DNA from: Tetramitus jugosus
Taxonomy: Eukaryota; Protista; Heterolobosea
Assembly: GCA_937625935.1 (NCBI GenBank)
Contig: OW569388.1
Location: 186,001 to 250,000 of the forward strand
DNA length: 64,000 bases
Direction: 5' to 3'
Under the pieces are notes generated by a model. That model searched no databases. It had not been told where the DNA came from and saw only the letters and a list, made by a program, of their open reading frames with translations. This document shows, in pieces, positions 1 through 64,000 of the stretch. How positions within the stretch are numbered: position 1 is the first letter of the stretch; every line of letters starts with the position of its first letter. The translations under genes and the position numbers were made by a program.

Positions 1-23
1 ACAAATTTAATGGAAGTTTCCGA

Positions 24-2693
24 TTGAAGGAACTATGTGGAGAGAAGGTAAAGCGAAAGAGAATACCGCTTGATGTTGATAATGTGCTCATGAGAGGTAG
101 CATTTTGAAGAACACAAGATATATTTATGGAGCTGTGATATATGTAGGACAAGATACGAGACTATTCAAGAACTTGAAGAAGCCAAAGGCCAGAATGTCA
201 TTGCTTGATAAGCGATTGAATATGTTGCTATGTTTCCTCGTTCTTCTACAACAAGCCATTTGTGGTTTGTACGTTGGATTGGCTTCCTTCTTCCAAAACA
301 GAACCACTCGTTTCAGTTTCTACATGAACAATATTCTACCTGGTCGTACCTCGTTTGAGTATGTTGTCAGAAATTGGATGACCTATTTCATTCTGTTGAA
401 TCTCGTTATTCCCATGTCTTTATTCGTTGGATTAGAGTTTGTGAAAGCATTCCAAGCAAAGCTAATGGAGGCTGATGATGAAATGAAAATAGTTGACGAT
501 AGAGGTGAAACGATATCCATGATTGCGAAAACTTCTAATTTGAATCAGGAACTGTCCCAGATTGATGTCATTTTTTCTGATAAGACAGGAACACTTACGG
601 AGAATCTGATGGAGTACAAGCAGTGTTGGGTCGATGGTACTTACTTTGGAGAGGACAAGGGAATGCTGTCGTGGATGATGAAGCACCCAAAGGTGAAACC
701 GGTCAATGATCGAACAGATCCCATCGGTTATCACATGTACATGATTCATGAATTCTTGTTAGGTATTGTGTTGAATCATACCATTATTCCTGAACGATCA
801 GACGAAGGTGAAATTTTGTTTGAAGGCCCAAGTCCTGATGAAATTGCTCTCATTTCTTGTGCCAAACAAAATGGATACTTGTTGGTTCAACGAACGACTT
901 CTGGATTGGAGATTGCGATCAATGGCACATCATACTTTTATGAGATTCTAGTCAGCTTGGCGTTTACGTCTGACAGAAAGCGAATGTCAGTCATTACACG
1001 ATCCCCAGAAGGCAGGATTGTTCTTTACTCCAAAGGTGCCGACAATATCATGTTTGCCCGATCGATTATATCAAGCACTGACAAATCAGATATTGAAAGA
1101 GCATTGGATGTTTTTTCCCAGTCTGGGTTACGTACGTTGGTCATTTGTAGAAAAGAACTATCAGTCAGAGAGTATGAAGTGTGGTCAAGGCAATACCAAA
1201 AGGCAACTATTTCAACAAAGCAGAATAAGGATGATTTGATTGAGGAGTTGTCAAGTGCCATCGAACAAGGATTTGAGGTACTCGGTGCCACTGCTATTGA
1301 AGATAAACTTCAACAGGGAGTACCAGAAGCTATCGAGTTTTTGAGAAGAGCTGGATTCCAAATCTGGGTGTTGACTGGCGACAAGCCAGAAACAGCCAGA
1401 AATATTGCATATACTGCAAATGTGATCCAGAAGCACTCAATTGAAATTCGAATCCAGGAGTCACAATCCAGAAAGCATTGCAAAAAGAAGTTGATGATTG
1501 CTTGGACATTCTTGGAAGAAAACAAGAAGAAGAATGTTGATTATGCATTATTGATCGATGCTCAGTCTCTCAATTTCATCTTAGGACAGAAAAAGATTGA
1601 GGATAAGTTACTGCAAATTATCACGTATTGCAAAACGGCCGTATGTTGTCGTTTGACTGCTTTGCAAAAATCCCAAATTGTTCAGCTCGTTGAAAGACGA
1701 TGTAATAAGAAGGGATTGGGTATTGGTGATGGTGTGAATGATGTCTCGATGATTCAAGCTGCCACTGTAGGTGTAGGTATCATTGGTCGTGAGGGATCGC
1801 AAGCTGCTAGAGCATCGGATTACGCAATTCCGAGGTTCAAACATTTGGTGAGACTTCTCGCCGTCCATGGACGATACTCATATATCAGAAACAGTGATTA
1901 CCTTCATCTTTCCTTCTATAAGAACATGATCGTGGTGTACTCGCAATTGTTGTACGCTATCTTTGCTGGATTTACTGCTCAAACATTGTTTGAGTCATGG
2001 ATCTTATCTCTCTACAACACCATTTTCACCTTTTTGCCACCAATGATTTCTGGCATCTTTGAGAAGGATTTGCCTGAGGATATCTTGCTAGCTAATCCAG
2101 AACTTTACAAGGAAAACAAGAATGATGCCTTGTTTAACAAGAAGACGTTGATTATTTGGTTCGTGACGCCTCTCGTCCATTCAGCCATCATCTTCTTTGG
2201 AACATATGCAATGTCCAATAGTTTTGTTCTCGGCAAGACACAAGATGATTTATGGTCCTTTGGTACGATATGTATGACAACGGCGATTACTGTAATCATG
2301 ATTAGACACTCGATGGAACTCAAAAATTGGACAATCATTACGCATGCTGTCGTTTGGGCAAGTTGGGCATCCTATATCATATTCATTGTGTTGTACACGT
2401 TGATTCCACAATTAGGAATTTTAGGCAAGACTACGTACTACTGGACAGCTCTGGAATACTTCAAGTCACCAAAGGCTTTATTGATCACTTTGTTGCTCGT
2501 CGTCGCATGTATCACACCAGATTTTACTTTCAAGTTCATCAAGAGATATCTATTTCCTTCTGATTGGGAAGTGGTTTTACTACGTAATCGACTTCGATTA
2601 GGTTGTGGTTGTGGCAAGAATGACACACGTGATGATCCTGCTTCTAAAAAGAACAAGAGATCCAGTACACTTGCAGTGGAGGCAAACACGTGA
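24..2693 (+). CDS. P4-type ATPase (phospholipid flippase), 5'-truncated by the window edge
   Basis: DKTGTLT phosphorylation motif, GPSPDEIAL, KGAD, WVLTGDK, GDGVNDVSMI, GREGSQA, HGRYSY, C-terminal TM helices. Confidence 0.95.
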   Translation: MKELCGEKVKRKRIPLDVDNVLMRGSILKNTRYIYGAVIYVGQDTRLFKNLKKPKARMSLLDKRLNMLLCFLVLLQQAICGLYVGLASFFQNRTTRFSFYMNNILPGRTSFEYVVRNWMTYFILLNLVIPMSLFVGLEFVKAFQAKLMEADDEMKIVDDRGETISMIAKTSNLNQELSQIDVIFSDKTGTLTENLMEYKQCWVDGTYFGEDKGMLSWMMKHPKVKPVNDRTDPIGYHMYMIHEFLLGIVLNHTIIPERSDEGEILFEGPSPDEIALISCAKQNGYLLVQRTTSGLEIAINGTSYFYEILVSLAFTSDRKRMSVITRSPEGRIVLYSKGADNIMFARSIISSTDKSDIERALDVFSQSGLRTLVICRKELSVREYEVWSRQYQKATISTKQNKDDLIEELSSAIEQGFEVLGATAIEDKLQQGVPEAIEFLRRAGFQIWVLTGDKPETARNIAYTANVIQKHSIEIRIQESQSRKHCKKKLMIAWTFLEENKKKNVDYALLIDAQSLNFILGQKKIEDKLLQIITYCKTAVCCRLTALQKSQIVQLVERRCNKKGLGIGDGVNDVSMIQAATVGVGIIGREGSQAARASDYAIPRFKHLVRLLAVHGRYSYIRNSDYLHLSFYKNMIVVYSQLLYAIFAGFTAQTLFESWILSLYNTIFTFLPPMISGIFEKDLPEDILLANPELYKENKNDALFNKKTLIIWFVTPLVHSAIIFFGTYAMSNSFVLGKTQDDLWSFGTICMTTAITVIMIRHSMELKNWTIITHAVVWASWASYIIFIVLYTLIPQLGILGKTTYYWTALEYFKSPKALLITLLLVVACITPDFTFKFIKRYLFPSDWEVVLLRNRLRLGCGCGKNDTRDDPASKKNKRSSTLAVEANT

Positions 2694-2743
2694 GTCATTA
2701 ATGTTATGCATATGAGATAAATATTCTGTTCGTATTGTAATAA

Positions 2744-4495
2744 TTATTGGTTTCTTATTGGTGCGTCCATCTCTCTATCAAATCGAGTATAACTATCGTC
2801 GTTAAGGCTGTGGGTCCTCCTCTTGTAAATCTTTCGACATGATTGAACGACTTTTTCCAAACAAGGGAATGTTTCCGTCACCTTGTTAAAATCGAATAAT
2901 TGGTACATCATTGCCAGAGCAACCAGCAACACCGTATAATCCAAGAGCGGGAAGTTAAACAACCTATAACTGATACCAAAGTGCACCTTGCGTCCCGTAA
3001 ATTCAATAATCACAAACAACATTTGAAGTGCAATCAGCAACAGTAGCACGACTTGGATAATCATAAATCGAGTGAACTTGAGCTCGAAAATGGTCAACCT
3101 CTGCGCCTTGCGAATTCTGAGGAACAGTTTTGTTCCATAGATCACAAAACCAAGTGCAAACAGTATCATGTTGGTCAAAACGAGAGGGAAGAACACATAG
3201 TTGAGCACACCCTTCTTTCTTGCTTGAATGCTGACCATGTGAGCAATTGGGAATGCAATAAATACAACGAAAAATACATAGACCGACGCAAGCAAAACCT
3301 TAACTAGAACAGGCAATCCAGATTGATTCAAACTGTCTGCCTTGTACAACACCTTCAACCACAGAGTAAACAGTGTAAACATGCTGATGAACAAGGATAG
3401 CAAAGCAGTAGCTCTGAATACTCCATCTCCAATCTTGTGCCTTGCCATGAACATGTTCTCATAGGGAATTGCCATGATGGACTCCAATCCGAGTAACAAC
3501 AGAGCAACGAGCAAGAAAATAGCCATGCCCAACCGAAGAGACACCAATTGACTTACTGCTTCCTTAGTTTCATCCCTGCGCTTGATGGCAGCTCTTATGT
3601 GACTAATAATCGTTGGAATGATAAATCCAAGGAGCAAAACAAGTGACATGATCGTACAGAGTATAAACATGATGAATGGCTGCACAAACTGGGACCAAGG
3701 CACAATAAACATGCTATAGCCATCACACTTGAACCCATAGAGCTTTGATTTTTGACAGGCACAGATGTATGGATTGGTTGGTTCACTCTTCACAAGCCTG
3801 GAGAAAATGAGAGGATAACCGTCTTGGAACTTTTCATTGTTGCTACAGAAGCTTGTGCTTGGGAATTGGAAGCTTGGACAGGATCCATTCGCCACTCGTA
3901 GATGGAACTCTTCAAACTCGGAGCGCGCGCAATACTGGCAAAAATTCAAAACGCGCGAATGCAGCTTGGTGTTGTTGGCGGCAGTTTCGGCCATGTCGCA
4001 GAAATATTCTGTGCACGAAGTGGCGTTCAACTGAACAAATAGCTCTAGTTGATTCAATGGGCCACAAATTTCTTCGTATGGCGTGTCCAACAAGTACCTA
4101 TAGCTTACATACTTGGGAAAGGTCTTAATGACTGGAATTCTGTCTTCCACAAGTGTGCGAACAGATTTGCACTCAATTGCGCTGTAATCTTTTTTTGGCG
4201 CCAAACCGGAAAATTGGACCAAACGACAGCCGGAGCTCCACCAATTGATAGAATTGATGTTCTTGTGTGTGACTACAACTACTCCAACGGTCGACTCTTC
4301 AGTCGCAGAGTGAACACCTCTTATCAAAAGGCAACAGCTAAACCACAAAAATATCAACGCAAACATTGCCATGGTTGGCACATGGTATCGTGTCACAAAA
4401 GAACTCACCATTTTGATGTTGTTGGTTTTTTCACTCTTTTTCTTCCTGTTCGGAATTTTTGTTACCAAAATCTTCCCCGCCATTCCCCTCTCCAA
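2744..4495 (-). CDS. 7TM receptor-like protein (THH1/TOM1/GPR137-like) with signal peptide and Cys-rich/EGF-like ectodomain; true start probably at MVSSF or MAMF
   Basis: Hydrophobic leader, Cys-rich region ending ICACQKSKLYGFKCD, seven hydrophobic helices, GFVIYGTKL motif. Confidence 0.65.
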   Translation of the reverse strand: MERGMAGKILVTKIPNRKKKSEKTNNIKMVSSFVTRYHVPTMAMFALIFLWFSCCLLIRGVHSATEESTVGVVVVTHKNINSINWWSSGCRLVQFSGLAPKKDYSAIECKSVRTLVEDRIPVIKTFPKYVSYRYLLDTPYEEICGPLNQLELFVQLNATSCTEYFCDMAETAANNTKLHSRVLNFCQYCARSEFEEFHLRVANGSCPSFQFPSTSFCSNNEKFQDGYPLIFSRLVKSEPTNPYICACQKSKLYGFKCDGYSMFIVPWSQFVQPFIMFILCTIMSLVLLLGFIIPTIISHIRAAIKRRDETKEAVSQLVSLRLGMAIFLLVALLLLGLESIMAIPYENMFMARHKIGDGVFRATALLSLFISMFTLFTLWLKVLYKADSLNQSGLPVLVKVLLASVYVFFVVFIAFPIAHMVSIQARKKGVLNYVFFPLVLTNMILFALGFVIYGTKLFLRIRKAQRLTIFELKFTRFMIIQVVLLLLIALQMLFVIIEFTGRKVHFGISYRLFNFPLLDYTVLLVALAMMYQLFDFNKVTETFPCLEKVVQSCRKIYKRRTHSLNDDSYTRFDREMDAPIRNQ

Positions 4496-4627
4496 GTTAG
4501 ATGCAAGTTGTCTGAGTAATTAGTTCATTTCACTGCACTACGTGTCTCATCACAATAAAGCATCCAATCACCACTCTTAATTAAATTCTGAAAGCTAGAA
4601 GTGCTTACAAACTTGTTTGTTTATTCG

Positions 4628-5137
4628 TCAGATCAAGATTCTGTAGGGCCTACATTGGCTCTCAGCTTCGTCATTCAAGTTTCCAGAAGCCTCAATTGAT
4701 CGTTCAGCTTTGCTCAGCTGTTTACGAAAGTATGCAATTTGATCCGGGAATTTTTGAATTCTTCGTCGAAGGAGACGAACTGCTTCTTCGTCTCTCTTCA
4801 ATGCAAGAAGGGCTTTGGTTTTTCGTTTCATAGCCCTCATGTGGTTTGGGTTAAACAAAAGAACTTTTTCAGCGTCTTCAAGCGAGCTATCCCATTGTCC
4901 AAGGCCAGCATAAGTCATGCTTCTGCTCACTAAAATATCGTTAGTCACATTCTTGTGCAGGTTATATTGCCGAGCAACAGAGAGAGCCAAGTTAAAAGAC
5001 AGAAGAGCTGCTTCAAAGTCATTGACTCTGACACTTTGACTGCCTTCTTCATGCAGGTGTCTCAAGAAGAAAAAAAGTGTCGTCATCTTGTTTCGCTGGA
5101 GTTCGTGTCTTAAGCGAAGTTTATTATCACAGTTCAA
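4628..5137 (-). CDS. Small TPR-repeat protein (likely start MTTLFF, ~5086)
   Basis: TPR-like helices RSMTYAGLGQWDSSLEDAEKVLLFNPNHMRAMKRKTKALLAL. Confidence 0.75.
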   Translation of the reverse strand: MNCDNKLRLRHELQRNKMTTLFFFLRHLHEEGSQSVRVNDFEAALLSFNLALSVARQYNLHKNVTNDILVSRSMTYAGLGQWDSSLEDAEKVLLFNPNHMRAMKRKTKALLALKRDEEAVRLLRRRIQKFPDQIAYFRKQLSKAERSIEASGNLNDEAESQCRPYRILI

Positions 5138-6822
5138 TCTGTTTGTTGGGCAATTTCTGTGGTGAATTTGAGCAAATCCTTGTCTGTTTGCAGGAGGAGG
5201 GATGCACCTTTCAGTGCGTGAATATCTTTCTTCATGACATGATAAACCAAGTCCTTATCATTCCTATACTCTTCGGGTGCAAATTTAAGAGCAGAGGGAT
5301 TGTTGATTATTGCTTCTATTATAAATTCTCTGTGGCTAAATTTCTTGGGTATGTGTTTCAAAGCCTGGGCGTTTGTTGATATGGCTTGAATCAGAAAGTC
5401 CCAATCGTTCTGTAGAACATCTGCTGCACAGTCAAGTGCCTCACTGTTACTCTTCACAGCTTCTTGGACGATATCTTGATCTTCTCGAAGTTCTTCTGAA
5501 GCGAAGCGCAAGGCCATTCCGTTACTTGCAACTGCCACTTTGACTAGAGCCTTATTGTTTTGTAATGTCTTTGATGCGTGTGACAGCTCCATTCCATTGT
5601 TTCTCACAGCCAATCGCACCACTTCCTCATCGTCAATGAAGTGAGAGCAGACAGTTAATGGGCATCCACGCTCAACAGCTGTATATACCATGGCTTTATC
5701 TTGCTTCCATTCATCAGATGCATGCAAAAGTGCTCTTCCATCATTCTCTACGGCAGCTGTAACAATATCTTTATCACGCTTCATTGTTCTTGATGCCCAT
5801 TGCAATGAAAGCCCGTTATTTATGACGGCTACAAGTGCAATATTTTTGTTTCCTTTCAATTCGTCCGATGCATATTTCAATGCCATTCCATTGTTCTTGA
5901 CTGCTTCCATAACCACTCGTTCGTTATCTCTCAAGAAGATGGATCCATACTGGAGCACCATTCCATTGTTTTGTACTGTTGCCGTAACAACTCCATCTTT
6001 ACAATTACCAGAGGCGAACTGTAGAGCGCAGCAGTCATTCTTTGCGGCCTCTTGAACGATTTCTTCATTGTCCATCAGAGCCTTTGATGCATGTTGTAAA
6101 GCCAAGCCATTTTGTCGAACAGCAGCCAATACGACGTCGCTATCATTCTTCAATTCATCAGTCGCAAATTGAAGAGCGTGACCATTGCTCTGGACAGCTC
6201 TTATCACAAAGTCCTTCCGAGGTACAAGGCCCTTCAAATCAGGTACGTTAAAATGTTCTCCATAGTACTTTGACAAGGCCTCCAGAGCCATTCCATTTGC
6301 AGTCAATGCAGCCATAATTACATTTGTATCTCCTCTTAGTTCGTTTCCGACACACTTTAGGGCCATTCCATTGTTTTCCACTGCTGTTGTTACAACTTCC
6401 CGATCTGCCTTCAGTTCATTCGAAGCATATTTTAGTGCCATTCCATTGTTTCCTACAGCAGCCAATACTATATCCTTGTGCTGCACTGTACCCTTCAAAT
6501 GACGAGGCACAAAGCATCGTTCCCCGTACAATTTCGCAACAGATTCAAGCACCATTCCATTCTGCTTGACAGCCGCAATCACAACATCCTTATCTTCAAT
6601 AAATTTCTCTGCTGCATAGTGCAATGCCATTCCATTCTGTCTCACTGCATTCAAAACAACTTGCTTGTCTGATTTTAGTTCATTGGATGCATACTTTAGT
6701 GAGAGACCATTGAGTTCAACAACCTTGAGTACAAAGTCTCTGTTTTCAGTGAGTTCCAAGGGAGAATATTGAGTCAGTTCCATGGTTTTTACTTGTATTT
6801 GAGATGATGAATGGTACGACAA
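5134..6822 (-). CDS. DUF4116-type repeat protein
   Basis: Many ~25-aa repeats of the form D(K/R)xVVxxAVxxNGxALxYASxEL. Confidence 0.9.
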   Translation of the reverse strand: MSYHSSSQIQVKTMELTQYSPLELTENRDFVLKVVELNGLSLKYASNELKSDKQVVLNAVRQNGMALHYAAEKFIEDKDVVIAAVKQNGMVLESVAKLYGERCFVPRHLKGTVQHKDIVLAAVGNNGMALKYASNELKADREVVTTAVENNGMALKCVGNELRGDTNVIMAALTANGMALEALSKYYGEHFNVPDLKGLVPRKDFVIRAVQSNGHALQFATDELKNDSDVVLAAVRQNGLALQHASKALMDNEEIVQEAAKNDCCALQFASGNCKDGVVTATVQNNGMVLQYGSIFLRDNERVVMEAVKNNGMALKYASDELKGNKNIALVAVINNGLSLQWASRTMKRDKDIVTAAVENDGRALLHASDEWKQDKAMVYTAVERGCPLTVCSHFIDDEEVVRLAVRNNGMELSHASKTLQNNKALVKVAVASNGMALRFASEELREDQDIVQEAVKSNSEALDCAADVLQNDWDFLIQAISTNAQALKHIPKKFSHREFIIEAIINNPSALKFAPEEYRNDKDLVYHVMKKDIHALKGASLLLQTDKDLLKFTTEIAQQTD

Positions 6823-7067
6823 TGTACGTTGGTTGCTTTTCTATTTCGTTGTGTGATGGCTTGAGGTTGGATGTTCCAATGCTTCGTCTCCAGTTCCTCG
6901 TTTTTTTGGAAGAAAAAAATTTCTGAGATTAAAAACGCGCCAATATTTTCTCCGTTGAAAATCAGATTTCCGCGAATCAAAAAGAAATTCACACGCCGAA
7001 AATCACCAACAACAAAACAACAAAACAACGACATCAGCTCAGTACCACAACAACATCAACTCAAAAA

Positions 7068-8534
7068 ATGACACTGTCACCAAACGAACAAGCTGAACAA
7101 TACAAAAACGACGGAAATCAATGTTTCAAAGAAAAAAAATATGAACAAGCAGTCGATTGCTACACCAAGGCCATTGAAATCCTACCCACCACCATTTACT
7201 ATTGCAATCGAGCACTCAATCACACACACTTGGAAAATTATGGTTCAGCACTCTCTGATGCCAATGAAGCCATCAAACTCGACCCTTCCAATCCAAAAGC
7301 ATACTATCGCAGAGGAACAGCCAATTTGGCACTATCGAAATATCAGGAAGCTTTGAATGATTTTCAAAAAGTGGTTCAGTTGCATCCAACAGACAAGGTT
7401 GCCAAAACAAAAGTTTCACTTTGTAAACAAGAAATTCGCGCCATTCAATTTTTGAAGGCGATTGAGAGTGAAGAATCGGCGCCATTGTCAGAAACGTTGG
7501 AATGGTGGTCGATTGCCATCAATTCGGACTATGATGGAATGAGAATGGAGTCATTGTCGAATGTTGAGAATGAGAGAGAGTTGAACAATGTGGAGATTTC
7601 AATGGAATTTGTGGAGGATTTGGTAGAGCGATTCAAATCTCAAAAAAAGATTCATTACAAGTATGCATTGATCATCTTGTTGAAGGCTGTTCGATTGCTC
7701 AAGGACATTCCTTCACTGTATCACGTGTCTGTTGACACTGAAAAACACATTACAGTGTGTGGTGATACTCATGGTCAATTCTTTGACTTGTTGCACATTT
7801 TCAATCTGAATGGTATGCCATCGGAAGACAATCCATATCTGTTCAATGGAGACTTTGTCGATCGAGGATCATTCTCTTGTGAAATCATTTTGACACTCTT
7901 GGCATTCAAGGTTGCTTGTCCATCGAGTATTCACTTGACGAGAGGAAATCATGAATCACGTGAATTGAATAGAGCGTACGGATTCGAAGGAGAAGTCAAG
8001 GCAAAGTACAATGATACACTGTATGAACTGTTCCAGGAAGTGTTCAACTGGTTACCATTGAGTGCTGTGATTAACAATAAGGTAATGGTTGTACATGGTG
8101 GTATTCCTGAGAAGGATGGTGTTACTCTGGCCGATATTCAAAAGATTGATCGGAACTGTGCCATTCCATCTGATGGTATCATGTGTGATATGCTGTGGGC
8201 TGATCCACAAAAAGCACCAGGCAAGGGCGTAAACAAGAGAGGCGTGAGTTACACCTTCGGACCTGATCACACAAAGAAATTCTTGGACAACAACGGACTA
8301 CAAATGGTTGTGAGATCACATGAGGTCAAGATGGGCGGATATGAGGAAGAGGCAGACGGTCGTCTCGTGACTCTCTTCTCTGCTCCAAACTATTGTGACT
8401 CTGTTGGAAACAAGGGTGCATTCATAAGATTCAATGGAGGCGACATGAAGCCAAACTATATTCAATTCACTGCTGTGTCACATCCAAATGTGAAGCCAAT
8501 GGCCTATTCAAACTCGCTATTCAATCAGATTTAA
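7068..8534 (+). CDS. PPP5C: Ser/Thr protein phosphatase 5 (TPR + PPP catalytic domain)
   Basis: Three N-terminal TPRs; GDTHGQ, GDFVDRG, RGNHE, HGG, RSHE, SAPNYC; C-terminal HPNVKPMAY. Confidence 0.97.
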   Translation: MTLSPNEQAEQYKNDGNQCFKEKKYEQAVDCYTKAIEILPTTIYYCNRALNHTHLENYGSALSDANEAIKLDPSNPKAYYRRGTANLALSKYQEALNDFQKVVQLHPTDKVAKTKVSLCKQEIRAIQFLKAIESEESAPLSETLEWWSIAINSDYDGMRMESLSNVENERELNNVEISMEFVEDLVERFKSQKKIHYKYALIILLKAVRLLKDIPSLYHVSVDTEKHITVCGDTHGQFFDLLHIFNLNGMPSEDNPYLFNGDFVDRGSFSCEIILTLLAFKVACPSSIHLTRGNHESRELNRAYGFEGEVKAKYNDTLYELFQEVFNWLPLSAVINNKVMVVHGGIPEKDGVTLADIQKIDRNCAIPSDGIMCDMLWADPQKAPGKGVNKRGVSYTFGPDHTKKFLDNNGLQMVVRSHEVKMGGYEEEADGRLVTLFSAPNYCDSVGNKGAFIRFNGGDMKPNYIQFTAVSHPNVKPMAYSNSLFNQI

Positions 8535-8559
8535 GGTAGGATACCCCACGAAGTTTCAG

Positions 8560-9051
8560 CCAACATTTCGGACCTGAAGCGGTTGCTCCTACACAATCAC
8601 CGTTGTCACCTCCGTTTTGATGTGGTTGAAAGCGCATGGCGCAGTTTGGGACAAGAAGAAGGCTGAAGAGAGCCTTCGAGAGCCGGAAATCAATCGATCA
8701 TCGACTTCAAGAGAAGAAAAATTCATCATAGTTGGCGAATAAAGGTAATTTCGTGCAAAACCAATGGAGGCACATCCATTTTGAAACTTCTTGCTATGAA
8801 CATTGAGTTCGGAGTTCGGGCTCAAACTCTTTCTCATAGACCATTCTCCTCAAGACTTCCAAGGTTGACTACTTGCAGCCGAAGCAGTCAGAACGAGGGA
8901 ATTTTCAAATTTCCTTCTTTCTTTCGAATACATCAAGGCCAAGTCAATCTCTTCTGCAGTGACTCTGAAGTACACTCTCAATCAAAAGGCAGAGGCACCT
9001 TAAGCTGGTAGTAAAGACTTGGCAGTAGCCTGAGCAATGAGTATTGGACAT
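8560..9051 (-). pseudogene. Possible decayed coding sequence
   Basis: Protein-like segments spread over three frames (RVTAEEIDLALMYSKERRKFENSLVL / LEVLRRMVYEKEFEP / NSELNVHSKKFQNG) separated by stops and shifts. Confidence 0.25.
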
Positions 9052-9130
9052 GGTTCGTTTTTATTGATGTTTATTATTATTTCATTTGATACCTACCTGT
9101 AGATGGTACGTAACGGTCAGTCTCTGCAGT

Positions 9131-10054
9131 TTAACTTGCTTCGAAGAAGCGATGCTCCTCGAGCCCATTGTCAAAAAAGCAGAATTGCTCTAAAAAGCTT
9201 TCAACTTGACTGATCGACGGTTTGTCAGGATCATCTTCATCAATCTGAAGTAGACTGAAAAGTCGCTTCACAGTTTCCTTGTTTGCTGCGAATGTCGAGG
9301 TATCATTGGAAGCCAAAAAATTGAACTGGTTATCAAACCCAACTTGGGGAATTTCACGGTATTCATTTCCACCTAAAGGATTGACGACATCATCATAACT
9401 CATTCCCACAGAATGTTCCCGAAACAGGTGATCCAGAAAAGTAGCTGAAACGTTAAAGACGTAGCAACGCTGGCCCTCCCAATCATGAGTAATGTTCTTT
9501 TGAATGAAATTGTAGATGATGCTATCATGCATGAACGCAATGTACTTGTTAACAACCTCACTTTTTGTTAAATTAATATCGTACACTTCTGCCAGAAGTT
9601 TCATTTGATTAGAAGCTAGTTCAATCTCACTTGTACTCCGTTCCTCAGTTCCAGACTTCTTAAATTCTCGCGTAGCATTCAGGAGTCGAATGGCATAGCC
9701 ATCGTCCCTCTCAAAGCGACCAATCACAAGCTTTTTCCAATACTCTTTCTGATGAATATCCAGTTTGGCCACCTCTGTCTTGCTTCTCTTGTTTTTTGAC
9801 TGTTTAGTGGTACGCTTTGTCCTCTTTCCAGATGCTGTCTTCTTCTTTTCTATCTCTTCGTTCTCATCCTCATCAGCATTTGCTCTTGTGACCTCCTTCT
9901 CTGCAGTTTCGAGCTTTGTCAGGAACTCGTTCATGGATGGCCAGTTGAGTCTGGCCACAGTTTTCCAAGTCAAGAGTGTTTCTGTTGTGGAGTACCAGTC
10001 CTTGTTCAATAGAGTAGCTCTGGAGTAAATGTCACCAATAGGTAAGAATTGCAA
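9131..10054 (-). CDS. F-box-like protein; no in-frame ATG upstream of the F-box
   Basis: Frame extends upstream as LESLDIHQIILQFLPIGDIYSRATLLNKDW (F-box-like) but reaches a TGA before any ATG. Confidence 0.55.
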   Translation of the reverse strand: MQFLPIGDIYSRATLLNKDWYSTTETLLTWKTVARLNWPSMNEFLTKLETAEKEVTRANADEDENEEIEKKKTASGKRTKRTTKQSKNKRSKTEVAKLDIHQKEYWKKLVIGRFERDDGYAIRLLNATREFKKSGTEERSTSEIELASNQMKLLAEVYDINLTKSEVVNKYIAFMHDSIIYNFIQKNITHDWEGQRCYVFNVSATFLDHLFREHSVGMSYDDVVNPLGGNEYREIPQVGFDNQFNFLASNDTSTFAANKETVKRLFSLLQIDEDDPDKPSISQVESFLEQFCFFDNGLEEHRFFEAS

Positions 10055-10181
10055 GATGATTTGATGAATGTCTAGTGACTCAAGTTCTAGTTTTTTCAGG
10101 ATTTGTTGTTTACGAACATGCGAACATTGGATTTTGGAACTTGATGACTTCGTAGCTCACCAAAAAACTTCATACGCACAC

Positions 10182-10759
10182 ATGTTTCTTCCTGTGGACG
10201 CCTGGTCGAATGTGGTTGAATTCTGTCCCACGAGCACATGGATTCAATTAAGTTATACATGCAAAGATATCAATCAATTAAAGTACAATCGCATACTGAT
10301 GTGTGACAAGACCCGAACATTGAAAAGTGGTATCCAGGGAAAGGAAATTGGACGATTGTTTACTCTGGGATTCACACATTGAATATGGGTTGGTGCACTC
10401 AAGAGGGTATCACTGATGAGGCGTTCTCATACTTGTCTGGTATCCACACACTCAACATGGTCGGATGCAGCCAGACAACGATAACAGACAAAGCGTTTTC
10501 GTATCTGACAGGTATTCACACATTGAATATGGCTGGATGCGATCAGGATACGATTACAGATGATGCGTTCTCTCATCTTACAGGAATACACAAGTTAAAC
10601 ATGTCAGAATGTAGTCAGTCCACCATTACAGACAAGGCATTCTCGTACCTGAACGGCATTCATTCATTGAGATTGTCTGGCTACAACAACAAGGTAATCT
10701 CACAATCAATGATCTCACGCTTGACCAAAGAAGTCAAATATGAATTCTCTCATGACTGA
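10182..10759 (+). pseudogene. F-box + LRR protein gene split by a frameshift near 10300-10315
   Basis: F-box LPVDAWSNVVEFCPTSTWIQLSYTCK in one frame; 24-aa LRRs (ITDxAFSYLxGIHTLNMxxCxQxT) in another; the first GIHTLNM unit begins before the first frame's stop. Confidence 0.75.
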
Positions 10760-10882
10760 ACTTGCCCGATGCACGAATTGTTTTTCCAAGGAGGAGAATA
10801 AATGGCAGGAGAATTGAAATCCAAAACAACAAAAAATCCCCATCAAAAACTACAACAACCATAATATCGAGGTGTTTGGGTC

Positions 10883-11837
10883 ATGTCTGATCTTTCGAAA
10901 CGTTATGTCAGAAATTTCTCATCCAACAATGCCAATGACACCAATCAACACTCTCTTCTCTTGCCCATGGTCACCTCCCACCACCATATAATTACTCCGA
11001 CGATCCTTCCCGCCCAAAACAACAACAACTACAGTAATTCCAACAACAATAACAGCAACAACAGCAACAACCTTTCAACAGATCAAAAAAAACAATTTCG
11101 ACATTACCTCAAAAGCAACAAAAATCTCTATTTGATCGTCCTATCTCTCGCACTCATCTTCCTATTCACCTTCTCCAGCGTACACTACTATCAACAAATA
11201 CAACAACAACAACAACATCAAAAGCGAACACAATCACTACAAGAACAAAATGATCATTTAACAAATACTGATAAAATATTAACTACAGCTGGTGAAAACT
11301 TGAAGAATACAAAAAATTTACAAAGCACAACAACGACACCAACATCAACAAATACAGTAACAACAACGATAACAACAACACAAGTGTCTATTGTGGCACC
11401 CATCTTATCTGATACTCAACTAGCGAAACAATTGTCTTTCATCTCTGATACGATTTCTCAATTTTTGCACCTCGTTTCATTGACCATCAATGAAAATGAT
11501 GAAAAAAAGAGTGAAAAACATGAATTGATGGTTGAGCTATTGTTCGTCATGTCAATCAATGAAGATAACGCCGAAGAGTTGATTCATCACATTACGAACA
11601 AGCGATTCGAAGTCAATAATCGTTTTCATTCAAAGAAAAATGTGAATCAAACTTTGAAAAAGACGAAAAAGAATGGCAAGCATAGTAGTGATCGATTTAC
11701 GATACGTCATGTGGCTCTTGAGTCAAAAGAGGAAGCAACGAATTTGAAGGCGATGAATAGAGCTGTTCGATTGAGTGCATTTGAAAATGTGTTGTTTTAT
11801 CCATATGGTGTATCACGAAAAATGGTTGATGTCGATG

Positions 11838-11870
<33 letters not shown>

Positions 11871-13639
11871 ATACTGTGAATGAAATTGAGTCATTGTCGT
11901 CGGAGAGTTGGTTGATTCAAGTATTGAGGCATCATGCAAAGAACAATGCAAGGGGAATTACGGGTGCAATGGTACTGTCGAACGATCAAAATCAGAGAAA
12001 TGAGATTCATTCAGCTGGTTTGAGTGTTGCGTTGGCTGATGATGATAAACCAACGCTGTTTCATCGATTCGAGGGATTTTCGCATCTTTATCGACCTGCG
12101 TGGAACTCGCTGGATAGTAGTAGTACTTCTCGTCAGAGAGAACAATCAATGACTGTTGTTGCTGTTCCGTTGGCTGGTATGATCATGACCAAGTCATTGT
12201 TTAACGAGTTGGGAGGATTTGACGAAAAGTTGGATGTGTTTGAAACGGTGGCTGTTGCTGATTTGTGTTTGCGTGCACTGAAATTGGATCGTGCAGTACG
12301 ATATGATCCATCCTATTCGAATGTTTATGTGCTCAACAGTGGTGCCTTGTCAGCAGCAGAGGAACAGTTGGGTTTGAGTGAGGAGACACTTGATATTTCA
12401 TCGATTCACTCGACTGTACTGGATGAGTTCATGAACAGACACGGTGACTATCTGAAGAAGGTTGCAGATGATCGTATTGAAGTGAACTCAAAGGTTGTTT
12501 GGGATTTTGGTGGTGGATCATGCACTGGTTGGTTCCTCGAAGCTCAACAATACTGCGTTAGTCTAGAGAATCGCGTCCATTTGCGTGTCATTACTGGAAG
12601 GCACGACATGTGTGAAGGCTTGCCCAAGAGCTCAATCAAGGCAATGGATCGAATGATATCACGTAACCTTCACAATATCGACATTTTCATTACGCATAAA
12701 CCACCAGAGAGATATCCACAGTTCCCTTACAATGGACTGGTGAAGATTCGAGGTATACCTAGGTACGTTGTCGGTAGAAGCATGTTTGAATCATCGAGTC
12801 TTCCAATCAGCTGGCCTTCCATCATCAACAAAAAGGTGGATGAAGTGTGGGTGCCTTCACTGTTCAACGAAGCAACCTTTTTGAAGCACGGTGTTGACAA
12901 GAGTAAGGTTGTTCATGTGCCTGAACCGATTGACGTTCACTTGTATGACCCTGCAATCACTACGCCTCTATTCCCCAGAAAGAAACGATTCAACTTTTTA
13001 AGTGTGTTCAAGTGGGAGGACAGAAAGGGTCCACATGAACTGCTCGAAGCATACTTCTCTGCATTTACCAAAGAGGATGATGTCTGCTTGAATCTTGTCA
13101 CATACATCTTCTTGGATCGAAACGGTCGAAAGAAATGGAGAGTGCAACAAGAAATTGATGATATTATTGATGATTTGAACTTGGATCGATCAAAACTGCC
13201 AGCATACAACGTCATCACTGACATTATCGACACAGTAGATATGCCTCGAATGTACAAGTCTTTTGATGCCTATGTGCTGCCGTCAAAGGGAGAAGGTTGG
13301 GGTTTGCCTTACATTGAGGCCATGTCAATGTCCTTGCCGACCATTGGAACAAAGTATGGCGGTCAACTCGATTTTATGAATGCCGAGAACAGCTACCTGA
13401 TTGAGACAAGTGGAATGAAAAAGAGTGGCACATTTGATTCGTTGCCCATCATAAACATGGATCATCTGCGAAAGCTCATGAGACAAGTGTATGACGATCC
13501 GAAACAAGGTGAAATGAAGGGCCAGATCGCGAGGGAACACATTGTGAAGAACTTTAGTCAACAAGTCATTAGTGACATGGTTCTAGGTCACATCAAACGA
13601 ATTCAAACCAAATTGGACATCAAAGACAAACCAAAGTAA
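10883..13639 (+). CDS. Type II membrane glycosyltransferase: GT2-like region plus C-terminal GT-B (GT4/Glycos_transf_1) domain
   Basis: N-terminal TM and Thr-rich stem; LFNELGGFDE...DLCLRA (GT2-like); FLSVFKWEDRKG and VLPSKGEGWGLPYIEAM (GT4 E-x7-E motif). Confidence 0.85.
11838..11870 (+). repeat. (AGT)n microsatellite encoding poly-Ser
   Basis: About 11 tandem AGT units read directly. Confidence 0.9.
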
Positions 13640-13691
13640 ATTAGTGAGTGAAATGCACAAGTTTACAAATTACATTGTTTTTAAGAAAAAC

Positions 13692-14949
13692 TTAGACCAA
13701 ATTTTGAATGACAGCAGCATTCTTCAATCCAGCTTGTTCAATGGTCAAACTTGGATTGTCCAACACCTTCTTTGGGAATGCAGTCATGAGTTGGAAGTTG
13801 CCAACATTTGGTCTCGAAGCCTGCACAAACTGTATCAAAGTTTTCACAGTGTCATCCAAGTTGAACGTGGCATTCAAACGAGTTCCATCATGCAAACGAA
13901 TTTGAATATTGGTATGAGGTCTGTTTCTGTCCACAGAGTATGCTGGTGCCTGTGTAGATGGAGTAGATGTGGCAGCAGTTGGAACTTGTCTAGCAGCACC
14001 CAAACTTCTTCCTTCGCCGCCAAATGCCTTGAATTCTTTCTTGACATCCGCAAATTTTTCTTCTCTCTTGTTCACAAGGTTTACAAGCACTTCCTTTGCC
14101 ATTCCAGCGACTTCTGTTGGCACGTAACCCTTATTGATTGCTTCAAGGAACTTTTGATTGGCAGGATCATCAAATCTTCTCAATTCACCATCATCGATCG
14201 TGAAACCGTCTTGATAAAAGGTAATGGTCACTGTTTTTTCTTCTTCTGAAGCATTAGCCTGGGATGACGATGATGCCTGTGAAGAAGAGATTTCTCCTCC
14301 TGGTGTAGTGCCTAATCGATAACCTGAACCAGAAAAGGATGGACTGGTGGCTGTGGTTGTTGTTGTTGGACGATCGAACTCTCCACCTCCCTTTTCAGCA
14401 TTTTCTTGAGCCTTCTTGAAGATGAGCGATGTGAGATCGTTGGCATACGCTGAACCCTTCTTCTTCTCTTCATCATCTCTTCCAATAATTTGTTGTCCGC
14501 TGTAGTGAAAAAATGGCGCCAAAAAATTTGTCAACAAAAAACGCGCGCCCAAAAAAAAACAGTAGTATACAACAAACGTACCTTGTAGTAGATCCACCAG
14601 CATAATAACGATTAGAGTTATCGTCATCCTTACCTTCCTCATCACCACCCAAATCACTAAATGTCACCATTCCTGATCTTCTAGGAGGAGCTCTCGAAGA
14701 AGAAGAGCTTGTGAGAGGAGTTGATTGTGAAGTAGTTGTGAGTGGTGCTCTTTGTTGTGATGGTGAAGCTTGTGGCAATGGTGAGGATGTAGTTGCTGCT
14801 GCTGTTGCTGAGCTATTACTCTGAGAATTGTTGAAAAAAGTGATAATGGCAAGTTCCAAGTCATTGTTGGCTGAACTCAAGTAGAATTCAGCTTCTTGAC
14901 GTGTAGCTTTCGTAACGGAAATAAAATTGTTGAGGAGAGATTCGTCCAT
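13692..14949 (-). CDS. NSFL1C: p47/Shp1-like p97 cofactor (UBA-SEP-UBX); 2 exons, intron 14500-14581
   Basis: UBA-like N-terminus; splicing GTACGT...CTACAG gives YYAGGSTTS|GQQII; SEP domain (TITFYQDGF), SHP box FGGEGRSLG, UBX (IQIRLHDG, AFP). Confidence 0.92.
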
Positions 14950-15125
14950 TGTGTTTGTTCTTCTTCAAGTTTGTTGTTTGATATGATGTTTTTGCTTTGT
15001 CGAAGCAGATCATCAAGTTCAACAGGAAAGTCGAGCTGTTTTTAGAACGATTGTTAGGCTCAATGAGCTGGTTGAAGCTGGTCAGATCGGAGAAATACTC
15101 TCATGTACAGCAGATGAGATGAAAA

Positions 15126-16051
15126 ATGATCTTGCACACGACGATTAGAGAATATTGGTTCTTGTTTTTGGTGTTTTTTGCTGGGATTGGGATCTTGCTT
15201 GTTGCAGCTCTCATTGTGGAATACTTCAAGAAGAATGACAACATTTTGAAACTGAATCCCTTTGTTCTTGTTGGCAAAATAGTTTTGCTTCAGGTAAAAC
15301 CCATCCATGTTCAGTAAGAATTCATTCTTGGAATAGAGCTCTAATGTTTGTTTTTCTGTTCCTTTTGTTTGTGTGGTGTCAGTCACTGTTTTACATGTTG
15401 AACAGTTTTATCATCTATGCCATGGATTATATTTTCCAAGAAGTATTCTATCCCACTCAGATTTGGTCTTCAAATGACTTCAATTTCCAAACTGGTAGAG
15501 GTTGGATTAGTATCATGGGTCTCATACTTTCGATGTTGAGTATGTGCTCTCTGGTGCTTGGCTTGGTCAGAGACAGAACTCAAGTACGTATCGATCGCCT
15601 TGTCAAATGATTGGCTTGACACAAGTTAACGCTTTGCATTTTGGGTCATTAGATTCGAGATCATTGTTTCACGATTTCTTTTTGCCATTTTATCATTGTA
15701 TCATTGGCCATGTTGGATTTTCCTAGAAGTGGAGCTTGGTGGTTTTCTATTATCCTGGGCTTACTAGTTCTCACAATAACTTCAGAGTTTATTAGTTATC
15801 AACTAGAACTTATGCCTTACAAATCTCATATGGCAGGGAAGGAAGGAAAGAAGGAGTCAAAAAGAGGAGCGAATGTGGGATCGAATTTCTCAGCTGCTCT
15901 TCGTGAGAACCAAAACGAAGAAATGGGAGTTGTTCAGCTTGAAGAACGTGAAGGTTCATCACCGAGTTTAGAGAAATTAGATGATGATATACTTTTCAAT
16001 GTAAGTAGCCAGTGGTCCATTGATACTATGTTAATCAAGCTTGCTATTTAA
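15126..16051 (+). CDS. Multi-pass membrane protein, probably 3 exons; exon boundaries uncertain
   Basis: Three consecutive hydrophobic ORF segments with GTAAAA/GTAAGA (~15293-15315) and GTACGT (~15583) donor-like sites between them. Confidence 0.4.
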
Positions 16052-16302
16052 CCTCGCATTCGTTGACAGAACTACCAAACAATACCATCCAAACAAATGA
16101 GTACCAAGTATGGAGATATCGTAATCTATTCTCTTCAACCGCCCGAAGAACACTCAAAGAGAAGAGACCGTCTGCCAACATCGACTTAAACTTGAAGCCG
16201 CAATAAACAGCTTGTCGAAAAAGCAAGGCGGGAAATGAAAAGGCCTTTTCTTACATCCTGAATCGTTTGTTGTCTGGTCCATCAAGACCAATGTCCGGCA
16301 AA

Positions 16303-16422
16303 AGCCTACATTACTGAGGGTTCTCGAGTAGTCTCCTATCTCAATACTAACTCAGCCAGATGGTGCTTAACTTCTCTATTCGAAATGGGAAGAGGTGGTT
16401 CCACCATTGTATGAACGTAGAC
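16303..16422 (-). rRNA. 5S ribosomal RNA
   Basis: Minus strand GTCTACGTTCATAC...GAAGTTAAGC...TTAGTA...GAA...TGTAGGCTT. Helix I (GUCUAC/GUAGGC), helix II (AUGGUG/CACCAU) and helix V (CUGAG/CUCAG) pair; a T-run Pol III terminator follows. Confidence 0.93.
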
Positions 16423-16504
16423 ATAAGAGCTGTTTTATCACTGTATTTGACGCCGGGCGCTGGTTCGAAATGAAGTTCTCAGGTTAGAAGAGAAGTGAAG
16501 CAGA

Positions 16505-16930
16505 GGACATCTCATAAAGGGTTGATAGGCAGCTGGAATGGTTCGTTGCACAAAAGTAAAAAGCCACACACTCCACACACGAAGGCGGTGAAGCATCTGT
16601 ACAAGGTAGAAGATAGGACGTGTCCCAAGACATCTCTATAAGCACCAATAATGTTATTGTGGCAACAAGAATCTGAAGAGGAGCATTGGAAGGTCCACAC
16701 TGATTGGTAAGTCGTCTTTAGTGAAGGTTTTGTCAAATAGGGTCGTTTCTTGATGGTGCCTGTTTTCAAGTAGAAAACGAATTTGGAAGTGTTGTAACAC
16801 ACGGCATCTCAACTTCTAGAATGCGTGTTTACTCATCGTACAACGTTCTCACAAAGTGTGGCAGTTTTGTTGGCATCATTGGAATTGGTTCTCCACATGG
16901 ATGATATCATCAAGAAAAGGTGTTCTGTTG
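16505..16930 (-). pseudogene. Decayed coding sequence, possibly a DENN-domain remnant
   Basis: Cross-frame fragments ILEVEMP / DDLPISVDLPMLLFRFLLP / NIIGAYRDVLG / LLLCNEPFQLPINP resemble the DENN core; multiple stops and shifts. Confidence 0.3.
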
Positions 16931-16998
16931 TTTAGAAGAAAATGGTACAGCAACTCGGAATAGAGCGCGATCCCACAAGCCACTTTGTGACTCGGAAC
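16923..16998. repeat. Dispersed ~75-bp repeat, copy 1
   Basis: TTCTGTTGTT..AAAATGG..CAACTCGGAATAGAGCG..ATCCCAC.AGCCACTTTGTGACTC.GAAC shared with 21796-21871. Confidence 0.85.
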
Positions 16999-17174
16999 GA
17001 GCGACTTCCCAAAAGTGACAACGAGAATTTACAGTATTTCAGGAGCGGCTTCAAAATGATGCGGCAACCAAATTGTGCGCATTTATCCGTGCTTTGGAGT
17101 GTGATCAAACCAACAAACAAACAAACAACACAGCAAGAGACACGAATAGTGCTATTTGATATTGATCCAACGAT

Positions 17175-18221
17175 ATGAAAGCAATACAAGTAAACAAAAC
17201 CAAGAACGGTGCACCGTCATCAGCATCAGATTTGTTTGTCGCACAAGTGGATATCCCCTCTCCGAAAAGTGATGAAATTTTGATCAAGGTTCATTACACT
17301 GCTCTGAACCGAGCTGATATTTCTCAGCGAATGGGCAAGTATCCAGCACCACTCGGTGCCAGTGATATTTTGGGATTGGAAGTGTCTGGAACTGTGTTCA
17401 AATTGGGAGAGAACGCAGCACGTGAGAACAAGTGGAAGATTGGTGATCGTGTCATGGCTCTGTTGGATGGAGGTGGTTATGCCGAGTATGCCACATGTAA
17501 CAAGGATGTTGTCATGCCTATTCCGAGTCAGCTCTCACTGGAAGATGCCGTCTGTATTCCAGAGGTCTACCTCACAGCCTATCAAACGTTTTTCATGATT
17601 GGAAGGTTGGCAGAACAAGGAAAGAAAAAGGTGTTGATTCATGCTGGAGCGAGTGGTGTCGGAACTGCGTTGATTCAACTGTGTAAAGTAGCTGGATGTA
17701 GTGACGTTGTAACAACGAGTTCCAAAGGAAAGACTGAATTTTGCAAGCAATTGGGCGCAACTCTTGCGATTGCATACGATGGTGATGATGTAGTCGACAG
17801 GCAATGGAACAAGATTCTTTCTGAAAAGATTCCAGAAGGAGTGGATCTCATATTGGATCCTGTTGGAGGTGGAAGTTACATTGAGCAAGATATTTCAGTT
17901 TGTGCCACAGATGGTATGATCATTGGAATTGCTTTCATGGGTGGTACGACAACAAAAGCGCCAATTGATCTGGGTAGGATGCTGGCGAAGCGTATCACGA
18001 TCACTTTTAGTACTTTGAGATCTCGAACAACGGAATACAAGGCTAATCTTGTGAAATCATTTGTTGAGCATACTGATAACTTGAATCAATTCAATAATGG
18101 ACAGCTCTCAGCCGTTAAGTTCAAGGTACTTGATGGATTGGAGCACATGAAGGAAGCGCATGAATTGATGGAATCTCATGCAAATTCTGGAAAAATTGTC
18201 GTCAAAGTAACAGAAGAGTGA
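17175..18221 (+). CDS. NAD(P)H:quinone oxidoreductase, PIG3/zeta-crystallin family (MDR)
   Basis: ALNRADISQRMGKYPAP, LGLEVSG, GGGYAEY, IHAGASGVG, GKIV. Confidence 0.93.
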   Translation: MKAIQVNKTKNGAPSSASDLFVAQVDIPSPKSDEILIKVHYTALNRADISQRMGKYPAPLGASDILGLEVSGTVFKLGENAARENKWKIGDRVMALLDGGGYAEYATCNKDVVMPIPSQLSLEDAVCIPEVYLTAYQTFFMIGRLAEQGKKKVLIHAGASGVGTALIQLCKVAGCSDVVTTSSKGKTEFCKQLGATLAIAYDGDDVVDRQWNKILSEKIPEGVDLILDPVGGGSYIEQDISVCATDGMIIGIAFMGGTTTKAPIDLGRMLAKRITITFSTLRSRTTEYKANLVKSFVEHTDNLNQFNNGQLSAVKFKVLDGLEHMKEAHELMESHANSGKIVVKVTEE

Positions 18222-18231
18222 ACTTCGCCTG

Positions 18232-19359
18232 TTGTATTGTTGTTTCTCCGATCTTGGTAATTACTTCTTAATGTACGATTCAGATTGCACTTGCCGCAAA
18301 CAGAACCAACAACAGAAGAACATGATTCAATTCCCATTTGGTGAAACTAAAGGTCTTATCAGTATCTTCAAACCTGAAGCTCTTCATTTTTCTCCATTGC
18401 AAGCGTCATTGTTACAGCTGTGGTTCTTTCATCAACTGAAATCACCCACAGCAGAGCATTTTGAAATGGTGAGGTGTCTGTTCTATCTGTTAGATGAACA
18501 GATTAATCCGATTGTGAGTCACACAAGTAGACAATTCGATTCTCAGGTGCCTCATCTCTTTGCAAGGTTGATGATCGACCTGCAATATGAACAACAACAA
18601 CAACTGGATTTAATCTGCGAACCAATATGCAATGAAGAACTGATAGAAGATGTATGTGTGGATGGAAAAGAAGCAATGCTCGAACGAATGAAACAATTGA
18701 AACAATTACCTGGTAGCAATCTTGTGAAACAATATGCTGCATCATTGTACGTGGCCATGTTGTCAGAATGTTACATGGATGAATGGGGAAAAACATTTAT
18801 CGTTCAATATGTGACAGAGATTGAGAGACTGTGTCATGTGCATAAATTGGAATCTGTGTTTGCTCAAGAATGGCAATCTTTATCAGATTTGGAGCAAGAT
18901 TTAATAGAATCTGGTGGTTACTCTGATGAACATTACCAAAGTTATGCTCAAGAGATTGTGGAATACGAGAATCAGGAGCAATTCTTACAACGGTACCTTT
19001 TGAAATGTGATTTAGAAACCTATGAATCAGCGGTCACTGCGCTATTACAATACAGATTTCGAGAACGCAAATTTGGAGGATCCCAATTGAGACAACTGAG
19101 TTTTGGGTTCAAGGAGCAGATGCCATTTGGAGATTGTCAGGAACTTGGTCTCTTTGAATTGTTTATCAACCATGCTCTTTACAATTGTAAGACAAAATGT
19201 TATGATACAACTTGTATTAGTGACAAATGTTGTATTGAGTCTGAATTGCTTGATATGATCCATGGTGTAACCCCCGCAATGGTCAATTGTCTTTCGTTCA
19301 GAAGAAAATGGCACCTATCTTCAGGGAAAACCCACAGTGTTTCAGTATGTGAATCATGA
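18232..19359 (+). CDS. Hypothetical protein (start uncertain)
   Basis: 375-codon ORF with protein-like composition; no recognised motif. Confidence 0.6.
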   Translation: MYCCFSDLGNYFLMYDSDCTCRKQNQQQKNMIQFPFGETKGLISIFKPEALHFSPLQASLLQLWFFHQLKSPTAEHFEMVRCLFYLLDEQINPIVSHTSRQFDSQVPHLFARLMIDLQYEQQQQLDLICEPICNEELIEDVCVDGKEAMLERMKQLKQLPGSNLVKQYAASLYVAMLSECYMDEWGKTFIVQYVTEIERLCHVHKLESVFAQEWQSLSDLEQDLIESGGYSDEHYQSYAQEIVEYENQEQFLQRYLLKCDLETYESAVTALLQYRFRERKFGGSQLRQLSFGFKEQMPFGDCQELGLFELFINHALYNCKTKCYDTTCISDKCCIESELLDMIHGVTPAMVNCLSFRRKWHLSSGKTHSVSVCES

Positions 19360-19894
19360 TATCTTTCATCCAGAATTGGACTATGAAGTGAATGTGACTG
19401 TAGCCAATGCATTGTCTGCTGCAGACTAAAGGATTTGTGTCGAAGCACTCCACACGTTGTTCACCGCCTCATGGGAATGGTGGAGAAACAATGCTCAGCG
19501 CCGTGCCGGTGCTGAGCAGCACTACAAATGTTAGTCCGTACGTACTTGAAGACGATAGGGAGTGATCCAATACTCTGCATCGTACTGCAGAGTAGAATCT
19601 TTTCTAAAATGTTGTAATGGCAATAATATCCATGTCTATGACCTAGCAAGAAGTATCATTGACATATCCGACACAAACCTATAAATCACCTTGATTGGAA
19701 CAAGTGTTACTTTTCTTTCACCATATCTGTCATCCTCTCGTCATATCGAGGAGATTTTGTGTTCCATGCATGCAATTCCTGCAGGATACCTCGCGCGATC
19801 AGAATGGAGAATCCAAGTTTTGGCTCAAGATAAGGAACACTATCTCACGACGTAACTTTTGCAAATTAACAACAATATCACACACTGAAAGACA

Positions 19895-20987
19895 ATGACA
19901 GACAATGACAGTACCAATGCCCAAAATATTGGGGAAGAGAATGATTACGACACAGAGGAACAATTCTTGACCCTCAACATTTTTAAGTTGCTGTCATGTG
20001 ACATGCAAATTAACATTTTAACATTCCTGTGCATTCAAGATTTGTATCCTATTTCATTGAGTTGTAAACATGGTGCATACTTGGTTATGAGTCCTGAGAC
20101 TGATGGATACCTGTGGGGTTCTATGGCGAGTCAGCTCGGACTCAACAAGGAAGAAATCAGTCGAGTCATCATGAACGAAGAAGATCAAAAGAAGAACCAC
20201 GAGCTCTCTGAAGAGGAAACAACCACTTCCTTGGGTGATGAATCTCCCTTGTATCTCGAAACTAACCTGATGAATGAAGGTGGAACCACCACATATTGTC
20301 ACCGCCTTCCATAGGATAACTGTTGTTTGTTTGAATTCCATCAGTTGGGATCCTGATACAAGAGTACAAGACTCCGATATTCGATTGCACAATTGCAACA
20401 GAACAATATCATGTGAAAACACCGACAGGTGGTCTACGATCCGAACCAATAGAAAACTCGAAATGGGCAAAATTTATTGTTGGGAATTCATTCTGGATGA
20501 GCATGACAATGGAACTTACAATAGCTCGAGAATGTATGTTGGAATCGAGAGAAGTACCTATCCTTTTACGGAGGGAGCGGATGAGACCAACAAACTTATT
20601 GGCTATCGGACTGATGGTGTTAGTTATTGTATTGGCCAACATTCAGTTCACAGGTTACATGACCAGTGCCGAGACCCAGCTCTTCGATCTATCTTGTACG
20701 ACAAACATTTTGTGTTCAGTTCAGGTGACACGATTGCCATGAAGCTCGATTTGAAGAATCTGAGTGATTCAAACACTGCTTCCATGCATCTCTTCAAGAA
20801 TAACGAGTACTTCCTGACCATAACAGACATTCTGACTCAAGGTATCTTGTACTATCCTGCCATATCAGTCATTGGTCGTCAAAGAGTGACCATCAGAATG
20901 ACACATCCTCATACCATGCTCGAAGAACCGATTCGCATGAATCTGGAGCAGTATGAGAAGCATCCCTCTGCTTGCTCGATTCAATAA
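19895..20987 (+). pseudogene. F-box + SPRY/B30.2-like gene with a frameshift at ~20270
   Basis: F-box LSCDMQINILTFLCIQDLYPISLSCK; SPRY-like YCWEFILD, MYVGI, GDTIAMKLDL, YYPAIS in the shifted frame; tandem ATGA-ATGA at 20270-20277. Confidence 0.7.
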
Positions 20988-20998
20988 CATGCTCCTCG

Positions 20999-21085
20999 CT
21001 CGCTCGTTGATGATTGGGCGGAAACAACCATCAACACCATTAAATCCACCTCGCTCGTTGATGTTTCCACCAACACCATTAAATC
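20999..21085. repeat. Short imperfect direct repeat (2 units)
   Basis: CTCGCTCGTTGATG...CAACACCATTAAATC occurs twice. Confidence 0.75.
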
Positions 21086-21495
21086 ATCATTTGCTCTATC
21101 GATCATGTATTGTTAACGATATTTCGCTCTGCCTGGTGTTTATTTCGCTTTTTGCGGCCAGCTCTTTAACTCAAAGTTTTGTTGAAAAACTAGTCAACTC
21201 AACGTGTTGGTGTGAGTGGAACGGTCAAACTCATTCAACAAACATCGATTTGTTTAGTTGATGGGAGCTTAGTTTTCGTTCTGATACACTTTTTTGATGA
21301 GAGGTCGTGATCAAAAAATGTTCCTGAGAGGAAGTTCTTCGATCTACATAAGAATGGAAATGAAAAAATTATCTGGAAATGAAAAATCATATTTATTTTG
21401 GCCAAGTTGCTCTGTTCACCAACAAGAAAAACAACCTTAAGAAGTAACAACCAGTTAACAACAAGAACCAACAAAACTCAATCTCATAAAATACA

Positions 21496-21718
21496 ATGGC
21501 CAGCTCAAATACCTCCTCTAGAAGAAACATGATCAAGAAGTGCTCCCTCAAGGAACCAAGCACCAAAGAACATTGTTGCAAAGGGAACAAGAACGCGAAG
21601 GAACATTAACTACAATGAAACTGCATTGTCGAGAGCAGCTCTATCTGGCGTGATGAGCAAGAAGAAGGGCAGAACCAGCTCGAAGAACACTCTTGAGAAG
21701 AGAACTGCTTCTCATTGA
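21496..21718 (+). pseudogene. Small basic (Lys/Arg-rich) protein gene, ~73 aa, with one frameshift at ~21541; absent from the ORF track
   Basis: MASSNTSSRRNMIKK then shifted frame APSRNQAPKNIVAKGTRTRRNINYNETALSRAALSGVMSKKKGRTSSKNTLEKRTASH*; CAA-rich leader; AATAAA at ~21741. Confidence 0.55.
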
Positions 21719-21795
21719 ACATTGTAACTTGTGAATACGAAATAAACGCTAACTAGGAATCAAATAATCTGAGATGTTTCAAATTATTGTTAACT

Positions 21796-21871
21796 TCTGT
21801 TGTTCGAAAAGAAAATGGGATCACAACTCGGAATAGAGCGTAATCCCACGAGCCACTTTGTGACTCTGAAC
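21796..21871. repeat. Dispersed ~75-bp repeat, copy 2
   Basis: Matches 16923-16998. Confidence 0.85.
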
Positions 21872-22040
21872 TGTGAGGCAGTTACGAAGAAATAATCAGT
21901 AAATTGGTTGCTTTGGTTGGTCGAAAAGAAGCAATAGCGAGAATGTCTTTGTTTTTAAAACCAAAGTTTGCTCCTGTGGGAACCATATCAATATGGGATA
22001 TCGTCTAGTTCTAGCAAGCAAGTTCGAACCGGTTGACGCC

Positions 22041-22102
22041 AAAGCCTACCTTACTGAGGGTTCACGAGTAGTCTCCTGTCTCAAGACTATCTCAGCCAGA
22101 TG
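22041..22102 (-). pseudogene. Truncated 5S rRNA copy (3' half only)
   Basis: AAAGCCTACCTTACTGAGGGTTCACGAGTAGTCTCCTGTCTCAAGACTATCTCAGCCAGATG matches 16301-16362 with 5 mismatches, then similarity stops abruptly. Confidence 0.88.
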
Positions 22103-22289
22103 ACCTGTTGTACGTTCACGCACTTCATCTTCCTGAACAATTGCCAGAAACCTCAGGGTATCCGATCAGTATGGGACCGTCATCCCAAGAACGATTAAAC
22201 ATCCCAAAATACTCACGGAGTAATTGTAGTTTCGATTCAAGTAATAAAACTGCGACCTACGTGTTTTCAATTGGCTCAGTAAACAAAGC

Positions 22290-24167
22290 ATGACGCCACA
22301 AAAACCGAATTGCACAAGACGGTGGACCACCTTCAGCCAAACTAGTTCAATAACACCCACGCGGCATTGTCTTCTTTTCTTCTTATGGTGCCTCTTGCTT
22401 GCCACGATCTCTGTTGTTCAATGTGAAGAATCCTCATCGTCTCTCTGCGTAGGTTACAATGATCCAGCTGTTGTTACTAGACTCATTACCGATTCCAAGG
22501 ACGATGTTTCGTGGAGCGTCATTTTAGATTTTCAAGTGTTTCACAAGAGCGAACATGACGAGGAAGAAAATCGCAGCACACGCGACCAAGCAAGAAAGCT
22601 TTTGCGCTTGAAAACGAAAGCTAAAGGTAGCTTTAGAGCTACAAGTGCTCGTGGCGAAACGAAAGAACAAGAGGAAGGAGAAGAGGAATCTCCAACATTG
22701 ATTCTTTACTTGGCAATGCAAGGAAGTGATTATGTGCGGCATCGTCATGGTGCTCACAATAAAACGGCAGTTGAACTCGTGTTGTTCAATGTGGACACAG
22801 AGGAGAGCACTGTCATTTCTGGTGGTGACGATGATGAGAGCTCTCGTCAGAAGGATGACAATGATGATGATGACGATGAGTCGTTGTCAGAGATGTGTGG
22901 TATGACACCGTTTGATAAGTTTGGTGCCAACTACATTTTGAGCTATAGGCCAATGATACGACATTTGGGTCATCTAGTCATCTCCCGGTTCGAAGAGGGC
23001 TCCCTCTCTGAGAATTTTACATTTGCTGATATCAGTGATAATCCTGTGCTGTACATGAACGGTTCACTAGCGCGATACGTTTCTGCTCACGAATCTTCGT
23101 TCGTATTTTACAATACACCCTGTCCGCTGATGGTCACAGATGAATCAGGCAACGAAGGACGGTTATTGGTGCACTCCAAGGAAGGAACAATTGTTCTAAT
23201 GCTCTATCGTAGCATGAACGATATTTCCAACTCAAAAAAGACGGTTCTGCTGCCCAAGGTGCTCGGTGCGGCGCCACAGCAATTTGATGTCAACTTTTTG
23301 AAGCTCGATCGGCGTACAGGTGACACTTATGTCATTATTAAGCTCTTTCGTCCCTCTCAAATTGCATTTGAAACATTGCATAACTTGCAGCACAACACAG
23401 TTGTAAAGTTTACAGATGAGCACAACTCGGCTGTTCGTATCCTGTTTCGTGTTGATGCCAATGGTATCATTCGAGGTATCAAGCAAATATCGAAACCTGC
23501 GCACGTGATTGACATTTTCCACATGACAGGCATCGACTTATTCTATGAGCGACATTCTACTAGTCTCTGTATCACGGGTCATGTCGGAACACTCTCTGTT
23601 TTTATGCGTTATGACAATGTGGATCGCATGGCACTTGAATCGAGGAGAGATCCCGATTTGTATGTCACTTATCCAGGCATTCTCTCATCTGCAGCTCTCT
23701 ATAGCAAGTCAGACTCGATTGTGGTGATGGACAATGATGACGGTCTGGCATTTATTGGCGGTGAGACCGATCATCCACTCGAGATAATGGAATATGGAAA
23801 GGCGTACCTACTGCTGATTGATGTAAGGACGGGTGAAGCCATTGAATCTCGTATTTGGCCAGTGTTTGGCAACAATGGAGAAAGAGTGAAGCAGATACGA
23901 GTGACAAAAGATGGTGACATGTTCTTTTCGAGTGTCTATGATTTATCTGATGATGACTCACCAAAGTCTGCAATCAACTCTTTGAAATGCTCTGGTGGCC
24001 TACTGGTAGACAAGATATTATTGATCATCATGGGTGCAGTAGGTCTTGCTTCTGGATTTGTACTTCTGTTGACTCTTGCTTTATCTCTCGGCCGGTACTT
24101 CTATTTGAAACGAAAGAGCGTGGTTGAGACTGGATGTGATCCGGAACGGTTGAGATTGGTCAACTAG
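22290..24167 (+). CDS. Type I membrane protein of unknown function
   Basis: Signal peptide (CLLFFLWCLLLATISVVQC), beta-rich ectodomain, single C-terminal TM, short basic tail. Confidence 0.7.
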   Translation: MTPQKPNCTRRWTTFSQTSSITPTRHCLLFFLWCLLLATISVVQCEESSSSLCVGYNDPAVVTRLITDSKDDVSWSVILDFQVFHKSEHDEEENRSTRDQARKLLRLKTKAKGSFRATSARGETKEQEEGEEESPTLILYLAMQGSDYVRHRHGAHNKTAVELVLFNVDTEESTVISGGDDDESSRQKDDNDDDDDESLSEMCGMTPFDKFGANYILSYRPMIRHLGHLVISRFEEGSLSENFTFADISDNPVLYMNGSLARYVSAHESSFVFYNTPCPLMVTDESGNEGRLLVHSKEGTIVLMLYRSMNDISNSKKTVLLPKVLGAAPQQFDVNFLKLDRRTGDTYVIIKLFRPSQIAFETLHNLQHNTVVKFTDEHNSAVRILFRVDANGIIRGIKQISKPAHVIDIFHMTGIDLFYERHSTSLCITGHVGTLSVFMRYDNVDRMALESRRDPDLYVTYPGILSSAALYSKSDSIVVMDNDDGLAFIGGETDHPLEIMEYGKAYLLLIDVRTGEAIESRIWPVFGNNGERVKQIRVTKDGDMFFSSVYDLSDDDSPKSAINSLKCSGGLLVDKILLIIMGAVGLASGFVLLLTLALSLGRYFYLKRKSVVETGCDPERLRLVN

Positions 24168-24330
24168 TAGCACATGTCACAAGATACCTCTAATTAAGTC
24201 CAGGAGTTTTACCTCAGCAGCAATTGCATCGATCATAACAACAGGACGAGGTGGACAATGATCCGTCATAATTAAATTAATATAATGCGGTCCAGAATCT
24301 GCAATCATCATTTTATTCCTGTTCATGAAA

Positions 24331-25584
24331 TTAACTAGTACTGAATGGTGGGCAGTCCCATGTGGAATCGACATTAATAAGATCACCGACACGAACGACC
24401 TTGTTGATGGAATCTGTGCTGTGCATGATGTTGATACCGAACAATGGATTCTTTGATTCCTGTGTTGTGTGATATTGGCTCAGTTGATAGGATGGTCCCT
24501 CTAGCTCCAACTTGCCAACCTCAGGGTTGACGTTTGGCATGGAACATCTGGTGCACACCTTGACATTGTACAATGTGATTCCAGTGCTCTCCTCTTGCGT
24601 GCCATCGGAAGACAAGCGACTCAAATGCATCTGCTTCCAATACTCTTCCTCAAATGGTTGCAGAGTACCATTTCTCTCGACAACAATATTGCCTCTGAAT
24701 CTCACCATGGAAGCCTGGTTGTTCTCTGGCAATTTCTTATTCACATCATCCAGAGAGTTCTCTGTTGTGATCAAGTAAGGGAATCCGTCGGCGAATGCTG
24801 TCTGAAGCATAGGTGCCTTCTCTCCCAAGTTCAAAAATTCGTTGTAGAACTCATTTCCCGGAGTCCGATCAAAACTGTTTGGCGCCATCACTAATCGTAG
24901 TCCTGGTTTATTGGCTGCTTTGCTCAGCCAATCAGCAACCTCATCTCCCATATCGATGGACTTGAATTGATTGCCCCAAATTTCAGCCCATACGAGCTTA
25001 TCAGCATTGTTAGCTGTCAAGAACGAACCAAATGGTAGTTCAAAATTGGACGAGATTTCTCCTCCATTGACCTTAGAGCCCTGATCTGTTCCTGAGCTTG
25101 ACACAGCGCTCTCTGATGATTCAGATGATCCAATCTTGTACAGTGTCAATGTTTCATTATCCAATGAAACACGTGCACCGATTAAGCTTAATCTTGGTAA
25201 TTGTCTTTGAGTAACAAACTTGTAGCACTCTTCTTCTTTCTCCTGCTCTTGTTGTGTTTCTTGTTCTTGTTCAGGCCAAACTTCTTCGTCCGATAATTTC
25301 TTGGCAACAGCTTTTGGCATCTTCATGACAACCATCCATTGTCGATCATAGAGGAAACCACGAGGACCAACCTTCCACTCAGAGACACTCATTCCTTGAA
25401 GAGACTTGACAGGAAAAATGTTCAGTTCAGAGATACGGTTTGGCTCAGGCTTTGTAATCTGTTGGGTGGTTTTTTTGTAAAGATAGTAAACTCCGCCACT
25501 CAAAAGAAGGGTAGCTCCTGCAACAGCCAAAGAAGTGACAAGAGTGTTACTAGTAGAAGAGGAATTGTGATCACCTGACGTCAT
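24331..25584 (-). CDS. MOSC-domain protein (mARC-like)
   Basis: N-terminal anchor; IFPVKS, DRQWMVV, FADGFPYL, RFRGNIVV, CTRC; start placed at MTSGD. Confidence 0.92.
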   Translation of the reverse strand: MTSGDHNSSSTSNTLVTSLAVAGATLLLSGGVYYLYKKTTQQITKPEPNRISELNIFPVKSLQGMSVSEWKVGPRGFLYDRQWMVVMKMPKAVAKKLSDEEVWPEQEQETQQEQEKEEECYKFVTQRQLPRLSLIGARVSLDNETLTLYKIGSSESSESAVSSSGTDQGSKVNGGEISSNFELPFGSFLTANNADKLVWAEIWGNQFKSIDMGDEVADWLSKAANKPGLRLVMAPNSFDRTPGNEFYNEFLNLGEKAPMLQTAFADGFPYLITTENSLDDVNKKLPENNQASMVRFRGNIVVERNGTLQPFEEEYWKQMHLSRLSSDGTQEESTGITLYNVKVCTRCSMPNVNPEVGKLELEGPSYQLSQYHTTQESKNPLFGINIMHSTDSINKVVRVGDLINVDSTWDCPPFSTS

Positions 25585-26006
25585 TGTTTTTATAGAGAGT
25601 GTGAGAATGTGTTTTTGTTTTTTGTTGTTTCTGCTTTTCGATTTTGTTGTCGTCAGAACGAATGAATACCTGAGGAGAAATAGTACTTCTAATTTGGTGG
25701 AGATGGAATCTTGGGAATCAGGTCCCACTCACACCCGTGATTCTTCGTCAGTGCGTCACAATACTCAATGTTCACATGCTTCACCGAACGTCAGCACGTT
25801 ACCAGGAGGTCAATGAGAGAATTGCACCAAACTTTTAAAAAGCAAGTTCTTCCAATATTGTTGATCCGGTAAATCCATGTCGGTTTTTTCCGAAACTTTC
25901 ACTGAAAAAACTTTTCGAAGTGCCCTAAAAGTTTTCTGATGTTCCGATTGAGCCAAAAAGTTTTTCTCGAAAGTTTAATTCAACAAACACCCATCGCCAA
26001 CAAGAG

Positions 26007-26459
26007 ATGACCAGTCAAGACGAATTGGAGAAGCTCGCAGACTAGTTGAGAGAGCAACACGAGAACATGACAGATGAAAAACTGAGCGACAGAATGTAAA
26101 GGCGTATTTCATGAAGAAACTAAAGAGTACCACTGAAGGGGAGTACAAAGTTGCGTCAGTGCATGCCAAAGCAAATGATGAATATGTCAAAAGCCAGCAA
26201 GAGATTCTCAAAAACTGGAACCATTGGAGAATTGGAAAGAAACTAAATTCTTGGAAGAGCTCATGCAGTATTCGTAATGGCTTTTGCCTGTCATGCCAAT
26301 ATCGACATGTTTTTTGCAGGGAGCTCATGGCGCACCAAGGTGGGTGAAGCCAACATAGAACTTACCAAACCTAGCAAGCAATTATTTTGTGACATCATGA
26401 TGAATCACCTAATCGACCAAACACCCATACACACTGAGAAAAATAATATCCAATTTTGA
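26007..26459 (+). pseudogene. Possible decayed coiled-coil gene
   Basis: MTSQDELEKLAD*LREQHENMTDEKLSDRM* followed by short protein-like ORFs in other frames. Confidence 0.25.
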
Positions 26460-26767
26460 ATATAGTTGTTGTGTTTCGGTCTTCCAAGCTTCTTGAGGGA
26501 GGCACCATCACATGCGACCTTACTGAATGAACGTAACAATGAATATTGTTGTATGATGTTGATATCATTCGTTGATTTATTCGTGCACCATTTTCATAAA
26601 TTCTTCCCTTGGATGAAAGTCTTAGGATTTTTTGTTGGTAACTTTCATTGAAAGTTTGAACGAATTTTTGGAAAGTTTAGCGCCAAGCGATCGACATGGA
26701 TTTACCGGATCAACAATATGAACTTGTTCAGGACAAAAAAAGAACAGAAAACAAACGATAGCAAGAC

Positions 26768-28279
26768 ATGTCCACAGATAACAGTAACAACAAGAAGGTC
26801 ACAAAATACTTTGTGAATGTTCATACGTGCACCAATGAACCCATCATTGTTCCGATTCCAAATCCCGCCACCATAACGATCAAAGATTTTGCGCGCCACA
26901 TTTTCGATTACTGTGCCCGATATTCCGTTCAAGGATTTTCCGCGAGTGACGATCACTCCATTTACGATAGCCACAAGATTGATATTTGCTATTTGAACAC
27001 GGTGATCAACACTGGTGGCGATGATAATGACTCATTGTACCTCTCCAGTGTCGCCAACGTTCCTTTCCAGCAATTCTCTGTCAATGAACACCCAGAAAGT
27101 GAAGAGCTATTCACTATTGCTAGAAGTGCCACCAATTTGTACCTAAGGAACGAAAAGACTCAAGAAATTGTTCAAAAGCTTACCCAATTCCGTAATGAAC
27201 AATTCCAGGAAGCTCTAAATGAGCAACAACAACAAGAAGAAGCGGCAGCAGAGGAAGTTAACAAGAAAAAGCTAACGCTTCCATCGAGTCTGAGCTCTTT
27301 GGATCGAAAATTTGTTCACTGTATCGCTGAACAACTAGAGCTTCATCATCAGAGCACTGGTCCCTCCAGTGATCGAAAGTTGGTTGTTTCCTATCGCAAA
27401 GCTGTCAAGAAGGCCACATCTGGTCGACCAAACATCAAGCCCATTATCATTACACAGATCAAGAAGGCTCATTCAAAGATTCCAAAGGGAATGAGCACTG
27501 TGATTGATCAGTTTCTTTATCTTGGATCCGGTAGAGATGCCAATGATATTGATCAGTTGACTAACAACAATATTAGTCATATTTTGAACTGTACAATGGA
27601 ATGGCCTGCATTTCATGCACTCCCAGAGACAATCACACTCAAAAGATTGCCTCTTCAAGATATAAGCTCGGCCAACATTTCACGATTGTTTGATGAAGTT
27701 CATCAATTCTTGGATGAAGCAAAAAAGAATGGTGGAAGGGTGCTTGTGCATTGTACAATTGGAAAATCAAGATCAGCATCTCTCGTCTTGAGTTATTTGA
27801 TGAGAACCGAGAAGATGAACTTGGGACAAGCTCATTCATACCTGATCGAAAGAAGAAACATTATTAAGCCAAATGATGGTTTCATGAGACAGCTCATGGA
27901 CCTTGAACATCAACTCTATAATGGACAGTACTCGAATGAAAGCAAACAATCAACATCACTACCATGGGAGTTCAACGAGGAGCCTCTGCCAACGGAGGAG
28001 GAATTGCAGCGAATGAGACAAGAGAAGGAAAATTTGCAACGTAGAGTCAGCGAAAAGACTGAGGAGTTATTACCAGTTAGCGAATTGGAAAGGTTGGCTC
28101 AGGAACAGACATCAAATAGCGAAATGATGGGAGCTTTTATCCAAAGAGTCGTCAAAGCTGTTACAGGTGATATCAAACAGAGCGGATTGCCTGAAAGGGA
28201 ACTTAGGAATTCTGTGAGCAAATACGCAAAGGAATGGTATTTGAAGAATTGTCAAAATACTGAAATGAAACAAGAATAA
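26768..28279 (+). CDS. Dual-specificity phosphatase with an R3H domain
   Basis: R3H: LSSLDRKFVHCIAEQLELHHQSTG...RKLVV; DSP: LYLGS, VHCTIGKSRS (CX5R), IKPNDGFMRQL. Confidence 0.88.
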   Translation: MSTDNSNNKKVTKYFVNVHTCTNEPIIVPIPNPATITIKDFARHIFDYCARYSVQGFSASDDHSIYDSHKIDICYLNTVINTGGDDNDSLYLSSVANVPFQQFSVNEHPESEELFTIARSATNLYLRNEKTQEIVQKLTQFRNEQFQEALNEQQQQEEAAAEEVNKKKLTLPSSLSSLDRKFVHCIAEQLELHHQSTGPSSDRKLVVSYRKAVKKATSGRPNIKPIIITQIKKAHSKIPKGMSTVIDQFLYLGSGRDANDIDQLTNNNISHILNCTMEWPAFHALPETITLKRLPLQDISSANISRLFDEVHQFLDEAKKNGGRVLVHCTIGKSRSASLVLSYLMRTEKMNLGQAHSYLIERRNIIKPNDGFMRQLMDLEHQLYNGQYSNESKQSTSLPWEFNEEPLPTEEELQRMRQEKENLQRRVSEKTEELLPVSELERLAQEQTSNSEMMGAFIQRVVKAVTGDIKQSGLPERELRNSVSKYAKEWYLKNCQNTEMKQE

Positions 28280-28475
28280 AGCAATTGAATGTCATGTTCA
28301 CGAATCATCGCTTTTAAATAAAATTTGGTGGATATAACATCCAAAAATTGAAAACTTGTTCAGTCAAAATTGGCCTGGTGTGTTGCCTGTCCGTAAGTTG
28401 GAGGAAATTAATGGATATAGGGGATTCCGAAAAAATAGTGTCGATGATAACAAACCAATGTCCTTGTTATCATTC

Positions 28476-30410
28476 TTAGTTGGATGCGGTGTCAGATGCC
28501 TTCTTGGTTGGCTTTCTTCTGAAAATAGATAGTAGCCTTCGTGTTCGTCGTTTCTTCTCCTCATTCTTTGGTTTACTCAAGTACTGATCATCTCTTGATG
28601 AGTGTAACCTCAAGCTATTGCTGCTACCACCAGTACTACTGCTTGTAGCACTCTTCAATGGCTCAGTCTTGTTCATAAACATTTGAAATCCTACTTCATC
28701 GAATGAATAAGACTTTTGTAGTGAATTCATGGAGAGGCGATGTTGAAAATTGTGACTCTTGTTCACTGATGGCGTTGCCAAAGAGGAACAACTTGGCACA
28801 TTGTCCTTTGAGTTGTCCAACAAAAACCGAGGAGAGGATACTGGCGATACATCATGCGTCGTTTGATTCAGTGCGGGGTAACCTGCGTTGGAGAGACGAT
28901 TCTGGTTATTGAACGATTGTAGACTCACTCGTTCCATGAGTGGGACATGAGACGTCAATGATGATGAATACTCATCATTGTTTGTCAACCATGACCTTGG
29001 ACTATCATTCGTTGTCTCACCACCAGTGGCACCATTAGCACCGCCACCTGAACGAAAGATGTAACTAGAAAGACGACTGGACATTCTTCGAATGGCATGT
29101 CGCGTGGATTTTAGACTGACAGCAAGTGTACCATGAGTTGTCGATGTGCTAGAGTCGCTTCTTGGGCTCTGAACAAGTGAATCATCTTGAAAATCATCGT
29201 CATCACCATGACTCACAATACCTAATTGTCTCTTTTGAATAAAGGTGTAAAAAGTGTCCGACTTGACAAAAGCAGGAAACTTTTCAGTGGACAACTGTTC
29301 TTGAACTTCAATGACAATAGAGTCAAACAAGTTGGTAGGAGCAAATTCCTTGGCTTGTTCGTGAATTTGAATCACAGAGTCTCTTAAGCTATTGGCAATG
29401 TTTAGCTCTTGAATACTGGCTGTGCGCACAAATTGATCAATAAGAATCTTTTGGAGTTGATAAGCTCTGAGGTGATTGGCATCTAGGAGGGAATTGGAAG
29501 CATTCGTGGTGGTGGTGGGAGTGGTCGTCGTCGAATTGTATGGATTGGTCACATTGATAAAGGAAAACTCTGGGGATGTAGGAGTGGTCGCAGGACCCGT
29601 TGGAGCTAAAAAGCTTTTCCGTTTGTGTAAGAGCAACAATGGCACTTGAACACTGTAAATTTCTTCTTCCGTTGGTTTGGCGCTATTTCTTTGAATCGAT
29701 TTGGCGCTCTCACCACTTTGTAAATGAGTGACGGCTGCGCTGGAGAGTCGGTTTAAATTCCGTACCGCTTTCCACTCTTGGACCTTGTCCAAAAAATTCC
29801 AGAGCTCAGCTGTAAACTGACTCTCTAGAAAAGCTTTGAAGCACTGTCCAAAAGCTCTGTCTGTGCGCGTCGTCTCATAGTTCATGTACTGTGAGAGAGT
29901 GTCCATTTGAATAGAGAGGTCAGTCCTAGTGACTCTTCTACCGTCATTGTCAATGGAGGAGTGATCAACCGATTCTATGGTCATGTTGTTCTTCTCCTGA
30001 TAGAGCGTTGAGAGTCTGTGTGCTGTGAGAACGGTTAGTGGAGCAGTTGTAGCTGAAGTTCTACTACTGCTGTTATTGTTATTGTTGTTTGAAATATGGA
30101 GAAGTAAACTTTTGGGGGGTGAGCAGGAAGATGAAGAAAGGGATGTCGATGAAACTGTTGTTGTTGTGGGAGATGGTGGTGGAAGAGTGAGGTTCATTTT
30201 TAGGCAAAACACAAGAGCAGAGTGATGACGGTTGTTTTTTTTGGTGGTGCGGTAGTTGTCCACTTTGGCAGTTGAAGGCAGCGAACACTCTATCTGGTGG
30301 TTCTTGTGATTGTGTTTTTTTTTAAGTGCTGGTGGTTGTTTGTGGTTGGTACGTTCAAACATCATGCGTTGTAGGTGTTGTGTGTGCACATTCAAGAGAT
30401 CATTAAACAA
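28476..30410 (-). CDS. RGS-domain protein (first ATG ~30365)
   Basis: FKAFLESQFTAELWNFL...QFVRTASIQELNI...LFDSIVIEVQEQLSTEKFPAFVKS, with a long low-complexity insert. Confidence 0.85.
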   Translation of the reverse strand: MFNDLLNVHTQHLQRMMFERTNHKQPPALKKKHNHKNHQIECSLPSTAKVDNYRTTKKNNRHHSALVFCLKMNLTLPPPSPTTTTVSSTSLSSSSCSPPKSLLLHISNNNNNNSSSRTSATTAPLTVLTAHRLSTLYQEKNNMTIESVDHSSIDNDGRRVTRTDLSIQMDTLSQYMNYETTRTDRAFGQCFKAFLESQFTAELWNFLDKVQEWKAVRNLNRLSSAAVTHLQSGESAKSIQRNSAKPTEEEIYSVQVPLLLLHKRKSFLAPTGPATTPTSPEFSFINVTNPYNSTTTTPTTTTNASNSLLDANHLRAYQLQKILIDQFVRTASIQELNIANSLRDSVIQIHEQAKEFAPTNLFDSIVIEVQEQLSTEKFPAFVKSDTFYTFIQKRQLGIVSHGDDDDFQDDSLVQSPRSDSSTSTTHGTLAVSLKSTRHAIRRMSSRLSSYIFRSGGGANGATGGETTNDSPRSWLTNNDEYSSSLTSHVPLMERVSLQSFNNQNRLSNAGYPALNQTTHDVSPVSSPRFLLDNSKDNVPSCSSLATPSVNKSHNFQHRLSMNSLQKSYSFDEVGFQMFMNKTEPLKSATSSSTGGSSNSLRLHSSRDDQYLSKPKNEEKKRRTRRLLSIFRRKPTKKASDTASN

Positions 30411-30629
30411 GGAGAGTCGCTTGCGATTTCACAGCCCACAATCCAGGAAAGGCTACTCCAATATCACGCGTGATAAGTGATAAGTTCCATCAATAGTAAT
30501 ACTGCCTAATAGAAACCCCCTTTCAGATACAGATTAGGGAATGATCCAAAATAATGAATGCGGAATCGACGAATCTCCCGCAAGTCCTGGATTCGAAGAA
30601 AGAGCCAACTGACAAAACACCACAGTTCT

Positions 30630-30659
30630 TAGTGTTTTTCGTAGTGTTTTTCGTAGTGT
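30630..30659. repeat. 12-bp tandem repeat (TAGTGTTTTTCG x2.5)
   Basis: Read directly. Confidence 0.8.
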
Positions 30660-30775
30660 GAAGGTGCAGAATTTAATGATGAGCCTTTAGCATGGACAAG
30701 TGTCACTCCTTTTACGGGAGACGAACAAATATGGAAAAGACCATCTAAAGGAAGAGGTACCCACGAATCCTTCCT

Positions 30776-32890
30776 TTAGGTTTCTGCCGGCAAGTGCCCC
30801 AGTAGCGATGTGGCCGAGAGTGTCACTTGCTTGCCAGATTCAGTTTTCCACCTGTTCTCGTTCCACCTTTGTGCCAGATCACGAAACCATGGCAGGTGTC
30901 GAATCTCGTCAAAATCCTTATCTTCATCTACAGAGTGTTGATTCGCATCTGGAAGTATGAGAGCCTTGTTCAAGCATCTGCGTGCCTCCTTCTCATGATC
31001 AACTGGCGAGCACTTGAGATTGTACATGATTGAATGAAGACAAGCACGGTTATAATATGATAAACATAGTCCTGCTGTGAAGTTCTTGAGTTGCTTGTAA
31101 GTCCTGAGAGCCTCTGTATAGAGTGAGTTGATTTCTTGGCTCAAATGCTCCTGATTCCCTAGTTTGTATTGCTCGATAAACGAATGCAACATTTCGATAA
31201 GAGAGTTTCCTTGACCACAAACAGCCGCAGCATTTCCACCCGCGAGTGTTGATTGATGCCAAGTTGGAGCTGTCAAGACCTGTTCAAAGTACTGACATGA
31301 TTGCTTCAATAATTCTACTTTTTGTGGAAAAGAACAAAGCTTTGCTTTCTTGGCTGTAGAAGAACCCAGCAACAAAATTTGTGTGCGAGTCAATCTCTCA
31401 TAATTGAGGAACTTGTCCATGAAGGATTGCACTCGGTTAATCAGCTCTAGTTGACACTCTTCTGCCAACGTGGAGGTGATTGATTCAAATTTCAAAAAGC
31501 AAATATCGAGCATCTCATTGAACCAGTGTTCATAGGTGCAAGATACAATTTCGTTGTCATAATTTTCCTTTGCCTTGCTCAACCAAAAGGAGCAATTTTC
31601 AATAAAATAATTGATCACTTTGGTAATGTACCGTTCGCCTTCTGAGGTTTTCATTTGTTGTGGTGAAAGTGTTAATTTTCGAATGGCGATACCATAGTTT
31701 CTGTATAAATGTATCTGGAAGTGAACTTGTAGCATTTCTTCGAAAGTGATAGCTGCTAGCAGTGCCAAGAGTCGCTTTTCGAACTGGAATTCGATCGGAA
31801 GTTCGCGTGTGTCTTGACTGAGATGAGTCGTCTGTCGTACATCAAGTGCAGGCAGAACAATAGAGTCTGATATGAAGCACATGTGTCTCAGATCCTCTAT
31901 TGATAATTGATAGCGCTTCAGATCAGTCAACATTCTGCCTTCATACTCCCTACTTGTCACAGAAGTATCATCGTCCATCATCTCATCATCATTGATCAAC
32001 TGCTCAATTGACACATTCTCGTTCGCTTGTTGTATAGCATTCGTTTGAAACGCATGTCTCTCTCTCGTATATCGATAATAAAACAGTTCTCTCCATGAAA
32101 TGCAAGGAACATGCAACATGTCCTCAAAAAAGGTCAAATTGTGGTTCAACAGACATTGAGGCCACTGATGACGATACAAGTGACTCCAAAACAAATCCAA
32201 TCGACACAAATCGTTCAAATGTGTCGATACTCTACTCATCACCAACAATAACTCTGGTGCGTTCATCCACTGCAGAATTTGAATCAAAATTTCATCTGGA
32301 ATTTCAATCCGATGCTTATTGTGATTCCATGCAACCACTTTTTTCATTGCTCGTACCCACGATTGTCTCTCTTCCCAATCATTCATCACCAATTGAATAT
32401 TCAGTGTCATTGTTACTTCTTCTTCATTCAAAGAGGTCAGTGGTCTTAGGAATGACAGTTTCATTTGTGTTTTACAATCATCATCATTTTCATGAGAAAA
32501 TGAATGAAAATTTTTCATTTCAAATTGCATCCAACAACCATCATTATTATCATCAGTAACACATTCTTCATCATCTATAATCATTGAAGCTTCTTCTTCT
32601 TCTTCTTGTTGTTCTTCGTTCATATGACCGTACATGGCACCGTTGTACCTCATGAATGGGCCACTGGGTGTAGTCGGAGAAATTAATATGGGTGTTTTCA
32701 TGGACTCATCATCTTCATCATCATACTCACTACGACTACTACTACGAATGCAGCAGTGACTATCATCATTCTTGTTGTTTTTGATAGGATGAACAATGAA
32801 TGAATGATGAGAGAGGGATGCATAGCAAGGAACATTGTTGACGATTAGCTCACCATATTTGAGATTTTCAGTGTTGTTGATTCTCTTCAT
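30776..32890 (-). CDS. F-box protein with helical/TPR-like C-terminus
   Basis: IPDEILIQILQWMNAPELLLVMSRVS (F-box); YYNRACLHS...DKDFDEIR (TPR-end-like). Confidence 0.8.
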   Translation of the reverse strand: MKRINNTENLKYGELIVNNVPCYASLSHHSFIVHPIKNNKNDDSHCCIRSSSRSEYDDEDDESMKTPILISPTTPSGPFMRYNGAMYGHMNEEQQEEEEEASMIIDDEECVTDDNNDGCWMQFEMKNFHSFSHENDDDCKTQMKLSFLRPLTSLNEEEVTMTLNIQLVMNDWEERQSWVRAMKKVVAWNHNKHRIEIPDEILIQILQWMNAPELLLVMSRVSTHLNDLCRLDLFWSHLYRHQWPQCLLNHNLTFFEDMLHVPCISWRELFYYRYTRERHAFQTNAIQQANENVSIEQLINDDEMMDDDTSVTSREYEGRMLTDLKRYQLSIEDLRHMCFISDSIVLPALDVRQTTHLSQDTRELPIEFQFEKRLLALLAAITFEEMLQVHFQIHLYRNYGIAIRKLTLSPQQMKTSEGERYITKVINYFIENCSFWLSKAKENYDNEIVSCTYEHWFNEMLDICFLKFESITSTLAEECQLELINRVQSFMDKFLNYERLTRTQILLLGSSTAKKAKLCSFPQKVELLKQSCQYFEQVLTAPTWHQSTLAGGNAAAVCGQGNSLIEMLHSFIEQYKLGNQEHLSQEINSLYTEALRTYKQLKNFTAGLCLSYYNRACLHSIMYNLKCSPVDHEKEARRCLNKALILPDANQHSVDEDKDFDEIRHLPWFRDLAQRWNENRWKTESGKQVTLSATSLLGHLPAET

Positions 32891-33112
32891 TGTGAACGTG
32901 AAGAGATGCTGGATTTTGTTTGGTGTTGTTTTGGGTTTTGTTATCTGAGATATTCTTTTTCAGTTTCAGTTTGGGAAAAGGACCGCGCTATTTATTGGTG
33001 ACCGGAAAGGAGAATCGTCTACGGTTTTCGGAAAATGCTGGCCATCGTTCGTGCAAAGGAATTTTTCTCCAGAGAAGTTTCCGCTGGACAAAGTCAATAG
33101 AAGTAAGTGACG

Positions 33113-33898
33113 ATGATGACAGATCCTAGATTGAAACTGAAAGAAGCTGTCGAGAGCACTCCAGAGAAGGATGAGAGCTTTAAATTCTATTGTCCCATTT
33201 GTATGATGTACTTTAAGAGTAAGTGACATATTCTCGAATGACCATAAAGTGAATGAACATATCCTTGTTATGTAGAAGTAATATTAATTATCCCTTTAGA
33301 GATATTAAAGTCCCAATGCTGCAATCAATACATTTGCCGTTTCTGTATCGGCGACATGAAGGAACACAGAGCAAAGAATGGTCATTCGATAGCTGATATG
33401 GATTGTCCATTTTGTACAGTATCAGGTGTACATTTTGTTCATGTTTCGAAAAATGAATTGAATATCAGAAGGTATGAAGATGAGGCTCAGATCAAAAATT
33501 TTGCGCCGATGACTCATTCTCCACTGAAACCGTCTGATTCATACGAAGTTATGAGGAAGAAGTTAATTCCGTTGAGGAGTCAAGAGAAGCCACAACAATT
33601 TGACCTTTCTGGTGTTGAGTATCACGCTATTAGAAAGGTAAAGAGTGAACCTAGCTCACCTAACAGAACAAAGAGTGATCAAGTGATATCGTTGAGAGCC
33701 CTTTTCGGTATCCATTCACGACTACCAGACAACAAAGTTTCGCCCGAAGAAGTGAAGAGGAAAAAGAAACAGGAGCGCCCAATCAGTGCTCCCATGATCA
33801 TAAGCGATAGGAACACGAAGATAAGAGTCACTTCCATGCAATCAAGCATCAGAGGATCGAAGGACGATAGAAAAACCAAATGTTGTATAATTTCGTAA
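33113..33898 (+). CDS. RING-type zinc finger protein with C-terminal CaaX; intron 33219-33299, 5' end uncertain
   Basis: Splicing GTAAGT...TTTAG joins YCPICMMYFK to ILKSQCCNQYICRFC...CPFC; ends KTKCCIIS*. Confidence 0.75.
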
Positions 33899-33972
33899 GA
33901 ATCAGAAGTTATTTATTTGCCAAGGGAAAGAACTCAAGAGGCTGTAAATACTTAAATGATTGATATTGTTTC

Positions 33973-36900
33973 TTATAGGATGTTACTGCTAGCAGTCACA
34001 AGAATTTCAATTTGCTGCTCTTTCAAAAGAACACCTGTGGAATCATTAACAGGCAGGACGATAAACTTGAGGGCACCCTCATTCAATCCTTTCACAGAAT
34101 TGATTCGGTAGTATGGGGAAAATGATCGCCCGATAAGTGAATCATCCTGGAAGATGTAATACGATAGAGTTGTTTTGGTACTTGCGTCATTGATGCTCCA
34201 GTGTAGGTTGATATGACAAATTAATTCATCGCCTGGCTCATTCATGGATTGAGGTAGCCATGTTAAGCTGAATCCTCCATCTCCAATTTTAAGTTGCTCT
34301 CTGTCTGGTACAAGATGAGCATAACCAACAGTTAATTGACCTAGCAAGAGCTTATATTCACAATTGATGTCAGACGATGAGTAGCAGCAGATACCAATAC
34401 TCCTTATCACTGATGAGACCATATCTCGAGGAATCATGACCGTTTCTCTTCTCCATCCATTCACATTGGATATTGTCGATTCTATTCTGTGAGTGATCCC
34501 ATCGGCTGATATCTCGGGCGCGCACGAGGGCAATAGATAGTGTGCTGTATTTTCCTCATCCAATAACACTAGAACAGCTCGGGAAGATGGCTGAAGTGCT
34601 TTTGTTATTGCCGTGATGAAGTATCCATTTCTCAAGTCCAAACAAGTTTTGAACAAAGAGTAAATGGAATCACTTCTTGGGTTGAAATTCTGTTTGGCGA
34701 ACATCAGTGAGGATCCTCCACAAAATGCTTCCTCATAGTAGAAAGTAACTGAGATAGATTGGTGTAGGGTTGCTTTGTCAGATGTCATGTACGACGGTAG
34801 AATACTCTGATCACTCAAGTTGTTCCATGGATTGCAAGACCTTTCTATTCCTTCTATAAAGTACTTACTGCCAACACCAGTGTTGAAATTAGAGGTAAAA
34901 GGTTCTCCATATGTTGCTACAATAGGTCTCTCCTCATAGAAATCCGCGAATCCCTCCTCTTTTGTTTGAATAGAAACAAATGGATCCGACAAGCGACTTC
35001 CAAAGTGGCCTGCCCAGTACTCAACATCCCTGCCTCCATCTCTAAAAATAATAAATCTCAACTTATCAAGTTCTTGACCTGTTACTTCAAACTGTCCTGA
35101 TAATAGATTCCATTGATTTGAACATTCGACCTTTCCTGATGAAAAACTACGAAGTATTGATTCGTCTTCTGATCTCAGCTCTAACTCCATGAACACTTCA
35201 TCAGCAAAATTGGGACCAGTTCCCTTATGCCAAACACCGAATCGAATGGCAACTGTTCCACACCTAGGAATGATATCCGCATAATCTAAAAGATCTATTC
35301 TCTGTTCCTTGGTACATGGTTGATATGAAGTAACGAAGCACTTGTCCCTAAACCCATTGCTCTCCACAGCCCATCCATCTCCTCCATTAATGATAACCTT
35401 CCAATGCTCTAAATTCGACTCTCCACTGGAGTTCTTCAGCAGTTGATATTGCCGAATTCCATTCCAAAATCGTGCCTCGTTATCCTCAAACATTAATCTT
35501 CGGGCTTTACTATCACCAGAAGCACCACATGCTTCAAATGTCCACCCTGGTGCAAATAAAGCGACAGATAATTCACACTTTTCAATCTCTTCCAATGCGA
35601 CATGTGTTGTATATCCTCCACCTCCATATGTATTTCTACCAAATATATCAATACCTACAAACACGTCCTCTTTTCTCTCTCCAGCAAGTTGAGCAGTTTT
35701 TAACAGCAACTCTGGGTTCCAACAATAGTTGAGAAAGATGGCATCACAGACATCGAAGAATTGTTTGTTCTTGAGAGTTAATGCATTCTGCCATTTCAAT
35801 TCTCCATCGATAGTGATTGAATCGTACCATATCACAAGTGAGCCAGGTATTCTTCGATGCATCTCTTGTGTCATGTAGTCCAAGAAACAGATTAACTTTT
35901 GAACACTAACCAAGTCAGGGAGGGTATTCTCAATGTTGAAGAACCACCCATCAAAACCATAGTACTCTGCCATATCGATCAATTTATCTGCGTACCTTTG
36001 CCCGTTCTTATCTTTTGACAGTAAGTAAAGAGTCTCCTTCCGTCCTTCATCCCATTCGGTAATGAAGGTAGCAAAGCACTTAACACCATTTTTGTGAGCG
36101 GTGTTGATCCACCCGACAGGTGGAATGGCTATCCTTTCGTGACTAAAGTAGATAAAATAGTCAATGTACTGCCAATGCTTGAAATTATAAACACATGGTT
36201 GATTATATCCCTGTGTCATGGCATCCTCTAGATAACCACCTTTCATATCGTGACAGTGGATTACCTTCCGCTTGTAATCTTTTAGTCTTTGTTGAAAGCG
36301 AACAGATGCCCTATTCATTGGATCAATACCGGGCTCCCATGCCTCGAGCTGTCTAACGCTAGACCAAGGTCTTGATCTAATATGCAACTCCTTCTGAAAT
36401 GCGGTATCACTTGGGTAGTGTGGTTTCTCATTCATCAACGACTCTACAAGTTGTTTTTCGCTTGTGAACTTTGTTTGTACGCTCCACTTGACACTCTCCA
36501 TACATCCAACAAAGCTGTTGCCAAACTTTTCATCTGTTCCAACGTATATTGGCCATTTGTTTGCTGAACAAGAAAAAGAGCATTGCTCCTTCCGTGCACA
36601 TACCTCTCCATCAATGAGAAGAGTGATCACTGAACTTGACTCCCTGGTTGTCGTATCCTGTGTATTATGGAAAGTAACTGCGACATGAGTCCATTTAAAC
36701 AAAGGTATTTGTACATTGGACACGAGTTCTAGTCTGCCATGACTCCACTGTGCATCAAACATCAAACGATTCGAATACTTGTCCAGATACAACTTGAAAT
36801 AGTCATCTTGGTTGCCCTTGAACAGAATCACTCTCTGTTTCTCCTTGTTTTGAACAGAACACCAATCACAGGTCACATAGATCCAACCAGAAACACAAGT

Positions 36901-37104
36901 GGTCATCACATCAGATGCTTCTCTATCCTCCATCTTCAGTACACTTTGAGAAAACAGACTCTTGTGAGACAGTCTGATACGATTGCCCACATACTGATCA
37001 ATAACAGGGTCATCGTTGTCAGTATGATCGCCTAAGAATTGACAAACAGACAACAGGGAAACACTTTGACTTGATTGATCAAGTTCTTCTTGTTGGAACA
37101 ACAT
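33973..37104 (-). CDS. ENGASE: GH85 endo-beta-N-acetylglucosaminidase with N-terminal LamG-like domain and inserted FBA (Fbs1-type) domain
   Basis: HCHDMKGGY, YFSH, AHKNGV, FITEW, GFDGWFFNIE (catalytic N-x-E), WYDSIT, GIDIFGR, ALFAPGW; WTHVAVT (LamG); GGDGW, FVTSY, WAGHFG (FBA). Confidence 0.92.
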   Translation of the reverse strand: MLFQQEELDQSSQSVSLLSVCQFLGDHTDNDDPVIDQYVGNRIRLSHKSLFSQSVLKMEDREASDVMTTCVSGWIYVTCDWCSVQNKEKQRVILFKGNQDDYFKLYLDKYSNRLMFDAQWSHGRLELVSNVQIPLFKWTHVAVTFHNTQDTTTRESSSVITLLIDGEVCARKEQCSFSCSANKWPIYVGTDEKFGNSFVGCMESVKWSVQTKFTSEKQLVESLMNEKPHYPSDTAFQKELHIRSRPWSSVRQLEAWEPGIDPMNRASVRFQQRLKDYKRKVIHCHDMKGGYLEDAMTQGYNQPCVYNFKHWQYIDYFIYFSHERIAIPPVGWINTAHKNGVKCFATFITEWDEGRKETLYLLSKDKNGQRYADKLIDMAEYYGFDGWFFNIENTLPDLVSVQKLICFLDYMTQEMHRRIPGSLVIWYDSITIDGELKWQNALTLKNKQFFDVCDAIFLNYCWNPELLLKTAQLAGERKEDVFVGIDIFGRNTYGGGGYTTHVALEEIEKCELSVALFAPGWTFEACGASGDSKARRLMFEDNEARFWNGIRQYQLLKNSSGESNLEHWKVIINGGDGWAVESNGFRDKCFVTSYQPCTKEQRIDLLDYADIIPRCGTVAIRFGVWHKGTGPNFADEVFMELELRSEDESILRSFSSGKVECSNQWNLLSGQFEVTGQELDKLRFIIFRDGGRDVEYWAGHFGSRLSDPFVSIQTKEEGFADFYEERPIVATYGEPFTSNFNTGVGSKYFIEGIERSCNPWNNLSDQSILPSYMTSDKATLHQSISVTFYYEEAFCGGSSLMFAKQNFNPRSDSIYSLFKTCLDLRNGYFITAITKALQPSSRAVLVLLDEENTAHYLLPSCAPEISADGITHRIESTISNVNGWRRETVMIPRDMVSSVIRSIGICCYSSSDINCEYKLLLGQLTVGYAHLVPDREQLKIGDGGFSLTWLPQSMNEPGDELICHINLHWSINDASTKTTLSYYIFQDDSLIGRSFSPYYRINSVKGLNEGALKFIVLPVNDSTGVLLKEQQIEILVTASSNIL

Positions 37105-37963
37105 AAAAAGTGCACAATGATTTATCTCCTTTTTTTTGAGTGGGCATCAGATCAAAGAGAGTTTAAGCTATGACCTCTATAAGGAGTCCAGGTTTCATAG
37201 ATCGTATGATATCAATCCCGTCAGGATGTAAAAGTGTTGAGGTGACCACCTGTTGAGAACAAAAAGATGTCAAGGAGAACATTTCGAACAGGGTAATTCA
37301 ATGAGAAGTAAGCGTCAAACATCTCGGTCCGAATCCATACATATTTGACTGTACCGAATGCAGCAACCAATGTTTCTAGGATGGATAAAAAGGACTGGAA
37401 AGAACACGCAAAACTGGATCCGAGAAACTCACATCGTAAATCGCAAGGGACGGTAAAACATCATTATGTGTGTACTGCGACTCATTTTCTACAGACCCAT
37501 TTAGCGCCTACCAAACTCGAAAACTAAGGGACAAACACGACAGCATCGTGAAGCATGCCTTTGGTCCATGATGACCCAGAGTTGAACTTTACCGTAGATG
37601 ACCACCAAAAATAGCAAGATTGGATAACGCCCGTCTACGCCTAAAAAGAAAATGGCGCGCATTGTTCCATTCGAATGTCGGTGTTTCAATGTTTGATCCC
37701 CGCCCGCTATCCCATCCAGGGCCACTCTCGCCCCTCATAAAAGCACCATGCATTTTCGAGGCCGTATGCAAAAAAACACTACAACAATTCCACCCTAACC
37801 CAATTAACATACCCCATCTCTCTTTTTCAAGAAGAGCAAGAGTGAGAACAAGAACTAGGTCCTCTGACTGTTGCTGCTTTGCTGAGTTTCCCACGACTGC
37901 TGACTACCAAGTCACATACAAGCTTTTCTGACTAAAAATCCAAGCCAAGCCCAAAAAGCATTT

Positions 37964-38581
37964 TTGCTTTCTCACACCAATAAGGAGGTACCAACACCAA
38001 CACACATAATTATGATGACTCAACCAATTGATGCCCATAATAACAAGGAAAATCAAGCCATGAATGGTGAGCACCCACTACTAGATGCACCACTCACTGC
38101 TGTGTCCAAGTTTACAATCATTATGGTTGACCACAGTAAGGAGAACAAGAAGACATGCACTGCTACTCCTCTAGAGGACAAGTCCACAGTGATGGTTAGC
38201 TCTGTGAGACGGAAGAAGATGATCAATGTTTTTGTTGATCTCAAGAACTGCAAGCTATTGGACAACAATGAAGAAAACAAGGAGAATATTGATCCAAACA
38301 CTGGACGGCTCAGCAGTACGCTGGTGCAAAGGAGATCAAAGAATAACAGGGAGCCACTCAGAGACATTACCCACCTCTATCATCCCTATAGCAAGCCAAC
38401 AACAACAACATTCACACACGCAACAAGAACAAGAACTTCACTAGTTGCCAAACCATTCAACACCAAAAGGACTTCACTATTGAGTAGCACCACCAACAAG
38501 GTCGTAGCTATGACTGGTGATTCTAGGAGAGTCATCAGCAGTCCCTATCAGAATAAAATGACCACGAGCAACTTTTTCTGA
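37964..38581 (+). CDS. Small disordered protein with KEN boxes and a D-box (first ATG ~38012)
   Basis: NKENQ, SKENK, NKENID; REPLRDITH. Confidence 0.7.
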   Translation: MLSHTNKEVPTPTHIIMMTQPIDAHNNKENQAMNGEHPLLDAPLTAVSKFTIIMVDHSKENKKTCTATPLEDKSTVMVSSVRRKKMINVFVDLKNCKLLDNNEENKENIDPNTGRLSSTLVQRRSKNNREPLRDITHLYHPYSKPTTTTFTHATRTRTSLVAKPFNTKRTSLLSSTTNKVVAMTGDSRRVISSPYQNKMTTSNFF

Positions 38582-38813
38582 AATCAAGAAGGACGCACTT
38601 GTGCTCCGTCCATCATTTGAATATCTACAGTCTGTACACCCACTGCCACGCTGCATGCACATATTCAAACATTGAAATAAAATAAGAGAAAGAAAAATAT
38701 CAGTGTTGATCTCAAAAATATGCAGTGTGCACACGGTCAATGATTGATAATTATTGTATTCGTATTCGTGTGTGTATAGGCATGACTTTGGGTGCCCCAA
38801 AAAAACACAAACA

Positions 38814-39620
38814 TTAATCATTCTTCTTCTCTTCATCAGATTTTTGTTCGTTGGCTTCCTTCCATTCCTTCACCCATCCGACTCTACTGTACTTCATACC
38901 ATAAAAATCAACCTTGTCTTCCATTTCTTGCTTGAATGTTGCTGGCTTATCAGAAATGTCAACCTTGTTCAAAGTGGATGTCTCAAAGGTGCTCTCCACA
39001 AGATTAATGGTTGCCTCTTGACCGGCAAAGCAGTGATATGGACCTTCTGGCTTATAGAACTCTGTGTGCGTCACATCAAACACTATTGTTCATGTCAAAC
39101 GTATGTACATGTATTTTTCACATTTTTTTTTTGTTCATTGATTGTCGTCGTCGTCGTGTCATTGGTCGTCATGATCACACATTGAACAAAAAAAGAAAAT
39201 CGGGAGAAAAAAGTTTGTTGTTAGCTTATTCGTACTCTGCACAAGAATAAAAAAAAAGATTGTGTGTCTGTACGTACCAACACCTCCAACGGACAAGTAA
39301 ATTTCCTTGTTGGCAACACCATTGAATTGGTGCAACTCTTCAAGTGTGAATTCTCTCTCTTGGACTTCATTGTCAGAATCACTGTCACTGTCGCTATCAC
39401 TATCACTATCGTCACTATCAGAAAAGTGCACATTGTGCTTGGCAGCTTCAGAGTTTTCTGGTGTTTGTTGAGTCTTTTTCTTCTTCTTGACAAAGAAGGT
39501 TTTGTACACGAAGAATGCGGTGGCCAAAAATCCACTCACCAACAAGATGGTTGTTAGGTTCATATTTTTTTGTTGTTGTTCGGTTGTTTTGTTGCTGGTG
39601 ATTTTTGAGTTGCTTGACAT
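38814..39620 (-). CDS. MAPR/PGRMC-family cytochrome b5-like heme-binding protein; intron 39083-39277
   Basis: TM anchor; splicing GTACGT...AATAG gives FTLEELHQFNG...IYLSVGGV|VFDVT..FYKPEGPYHCFAGQEAT...KYSRVG. Confidence 0.92.
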
Positions 39621-39797
39621 TTAGGTTGGAATCACGTTGTTTTTTTCTTCTGAAAATCTTTGTTCTTTTTTCCGAATGTCCGTCCGGTTACAACAAAATT
39701 GTAAAGCTACAGTGAAATGAAGTGAGAGGGTTGGTTGGTATACAACATGAACTGTTTCTTTTCTGGATGAGAAGTAATCTGATTATTGTATTGGTTA

Positions 39798-40808
39798 TTA
39801 TGCACTCCAGCGTTGGAAATAGTAGATTTGTTCGAAATCAGGTTCCCAACTGTACGAATACAGGGCATTGTAGTTGTAAATGAGCCACCTGTTGTTCAAT
39901 TCGTTCTCATTCACGAACGAGTTACCATTCTTGCGGCACTCATTCACAAAAAAGTTTGCCATGTGTTGGTTCGCTAGAATCGACGCATAGGAATGGTCAA
40001 TATCTTCGTCTGGTCTCCATTCATACAATGGCTTCTCTGGATGCCACTGGACAGCGTAGATTGGATACTCGTAGGCCTCAATCGTGCTCACAAAGGTCTT
40101 ACCTCTTCTATCTCTGTTCGTAGAAGTAATACGAAATAGCTTGTTCAATCGAGCATTTCTGGCCCAGTTCTCCATTGTGAAACCATCGTGATGATTGTTC
40201 AATGTGATGGGTGCATGTTGCAAATTGTTGAACATGTCATCTGAAGGCATATTTTGCTTACTGAACAACTTACTCTTCTCTCTCACTGTTTGCGCATCTG
40301 GAAAGTACTCCAATGGTAGAGAGATGTTCCAACTGTCCCATCCATGAGTCAAAACATTGACATCTTGAGCGGCAGCAGTCACAATGGCTTGCATGCCAAG
40401 GCAAGTTCCCCAAATTGGAATATTCAACTCCTTGTTCAACACCAGATCTAACAAGTTCTTTTGAACTTGATAGTAGCGAGTGTTGTTCAGATTGGCTCCT
40501 CCACCAGGGAACAAGAGACCATTGAGTTGTCTGACGAGTGGTAGCATTTGGCTAGCAGGCATATCAAAAGGAATAGGAACTACTCTAGCACCAGCTCCTT
40601 CTACATACTTGACATAACTCGCAGCAATGTATGAGTTTCTTTCCTCTGCAGGAGTTGTAAACTTTTTGGAGGGAGGATTTCGGTCGTCACTCACCGGTTG
40701 AGCAAGAATACCGATAACAGGTCTGTTGGTCGAAGCTGACTCGACAAGAATCACAGAAACACAAATCAGGAGGACAAAAAGCAGAGAAATTGCAATGTTC
40801 GTTGACAT
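39798..40808 (-). CDS. GGH: Gamma-glutamyl hydrolase (peptidase C26)
   Basis: Signal peptide, RPVIGIL, YIAASYVK, LFPGGG, WGTCLG (nucleophile), QWHPEK. Confidence 0.95.
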   Translation of the reverse strand: MSTNIAISLLFVLLICVSVILVESASTNRPVIGILAQPVSDDRNPPSKKFTTPAEERNSYIAASYVKYVEGAGARVVPIPFDMPASQMLPLVRQLNGLLFPGGGANLNNTRYYQVQKNLLDLVLNKELNIPIWGTCLGMQAIVTAAAQDVNVLTHGWDSWNISLPLEYFPDAQTVREKSKLFSKQNMPSDDMFNNLQHAPITLNNHHDGFTMENWARNARLNKLFRITSTNRDRRGKTFVSTIEAYEYPIYAVQWHPEKPLYEWRPDEDIDHSYASILANQHMANFFVNECRKNGNSFVNENELNNRWLIYNYNALYSYSWEPDFEQIYYFQRWSA

Positions 40809-41072
40809 GTTTTCAGGTATGTGAAACGGTGTTTTGTTTTTGTTTGGTGGATAACTCCGAAAATTTCAAACAACAGATTGAACATGTTACAAAAGACATT
40901 TTTTGTAAGTTTGGAAGGGCAATCTATTTTTGACCTTGATCAGCATCTTCCGCCCCAAAAACTCTGTGTGCTTGCACTTGATTCCTCTCTTTGAAGCTAC
41001 ACAAAACAGAAGAACAAAAATCGTGATCTCTCTGCACAATCATTATACATAAAACGCACAAACACATTGATC

Positions 41073-43874
41073 ATGGCAGCAGAAAAGACCAAAAGCGCTG
41101 AACAAAAGTCGACTGAAGTCAAGAAGGGTGATTTGAAACCACAACCATTGGTACGTATATTCTTTATTTTCGAAACAGTAGATCAGCCATGATTCCAATT
41201 CCAGTACTTTAGCTGAAAAATCATCGATTGAACACACTCGCTCACTAACTGCATTTTCATATGTGCTTCGAACAATTCGATTGAACACCAATAGTCTGAA
41301 GAAGATGAACAATTAAAGAATACTCTAGAAGAACTTGTAAAATCATTATCGGATCGTGACTCGGGTGTTCAAAAATCAGCAGTCGAACAATTGAGATCAC
41401 ATTTGAAGGATACGACGAGCACTGTGACATCCATTCCTAAACCACTCAAATTCTTGAAGCCTCACTATGATGCAATTAAGCAAGCATTTGAAAGTTTCAA
41501 GTCTGCAGACAATAAGACTCAATTGGCTACACTGTTGTCCGTCATGGGCATGACCATGGGCAAGGAAGACGAGAGAGACAGTTTGAAATTTATTCTGCAG
41601 GGAGATGTCGACGAGTTTGATCAATGGGGACACGAATACGTCAGCAATTTGTCCGGTGAGATTGCCAATGAATATCAACATCGATTGAATGAGAATCCTG
41701 ATCTGAGAGATGACCAGGTCATTGATTTGCTAACACTAGTGAACAAGCTTGTTCCCTATTTCATGAAGAGTCACGCTGAACCAGAGGCATGTGACTTGTT
41801 GTTGGAGACTGAAAAATTGGAACAGATTGTAGATTATTGTGATCAAACAAATTATCATCGAGTTTGTCCTTATTTGATGAGTGTTTCAAAGTTTACGCTC
41901 GAACCAGAAGACGCACAGATTCAAAAAATTGTACATAGTATCTATTTTAAGTTGGAAAAGTATCCAGATGCGTTGCGCGTGGCTCTTCATCTCAATGATC
42001 GCGGATTGATCAATCAAACATTCAAGACTTGCTCTGATTCTCTCACACAGAAGCAAATGGCCTTCATGCTCGCCAGACACAACACAAAGATTGATTTGGG
42101 TGAAAGTGAGGAGGGCGATGAGAACATTGCCATGAACTTGGATGAGGAAGAACAAGAAGTGTTGATGGATCTGATGGGTAACACCAAACTGAGTGAACAC
42201 TTTTTGTATTTGGCAAAGGAGTTGGACTCGTTGGCGCCAAAGACACCAGAAGACATTTACAAGTCACACTTGACCGAAGCACGATCGACACTTGCTCAAA
42301 ATATTGATAGTGCACGGCAGAATCTGTCCTCTACTCTTGTCAATGCGTTTGTCAATGCTTCTTCTGGAACCGACAAGCTCATGACTGAGGAGGGCAACAA
42401 GTGGTTGTACAAGAATAAGGATCACGGTATGATGAGTGCTGCTGCTTCTCTTGGTATGCTGTACATGTGGAATCAAGATGAAGGTTTGAGTGAGCTCGAC
42501 AAGTACATGTACTCTGGTGAGGACTACATCAAGGGTGGTGCCTTGTTGGGTATTGGTATCGTGAATGCTAGCTTGAGAACCGATACTGACGCGGCATTTG
42601 CACTGTTGTCTGAGCATGTGGAGGGATCGAAGCGTGATGTGAGAATTGGTGCTGTTTTGGGTCTTGGTATCGCTTATGCTGGTACATGCCACGAAGAGGT
42701 CAATGAGCTCTTGGTGCCAATATTGGTCGATGCTGATCAATCAATTGAGATTGTGTCATTTGCTGCATTGACTCTCGGTCTCGTGTTCGTTGGAACTGGT
42801 AATGAAGATATCACTGAAGCCATCATGTCTGTTCTATCATCCAGAGAAGAAAAGGATTTGACTCATCCTTTGGCTCAATATCTATCATTGGCTCTCGGTT
42901 TCCTCTTCTTGGGTAAGGGTGAAGCAGCTGAATTCGCAATTGAAGCAGCCAAGACCCTCAGTCCAAAGATTGCCAAATCTTGCGAGTTGACCATTGATAC
43001 ATGCGCTTATGCTGGATCTGGTAACGTGTTGAAGGTGCAACAGTTGCTCAAGATTTGTGGTGAACACATTGAAGAAGGAAAGGAAAGTGCACATCAAGGT
43101 GTTGCAGCCCTTGGTATTGCTATCATTGCTATGGGTGAAGACTTGGGTTCAGAGATGGCTGTGAGGTCATTTGATCACTTGTTGCAATATTCTGATTTGC
43201 CAGTCAAGAGAGCTGTTCCACTGGCCATTGGTCTATTGAACGTATCGAATCCAAAGATGACCATTATGGACACATTGAGCAAGTTGTCACATGATGCTGA
43301 CGCAGAAGTTTCTCAAGGCGCAATCTTTGCACTTGGCTTGATTGGTGCAGGAAGCAACAATGCAAGAATTGCTCAACTTTTGAGACAATTGGCTTCCTAT
43401 TATGCCAAGGAGGCAAACCATTTGCTGATGGTTAGAATTGCTCAAGGCTTATTATTTATGGGCAAGGGACTCATCTCCATGTCGCCCTTCTATTCTGACC
43501 GTTCCTTGGTGCAACCTGCTGCATTGTGTGGTCTATTGACTGTCATTTTTGCTTCATTGGACCTAAAGTCCACCATCCTGGCTCAATATCACTATCTGTT
43601 GTACACATTAACATGTTCAATGTACCCTAGAATGCTGGTCACTGTCGATGAAGATCTGAATCCACTGCCTGTCAGTGTCAGAGTTGGTACAGCTGTGGAC
43701 ACAGTTGCCCAAGCCGGTAGACCAAAGACCATTACTGGCTTCCAGACTCACAACACCCCTGTAATTCTACAGTACGATGATCGTGCTGAGCTGGCCAACG
43801 AAGAGTACATTGCACTGACACCAATACTGGAGGGAATTGTCATTTTGAAGAAGAATCCAGAATGGCAAGAGTAA
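41073..43874 (+). CDS. RPN1: 26S proteasome regulatory subunit RPN1; intron 41151-41294
   Basis: Exon 1 MAAEKT...QPL spliced GTACGT...ATAG to SEEDEQLK; SIPKPLKFL, WGHEYV, DSARQNL, PC repeats, GRPKTITGFQTH. Confidence 0.97.
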
Positions 43875-44191
43875 TCAGTCTGACAACCAAAGCTTTACGC
43901 ACAACCTCGAATTAAAAGAATACCATTCCATGTAAACAACACACAGATACTTTCTTCCATTGATGAGATGCGCACTATCTCCCTAAATGGTATCCAAGGA
44001 AAATCAGATTTCGATTTCACACCCAGACTGGATTCCCCACAGTTCATTTTTCCTTTCAGCCGCATTCACACAAAACCAGAACAACAAACAACCACTCAAC
44101 TTTGATCACACTCTGAACAAACAACAACACCAACGAATCAATCAATCAATCAATCAATTATATCTAGAAAGAAAAAAAAATCACACTCATC

Positions 44192-47100
44192 ATGACAACA
44201 ACAAAAACTTTGGATCATCATCATGACAATGATAATGATAACAACAACAACAACAACAACCATAATAACAACACATGGCATCGATTTGAGCCAAACTTGA
44301 TCGAAAGACCCACATTTGCCGATCATTTCCATCATTTTGTTCTTCAGGAGCCTCAGAAATCACTTCTTCATTTCTTGAATGACTCTGGTCACTTGTTGCA
44401 CAGCTTGACAGCTTCCATGTTGGATGCTGCTGCCATTCGTGTCGCTCAATTCTTGTTATCATCGGAGAAAAAAAATTTGGCGGGAGATCGCATCATTTTA
44501 CTGTGTGATCCTGGTGTGGATTTTGTGGTTTCGTTTTTTGGTGTCTTGTATGCAGGGATGATTGCTGTGCCTAGTTATCCACCCATGAATGAAAAACAGT
44601 TTAGAAAGTTGTTCATGATTGGTAAGAATTGTAGAGCTAAGACGGTTCTCATGTCAGGAGAGTTCTATCGGATGATGCACAGTGCTCTGCCAGAGCTAGA
44701 GAGAGAATTGGGCATGGATGAGCCGATTCAGTGGTTGAGCATGGATCACGTTTCTGATTTGTCTCGTATTTTGAGCTGTGCTTCGACGAAAAAGACGGTG
44801 GCAGTCGATGAGGCAGCCACATTGCAAAAACGCAGTGATGATTTACAATGGATCGAGTCCATTGTGAGAAATGAGTTTGTTCGACCAGAGATACAGAGTG
44901 GAGATGTGGCGTTTTTGCAGTACACGAGTGGTTCTACGTCGGATCCAAAGGGAGTCATGGTCACTCATCAGAACATTTTGTTGCATACGTCAATGATTTG
45001 TCGTGTGTTTGAATACTCTGGAAAGGATACTAGTGTTACTGTAAGTGTGTCTTTTTGTGTGCGTGACCTCTAGTTTATTTACTTGTTTTGTGGGCATCCA
45101 TTTTTGACTGTAATATTTTGATGTGTATTTGTGTTTGTGTGTCCATTGTCCATTCTAGTGGCTTCCTCCCTATCATGACATGGGATTGATTGGATCTCTG
45201 TTGACTGCAGCTGCTTGCTTAACCACAACCTATGTACTTTCTCCGTTGGCATTTGTCAATAATCCAATTGTGTGGTTACAGACGGTTACGAAATACAAGG
45301 CAACAATTACGGGTGGACCTAATTTTGGTTACGAGTATTGTGCATTGCGTGTTTCTGAAGCTCAATTGGCTCAGTTGGATTTATCTACATTGAGACTGTG
45401 TTATACTGGTGCAGAACGTGTGTAGTATTTTGTCGCATTTAGATTGTTAAGTTTGTCTATGATGAAAGAGTTTGATAGTCTAATATTTGTTCATTTTATC
45501 TGTGTTTGATGACGTAGCGATTCGACTGTCGACCATGCAACACTTTTCACAAAAGTTTGCTTCGGTTGGATTTCGATTCGACACTTTCTATCCATGCTAT
45601 GGTCTCGCAGAAGCAACACTCATGGTGTCTGGAAAATTGACAAGCAAGGAGTTGATTAAACATATTCGAGTGGAGCAGAGAGCGCTTCAAGCCAATAAGA
45701 TTAAGCTATTGAGCGAGTCCAGTGGAGATAACCAACAAATATTGGTATCTTCTGGAAATTCGAGTCATATTCAACCTGTGAAAATTGTGAACGCAGAGAC
45801 GAGAACGTATTGTAAAAATACTTATGAAATTGGCGAAATTTGGGTGCAGCGAAACGGACAGACACCTATTGGATATTGGGCAAACGAACAGCTCACAGAA
45901 GAGTCGTTTTATGCACGAACGAGCGATGAGAACGATCAGACAGAATATATGAGAACAGGCGATTTAGGATTCGTTGATGAGCAAGGAGCTCTATTTGTAT
46001 GTGGTAGAATCAAGGATTTGATTATTATTCGAGGTAGAAACATTTATCCGCAGGATGTTGAGGCAGTTGTCGAGAATTCTTCTCCTCTCGTGAGAAATGG
46101 ATGCTCTGCTGCGTTTAGCGTTGAGCACAGTGCATGTGAGCGCTTGGTTGTAGTTTGTGAGGTGAAGGACGTGAGTAAGCAAGACACCGAAAAGATACAA
46201 ACACTGTCGGAGTCAATGGTGAAGTCAATATCGGATGAGTTGCAAGTTCGAGTGAGCACCATTATATTTATTAAGCCAAAGACAATTCCTAAGACGACCA
46301 GCGGTAAAATTAGACGATTTGAGTGCAAGCAGTTGTTTAATGATCAAAAGTTGGAGGTAATTGCTACGATGGAGTTCGAAAACGAAGTCGAGAAAATTCA
46401 GATAACATCCAATGATGCAGTTGAATCGCATGAACCTGCTTCCTTTTTGCATTCTGAAAGTCACTTGCTCGTCGTTCAGCAATTGGTGTCTCGGTTAGCA
46501 CAAACGCTGAACATTAGTGAAGATTTGATCGATATTAATCGCCCATTCTCCGAAATGGGATTAGATTCACTGAAAACCTCCCTGTTGATTGGTGAGCTGG
46601 GCAAGGTTCTCGATAGAGAGTTATCTCCGATAATATTTTATCAATTCCCAACAATTAATTCGTTAGCCGATCATCTATGTGCAAATCAGCAAAACACAGA
46701 TTCAAGTAACATTAATCATCAAAAGTATGGCCCAATGGAGGATATTGCCATTGTTGGTATGTCATGCAGATTGCCAGGAGCAGACAACCTGGAGCAATTC
46801 TGGACTAATTTACTGTCTGGAACCAATGCTCCTTCATCCTTGCATCCAAAGTATAGAAGAAGTTCATTCCCTGTCTCCTACATTGATAATGCCTTCCAAT
46901 TTGATCCAGAATTCTTCTCTATATCTCGACGAGAGACCAAGTCTATGGATCCTCAACAACGGATACTGTTAGAGGTTTGTTGGGAAGCATTGGAGGATGC
47001 AGGAGTTTCCGCAGAGGTATTGAACAATTCAGACACTGGGGTTTTCGTTGGTGCTTCTTCATCCGACTTTGCTCTCGAAAGTTACAAGTATTCAGGACTC

Positions 47101-50100
47101 AATTCTGCTCATTCAGCAACTGGAGCTGCTTTATCTATTTTGGCTAATCGATTGTCATATAGTTTCAATTTAAGAGGTCCTTCCATGGTTTTGGACTCTG
47201 CTTGCAGCTCCTCTTTGCTAGCCGTCCACCAAGCTTGTCAAAGCATTCGAGCTGGAGATTGTTCTATGGCTCTTGCTGCTGGTGTCAATCTCGTTCTGGC
47301 TGACACTATCTCTCAGTCACTGGTTACTGCAAACTTCTTGTCTTCAGATGGACAATGCAAAGCATTTGACGCTGAAGCGGATGGTTATGTTAGAGGGGAA
47401 GGCTGTGGTGTTGTCGTTCTGAAGCCACTATCGAGAGCATTGAGTGACAATGACCAAGTATACGCGCTTATCAAGGGTTCTGCAGTTGTTCAGGACGGAA
47501 GAAGTAACGGACTCACTGCTCCAAATGAGAAAGCCCAGGAGTTGGTTATATCAGAGGCATGCAAGAGAGCTAACGTCGATCCAGCCCAAATTACCTTTGT
47601 GGAGTGTCATGGAACAGGAACCTACTTGGGCGATCCAATTGAAGCACAAGCATTGGGCAGTATCGTAGGAAAATCTACTCGAGAGGTTCCATGTATTATT
47701 GGATCTGTGAAATCGAATATTGGGCATTTGGAAGCTGCTTCTGGTATTGCATCTTTGATTAAGACAGCTCTCGCAGTTCAATCTAGGCGTTTACCAGCAA
47801 CCGTCAACCTCAAAACTCCAAATCCGTTGATTCCTTTTGATAAATACTGCCTTGAGTTGGCTAGAATAGAGCATGAGTTGCCGGAGCAAGTGATTGCTGG
47901 AGTCAGTAATTTTGGTTTCGGTGGCACAAATGTTCACGCTATTTTGGCTTCTGCACCAAAGAATATTGGTACAAAGAATGCTGTGGTGGATAACTCATTG
48001 ATCAAGCAATATGTTTTTCCATTTTCTGCAAAGAATGAACATTCATTGAAGCATTTGGTTGGCAAGTATATCAACTTTTTGCAGAATGCAGTTGATGCTG
48101 GAGACTCATTCCTAAGCAACTTGAGTTATTCTCTTTGCATTAGAAGAACTCATCTTCCTCAGAGGATTTGTATTTGCGCTTCAAACACATCTGACTTGAC
48201 TCAGGAGCTAAAGAAGTACCGCAATGGAAAGGATTCAGTTCATATGAAGAAGGGCTTTGTTGCCTCCAACTCGGTTTCATCTGTCGTTTTCGTTTTCCCA
48301 GGACAGGGAGTTGATCAAGTGAGTCATGCTAAATTCTTATTATCAAATCCGGTATTCCATTCAAGCATCAAGACGATTGAAAGGGCATTCCAAGAGCTGG
48401 TTCCAAATATCAGCTTTGAGCACATTATTAATAACTATGAAGCACTGAAAGAGGATCTCTTGTCTGTGCAGAGTAGTGTGTTTGCAGTTCAAGTTGCATT
48501 AAGTAGCTTGTGGACATATCTTGGTGTTACGCCATCGGCTCTCATTGGTCATTCACTCGGTGAAATTACAGCAGCATATCTTGGTGGGGCATTAACACTT
48601 CAGAACGCAGTCCGTATTATTTACTCTCGCAGTATTGTAATGCAGAAGAAACTGAAAGGCAGAGGCAAAATGATCATTGCCCGATTATCTAAGGAGGCGG
48701 CTACTGAAATTGTTCAGAATATTGAAGGAGTGTCAATTGCAGCTGTGAACTCTACACGATCCATTACATTTGCTGTTGATATTGAACAAGTGGCAGTAAT
48801 GAATGCTCTCCTTTCGGATAATTCCGTTTCTCACAAATACTTGGACATGGACTATGCATTCCATTGTCCACGAGTTGATGAGGTCACACCTGAATTCTTG
48901 CAACTTGTGAGGGATGTGAATGCTCAGTCTTTGCAAATTCCAATATATTCTACCACAAAGGGAGTCAAGCTCTCAAGAGAAGATGGTAAGACACTTACAG
49001 GAGAGTATTGGGTAAAGAACATGGTCAATCCTGTTCTATTTGAAACAGCCACTCAACTAGTGCTTCAGGAGAAGCGAAACATCGGCATGAGACATTTGTT
49101 TATCGAGGTGGCTGGAAGAGAGGTGTTGAGTCCTGTGGTTCAACAAATTATTCACTCTTGTGCTGATAGCACACATAAGTCAGTTGCTACTGTACACAAG
49201 AGCACAACTGAACTACATGCAACTCTATTCGCTTCTCTCTATGCAAGTGGAGTTAACTTTAACTGGGAGCGAGCACTCGGAGCAACTCTAGGCAGTGAAT
49301 ACGTCAGACTTCCAAATTATAGCTGGCTTCACTCTACTCCGTTTGTTCCTGCCTTCATCAATAAGAATAAGATCGAGCTTGAGAGTGAGCCTTTGAATGT
49401 TAATGATATTGTTGAGGGAATTAAAACTGAAGAAGTGGATGACTTTGAGAGTATGAAGGAGTTTGGATTATTGCTTGATAATATCTGCATAGCATATATC
49501 CTGTGTGCGTTGGTCAATATGGGATGGTCGGACATATTTAAGCAAGGCAATGTTGTAACGTTGGATCAGGTGATGAAGGAGTTGGCCATTCACTCAAGTC
49601 ACGCCTCCCTATTCACTCACATTATGCACACTCTGGAAAAGAATAACTTTTTGAATCCAAGTAATGTGAATACATGGCAAATTATGAAGACTTTAACGTC
49701 TCAGAAACATCTGACAGAATCAATCGAGCACATGCTACAACAAGGACGAGTGAACTTCCCAACATTCTTGGCTGAATTTAACATGATTGAGCGAAGTGGA
49801 AAGGAGCTACACAATGTTTTGCAGGGTAAGGTGAATGGTTTACAGATTCTATTCCCTAATGGATCCATGGACAACACTGAGGCTCTTTATGAGCGATCTG
49901 CTTTGTCTGAGGCCTACAACAATCAAGTGTGTCTATTCTTTGAGAGAGCAATGGCCACCATATCCACAACAGCTGGCAATTCAAGATACAAGCAAAAGAT
50001 TCTAGAAATTGGAGCTGGAACTGGTGGATTGACTTCTCATGTGCTAGAGACATTGTCAGCCGAGAATTTGAGTCCAAACAACAAGGATTTACGTACGGCT

Positions 50101-52263
50101 ACTATCCATGAATATGTATTCACTGATGTGTCAAAGCTGTTCCTATCGTATGCTCGACAAAAGTTTTCTGCTTGCTCTTACATGAAATACCAGTTATTGG
50201 ATGTCGAAAAGAGTCCTTCAGTGCAAGGTTTCAAGAAGCATTATTATGACTTTGTTCTTGCTGCCAATGTTCTGCATGCAACAATGAACCTACATGAAAC
50301 ACTGAAGAACATTAAGGAGTTATTGAAACCAGGTGGTGTTCTTGTCATCCTGGAGGTCACGAAGCCAACACTCTTCTTGGATCTGACATTCGGTTTATTG
50401 GACGGATGGTGGCGATTCTCTCAACACGGTAAGCAGGATATGAGAGATTCGTATCCGCTTCTCAGCTGGAGCGAGTGGAGTCTGTTGCTCACTGAAGCAG
50501 GATTTGCAAATGTGAATAGAATCAGCAGTCAGATCAGCTCGGCACATGCCATCGAAGAAGAATTCCAATCTGTAATGATCGCTCAACTACTTGAAATTCA
50601 AGACGAAGATAATGATGATCAAGAGGATGAATTGTCTGCCAGTGAGGTTAACCAAGCGCATGTTGTTGGTGATCAATTCAAGATTGATGATTCCGCATTT
50701 GAAAACATTAAGCGTTTAATTGAAGAGATCAAGCATGATAGATCAAGTGCTATTGCACTCAATACTCAGCTTCTTCAGTTTGTTCGTAATGTAGTCTCTC
50801 AAACTCTAATGATACCAGAGTCTGATCTAGACATAGATCAGAGTCTTGATAGCTTGGGTCTGGACTCTTTGATGGGTCTAGAGATCAGAAACTTGTTACA
50901 AAACAAGCTCGATGTTAAGATTCCAATTTCTGCCTTGATTGGAGAGGAGGGAGATGGATCTGGAATCACTATTGCCAGTTTGACACAGACAATGACCAGA
51001 GCCATTATGGTGTCCGAGGAACCGATCGAATCAGAACAACCAGATGACAACGTTGTGGAGCAATCGCAAGAAGAGGTCTCCAACGGCTTCTCTGATGCTG
51101 TGGAAGAGATAGTACACAACACGGCGAGTATGGATTCGAATGGCACAAAGGCCTGCATTCTTGCGATGGGAGTTGCCACTCCAAAATACAAGTACACGCA
51201 GAAGGAGATGGCTGAAATGGCTGTTGACTACTATGGTATCGAAAGTGATGAGGATAAGAAGCAACGATTGTACAAAATATTTGATGGATCTGAGATTGAT
51301 ACTCGCTACTCTGTCTGTGATTTTAGTACCATTAACAGACGAGAGGTATTTACATCATTCCAAGCAAGAAACCAAATTTATGAGACTGAAGCTGTCGAGC
51401 TGGCTGTTCAATCAGCAACAAAGGCATTAGAAGATTGGGGTGGCGACAGAAGCAACATTACTCACATTGTAAGTGTGAGCACAACAGGTAACAAAATTCC
51501 AGGTATCGAGTTTGAATTGGTGCATCGTCTCGGTCTATCCAAACATGTGGAACGCATTGCCGTAAACTTCATGGGTTGCTTCGGAGCTTTGCCTGGTTTG
51601 AAGACTGCCGTTTCATTTGCACAAATGAACTGCAAGAATCGTGTCTTGTTCGTGTCAACTGAGATTTGCAGCACGCACATTGAACCAGAGCCTACAACTG
51701 AGAACTTTGTCAGTTGTGCTATTTTCGCTGACGGATCTGCTGCAGCAATCATTGGCTGTGGTGATCCAGAGTTTGACAGTTTTGAAAGACCGCACTTTGA
51801 AGTTTTGAAGACAACCAGTTTTGCTATTCAGAACAGTTTGGACAAGATGTATTGGAAGGTGACTGATGCTGGATGGAGACTTGGTCTCTCAAAGGACATT
51901 CCTGATTTGATCTTCAATAACATTGAAACATTTTCAAAGGAGATGCTCGGCGCAAGACATGGAAGTGTTGCCAATATTCCAAAGCTGGATGCCGACTGGG
52001 CAGTACATCCAGGAGGAAAAGCAATTTTGATTGCTGTCGAAAAAGCCCTGGGGCTAACAAAAGAGCAAACAAAGCACAGTTGGAGCATTATGAAAGACAG
52101 AGGAAACATGTCCAGCAGCACAATTCTGCACGTCTTGCAAAAGATGATCAAGGAAGAACGTGAGAACTCTCATATGAAACAGAAGGCATTGACATGCTGT
52201 ATGGTGTTCGGACCGGGACTTACGATGGAAGGTTGTATTCTTAGAAGATTGAATAATAATTAA
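44192..52263 (+). CDS. Hybrid FAAL-ACP-KS-AT-cMT-ACP-type III PKS megasynthase (~2617 aa); exons 44192-45040, 45159-45417, 45518-52263
   Basis: Splicing restores the FAAL motifs T|WLPPYHDMGLIG and GAE(P)IR. Also FLQYTSGSTSDPKG, YGLAEATL, RTGDLG, PKTTSGK; ACP GLDSL x2; KS DSACSS/HGTGT/NIGHLE; AT GHSLG/YAFH; MT LEIGAGTGG/NVLHAT; type III GCF/HPGG/GNMSS/FGPG. Confidence 0.95.
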
Positions 52264-52322
52264 TTTATTGAGTAAAGGAATTGGTAATGTGTTCACCAAT
52301 GTTGCAACTTCTCTCTGTCCTT

Positions 52323-54401
52323 TCAATCAACATCCAAATCCAACGGTTCACCATCTGCCAACAAATCATGAAGCAATTGTTCATCGAATGAATCCCACAG
52401 TACAACATTGGAGTCACCTGCTTCCGTCCTAACAGTTTTACGCTGATCGTTCGGAGAGGCATCAGAATCGAGGTTGTCCTTGAATAGAATCTCGGGCGTT
52501 TGTTGTCCATCTCTAATCAACTGTACTTGCTCAATTGCTCTCTCTTCTTGTGGTACTACTGCAGAGTAAATGATTGAACTCATGTGTTTCTCCTTCTCCT
52601 GAATGGCATTCTCTTTTTGTTGTCTGGCAAGTGCAAGTTCAATCTTCTCCTCATCAGTCAGACCAACACTCGTCGGTCGCTTGCTTCCATCAATCGTATG
52701 GGCTTGAATACAACTCAAAAGATCACGTATGACATCACTGTGCTCCTTCTCAATCATGGAGAACTTTGTGGCAGCAGTGGCCAAGTGATAGTAGCCCAAT
52801 CGAATATTCATCAAGAGTCTTGTTACCACTTCTGGTGTTGCGTCCTGTATGTCTCGATCAACACTGAGTCCGTTGTTGAATTGACTCACGTACATCAAAT
52901 GGATACGAGAAGCAAACGCAACGTATTGAATGGGAGCGGGACAATACGTGAACAACATGATGTGCTTTGAGACGTCTTCTGTGATGATATCAGCAAACTT
53001 GCTCAATTTTTCGATCGAGATATCAGGTGTGGCAAACATGAGCTGTAAACGAATGCCGTTACTGATCAATCGATAGTAGAAATGGAAGAGAACTTCACTC
53101 ATGTGTGTCTGTTGATTGTTTGGCCTCCAGTAGCCATGAAGAAGACACTCCGCATAGTCAACATAACTACTCACAGCAATAATATCACCCAGATCATCTG
53201 GAAGAGACATGAATGCCTTTAAGCTCTCAATTGGGTGTTCTTCTTGGTTGGGATGCACTCGAGGTTCAATACCACGAATGAGGACTTGAAGTGCACGAAC
53301 ACCATCTCTATAATCTGAAAACTTTCCCTTGAGACATAGGGCGACCAGAGCCAAACATTTGTGCACTACTGCGAGCTTCATTTTCTGACTCGCGTCCAAA
53401 TCTTCCTTTTTCACCAAGTGAAGATAATATTCAATTGCTTCTTTGTAAACTATTATTCTCCGCTCTTCTCCTCCTTCTCCAATCAAGTAGTAAGAAGCAA
53501 GGGCCAAGGCACAAATGAGGTAAACTTTGTCTTCGTTTGAGAATTTCAAGCTTCGAACCGTTTGTTTGTTCAAATAATCTCTAAACAATCGTTTGCACTG
53601 TTCAAATGTTCTTCTTGCAACAACAGAATGACCCAACCTCTGCAACGTAAAAGCTTGAATGCACAAGTATAGAAGAATCTTGGTTCCTGAACAAGTCTTC
53701 TTCTTGGATCGTTTGCTTCTCTTGGGAGAACCGTTACTGACGTCTTGGTCGTTTGAAGCATCGTTAAAAAAGTTTTTGGACGAGTAGTGCTTGTGGTTGA
53801 AGTGACCCAACTTTTCAACGTCTTCTCGACTCCACAATCGTTGTTCCCTCAATTGCTGTTTCTGTCGAATCAGATTGGTTTGTTGTTGTTGCAAAAGGTC
53901 GGAACTTGTAATGTGAAGGTTCTCTTGTAAAGTGTTGTCAATTGACAATTCTGTTGAGTATTCTTGAATTGCCGCAATAGTGTCATTCAATTGAGAAACG
54001 AGTTGAATGAGTTGACGGATAGTTTCCCTATCTAACATTGGAAATCCGTGAGAGAAAATATCAATGTAACTGTCCAACATTTGACTCATGTTTGTTACAT
54101 AATTTAGCTTGTTGTATATTTGTTGGACTCGATTGTTGAAGCGAACAGCAGGTAGAGACATTGATGAGAAGGACAATGAAGTGTCTACTTCGTCCGCAGA
54201 AGTCATGGTGGCTGACTCCTGGTGTCGCGCAATTTTGATTTTATTGTTGGGAGAGCCATCATCCATTGTTGGATGATCTGACAAGGCTCTCGCTCGCTTC
54301 AAAGATCGTGAGGGACTACTTGTTCCACGAGAAAATTGCATGGTATTGATCTTTCGTTTTGTTTGATATAATGGATTCTCTTCGTGGTAATAACTTTCCA
54401 T
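52323..54401 (-). CDS. Hypothetical helical protein, possibly transcription-factor-like
   Basis: Basic NLS-like patches, Gln-rich segment, helical core, acidic C-terminus; no DNA-binding motif recognised. Confidence 0.6.
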   Translation of the reverse strand: MESYYHEENPLYQTKRKINTMQFSRGTSSPSRSLKRARALSDHPTMDDGSPNNKIKIARHQESATMTSADEVDTSLSFSSMSLPAVRFNNRVQQIYNKLNYVTNMSQMLDSYIDIFSHGFPMLDRETIRQLIQLVSQLNDTIAAIQEYSTELSIDNTLQENLHITSSDLLQQQQTNLIRQKQQLREQRLWSREDVEKLGHFNHKHYSSKNFFNDASNDQDVSNGSPKRSKRSKKKTCSGTKILLYLCIQAFTLQRLGHSVVARRTFEQCKRLFRDYLNKQTVRSLKFSNEDKVYLICALALASYYLIGEGGEERRIIVYKEAIEYYLHLVKKEDLDASQKMKLAVVHKCLALVALCLKGKFSDYRDGVRALQVLIRGIEPRVHPNQEEHPIESLKAFMSLPDDLGDIIAVSSYVDYAECLLHGYWRPNNQQTHMSEVLFHFYYRLISNGIRLQLMFATPDISIEKLSKFADIITEDVSKHIMLFTYCPAPIQYVAFASRIHLMYVSQFNNGLSVDRDIQDATPEVVTRLLMNIRLGYYHLATAATKFSMIEKEHSDVIRDLLSCIQAHTIDGSKRPTSVGLTDEEKIELALARQQKENAIQEKEKHMSSIIYSAVVPQEERAIEQVQLIRDGQQTPEILFKDNLDSDASPNDQRKTVRTEAGDSNVVLWDSFDEQLLHDLLADGEPLDLDVD

Positions 54402-54671
54402 ATTTATTTGGGGGATAGATATTTTTGTAATAGTTTACTTCATACCATTTTCTTGTCGTTTCATCTGTCGCTCAATCGTAGTTCCTTTTTTCCCGATGAA
54501 CAAACTTTACAAATTCAACTTCAAATGAGAAACTTGCGGTTGTCAGCTCTGACCAAGAACGAAAATGACTTCCCTCATTCAGCTCTGCTGAATCGAAATC
54601 TCGTGGAAGCAAAACAGAAAATCCATTTTCTTCCAACAAACGAACAAACTAGTAAACAACAAGAAACCAAA

Positions 54672-56033
54672 ATGACATGTCTCCTAGGCTCGGGAGAGTC
54701 AACTCAAGATTTCGAGAACTCTCCATCAGATGACATGCATAAAGACAAGCAGATTTCATCACAATGTCAAGACCACCACCACCAAGAACAATCTGACAAC
54801 ATGGAAATTCATCTTTTATGTTACAATGTGTTTATGAGACCATTTGTTCATACGAATCGGGGCGGAGATTTCAAGTCGGAGAGATTGAGCGCGCTTTTAA
54901 AGGATGAACGGTTTTTGAAGTGTGGTATTGTTGCGCTTCAGGAAATGTTTGCTCTGGGTTCGAACCGTACACGGTTGATGATTGATTATTGTGCGCGAAA
55001 TTTGGAGTTGAAATATCATGTTTCGATTGCGGCGGAGTTTTTTCGGGGAAAACCGATTGACTCTGGATTGTTTATTCTGAGCAAGTATCCGATTGTTGAG
55101 AAGGATTACATTGTATTTACAAAGGGAAAGGATATTGATGGTTGGTGCACAAAAGGTGTTCTTTCTGCGCTCATTGAAATTCCTGTTTCTCCGAATTTGA
55201 GCGACACAAAAAGGAGTTGTAAAGTTTTGGTCATGACAACTCATACGCAAGCAGAGTACGATGAAAAGAATCCCATCTACTTCTCGATACAAAAGTCCCA
55301 ATTGCTTGAAATGAGGCGCTTTTTAGACAAGAAAAAGAAGGAATACCCAAATGTTCCCATGATTCTCATGGGTGATTTCAACATTAATGCACGGCTGTTT
55401 GATCAGTCACCAGAGGATATCTTGGCTCGTGAATCATCATCTGCGACGTATGATACGATGATGCGCATGTTGTCATGGAGGATAACAGAACAGGAGCTTG
55501 CTAGTATTGTTGGTGATCAACAGGTGCCATCAGCTCTGAAATACAAGATCGAAGAGGACTCGAGTAAAGGTAACATAGAAGTAGAACAACTAGAGAAAGA
55601 AAAGGAAGAAAGGAAAGATAACGACTGGAAAGATCTAGTGAGAGAATTTCAAGGAAAACATCCAGTTACATTCGCAGATGGCAAATGGAATGATGAATCA
55701 AAACGGTGGGAAACTTTGGAGACTTGCCTAACGCATCCTCTGATGTACAGTGCCCGACAACGCTTAGATTACATTTTCTATTACAATCCGGTTGAGAACT
55801 CATCCTTTGGATTGAAACCTATTTCGGCCCAGGTAGAACCATTCTTTGTCACTGGTCACCGTTTCACACAGTTGTCAGATCACTATGCTGTTATGTGCAC
55901 CTTGCAAGTTTCACAACAAGAGCCCATTGATGAGAAGGCGAGTGACAACACGCCAACCAACCATGAACAAGTGTTGGTGGAGTGCAAGGTATCATCCGCG
56001 GATGTTGAGGAAAGCGAAATTGAACAAAGTTAA
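54672..56033 (+). CDS. EEP-superfamily phosphodiesterase, neutral sphingomyelinase/ISC1-like (start uncertain; ORF open from 54384)
   Basis: CYNV, LQE, SGLFILSKYPI, TKG, THTQA, GDFN, LDYIF, SDHY. Confidence 0.87.
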   Translation: MTCLLGSGESTQDFENSPSDDMHKDKQISSQCQDHHHQEQSDNMEIHLLCYNVFMRPFVHTNRGGDFKSERLSALLKDERFLKCGIVALQEMFALGSNRTRLMIDYCARNLELKYHVSIAAEFFRGKPIDSGLFILSKYPIVEKDYIVFTKGKDIDGWCTKGVLSALIEIPVSPNLSDTKRSCKVLVMTTHTQAEYDEKNPIYFSIQKSQLLEMRRFLDKKKKEYPNVPMILMGDFNINARLFDQSPEDILARESSSATYDTMMRMLSWRITEQELASIVGDQQVPSALKYKIEEDSSKGNIEVEQLEKEKEERKDNDWKDLVREFQGKHPVTFADGKWNDESKRWETLETCLTHPLMYSARQRLDYIFYYNPVENSSFGLKPISAQVEPFFVTGHRFTQLSDHYAVMCTLQVSQQEPIDEKASDNTPTNHEQVLVECKVSSADVEESEIEQS

Positions 56034-56048
56034 AAGTACGAAAAATAT

Positions 56049-59000
56049 TTATGAACTCATAAACAAATCATAAATTTCCTGTAGAAATACTTGACCATCT
56101 TCATCAACACCATTCTTCACTGCATCCAGAATTTCTTCTGTCATTCGACTTGATTTTGAATATGTATAATCCATCATGCAATAAAGAATCGATTCTCTTG
56201 CTTCTTCCGTTGACACTTCGTCCGAGTGAAGTGCTTTCATCAAGAAGCTTGCCTTCCATGCAGTTAACCAGAGCATGGTTAGTAAGTGTTTTGCAGGTTG
56301 AGGTTGCAGCTGATCATACAAATCGAATCCAATTTGAATACAGTCCAATAGTACAAAGTGCAAGTTCTCTCTTGTTTCATCAGTTCCCTTTGTGAGACCG
56401 ACAACATATTGTGTGCAAATACGACACAGTTGCATGATTACATCTGCACAATTTAAATCACTTGAGAAAGTGCAGCCCAACTTCTTTTCCAATTCTTGCT
56501 TGGCACGTATGAGCAGCAGATTTTGTTCTGCAGTTAAAATAGTTTGATTATCCTCTTCGGCTATACCAACCAACTTCATGATGGAAAATGAGGTATCATG
56601 TTTCATTTGTGTTCCACATTCCAGCAGAGGTCCCACAGAATCTAGTAGCTTGTTTCTTTCCAAAGCAAACATCCACTTTAAGTCTGGCCGATTCTTTATC
56701 AAGTCAGCAATGTAGTCTGGGTATGCATGTACAAGCTTTGGTGTAAGTAGCAGATCGAATCTCTCATGTTTCCAATAGTAATCAAGCACCTGATGCATTA
56801 AATTCAGGTCGTTCTTAAAATCACTAATGTATTTCTCCAATCTATCAGATCCGTCTTTCTCATAAAAGTGGTGACACCAATGCACAAGGCGATCAATATC
56901 CTTGTACTTCTTCGCTAGAGATAGCACTTTTTCATTACAGTTCATGTCACTCGGAAGCACTATGGAACGAACCACCAATCGGTTAATTATTTCGCTCCTC
57001 AATTCATCGAGAGCCTGCTTGTTCACAATCTCGGATAATTCGTATTTTGAGAAAAGATACGAGTCGGCCATTCCAAACATTTGAAGACCCAAATCTCTCG
57101 ATGGATTTTTCATACTTGAAATTAATTGACCCGTAATTTCAAATTGTGTCCATAAGAACTTGGAGAATATCGCTCCCCAGTTTTGTTTGATTTGATATTG
57201 GCTCTCTAGATATGCACGATGCGTAACAACTGTCTCTATTAGATTGGTTAAAAGCAAATAGACTGTCGATATGTCCAACACTACACTGCTCGGTAGAGGC
57301 ACTCGAATAGAGTCGTTTCCACTCACAAATTCGTCCAGAATATGCTTTTCGCTCTCGTCATTAGATAATTTTTGCTGTTCGACAATTAACATTGCTTCGT
57401 ACACATCTAACACAAGTGAAACATCAGAAAAGAACAGTTCATTGTTCTTCACGCCACACACTCTGTTGCACTCTCGCTTTTCTTCACATTTTGTGATTGC
57501 ATGCTCCAAAATCGTGTTTTGTCTGGAGTCTAATATATCTCTTTGTCTCATCAAGTTCAAACATATGAGCAAACATTCATTGTGATACAGTATCTCTGCT
57601 TTCTGTTCCTTTGAGAGCATTTTCCACAATTGATTTCCAGTTTCAGAGTGTTTTGCTCTGTTCAACATGTGGATAAAGAACTCGTGATGTTCTTGCTTTT
57701 TCTTCAGCTGATTTTTGATGTCATGTGCATCGACTTTGGCATTCGCGATCCTCTTACTGGCTTCGCATAGAGTCGTTGCAGAGACATTCAAACCAAAGGA
57801 GAGCAATGAACCATCTCTCTTTCCCTTTTCATAGTGTTGTACGAGCAGTAACAGTTCATTCACATTAATCTCTCTAAATGCGGCATTGATTTCGAGAGAT
57901 GATTGGAGAATGGGCGTTTTGATCTTCTCGGCATTGTCACCATCGGTTTGAATATTCGCAATGAGTACACCTCGCTTCGAGTTCAAAACATATAACAACT
58001 CGTGATCTCCAAATTGTTTGTTAATTCTCATTTTCAACACACCAACGCCCACCACGTCTGAATTGGAGAGAGAGTACGAATGTGGTGCACACTCCCACAT
58101 GCCATCCTCATCTTGGCCCAACCAAACAAATCGATTTTTCCACACAACAAACAGAATTGGAGTATTATTCGAAAGAGCACAGAAGATTTGAGCTCCACTC
58201 AACAAATCCTCCTTTTTTGGACTGAACAGACCATGACCAACAGGTTGATTCACGTTCAATTCATGGAAGGACTCAACAGGAGCCTCACTAGAAGAGGAAT
58301 TGATTACCCACATATGGTAGACCAGTTCATCGTTGGTCTGCTTTGCTCTGGCTGCTGTTACTAAATAAATAATGTTTCTATGTTCCTCTCTTGCATCATT
58401 GGTTGCATTCAACAACCAAACACTTTGATTCCTCTGATACTCATGGTACAGTGCTTGTTGAATGAGTTCCTTTGCGTTGAAATGCCATGAAATGACATTG
58501 CCTGCACTGTACTCTCTAAAAGCTCTGTTGGTCAACGAAATAACAGAGGAGGACTTGTTGTTGTTGACAGATGGCAACAAGGCAATACACCTCTCACTCT
58601 TTGGTTTTCTCGTTCTAGAAGACACCCAGGAAACGAGAGATCCCCAGAAACCAGATGATGACGATGTTGAGGAATCCTTCTGACCTGCTGATTCATCATA
58701 AATGGTAGTGCTCTCTACTGTTTCATCTGATGGGAAAACAGCCAATCTCTCCACTCTCTTACCGTCTGCCGTTGCCAAAAACATAATTTTTTGTTCTTCA
58801 TCAACAAGACTCCTGACAAACATATTTGCTTCGTTCACCATCAATTCAGCTTCCTCTTCTTCCTCCTCTACCTTGTTGCTCTTTTCTTCATCTTCTTCTA
58901 CCTTCTTGTTTGCAACATGTGTTGTTTTCTGCTGCTGTTGATTCAAGTCATAATCCACAAATTTCAACTTTACACTCGAGTCACTCAGATTGACAGATGG

Positions 59001-59687
59001 CCAAAAACGAACTCTTCCTTCGCAACTCACTGCAACAACACTGGCAAAACGAGTGGATTGAGCAATTGGACAAAAAACAGCAATCAACGGATCAAACACA
59101 ACACCTGATCGTATGCTTACAGGGAACTCCAACGTAATGACTCCACGATTCGCACCATCAGCACTACCACCAGCAATACGACCAACATGAATTTTACCAT
59201 TCATGCGATCATCATCATCATCTTCGACATGACCACCATTCATCATCCTTGTATGGTTGTTGAGATCAGCACCCACATATTGAAGATCAATATCAGTATC
59301 ATCAACACAACGATTCAAAACGGACCACAAATAAATTTGATTGCCGTTTTGAATATAGGCGAAACCAGAATGTTTGGAAATGTGACCCTTGAATGGACGA
59401 TTGTGACTACTATGATTGTTGTGTGAATTGAGTGAAGAAGAAAATGATGCATCAATAAATGATGATTGATGAAGTTTTTGAGTGATGGATGAGGGAATGG
59501 GTGAGAAACACGCGAGTCCACTTCCATTTTCATCATTATTGTTGTTGTGACTCAATCGAAGTTTTTTTGATTTGGGTGTAGTTGTATGTGTTGTTGTTGT
59601 TGTTGTTTGATGATCATTGTTGGTTTGTTGTGATTGAAACAATGTTAAATTTCTCTTATTGTTGGGTGTTGTTGTTGTCATTGTCAT
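56049..59687 (-). CDS. NUP133: Nucleoporin Nup133-like
   Basis: N-terminal beta-propeller with AVSCEGRVRFWPSV; alpha-solenoid with LAKKYKDIDRLV and LKWMFAL; ~1200 aa. Confidence 0.7.
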   Translation of the reverse strand: MTMTTTTPNNKRNLTLFQSQQTNNDHQTTTTTTHTTTPKSKKLRLSHNNNNDENGSGLACFSPIPSSITQKLHQSSFIDASFSSSLNSHNNHSSHNRPFKGHISKHSGFAYIQNGNQIYLWSVLNRCVDDTDIDLQYVGADLNNHTRMMNGGHVEDDDDDRMNGKIHVGRIAGGSADGANRGVITLEFPVSIRSGVVFDPLIAVFCPIAQSTRFASVVAVSCEGRVRFWPSVNLSDSSVKLKFVDYDLNQQQQKTTHVANKKVEEDEEKSNKVEEEEEEAELMVNEANMFVRSLVDEEQKIMFLATADGKRVERLAVFPSDETVESTTIYDESAGQKDSSTSSSSGFWGSLVSWVSSRTRKPKSERCIALLPSVNNNKSSSVISLTNRAFREYSAGNVISWHFNAKELIQQALYHEYQRNQSVWLLNATNDAREEHRNIIYLVTAARAKQTNDELVYHMWVINSSSSEAPVESFHELNVNQPVGHGLFSPKKEDLLSGAQIFCALSNNTPILFVVWKNRFVWLGQDEDGMWECAPHSYSLSNSDVVGVGVLKMRINKQFGDHELLYVLNSKRGVLIANIQTDGDNAEKIKTPILQSSLEINAAFREINVNELLLLVQHYEKGKRDGSLLSFGLNVSATTLCEASKRIANAKVDAHDIKNQLKKKQEHHEFFIHMLNRAKHSETGNQLWKMLSKEQKAEILYHNECLLICLNLMRQRDILDSRQNTILEHAITKCEEKRECNRVCGVKNNELFFSDVSLVLDVYEAMLIVEQQKLSNDESEKHILDEFVSGNDSIRVPLPSSVVLDISTVYLLLTNLIETVVTHRAYLESQYQIKQNWGAIFSKFLWTQFEITGQLISSMKNPSRDLGLQMFGMADSYLFSKYELSEIVNKQALDELRSEIINRLVVRSIVLPSDMNCNEKVLSLAKKYKDIDRLVHWCHHFYEKDGSDRLEKYISDFKNDLNLMHQVLDYYWKHERFDLLLTPKLVHAYPDYIADLIKNRPDLKWMFALERNKLLDSVGPLLECGTQMKHDTSFSIMKLVGIAEEDNQTILTAEQNLLLIRAKQELEKKLGCTFSSDLNCADVIMQLCRICTQYVVGLTKGTDETRENLHFVLLDCIQIGFDLYDQLQPQPAKHLLTMLWLTAWKASFLMKALHSDEVSTEEARESILYCMMDYTYSKSSRMTEEILDAVKNGVDEDGQVFLQEIYDLFMSS

Positions 59688-59788
59688 TTCGCTTCTTTCG
59701 TGTGAATGGAACAGCTTCCTCTTCAACAATGAACACAAAAGCTTTTTGAGTGGAGAAACAGCACAACAGCAGTAAAAAGTTGTTGAAT

Positions 59789-59852
59789 GGGCGGGATTTG
59801 TTTGTGTGCGTGAAAACGATCATTCACAATTTGAGCGACAAATTTTGGCGCG
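59789..59852. promoter_or_regulatory. Candidate E2F-type sites in the divergent Nup133/zeta-tubulin promoter
   Basis: TTTTGGCGCG at 59843-59852 (matches TTTSSCGC) and GGGCGGGATTT at 59789-59799. Confidence 0.35.
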
Positions 59853-59904
59853 ACTCCTCTGATCTTTACGGAGAAAGAAGTTGATTTTTTTGTGTTCGAG
59901 CATC

Positions 59905-61254
59905 ATGTCCTACGTTTTTCTCCAGGTTGGCCAATGTGGGAATCAAGTAGGAGATGAGTTCTGGAATCTAATGTACTTGGAAAAGACAAAGAGATCCATA
60001 CCTTTGCACTCCTTGTTTCATCCGAATGGTTACGCGAGGTGTGTACTTGTGGATTCTGAGCCAAAAGTCATCCGTTCCATCGCTGAAGACTCAAAGTTCA
60101 TTGACCTGAAGAATGTGCGGTACTCTCAACCTGGGTGTGGTAATAACTGGGGTTTAGGTTATCACTTTCAAGGATCTTGTGAATGCCCGGTTATTAAGTG
60201 CACTGAAAATCTGTTGGAGGAGACCCTTTGCGCATTTCGTTACGAGATTGAAAAATGTGATTTTGTAAAGGCTGTATTTGTGATTCATTCACTGGGTGGT
60301 GGTACAGGTAGTGGCTTTAGTTGTCGTGTGATTGAGAGTCTCAGAGAAAGGTATCCCTCCATGTATATAGTTTCGGTGTGTATTGCTCCCTACAGGCACG
60401 GAGATACACCACTCCAGCATTACAATGCGCTGCTGAGCATTAATCACATACAAGAATTCTCTGATGCTATCATACTGTTCCAGAATGATCATGTGTTGTT
60501 GTCTCTCAACAGAGATTTTGAAAACTCGGCAACTAACAAGAAGTTGAACAAAAACGCCTACACAACGGGTGATGTCAATCGATACATTGCTTCTTGTTTG
60601 GTCAACTTGTTACTGCCCATGCAAGATCAAAACAATGAATGGAAGCAATTTGATATCTTTCACATCATGACGAACGTCTGTCCTGATCCGAAAACTAAGT
60701 TTCTTGAACTTCATACATCGGCATTGTTGTCGCACAACCAAGAAGCCAAAACATCCTGGCAATACATTGCCGAGGATTTAGTGAAACAGATGCCAATCTA
60801 TGATAGGATATTGAATCGGCCAATTAACTGTCTGCATTCTCTTGCAGTGGTACGTGGAGGTATTCAGAGTAGCTATGATTCACAAACGATACTCCGGGTT
60901 CTCTCTGGAAAAGCTTTAAATCCCGTTCCGTGGATCAAAGGGCAGAGTGTGTCAACAGTGAAGAGTAGAACAAGAGTACCAACGGTTGATAACATTGACT
61001 TTATAGTCTCCAACTCAAGGCCAGCATTGGTGTCTCCCATCAAGCCAATTGAAGTGTCATTGACCATCTGCGCAAATAGAACTCACATACTGGAATTCTT
61101 GAGTCATATTCTGTTGAAAGTGGATCTTATGCTGGAGAGCCAGGCATATCTTCACTGGTATGAACGACATGGAGTTGATAAAGAGTGTTTTGAAAAAAGT
61201 TGCAGAAATATCAAGCAAATTATGGAAGATTATGCCTATCAAATGAGGATGTAG
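59905..61254 (+). CDS. Zeta-tubulin (delta/zeta group)
   Basis: QVGQCGNQ, VDSEPKV, GNNWGLGY, GGGTGSG; GDTPLQHYN is zeta-like, whereas delta has GEVxVQNYN. Confidence 0.8.
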   Translation: MSYVFLQVGQCGNQVGDEFWNLMYLEKTKRSIPLHSLFHPNGYARCVLVDSEPKVIRSIAEDSKFIDLKNVRYSQPGCGNNWGLGYHFQGSCECPVIKCTENLLEETLCAFRYEIEKCDFVKAVFVIHSLGGGTGSGFSCRVIESLRERYPSMYIVSVCIAPYRHGDTPLQHYNALLSINHIQEFSDAIILFQNDHVLLSLNRDFENSATNKKLNKNAYTTGDVNRYIASCLVNLLLPMQDQNNEWKQFDIFHIMTNVCPDPKTKFLELHTSALLSHNQEAKTSWQYIAEDLVKQMPIYDRILNRPINCLHSLAVVRGGIQSSYDSQTILRVLSGKALNPVPWIKGQSVSTVKSRTRVPTVDNIDFIVSNSRPALVSPIKPIEVSLTICANRTHILEFLSHILLKVDLMLESQAYLHWYERHGVDKECFEKSCRNIKQIMEDYAYQMRM

Positions 61255-61301
61255 TCTAACATAAACAATATAGTTCCTTTACATAATCTCTCTGTTGAAT
61301 C

Positions 61302-62390
61302 TCATCGAATATCATGCAGTGTTCTTTGACTGTTTGGACTATCGGGTTGTTCGATTTTAGATATTCCTCTGAGGTTTGGACTCATGAGCTGGATAGAATC
61401 ATTAGTGTTTTGAAAACTATTGCTTAAGGAGTTATTAATCTCTATCAATCTTCGAATCCTTTGCTTGATCAAATCACACTGCTCTTGAAATCCAGAATTC
61501 GGAGGGGACAACCTTAAGGGGGAGTTCAGATGAAATTGTGGAGATGGAACATCGTACGATGGATCATGAGAACGTGAGCGACGATAACTGGAGCTACGAT
61601 GCTCGGCAGGACTTCTGGCTGGGCTTTTTTTCGATCGACTCTGGTCGAAGTTGGATGATAATAACTCTTCGACATGAAGGGTCTGGTTCACTCTTCTTGC
61701 AGGTGTTGTAGGTTGATACTCTTGGTTAAAATCATTCTGATCCATCTCGTACATCGGTTGCAAAGGCTTTATCGGAGTAGCTTGGTGGATATCGAGGTAT
61801 GCATCATCCGAATGCTTAGAACTTTTTCGATGAGGACTAGTCTGAGCATTTCTATACACGTTCTTACTCCTATCTTCTATAATCTCTTCAGAATGAACAG
61901 GAATTCGATAACTCTCATATTTTGGAAGAAGGAGAGAGTCTCGGGCATTGAAATGCATGGAAGATCGAGGAGATAATGGAGTTTTGTATGGATGGGAACT
62001 GTGAACTACCGGCGAGTATTGATAAACCTCTCCTCCGTACTCCTCAAAATGAACTTTAACTTTTGGTGATTTCTTCTTGGAACTGGACCTTTCTTCTCTC
62101 TTACTACTTCGATGTCTGCTGTTGCTTCGATCTGTCGGTGACTCTCTTCCTCTACTCCTGCTCCTGCTTCTACTCCTTTCAGACCGTTCTCTACTCTTGC
62201 TTCTTGAAGATCTATGACTCAAAGAAGAAGTATTCAAAAGGGCAGACTCAGTTGAGACATCAGCTTCCTTGGAATGCTGGATGAAGGTGTCCATTTCCTT
62301 CAAGAAGTGGTTGGTTTGAGTCGTAACTTCAGCCAAATGCTCAGCCGAGACCAATCGAGAAGATGGAGTCAATTTGGAACTCTCTTTCAT
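61302..62390 (-). CDS. Ser/Arg-rich disordered protein with a C-terminal coiled coil
   Basis: RS repeats, many SP sites. Confidence 0.65.
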   Translation of the reverse strand: MKESSKLTPSSRLVSAEHLAEVTTQTNHFLKEMDTFIQHSKEADVSTESALLNTSSLSHRSSRSKSRERSERSRSRSRSRGRESPTDRSNSRHRSSKREERSSSKKKSPKVKVHFEEYGGEVYQYSPVVHSSHPYKTPLSPRSSMHFNARDSLLLPKYESYRIPVHSEEIIEDRSKNVYRNAQTSPHRKSSKHSDDAYLDIHQATPIKPLQPMYEMDQNDFNQEYQPTTPARRVNQTLHVEELLSSNFDQSRSKKSPARSPAEHRSSSYRRSRSHDPSYDVPSPQFHLNSPLRLSPPNSGFQEQCDLIKQRIRRLIEINNSLSNSFQNTNDSIQLMSPNLRGISKIEQPDSPNSQRTLHDIR

Positions 62391-62680
62391 ATTTTCAATC
62401 TATTTGAGATTATTTGAGTTTTTGGGCTAGGTCAACATTCAAAAACTAGTTTCTGTTCGTAGCTGTAACGGTCAAGCGGTGATTTTTGTTTTTCGCGACA
62501 AAAACTCCGTGATCTTTGTATTTATTTTTTCACATCGAGTTTACAACGACTATTGATAACAAGGATCTCGAGTGAATGGCCAGAGATCCAAGATTTAAAG
62601 AAGAGTTGATTCTATGACACAAAACAACCACAAATCAGATAGAAATTAGCATCTCTTGAAAGAACACTTAACTGGACAAC

Positions 62681-62908
62681 ATGGTCGAATTGAATCAATC
62701 TGGCGGTATTATCAAGGAAAAGTTTGATGATAGTAAAGCGGAGGAAATTTTCCAAAAGGAAGAAATCACCGAAAACGATTACAACATGGGTCAAATTCTG
62801 GATAAGAAGTTGGAACTCAACAGAGGGGACATTAAGACATTCAAGCCATTGGTTGGTCCACAACCGTTGCCAGCTCAAGTAACTGGAGAACCTTTGAAGA
62901 AGGAATAA
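62681..62908 (+). CDS. Short hypothetical ORF, possibly the 3' remnant of a gene starting ~62576
   Basis: Protein-like 75 aa; upstream MARDPRFKEELIL* is interrupted. Confidence 0.3.
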   Translation: MVELNQSGGIIKEKFDDSKAEEIFQKEEITENDYNMGQILDKKLELNRGDIKTFKPLVGPQPLPAQVTGEPLKKE

Positions 62909-63237
62909 TTTGAATGTTGTCCCAATATATTTGTTAATAAAACCGCTGTAAATATGGAGTTCTGAGTTTTGCCCCGAATAACGAAATCAATTGAACCCTG
63001 GCATCTGGAAGATCAATGATGGGAGTTTGATCCCCAGATAGCATTTTTACCATTGGATACTTGGTACAATAGAGTGAATTCAATTGAGTAACACTCGTCA
63101 CGACATTAACCATTTCAAGTACAATCATAACGCAACCCAACCAAACCTGCTTCTTTTCGCTGGCTTGTTGAACCTTCACTCAAATTTCTTTTCTCTGGGA
63201 GGAGAAAACAGAAACAGAAACACGAAACCTGCCATAA

Positions 63238-63702
63238 ATGACGATCAGAAAACTTGAACCATCTGAAGATCCACCAAAGGACCTCCTTCTACTTGCCGAT
63301 CCTTCTTGGACCATGATCGAAGATTACCTGAAAAGAGGCGAGTGCTTTGTTTTTGAAGGAGATTCGGACCAAAAAAAGACCATTGTCGGTGTCCATGTTC
63401 TTTTGCCGACACGACCAAAAACAGTTGAACTTGTAAACGTAGCTGTCAAGGAGAGTCATCAAGGACGGGGTATTGGCAAGAAGCTCGTGCTTCATGCGAT
63501 AGAAACTGCAAAGATTAAGGGTTTTAAAACAATTGAGGTTGGTACTGGTAACTCTAGTCTCAGTGCACTGGGTCTCTATCAAAAATGTGGTTTCCGGATG
63601 ACTGGTATCGACAGAGACTTTTTCGTACGACACTATGACGAAGAGATTTGGGAGAATGGTATTCAATGCAGAGATATGGTGCGTATGGGAATGGACTTGT
63701 GA
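63238..63702 (+). CDS. GNAT N-acetyltransferase, bacterial (Firmicutes)-like
   Basis: LLLLADPS, ELVNVAV, QGRGIG acetyl-CoA motif, GTGNSS, LYQKCGFR, ENGIQCRDM; intronless. Confidence 0.92.
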   Translation: MTIRKLEPSEDPPKDLLLLADPSWTMIEDYLKRGECFVFEGDSDQKKTIVGVHVLLPTRPKTVELVNVAVKESHQGRGIGKKLVLHAIETAKIKGFKTIEVGTGNSSLSALGLYQKCGFRMTGIDRDFFVRHYDEEIWENGIQCRDMVRMGMDL

Positions 63703-63809
63703 GAGGAAGGTGAGTGCAGGAAATCTCAATAAAAGCATTTTCTAGCAACTCACTTGAGTGTTAACAAATGGTTAATTACCATATGTAATTGTTGTGTATT
63801 GATCATTTT

Positions 63810-64000
63810 TTATTCTGATCTGCTTTCATTGACCCTGCTATTGACTCTTGCTCTCTCCATCCACTGCCCTTTCTCTATACACAATATCTCTATTTGCCTT
63901 TGTTGCTCTTGAATCTCGCTAAGGGCACTCAGATACAGTGCTTCGAAAAGTTTACTCTTTTCTTCTAGTCTGGACAAACGGTCATCTTGCACTTGGGGAT
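63810..64000 (-). CDS. 3' end of a coiled-coil protein running off the window
   Basis: Frame open to the window edge; heptad-like LEEKSKLFEALYLSALSEIQEQQRQI. Confidence 0.4.
   Translation of the reverse strand, partial: PQVQDDRLSRLEEKSKLFEALYLSALSEIQEQQRQIEILCIEKGQWMERARVNSRVNESRSE

What the first reader, a model, noticed from the sequence alone, without database searches (positions are those of the whole stretch)
44192..52263. One-polypeptide FAAL-ACP-KS-AT-cMT-ACP-type III PKS: a candidate new 'steely'-like assembly line in a protist
Seen: three ORF-track fragments join through two GT-AG introns (45041-45158, 45418-45517). The splices rebuild FAAL motifs exactly (WLPPYHDMGLIG, GAEPI), giving ~2617 aa. 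Domain order: FAAL, ACP (~46470-46680), KS (~46740-47960), AT (~48280-49300), C-methyltransferase (~49420-50590), ACP (~50760-51000), chalcone-synthase-like type III PKS (~51150-52250). All catalytic residues appear intact; no KR, DH, ER or TE was seen. Established: Dictyostelium StlA/StlB fuse an iterative reducing type I FAS/PKS to a type III PKS and make MPBD and the DIF-1 precursor, but have no FAAL loader. Cyanobacterial alkylresorcinol pathways such as cylindrocyclophane Cyl use FAAL, ACP, type I PKS and type III PKS as separate proteins. Inference: that multi-gene logic is compressed here into one intron-bearing eukaryotic gene, probably an independent type I/III fusion. I do not know of this architecture having been characterised.
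Basis: partly seen in the sequence, partly recalled or inferred. Interest (0 to 1): 0.96.

Follow-up and report, generated by a model that had tools for sequence, protein, structure and literature searches.

The report
Amoeba one-protein phenolic-lipid assembly line
A soil amoeba related to Acrasis and Naegleria expresses one giant spliced enzyme that appears to load a fatty acid, extend and methylate it once, and close it into a phenolic lipid, a fusion design so far described only in slime moulds and here built from different parts and kept across its whole amoeba group.

Summary
Confirmed. The gene (44192-52263, three exons, 2617 codons) reads FAAL-ACP-KS-AT-C-methyltransferase-ACP-type III PKS, with every catalytic motif present and no KR, DH, ER or TE. 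Three independent soil metatranscriptomes skip both introns at exactly the stated bases; a DNA-like control run does not. The host is a heterolobosean near Acrasis. The same architecture occurs in Percolomonas, in Acrasis kona (mis-annotated as fragments) and in several environmental relatives. No bacterial or viral equivalent and no paper on it was found; papers still call type I/III 'steely' fusions slime-mould-specific. Likely product (inferred, about 0.55): a 4-methyl-5-alkylresorcinol or its acid, i.e. an MPBD-type ring on a preformed fatty acid. AT-less relatives sit in a conserved cluster with an O-methyltransferase and a flavin monooxygenase, which fits phenolic-lipid chemistry. 'Independent fusion' is unproven: the C-methyltransferase looks bacterial, the type III domain groups with other protist fused type IIIs including steely, and tree tests reject neither origin. 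Naegleria lovaniensis also carries a StlA-related steely-type locus. The scan's other notes on this gene concern the same DNA. New variant of a known kind.

The parts
44192..45040 (+). Exon 1: low-complexity N-terminus and FAAL N-terminal part (A3 motif FLQYTSGST at 44912)
   Evidence: RNA joint
45041..45158 (+). Intron 1, 118 nt, GT-AG, phase 0
45159..45417 (+). Exon 2: FAAL middle part (starts WLPPYHDMGLIG, ends GAE)
45418..45517 (+). Intron 2, 100 nt, GT-AG, phase 1
45518..46365 (+). Exon 3 start: FAAL C-terminal part, collinear with solved FAALs across the insertion region; A10 lysine in PKTTSGK at 46288
46477..46677 (+). ACP1 (loading ACP; GLDSL, Ser codon at 46567)
46735..48087 (+). Ketosynthase with C-terminal extension (Cys 47203, His 47608, His 47725)
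48286..49221 (+). cis acyltransferase (GHSLG, Ser 48553; YAFH at 48853), most likely malonyl-selecting
   Evidence: specificity reading from own knowledge
49399..50586 (+). C-methyltransferase (EIGAGTG, NVLH, LEVT, FGLLDGWW); best solved relative CurJ C-methyltransferase
50743..51012 (+). ACP2 (GLDSL, Ser codon at 50866), flanked by acidic flexible linkers
51151..52263 (+). Type III PKS domain (Cys 51577, His 52006, Asn 52105) to stop codon; best solved relative Steely1 C-terminal domain 2H84

Best explanation
A non-reducing, single-extension type I/type III hybrid megasynthase that turns a preformed fatty acid into a C-methylated phenolic lipid. Shown: expression, splicing, domain content, intact motifs, conservation. 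Inferred steps: (1) the FAAL adenylates a fatty acid and loads ACP1; (2) the AT loads malonyl on ACP2, the KS condenses once, and the cMT methylates the alpha carbon, giving 2-methyl-3-oxoacyl-ACP2 (no KR, so the ketone stays); (3) ACP2 hands this to the type III Cys, which adds two malonyl-CoA units and closes the tetraketide by C2-C7 aldol condensation. The product is a 4-methyl-5-alkylresorcinol or the undecarboxylated 5-methyl-6-alkylresorcylic acid: the MPBD ring with a chain set by the FAAL instead of by an iterative FAS. The module does in a eukaryote what methylmalonyl-CoA-first priming does for Streptomyces SrsA. The most likely role is a membrane, cyst or signalling phenolic lipid, possibly tailored further by unlinked enzymes.
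For: Motifs intact and conserved in Percolomonas, Acrasis kona and environmental members. FAAL best hits are solved FAALs; cMT best hit is CurJ C-MT, 3.9e-60. The type III's best solved relative is Steely1, 2.2e-71, versus 2e-50 for the next, with His after the TEIC/TEVC motif and Trp in the MxW motif shared. StlA makes MPBD (PMC4164351). SrsA makes methyl-alkylresorcinol from fatty acid, one methylmalonyl and two malonyl (PMC6560455). In two different organisms (53% and 64% GC) the AT-less relatives are flanked by the same O-methyltransferase (49% identical) and FAD monooxygenase (51%), the gene set of hierridin-type and planctomycete alkylresorcinol clusters (PMC8086630, PMC10896814). Geometry (own reasoning): methyl on the first-extension carbon blocks aromatic Claisen closure, favouring aldol or lactone. 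Strain differences in exon 3: 30 synonymous versus 9 non-synonymous among the 39 listed.
Against: No biochemistry. Type III product type is poorly predictable from sequence, and such enzymes often release pyrones (own knowledge). No O-methyltransferase or monooxygenase gene of that cluster type lies in the window. The AT motif is YAFH here and PYH in Percolomonas, so extender choice is not certain. Fatty-acid chain length is unknown. The number of type I cycles is assumed to be one.
Confidence: 0.55

Rival explanations
1. Same loading and methylation, but the type III adds one or two malonyl units and lactonises, giving 4-hydroxy-5-methyl-6-alkyl-2-pyrones or tetraketide pyrones.
For: A bulky Trp at the position that limits the elongation pocket. 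Pyrones are common products of long-chain type III PKSs (own knowledge). The methylated carbon is compatible with lactonisation.
Against: The O-methyltransferase plus flavin monooxygenase cluster in relatives fits resorcinol-to-(hydro)quinone tailoring. The closest characterised relative, StlA, gives a resorcinol in vivo.
Confidence: 0.22
2. The KS-AT-cMT-ACP module is iterative, as in fungal non-reducing PKSs. It makes a longer, multiply methylated polyketide, and the type III mainly cyclises and releases it (for example a dimethyl resorcinol or a larger aromatic).
For: Single module without a TE. Eukaryotic single-module PKSs, including steelys, are usually iterative (PMC4164351).
Against: A dedicated FAAL-ACP loader and similarity to bacterial modular KS-AT-cMT modules point to one cycle. 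There is no product-template or reductive domain to control a long poly-beta-ketone.
Confidence: 0.13
3. The end product is a methylated alkyl(hydro)quinone or anisole made by unlinked tailoring enzymes and used as a redox or antioxidant membrane lipid; the megasynthase only supplies the resorcinol precursor. (Overlaps the best explanation in its first steps; differs in final product and role.)
For: Conserved O-MT + synthase + FAD monooxygenase cluster in two AT-less relatives. Srs-, hierridin- and planctomycete-type clusters work this way.
Against: No such genes next to the window gene or in the Acrasis kona, L001 or L003 loci. The AT-less forms are a separate lineage in KS, cMT and FAAL trees.
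Confidence: 0.1

Closest known systems
Dictyostelid Steely hybrids StlA/StlB (type I FAS/PKS fused to type III PKS; MPBD, DIF-1 precursor)
   Same: One polypeptide ending ACP-type III; StlA-type members also carry a cMT; the type III domain is the best solved match (2H84) and lies in the same broad protist group in the best tree.
   Different: No DH, ER or KR; an N-terminal FAAL-ACP loader supplies a preformed acyl chain instead of iterative synthesis; KS and type III lie outside the StlA clade; cMT scores twice as high to bacterial-type modules (194-237 bits) as to StlA-type (103-113); host is Heterolobosea, not Amoebozoa.
Cylindrocyclophane (Cyl) and Microcystis MKS type I/III clusters
   Same: FAAL loads fatty acid on ACP, type I extends, type III extends and cyclises (PMC11837247; PMC8086630); MksC already fuses AMP-binding and ACP.
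   Different: Separate proteins, with reductive or branching modules and halogenase/alkylating enzymes; no single-chain form reported; no close bacterial fused type III found.
Myxococcus xanthus FAAL-dependent type III system and Streptomyces SrsA(BC); hierridin HidABC
   Same: FAAL feeding a type III PKS (Hayashi 2011, cited in PMC10896814); ring methyl from the first extension (SrsA); O-MT plus oxidoreductase tailoring, as in the AT-less relatives.
   Different: Stand-alone type III enzymes; SrsA gets the methyl from methylmalonyl-CoA, not from a KS-AT-cMT module.
FAAL-ACP-KS-AT-initiated single-module synthases of cyanobacteria (olefin synthase Ols; McyG-like starters)
   Same: N-terminal FAAL-ACP loader plus one extension module in one chain; the top solved FAAL matches 7R7E-G are, from memory, the Ols FAAL.
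   Different: Those end in KR-ACP-ST-TE or pass the chain to further modules; none ends in a type III PKS.

Membership tests
Steely (StlA/StlB) hybrids | Type I PKS fused through ACP to a C-terminal type III PKS in one polypeptide | tested here: met
   junction in one open frame, not bridged by RNA here
Steely (StlA/StlB) hybrids | Iterative reducing type I part (KS-AT-DH-(MT)-ER-KR) that builds the acyl starter | tested here: not met
   No DH, ER or KR; FAAL-ACP loader instead
Steely (StlA/StlB) hybrids | KS and type III nest inside the StlA clade | tested here: not met
   Family is its own clade (96-100 SH-aLRT) outside the StlA + Naegleria + P0011 clade (97-98) in both trees
Steely (StlA/StlB) hybrids | Common origin of the fusion with steely (sister relationship) | tested here: inconclusive
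   AU: family+steely KS clade p=0.447; family+bacteria type III clade p=0.236; cMT family+StlA on one side at support 82, long branch
FAAL (fatty acyl-AMP ligase) | Closest to solved FAALs, collinear over the FAAL-specific insertion region, with a cognate ACP | tested here: met
   adjacent ACP1
FAAL (fatty acyl-AMP ligase) | Rejects CoA and acylates holo-ACP | not testable with these tools
   needs an assay
PKS C-methyltransferase (CurJ type) | Lid plus SAM core, His/Glu dyad motifs, FGL..GWW motif | tested here: met
   (TM 0.85-0.88 to 5THY)
Type III PKS (chalcone synthase superfamily) | Cys-His-Asn triad and CHS fold | tested here: met
   (TM 0.92 to 2H84)
Alkylresorcinol synthases | C2-C7 aldol cyclisation of a tetraketide | not testable with these tools
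   inferred from relatives and gene neighbours only
Cyl-type multi-gene type I/III clusters | Separate FAAL, ACP, type I and type III genes with halogenase and alkylating enzyme | tested here: not met
   One gene; neighbours are RPN1 and unrelated genes

The most novel reading that the evidence does not exclude
Heteroloboseans independently assembled a type I/III megasynthase that makes an MPBD-type alkylresorcinol used as an encystment or aggregation signal. Acrasis and Dictyostelium, which evolved aggregative multicellularity separately, would then converge on the same signal chemistry through different enzyme architectures, drawing on a shared, previously unseen protist toolkit of ACP-type III fusions (FAAL-ACP-III, FAAL-ACP-KS-(AT)-cMT-ACP-III, steely).
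Probability: 0.15. Interest if true: 0.92.

Novelty: new variant of a known kind. Interest (0 to 1): 0.78.

Why it matters
Papers from 2014 and 2022 state that type I/type III 'steely' fusions are known only from cellular slime moulds (PMC4164351, PMC9489281). This gene, its orthologues in Acrasis kona and Percolomonas, the FAAL-ACP-type III proteins of Physarum and Soliformovum, and a StlA-related locus in Naegleria lovaniensis show that ACP-fused type III synthases are a wider protist family. This gives Heterolobosea a first concrete, testable secondary-metabolite pathway. Acrasis kona, the aggregative member, is cultured and has developmental transcriptomes (PMC11589745), so a link to multicellular development or encystment can be tested directly. 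A natural FAAL-loaded, single-chain type I/III synthase is also a useful chassis for making alkylresorcinols with chosen chain lengths; a steely hybrid has already been engineered for olivetolic acid (PMC9585784, PMC9489281).

Tried and rejected
Misassembly, or a separate FAAL gene: rejected by spliced RNA contigs in three studies and by intron-free full-length homologues. Pseudogene: rejected (open frame, intact motifs, mostly synonymous strain differences). Bacterial contaminant: rejected (spliceosomal introns; RPN1 and tubulin-family neighbours; RPN1 tree beside Acrasis). O- or N-methyltransferase reading: rejected (CurJ-type cMT). Hidden KR, DH or TE: none by Pfam, local BLAST or model. 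Viral contigs: none. The word-indexed homologue search is not exhaustive (one search missed the Naegleria protein P0149 that one search found), so absence from Naegleria or Willaertia of the FAAL-type gene is not shown. The KS-region search was dominated by multi-module bacterial PKSs and did not identify a donor. Careful (bootstrap) trees did not finish; quick IQ-TREE trees were used, leaving out long-branch rows P0119 and P0017 (StlB-like) and redundant rows in the final type III trees. The FAAL tree was unresolved at depth and thinly sampled. ESM Atlas gave only sub-0.9 methyltransferase clusters. Papers: no description of this architecture in 10 searches. The Acrasis genome paper does not mention polyketides, and its held supplements (one cut) do not list AKO1_007086. 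Austin 2006 and Ghosh 2008 were not held.
Full report
Observation. The three pieces are there as described. Exon 1 is 44192-45040 (283 whole codons, ending ...DTSVT). Intron 1 is 45041-45158 (GTAAGT...TAG, 118 nt). Exon 2 is 45159-45417 and starts WLPPYHDMGLIG. Intron 2 is 45418-45517 (GTGTGT...TAG, 100 nt). Exon 3 runs 2247 further codons to the stop at 52263, for 2617 aa in all. Contigs from three soil metatranscriptomes of three separate studies skip exactly these two introns (45040>45159 and 45417>45518, GT..AG). In two of them a single spliced contig runs from exon 1 to the last base laid (50959). The DNA-like run X14 has no such joints and covers the introns. These strains differ from the window by about 1%. 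Of 39 listed exon-3 differences, 30 are synonymous, as expected for a gene under purifying selection.

Anatomy. Pfam and NCBIfam give AMP-binding (FAAL-type models best) on exons 1-2 and the start of exon 3, then ACP, KS, AT, methyltransferase, ACP and chalcone-synthase N and C domains. The FAAL part matches solved FAALs best and is collinear with them through the insertion region. The methyltransferase matches the CurJ C-methyltransferase (3.9e-60; TM 0.85-0.88). The type III domain matches Steely1 (2.2e-71; TM 0.92). The motifs are all present: FAAL A3/A5/A7/A8/A10, two GLDSL serines, KS Cys-His-His, AT GHSLG with YAFH, cMT EIGAGTG/NVLH/LEVT/FGLLDGWW, type III Cys-His-Asn. They are conserved in the relatives. 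An AlphaFold model of the last 1007 residues shows cMT, ACP and type III units separated by low-confidence acidic linkers, with no KR or TE remnant.

Host and surroundings. The neighbours are ordinary eukaryotic genes: RPN1 upstream; an orphan, an endonuclease/phosphatase and a tubulin-family gene downstream. RPN1's best named matches are Acrasis kona 66%, Willaertia 61% and Naegleria 57-60%. In a tree it falls in an environmental clade sister to the Acrasis clade (support 93). The host is therefore an unnamed heterolobosean amoeba or amoeboflagellate. There is no biosynthetic gene cluster in the window.

It is a family. The full architecture recurs in environmental proteins at 42-70% identity over the C-terminal part (P0020, P0002, P0003, P0006) and in Percolomonas (UniRef A0A7S1KP05, 2570 aa). 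In Acrasis kona, NCBI annotates only fragments (KAL0480320.1), but the locus holds an intron-split FAAL followed by one 1927-codon open frame with ACP-KS-AT-cMT-ACP-type III and intact motifs. Related protist designs also turned up. FAAL-ACP-type III occurs in Physarum and Soliformovum and in eukaryotic metagenome contigs. An AT-less FAAL-ACP-KS-cMT-ACP-type III occurs in two unidentified intron-bearing organisms, each flanked by orthologous O-methyltransferase (49%) and FAD-monooxygenase (51%) genes. Naegleria lovaniensis has adjacent KS-AT and DH-ER-KR-ACP-type III models whose KS and type III both group with StlA-type proteins (97-98). The 160 best bacterial and metagenomic type III loci were stand-alone enzymes of 30-38% identity, none fused to a FAAL or a cis type I module. 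Viral contigs had none.

Origin. The family is one clade in type III, KS, cMT and FAAL trees (99-100, 96, 84 and 99 SH-aLRT). Its branching (Acrasis with P0003, Percolomonas with P0006) is the same across domains, so the chain has been inherited as a unit within Heterolobosea. It does not nest in the StlA clade. The best type III tree puts it with the other protist fused type IIIs, apart from named bacteria. Its cMT scores far higher to bacterial-type KS-AT-cMT modules than to StlA's. This suggests a bacterial-type loader and module set in front of a type III domain already used in protist fusions. But AU tests reject neither a family+steely KS clade (p=0.447) nor a family+bacteria type III clade (p=0.236). 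The trees are quick searches, long-branch rows P0119 and P0017 were left out of the final type III trees, my StlA/StlB labels rest on architecture and similarity, and bacterial sampling is thin.

Mechanism (inferred). FAAL loads a fatty acid on ACP1. One KS/AT cycle with malonyl plus C-methylation gives 2-methyl-3-oxoacyl-ACP2, unreduced because there is no KR. The type III domain takes it, adds two malonyl-CoA units and cyclises. A methyl on that carbon prevents aromatic Claisen (phloroglucinol) closure but suits C2-C7 aldol closure, which puts the methyl next to the alkyl chain: 4-methyl-5-alkylresorcinol or its carboxylic acid (own reasoning). That is the ring of MPBD made by StlA (PMC4164351), and it is the same carbon skeleton as SrsA's product from fatty acid, methylmalonyl and two malonyls (PMC6560455). 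The O-MT plus monooxygenase pairing in the AT-less relatives matches hierridin- and planctomycete-type alkylresorcinol clusters and supports phenolic-lipid chemistry for the wider group. I put this at 0.55, pyrones at 0.22, an iterative module at 0.13 and a quinone end product as the main role at 0.10. The biological role (membrane or cyst lipid, antibacterial, or signal) is untested.

Comparison and novelty. It works like a steely (ACP handing an acyl chain to a fused type III) and like the Cyl/FAAL-type III pathways (PMC11837247, PMC8086630). It is not a member of either: no reducing iterative FAS, and not a multi-gene cluster. Ten literature searches found no description of the architecture. 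PMC4164351 and PMC9489281 say steely-type hybrids are known only from slime moulds; the 2021 FAAL survey lists none in Discoba, the 2026 one notes FAALs in Naegleria without this context; the Acrasis genome paper does not mention polyketides. Verdict: a real, expressed, conserved and apparently undescribed variant of type I/III hybrid megasynthases. Interest 0.78.

Noticed in passing
L005:6623-14776 (Naegleria lovaniensis, GCA_003324165.2, XP_044550103.1 and upstream model): Adjacent KS-AT and DH-ER-KR-ACP-type III gene models, with frame changes between them; KS and type III both group with dictyostelid StlA-type proteins (97-98 support). A steely-type hybrid outside slime moulds; the similar P0011 (L169) is one 2467-aa ORF in a metagenome.
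   Followed up: partly
L002:4925-13886 and L166:6386-16366: AT-less FAAL-ACP-KS-cMT-ACP-type III gene flanked by a divergent UbiG-like O-methyltransferase and a convergent FAD monooxygenase in two unidentified intron-bearing organisms (53% and 64% GC): a conserved eukaryotic three-gene phenolic-lipid cluster.
   Followed up: partly
P0103 (Physarum polycephalum), P0410/P0129 (Soliformovum irregulare), L168:10001-14353: FAAL-ACP-type III single-chain proteins in Amoebozoa and in eukaryotic metagenome contigs: the minimal form of the same logic.
   Followed up: partly
L004:4706-12049 (Acrasis kona JAOPGA020000651.1): Public annotation splits the orthologue into two small fragments; its introns, like the window's and those of L002 and L166, lie only in the FAAL part but at different positions.
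   Followed up: yes
L006:1235-2317 (Candidatus Dependentiae MAG): Stand-alone type III PKS, with methyltransferase genes on both sides, that groups with the protist sequences rather than other bacteria; Dependentiae infect protists (own knowledge), so gene exchange or bin contamination is possible.
   Followed up: no
P0025 (4818 aa) and P0119 (689 aa): Proteins made of 12 and 2 tandem type III PKS-like domains; P0025 repeats an alternating pair and may be an assembly artefact.
   Followed up: no
window 45726: All three RNA strains carry an in-frame 3-nt insertion here relative to the window.
   Followed up: no
window 33973-37104 (-): GH85 endo-beta-N-acetylglucosaminidase with a LamG domain and an F-box-associated sugar-binding domain.
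   Followed up: no
window 52323-54401 (-): 692-aa ORF converging on the synthase's 3' end 60 bases away, with no Pfam match.
   Followed up: no

What the first reader, a model, noticed from the sequence alone, without database searches (positions are those of the whole stretch)
45518..52263. Predicted product: 4-methyl-5-alkylresorcinol (MPBD-type signal lipid) or methylated alkylpyrone
Inference from domain order. The FAAL loads a fatty acid on ACP1, KS-AT adds one extender, and the cMT methylates the alpha carbon. With no KR the beta-keto group is kept, giving R-CO-CH(CH3)-CO-ACP2. Two malonyl extensions by the type III domain, then C2-C7 aldol cyclisation and decarboxylation, give 4-methyl-5-alkylbenzene-1,3-diol. 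This is the scaffold of the Dictyostelium differentiation signal MPBD, reached by a different route. A single extension would give a 5-methyl-6-alkyl-4-hydroxy-2-pyrone. Possible roles are encystment or aggregation signalling, cyst-wall phenolic lipid (as in Azotobacter), or antibacterial defence.
Basis: inference. Interest (0 to 1): 0.85.

Follow-up and report, generated by a model that had tools for sequence, protein, structure and literature searches.

The report
Amoeba one-protein methyl-alkylresorcinol synthase
A soil amoeba splices and expresses one giant enzyme that looks built to turn a fatty acid into a methylated phenolic lipid; such type I-type III fusion enzymes had been reported only from slime moulds, and this design, shared by several unrelated protists, appears undescribed.

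Summary
The gene is real and intact: three exons (44192-52263; both introns seen spliced in four soil metatranscriptomes), 2,617 aa, single copy, very likely Tetramitus jugosus. Order FAAL-ACP-KS-AT-cMT-ACP-type III PKS, no KR/DH/ER; all catalytic residues are present. The same architecture occurs in Percolomonas, Acrasis, unnamed protists and a Gefionella transcript. The predicted chemistry holds up, and I favour the resorcinol over the pyrone: the type III domain's best solved match is StlA (MPBD synthase), it keeps the resorcinol-linked Trp, its bacterial relatives sit in PKS-methylase-flavin operons, and two AT-less relatives are flanked by a UbiG-type O-methylase and a phenol hydroxylase. 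Best reading (0.55): a 4-methyl-5-alkylresorcinol, probably long-chain and so not MPBD itself, perhaps O-methylated afterwards by an unlinked enzyme. Pyrone, different methylation or KS iteration remain open; no product was measured and the biological role is untested. It works like cyanobacterial CylA-B-D/H-I fused into one chain and is not a StlA orthologue in its type I half. The scan noted this same stretch before, not on other DNA.

The parts
44192..45040 (+). Exon 1 (283 codons): N-terminal part of the FAAL with the AMP-binding loop
   Evidence: best solved matches are FAALs 7R7E-G, 3KXW, FadD32
45041..45158 (+). Intron 1, 118 nt, GT..AG, phase 0
   Evidence: skipped in four RNA runs
45159..45417 (+). 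Exon 2 (86 codons plus 1 base): middle of the FAAL
   Evidence: matches unspliced homologues in alignment A1
45418..45517 (+). Intron 2, 100 nt, GT..AG, phase 1
   Evidence: skipped in four RNA runs
45518..46374 (+). Start of exon 3: C-terminal part of the FAAL, with the FAAL-type insertion and the catalytic-lysine motif
   Evidence: E 7e-58 to cyanobacterial FAAL 7R7F, against 1e-8 or worse for acyl-CoA ligases
46477..46677 (+). ACP1 (starter carrier), Ser350 of the exon-3 frame
   Evidence: PF00550; serine invariant
46735..47964 (+). KS, with Cys562, His697, His736
48286..49221 (+). AT, Ser1012 in GHSLG, YAFH motif (malonyl-like; H/Y/T/V-AFH or PYH in the family)
   Evidence: motif rules from PMC7327777
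49450..50559 (+). C-methyltransferase with lid, SAM motif, His1586/Glu1612 dyad
   Evidence: E 3e-64 to CurJ C-MT 5THY with both dyad residues aligned; core is the most conserved domain against the nearest relatives, 84% and 79%
50767..50964 (+). ACP2, Ser1783
51142..52263 (+). Type III PKS, Cys2020-His2163-Asn2196, Trp2112 at the CHS-256 position; stop codon
   Evidence: best solved match 2H84 Steely1/StlA, E 2e-71, next 2e-50; model pLDDT 94.5, rmsd 1.5 A and 36% identity to 2H84

Best explanation
One 2,617-aa polypeptide makes a 4-methyl-5-alkylresorcinol (or its resorcylic acid). Shown: domain order, intact active sites, splicing, expression, conservation. Inferred from family knowledge: the FAAL adenylates a free fatty acid, probably medium to long chain, and loads ACP1; the KS condenses it once with malonyl put on ACP2 by the AT; the cMT methylates the alpha carbon with SAM; with no KR the 2-methyl-3-oxoacyl group is handed from ACP2 to the type III cysteine, extended twice with malonyl-CoA, closed by C2-C7 aldol and decarboxylated. 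The type I half exists to supply the methyl branch that bacteria such as Streptomyces griseus get from methylmalonyl-CoA. The core may be O-methylated later by an unlinked UbiG-like enzyme (G000:C37). The role most likely is a membrane or cyst phenolic lipid or a defence compound rather than a diffusible MPBD-like signal; this last step is a guess.
For: Architecture and residues. Spliced RNA in four soil studies, with 30 synonymous against 10 non-synonymous listed differences. Type III: best solved match StlA, same residues as StlA orthologues at CHS positions 194, 197, 215, 216, 254, 256, 263, 265, 267, 338; Trp2112 falls on Pks11 residue 230 by the offsets, the ArsB Trp281 site needed for resorcinols (PMC6274091, PMC5916927, PMC7064976). 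Nearest bacterial type III genes lie in PKS-methylase-flavin operons, the layout shown to give alkylresorcinols in planctomycetes (PMC10896814). Two AT-less relatives are flanked by a UbiG-type O-methylase above the TIGR01983 cut-off and an MhpA-like phenol hydroxylase, enzymes that fit a phenol. CylA-B, type I modules and CylI run the same logic as separate proteins (PMC6836626). Two PPTases exist in the genome.
Against: No product measured. The Trp is near universal in this clade (123 of 124 other rows) and Trp enzymes such as CepA and Pks11 give much pyrone in vitro. StlB was not retrieved, so I could not test which residues separate aldol from Claisen closure. Sequence cannot tell mono- from gem-dimethylation or single from iterative KS use. 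No tailoring genes flank the Tetramitus gene, and its best match to the relatives' hydroxylase is only 23-26% identical. Starter length was not predicted.
Confidence: 0.55

Rival explanations
1. Same assembly line, different methyl pattern or cycle number: the KS acts twice (2,4-dimethyl-5-alkylresorcinol), the unreduced ketoacyl group is gem-dimethylated (non-aromatic dione), or the type III domain takes the chain before methylation (plain 5-alkylresorcinol).
For: KR-less modules leave the beta-keto substrate open to a second methylation; the second-best solved match of the MT is the gem-dimethylating DisA MT; fungal non-reducing PKSs with this minimal set iterate (own knowledge); RpsA and MMAR_2474 make dimethyl resorcinols.
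Against: MT is much closer to monomethylating CurJ (E 3e-64 against 6e-41); KS-AT best matches modular synthases and the whole N-terminal 1,690 residues are collinear with a bacterial one-module FAAL-KS-AT-MT-KR-ACP; gem-dimethylation would block aromatisation, which the phenol-tailoring neighbours of relatives argue against.
Confidence: 0.2
2. The main product in the cell is a methylated alkyl-alpha-pyrone (one or two type III extensions, then lactonisation).
For: Pks11 makes methylated alkylpyrones from C16-C18 starters despite the Trp; CepA gave mostly pyrones in vitro; the isolated StlA type III domain gives pyrones (own recollection of Ghosh et al. 2008; paper not held).
Against: Trp at the ArsB site is invariant in the family; resorcinol synthases shift to pyrones mainly in vitro; StlA, the closest solved relative, gives a resorcinol in vivo (PMC4164351); O-methylase plus phenol hydroxylase beside relatives.
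Confidence: 0.15
3. The resorcinol is only an intermediate: it is hydroxylated and O-methylated to an alkyl-methoxy-methyl-(hydro)quinone, a straight-chain look-alike of demethoxy-ubiquinone that acts as a membrane redox carrier or protectant. This extends the best explanation and is not exclusive of it.
For: Gene trio in L011, L012/L013; Tetramitus has a second UbiG-like gene at C37 whose nearest relatives are those clustered methylases, apart from its Coq3-like gene at C9; one bacterial relative's operon lies directly before a bo3-type quinol oxidase; SrsABC, FtpA and mycobacterial Pks10 pathways end in alkylquinones.
Against: The Tetramitus methylase is unlinked and only 35% identical; no clear orthologue of the hydroxylase; heterolobosean loci L008-L010, L014, L033 have no such neighbours.
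Confidence: 0.25
4. The type III domain works apart from the type I half (for example after cleavage), using acyl-CoA and giving unmethylated phenolic lipids.
For: StlB releases its type III domain in stalk cells (PMC9489281); the ACP2-type III linker is long, acidic and poorly conserved; CHS position 308 is Ala, not the Lys/Arg linked to ACP use (the Lys is one place earlier, as in StlA).
Against: The fusion is kept across Tetramitus, Percolomonas, Acrasis and others with every upstream active site intact; StlA has the same Lys-small pattern and takes its own ACP.
Confidence: 0.07

Closest known systems
Dictyostelium steely enzymes StlA (MPBD) and StlB (DIF-1 precursor)
   Same: Type I PKS fused through an ACP to a C-terminal type III PKS; a cMT upstream (StlA); type III domain 36% identical with near-identical cavity residues; same predicted ring scaffold as MPBD.
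   Different: No DH, ER or KR, so no de novo acyl synthesis; starter comes from a fused FAAL-ACP; KS does not group with StlA KS; host is a heterolobosean.
Cylindrocyclophane line CylA (FAAL), CylB (ACP), CylD/CylH (type I), CylI (type III)
   Same: Fatty acid activation, ACP loading, type I extension, then two type III extensions and cyclisation to a monoalkylresorcinol.
   Different: There separate proteins, two reducing modules, beta-methyl by an HMG-CoA-synthase cassette, halogenation and dimerisation; here one chain, one non-reducing module and a SAM alpha-methyl.
SrsABC (Streptomyces griseus), FtpA-E (Myxococcus xanthus), Pks10 (Mycobacterium smegmatis)
   Same: Methylated alkylresorcinol core from a fatty acyl starter; Trp at the ArsB site; methylase plus flavin hydroxylase tailoring, seen beside the AT-less relatives.
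   Different: They use a stand-alone type III enzyme with methylmalonyl-CoA; here a type I KS-AT-cMT module provides the methyl; no linked tailoring genes in Tetramitus.
Bacterial FAAL-ACP-KS-AT-cMT-KR-ACP starter modules (e.g. P0052, Pirellulales)
   Same: Collinear over 1,690 residues of exon 3 at 34% identity.
   Different: They keep a KR and pass the chain to another type I or NRPS module; here KR is absent and a type III domain ends the chain.
hidABC-type operons (cyanobacteria, planctomycetes, chlamydiae)
   Same: Nearest bacterial type III relatives at 40-44% identity lie in type III-methylase-flavin oxidoreductase operons.
   Different: Stand-alone enzymes; they form a branch apart from the fused eukaryotic domains.

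Membership tests
Steely (type I FAS/PKS-type III hybrid) | Type I PKS fused via ACP to a C-terminal type III PKS in one chain | tested here: met
Steely (type I FAS/PKS-type III hybrid) | Full reducing FAS-like half (DH, ER, KR) that builds the acyl starter | tested here: not met
   no DH/ER/KR hit and no room for them; present in P0009
Steely (type I FAS/PKS-type III hybrid) | Orthology to StlA | tested here: inconclusive
   KS apart from StlA; MT joins StlA on a long branch; type III in one unresolved set of fused eukaryotic domains (quick trees only)
Steely (type I FAS/PKS-type III hybrid) | Direct ACP-to-type III transfer | not testable with these tools
   needs biochemistry
FAAL | Closer to solved FAALs than to acyl-CoA ligases or NRPS A domains, with the FAAL-specific insertion and an adjacent ACP | tested here: met
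   (exon by exon); insertion aligned with 7R7F
FAAL | Blocked CoA pocket / FAAL-specific helix; no acyl-CoA formed | not tested
   features described in PMC8460268; the joined domain was not modelled
PKS C-methyltransferase (CurJ type) | Lid plus SAM-binding core, His-Glu dyad | tested here: met
   invariant in A1
PKS C-methyltransferase (CurJ type) | Mono- rather than gem-dimethylation | tested here: inconclusive
   closer to CurJ than DisA; no diagnostic motif found (primary papers not held)
Alkylresorcinol-forming type III PKS (ArsB/SrsA/FtpA/StlA-like) | Cys-His-Asn triad | tested here: met
Alkylresorcinol-forming type III PKS (ArsB/SrsA/FtpA/StlA-like) | Trp at the ArsB-281 / Pks11-230 site | tested here: met
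   mapped through Pks11 offsets and CHS, not by direct alignment to ArsB
Alkylresorcinol-forming type III PKS (ArsB/SrsA/FtpA/StlA-like) | Long-chain tunnel residues (Pks18 Thr144/Cys205/Ala209; BpsA T/C/F) | tested here: met
   Thr-Cys-Ile (rule from PMC7064976)
Alkylresorcinol-forming type III PKS (ArsB/SrsA/FtpA/StlA-like) | Resorcinol product shown | not testable with these tools
   needs assay
srsABC-type alkylquinone cluster | Methylase and flavin hydroxylase linked to the synthase | tested here: not met
   absent around the Tetramitus gene; met in relatives L011-L013

The most novel reading that the evidence does not exclude
Microbial eukaryotes of several distant groups (Heterolobosea, a malawimonad, Physarum, unidentified protists) share an overlooked family of type III-terminated megasynthases, of which the slime-mould steelys are one branch; the FAAL-cMT form makes a methyl-alkylresorcinol that is finished into an alkyl analogue of demethoxy-ubiquinol, the first polyketide quinone redox carrier or cyst lipid in protists.
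Probability: 0.2. Interest if true: 0.85.

Novelty: new variant of a known kind. Interest (0 to 1): 0.62.

Why it matters
A 2022 paper says steely hybrids have not been reported outside slime moulds (PMC9489281). This gene, its relatives in Percolomonas, Acrasis and Gefionella, and a reducing steely-like gene in Naegleria lovaniensis show that type I-type III fusions are wider spread. The design is a self-contained route from a free fatty acid to a methylated phenolic lipid with no need for methylmalonyl-CoA, which is a compact model for type I to type III hand-over and a possible production tool. It also gives the first concrete small-molecule candidate for heterolobosean chemical ecology or encystment, including the aggregative amoeba Acrasis.

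Tried and rejected
Contamination or pseudogene: rejected (chromosomal position beside RPN1 and a tubulin gene, spliced introns, intact frame, strain differences mostly synonymous). Hidden KR or DH: rejected. Acyl-CoA ligase or NRPS A domain instead of FAAL: rejected. O- or N-methyltransferase: rejected. Methylmalonyl-specific AT: unlikely (Phe in the motif, GHSLG; relatives vary at the Tyr). Claisen closure to an acylphloroglucinol: unlikely because the methylated carbon would become quaternary (chemical reasoning). Linked gene cluster in Tetramitus: none found. Full-length search on the FAAL-KS part was swamped by multi-KS bacterial proteins. Metagenome scan with the methylase alignment returned general UbiG genes, none with a type III PKS nearby. 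Primary papers on StlA, CurJ MT and DisA MT were not held. Careful trees did not finish; only quick trees are quoted. Paper searches found no description of this architecture, within a library that lacks most subscription journals.
Full report
Source and gene model. The window is G000:C45; the genome has 26.35 Mb in 56 pieces, which fits Tetramitus jugosus paTetJugo1.1 (26.3 Mb, 55 scaffolds plus mitochondrion; PMC11106597). The identification is by these numbers, not by a record name. Contigs from four soil metatranscriptomes of separate studies skip exactly the two GT..AG introns; of 40 listed strain differences 30 are synonymous. The gene is single copy. The genome also holds an NRPS-PKS, a reducing PKS/FAS with TE, a type II KS and two PPTases. 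Neighbours are housekeeping or unknown genes.

Anatomy (residue numbers are in the exon-3 frame; add 370 for the whole protein). FAAL: both outer exons match solved FAALs far better than CoA ligases, and the insertion aligns with that of 7R7F. ACP1 Ser350 and ACP2 Ser1783, KS Cys562/His697/His736 and AT Ser1012 are present and kept in the family. The AT motif is YAFH; relatives have T/V-AFH or PYH, which I read as malonyl. The MT is a CurJ-type C-methyltransferase with the His-Glu dyad aligned, and its core is the best conserved domain against the two nearest relatives (84% and 79%, against 70-72% for KS), so it is not a relic. No KR, DH or ER is found, and the MT-ACP2 spacing leaves no room for one. 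The type III domain has its triad and folds with high confidence.

Family. Full-length relatives with the same order occur in unnamed protist contigs (38-63% identity), Percolomonas cosmopolitus, Acrasis kona and a Gefionella okellyi transcript. Two further eukaryotic contigs carry a form without AT. The heterolobosean KS domains form one well supported group apart from StlA, while Gefionella and the AT-less pair group elsewhere, so those may be a parallel assembly, and the Gefionella record is a transcriptome entry that I could not check for contamination. The N-terminal 1,690 residues of exon 3 are collinear with a bacterial FAAL-ACP-KS-AT-cMT-KR-ACP protein: the simplest history is such a module losing its KR and gaining a type III end (inference). 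Type III trees put the fused eukaryotic domains, StlA orthologues included, apart from the stand-alone bacterial ones, with deep branching unresolved (quick trees).

Product. Four lines favour resorcinol over pyrone. First, the best solved sequence match is StlA's type III domain (E 2e-71, next 2e-50), with the same residues at ten cavity positions; StlA makes MPBD in vivo. By structure alone 2H84 ties with plant enzymes in Z, though it has the lowest rmsd and highest identity. Second, Trp2112 sits at the site that decides resorcinol formation in ArsB/ArsC; by offsets it falls on Pks11 residue 230. Third, the closest bacterial type III genes I opened lie in type III-methylase-flavin operons, a layout shown to give alkylresorcinols. 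Fourth, both AT-less relatives are flanked by orthologous UbiG-type O-methylases and MhpA-like phenol hydroxylases, the srsABC logic. Limits: the Trp is near universal in this clade and Trp enzymes can still give pyrones; StlB was not available for contrast; mono- versus di-methylation and single versus repeated KS use cannot be read from sequence. The column labelled A308 is really CHS 307: the protein has Lys there and Ala at 308, much as StlA has Lys-Ser. The Thr-Cys-Ile tunnel and the FAAL point to a longer chain than MPBD's pentyl (inference).

Tailoring and role. Tetramitus has two UbiG-type genes: a Coq3-like one (C9) and a second at C37 with an N-terminal hydrophobic stretch, whose nearest relatives in my set are the clustered methylases. 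No clear hydroxylase orthologue was found. An O-methylated or quinone end product is therefore possible but weakly supported. Nothing here tests signalling, cyst wall or defence; the gene is expressed in soil populations, and no Naegleria copy of this form turned up in the searches although Naegleria encysts (a blank limited by the length window of the search).

Comparison and verdict. It works like CylA-CylB-type I-CylI fused into one chain and reaches the SrsA/StlA scaffold with a SAM methyl. It meets the fusion criterion of a steely but fails the reducing-FAS criterion, so I do not file it as a steely. I found no paper describing it, and PMC9489281 states that steelys are unreported outside slime moulds. 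Verdict: real, undescribed variant of type I-type III hybrids; 4-methyl-5-alkylresorcinol core at about 0.55; interest 0.62. The scan's earlier notes on this same stretch agree and were not used as support.

Noticed in passing
L034:4623-12776 (Naegleria lovaniensis C9374_002556 and the model upstream): Two adjacent gene models read together as KS-AT-DH-ER-KR-ACP-type III, a reducing steely-like hybrid outside slime moulds; P0218 from a metagenome has the same order.
   Followed up: partly
P0199 (Physarum polycephalum transcript), P0229 (L031, L032), P0227: Shorter AMP-ligase-ACP-type III fusions with no type I module; their type III domains fall among the fused eukaryotic set.
   Followed up: partly
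L011:4925-13886, L012:6386-16366, L013: Three-gene cluster in two unidentified eukaryotes (GC 53% and 63%): UbiG-type O-methylase, AT-less FAAL-ACP-KS-cMT-ACP-type III synthase, MhpA-like flavin hydroxylase. An AT-less synthase needs a trans-acting AT, not seen in the cluster.
   Followed up: partly
L025:1462-2529 (G000:C37): Second UbiG-like methylase of Tetramitus with an N-terminal hydrophobic stretch, closest to the clustered methylases; candidate unlinked tailoring enzyme.
   Followed up: partly
L051:5001-11098: Bacterial type III-methylase-flavin operon directly upstream of a bo3-type quinol oxidase operon, suggestive of a respiratory polyketide quinone.
   Followed up: no
L020:382-8541 with L019:4922-5401 (G000:C28): Intron-split KS-AT-DH-ER-KR-ACP-TE reducing PKS or type I FAS; could supply free fatty acids to the FAAL.
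   Followed up: no
L017:970-7935 (G000:C36): C-A-PCP-KS-AT-ACP-TE hybrid, already noted by the scan.
   Followed up: no
P0127 (Cymbomonas tetramitiformis): A 4,818-aa model made of twelve tandem type III PKS repeats in two alternating types; may be an assembly or annotation artefact.
   Followed up: no
P0007 and P0131/P0142, between FAAL and ACP1: A hydrophobic insertion after the FAAL that could be a membrane anchor; absent in the heterolobosean proteins.
   Followed up: no
window 33973-37104 (-): GH85 endoglycosidase with an F-box-associated domain inserted and an N-terminal LamG-like domain.
   Followed up: no
window 52323-54401 (-): 692-aa frame converging on the synthase's 3' end, no Pfam or NCBIfam match.
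   Followed up: partly
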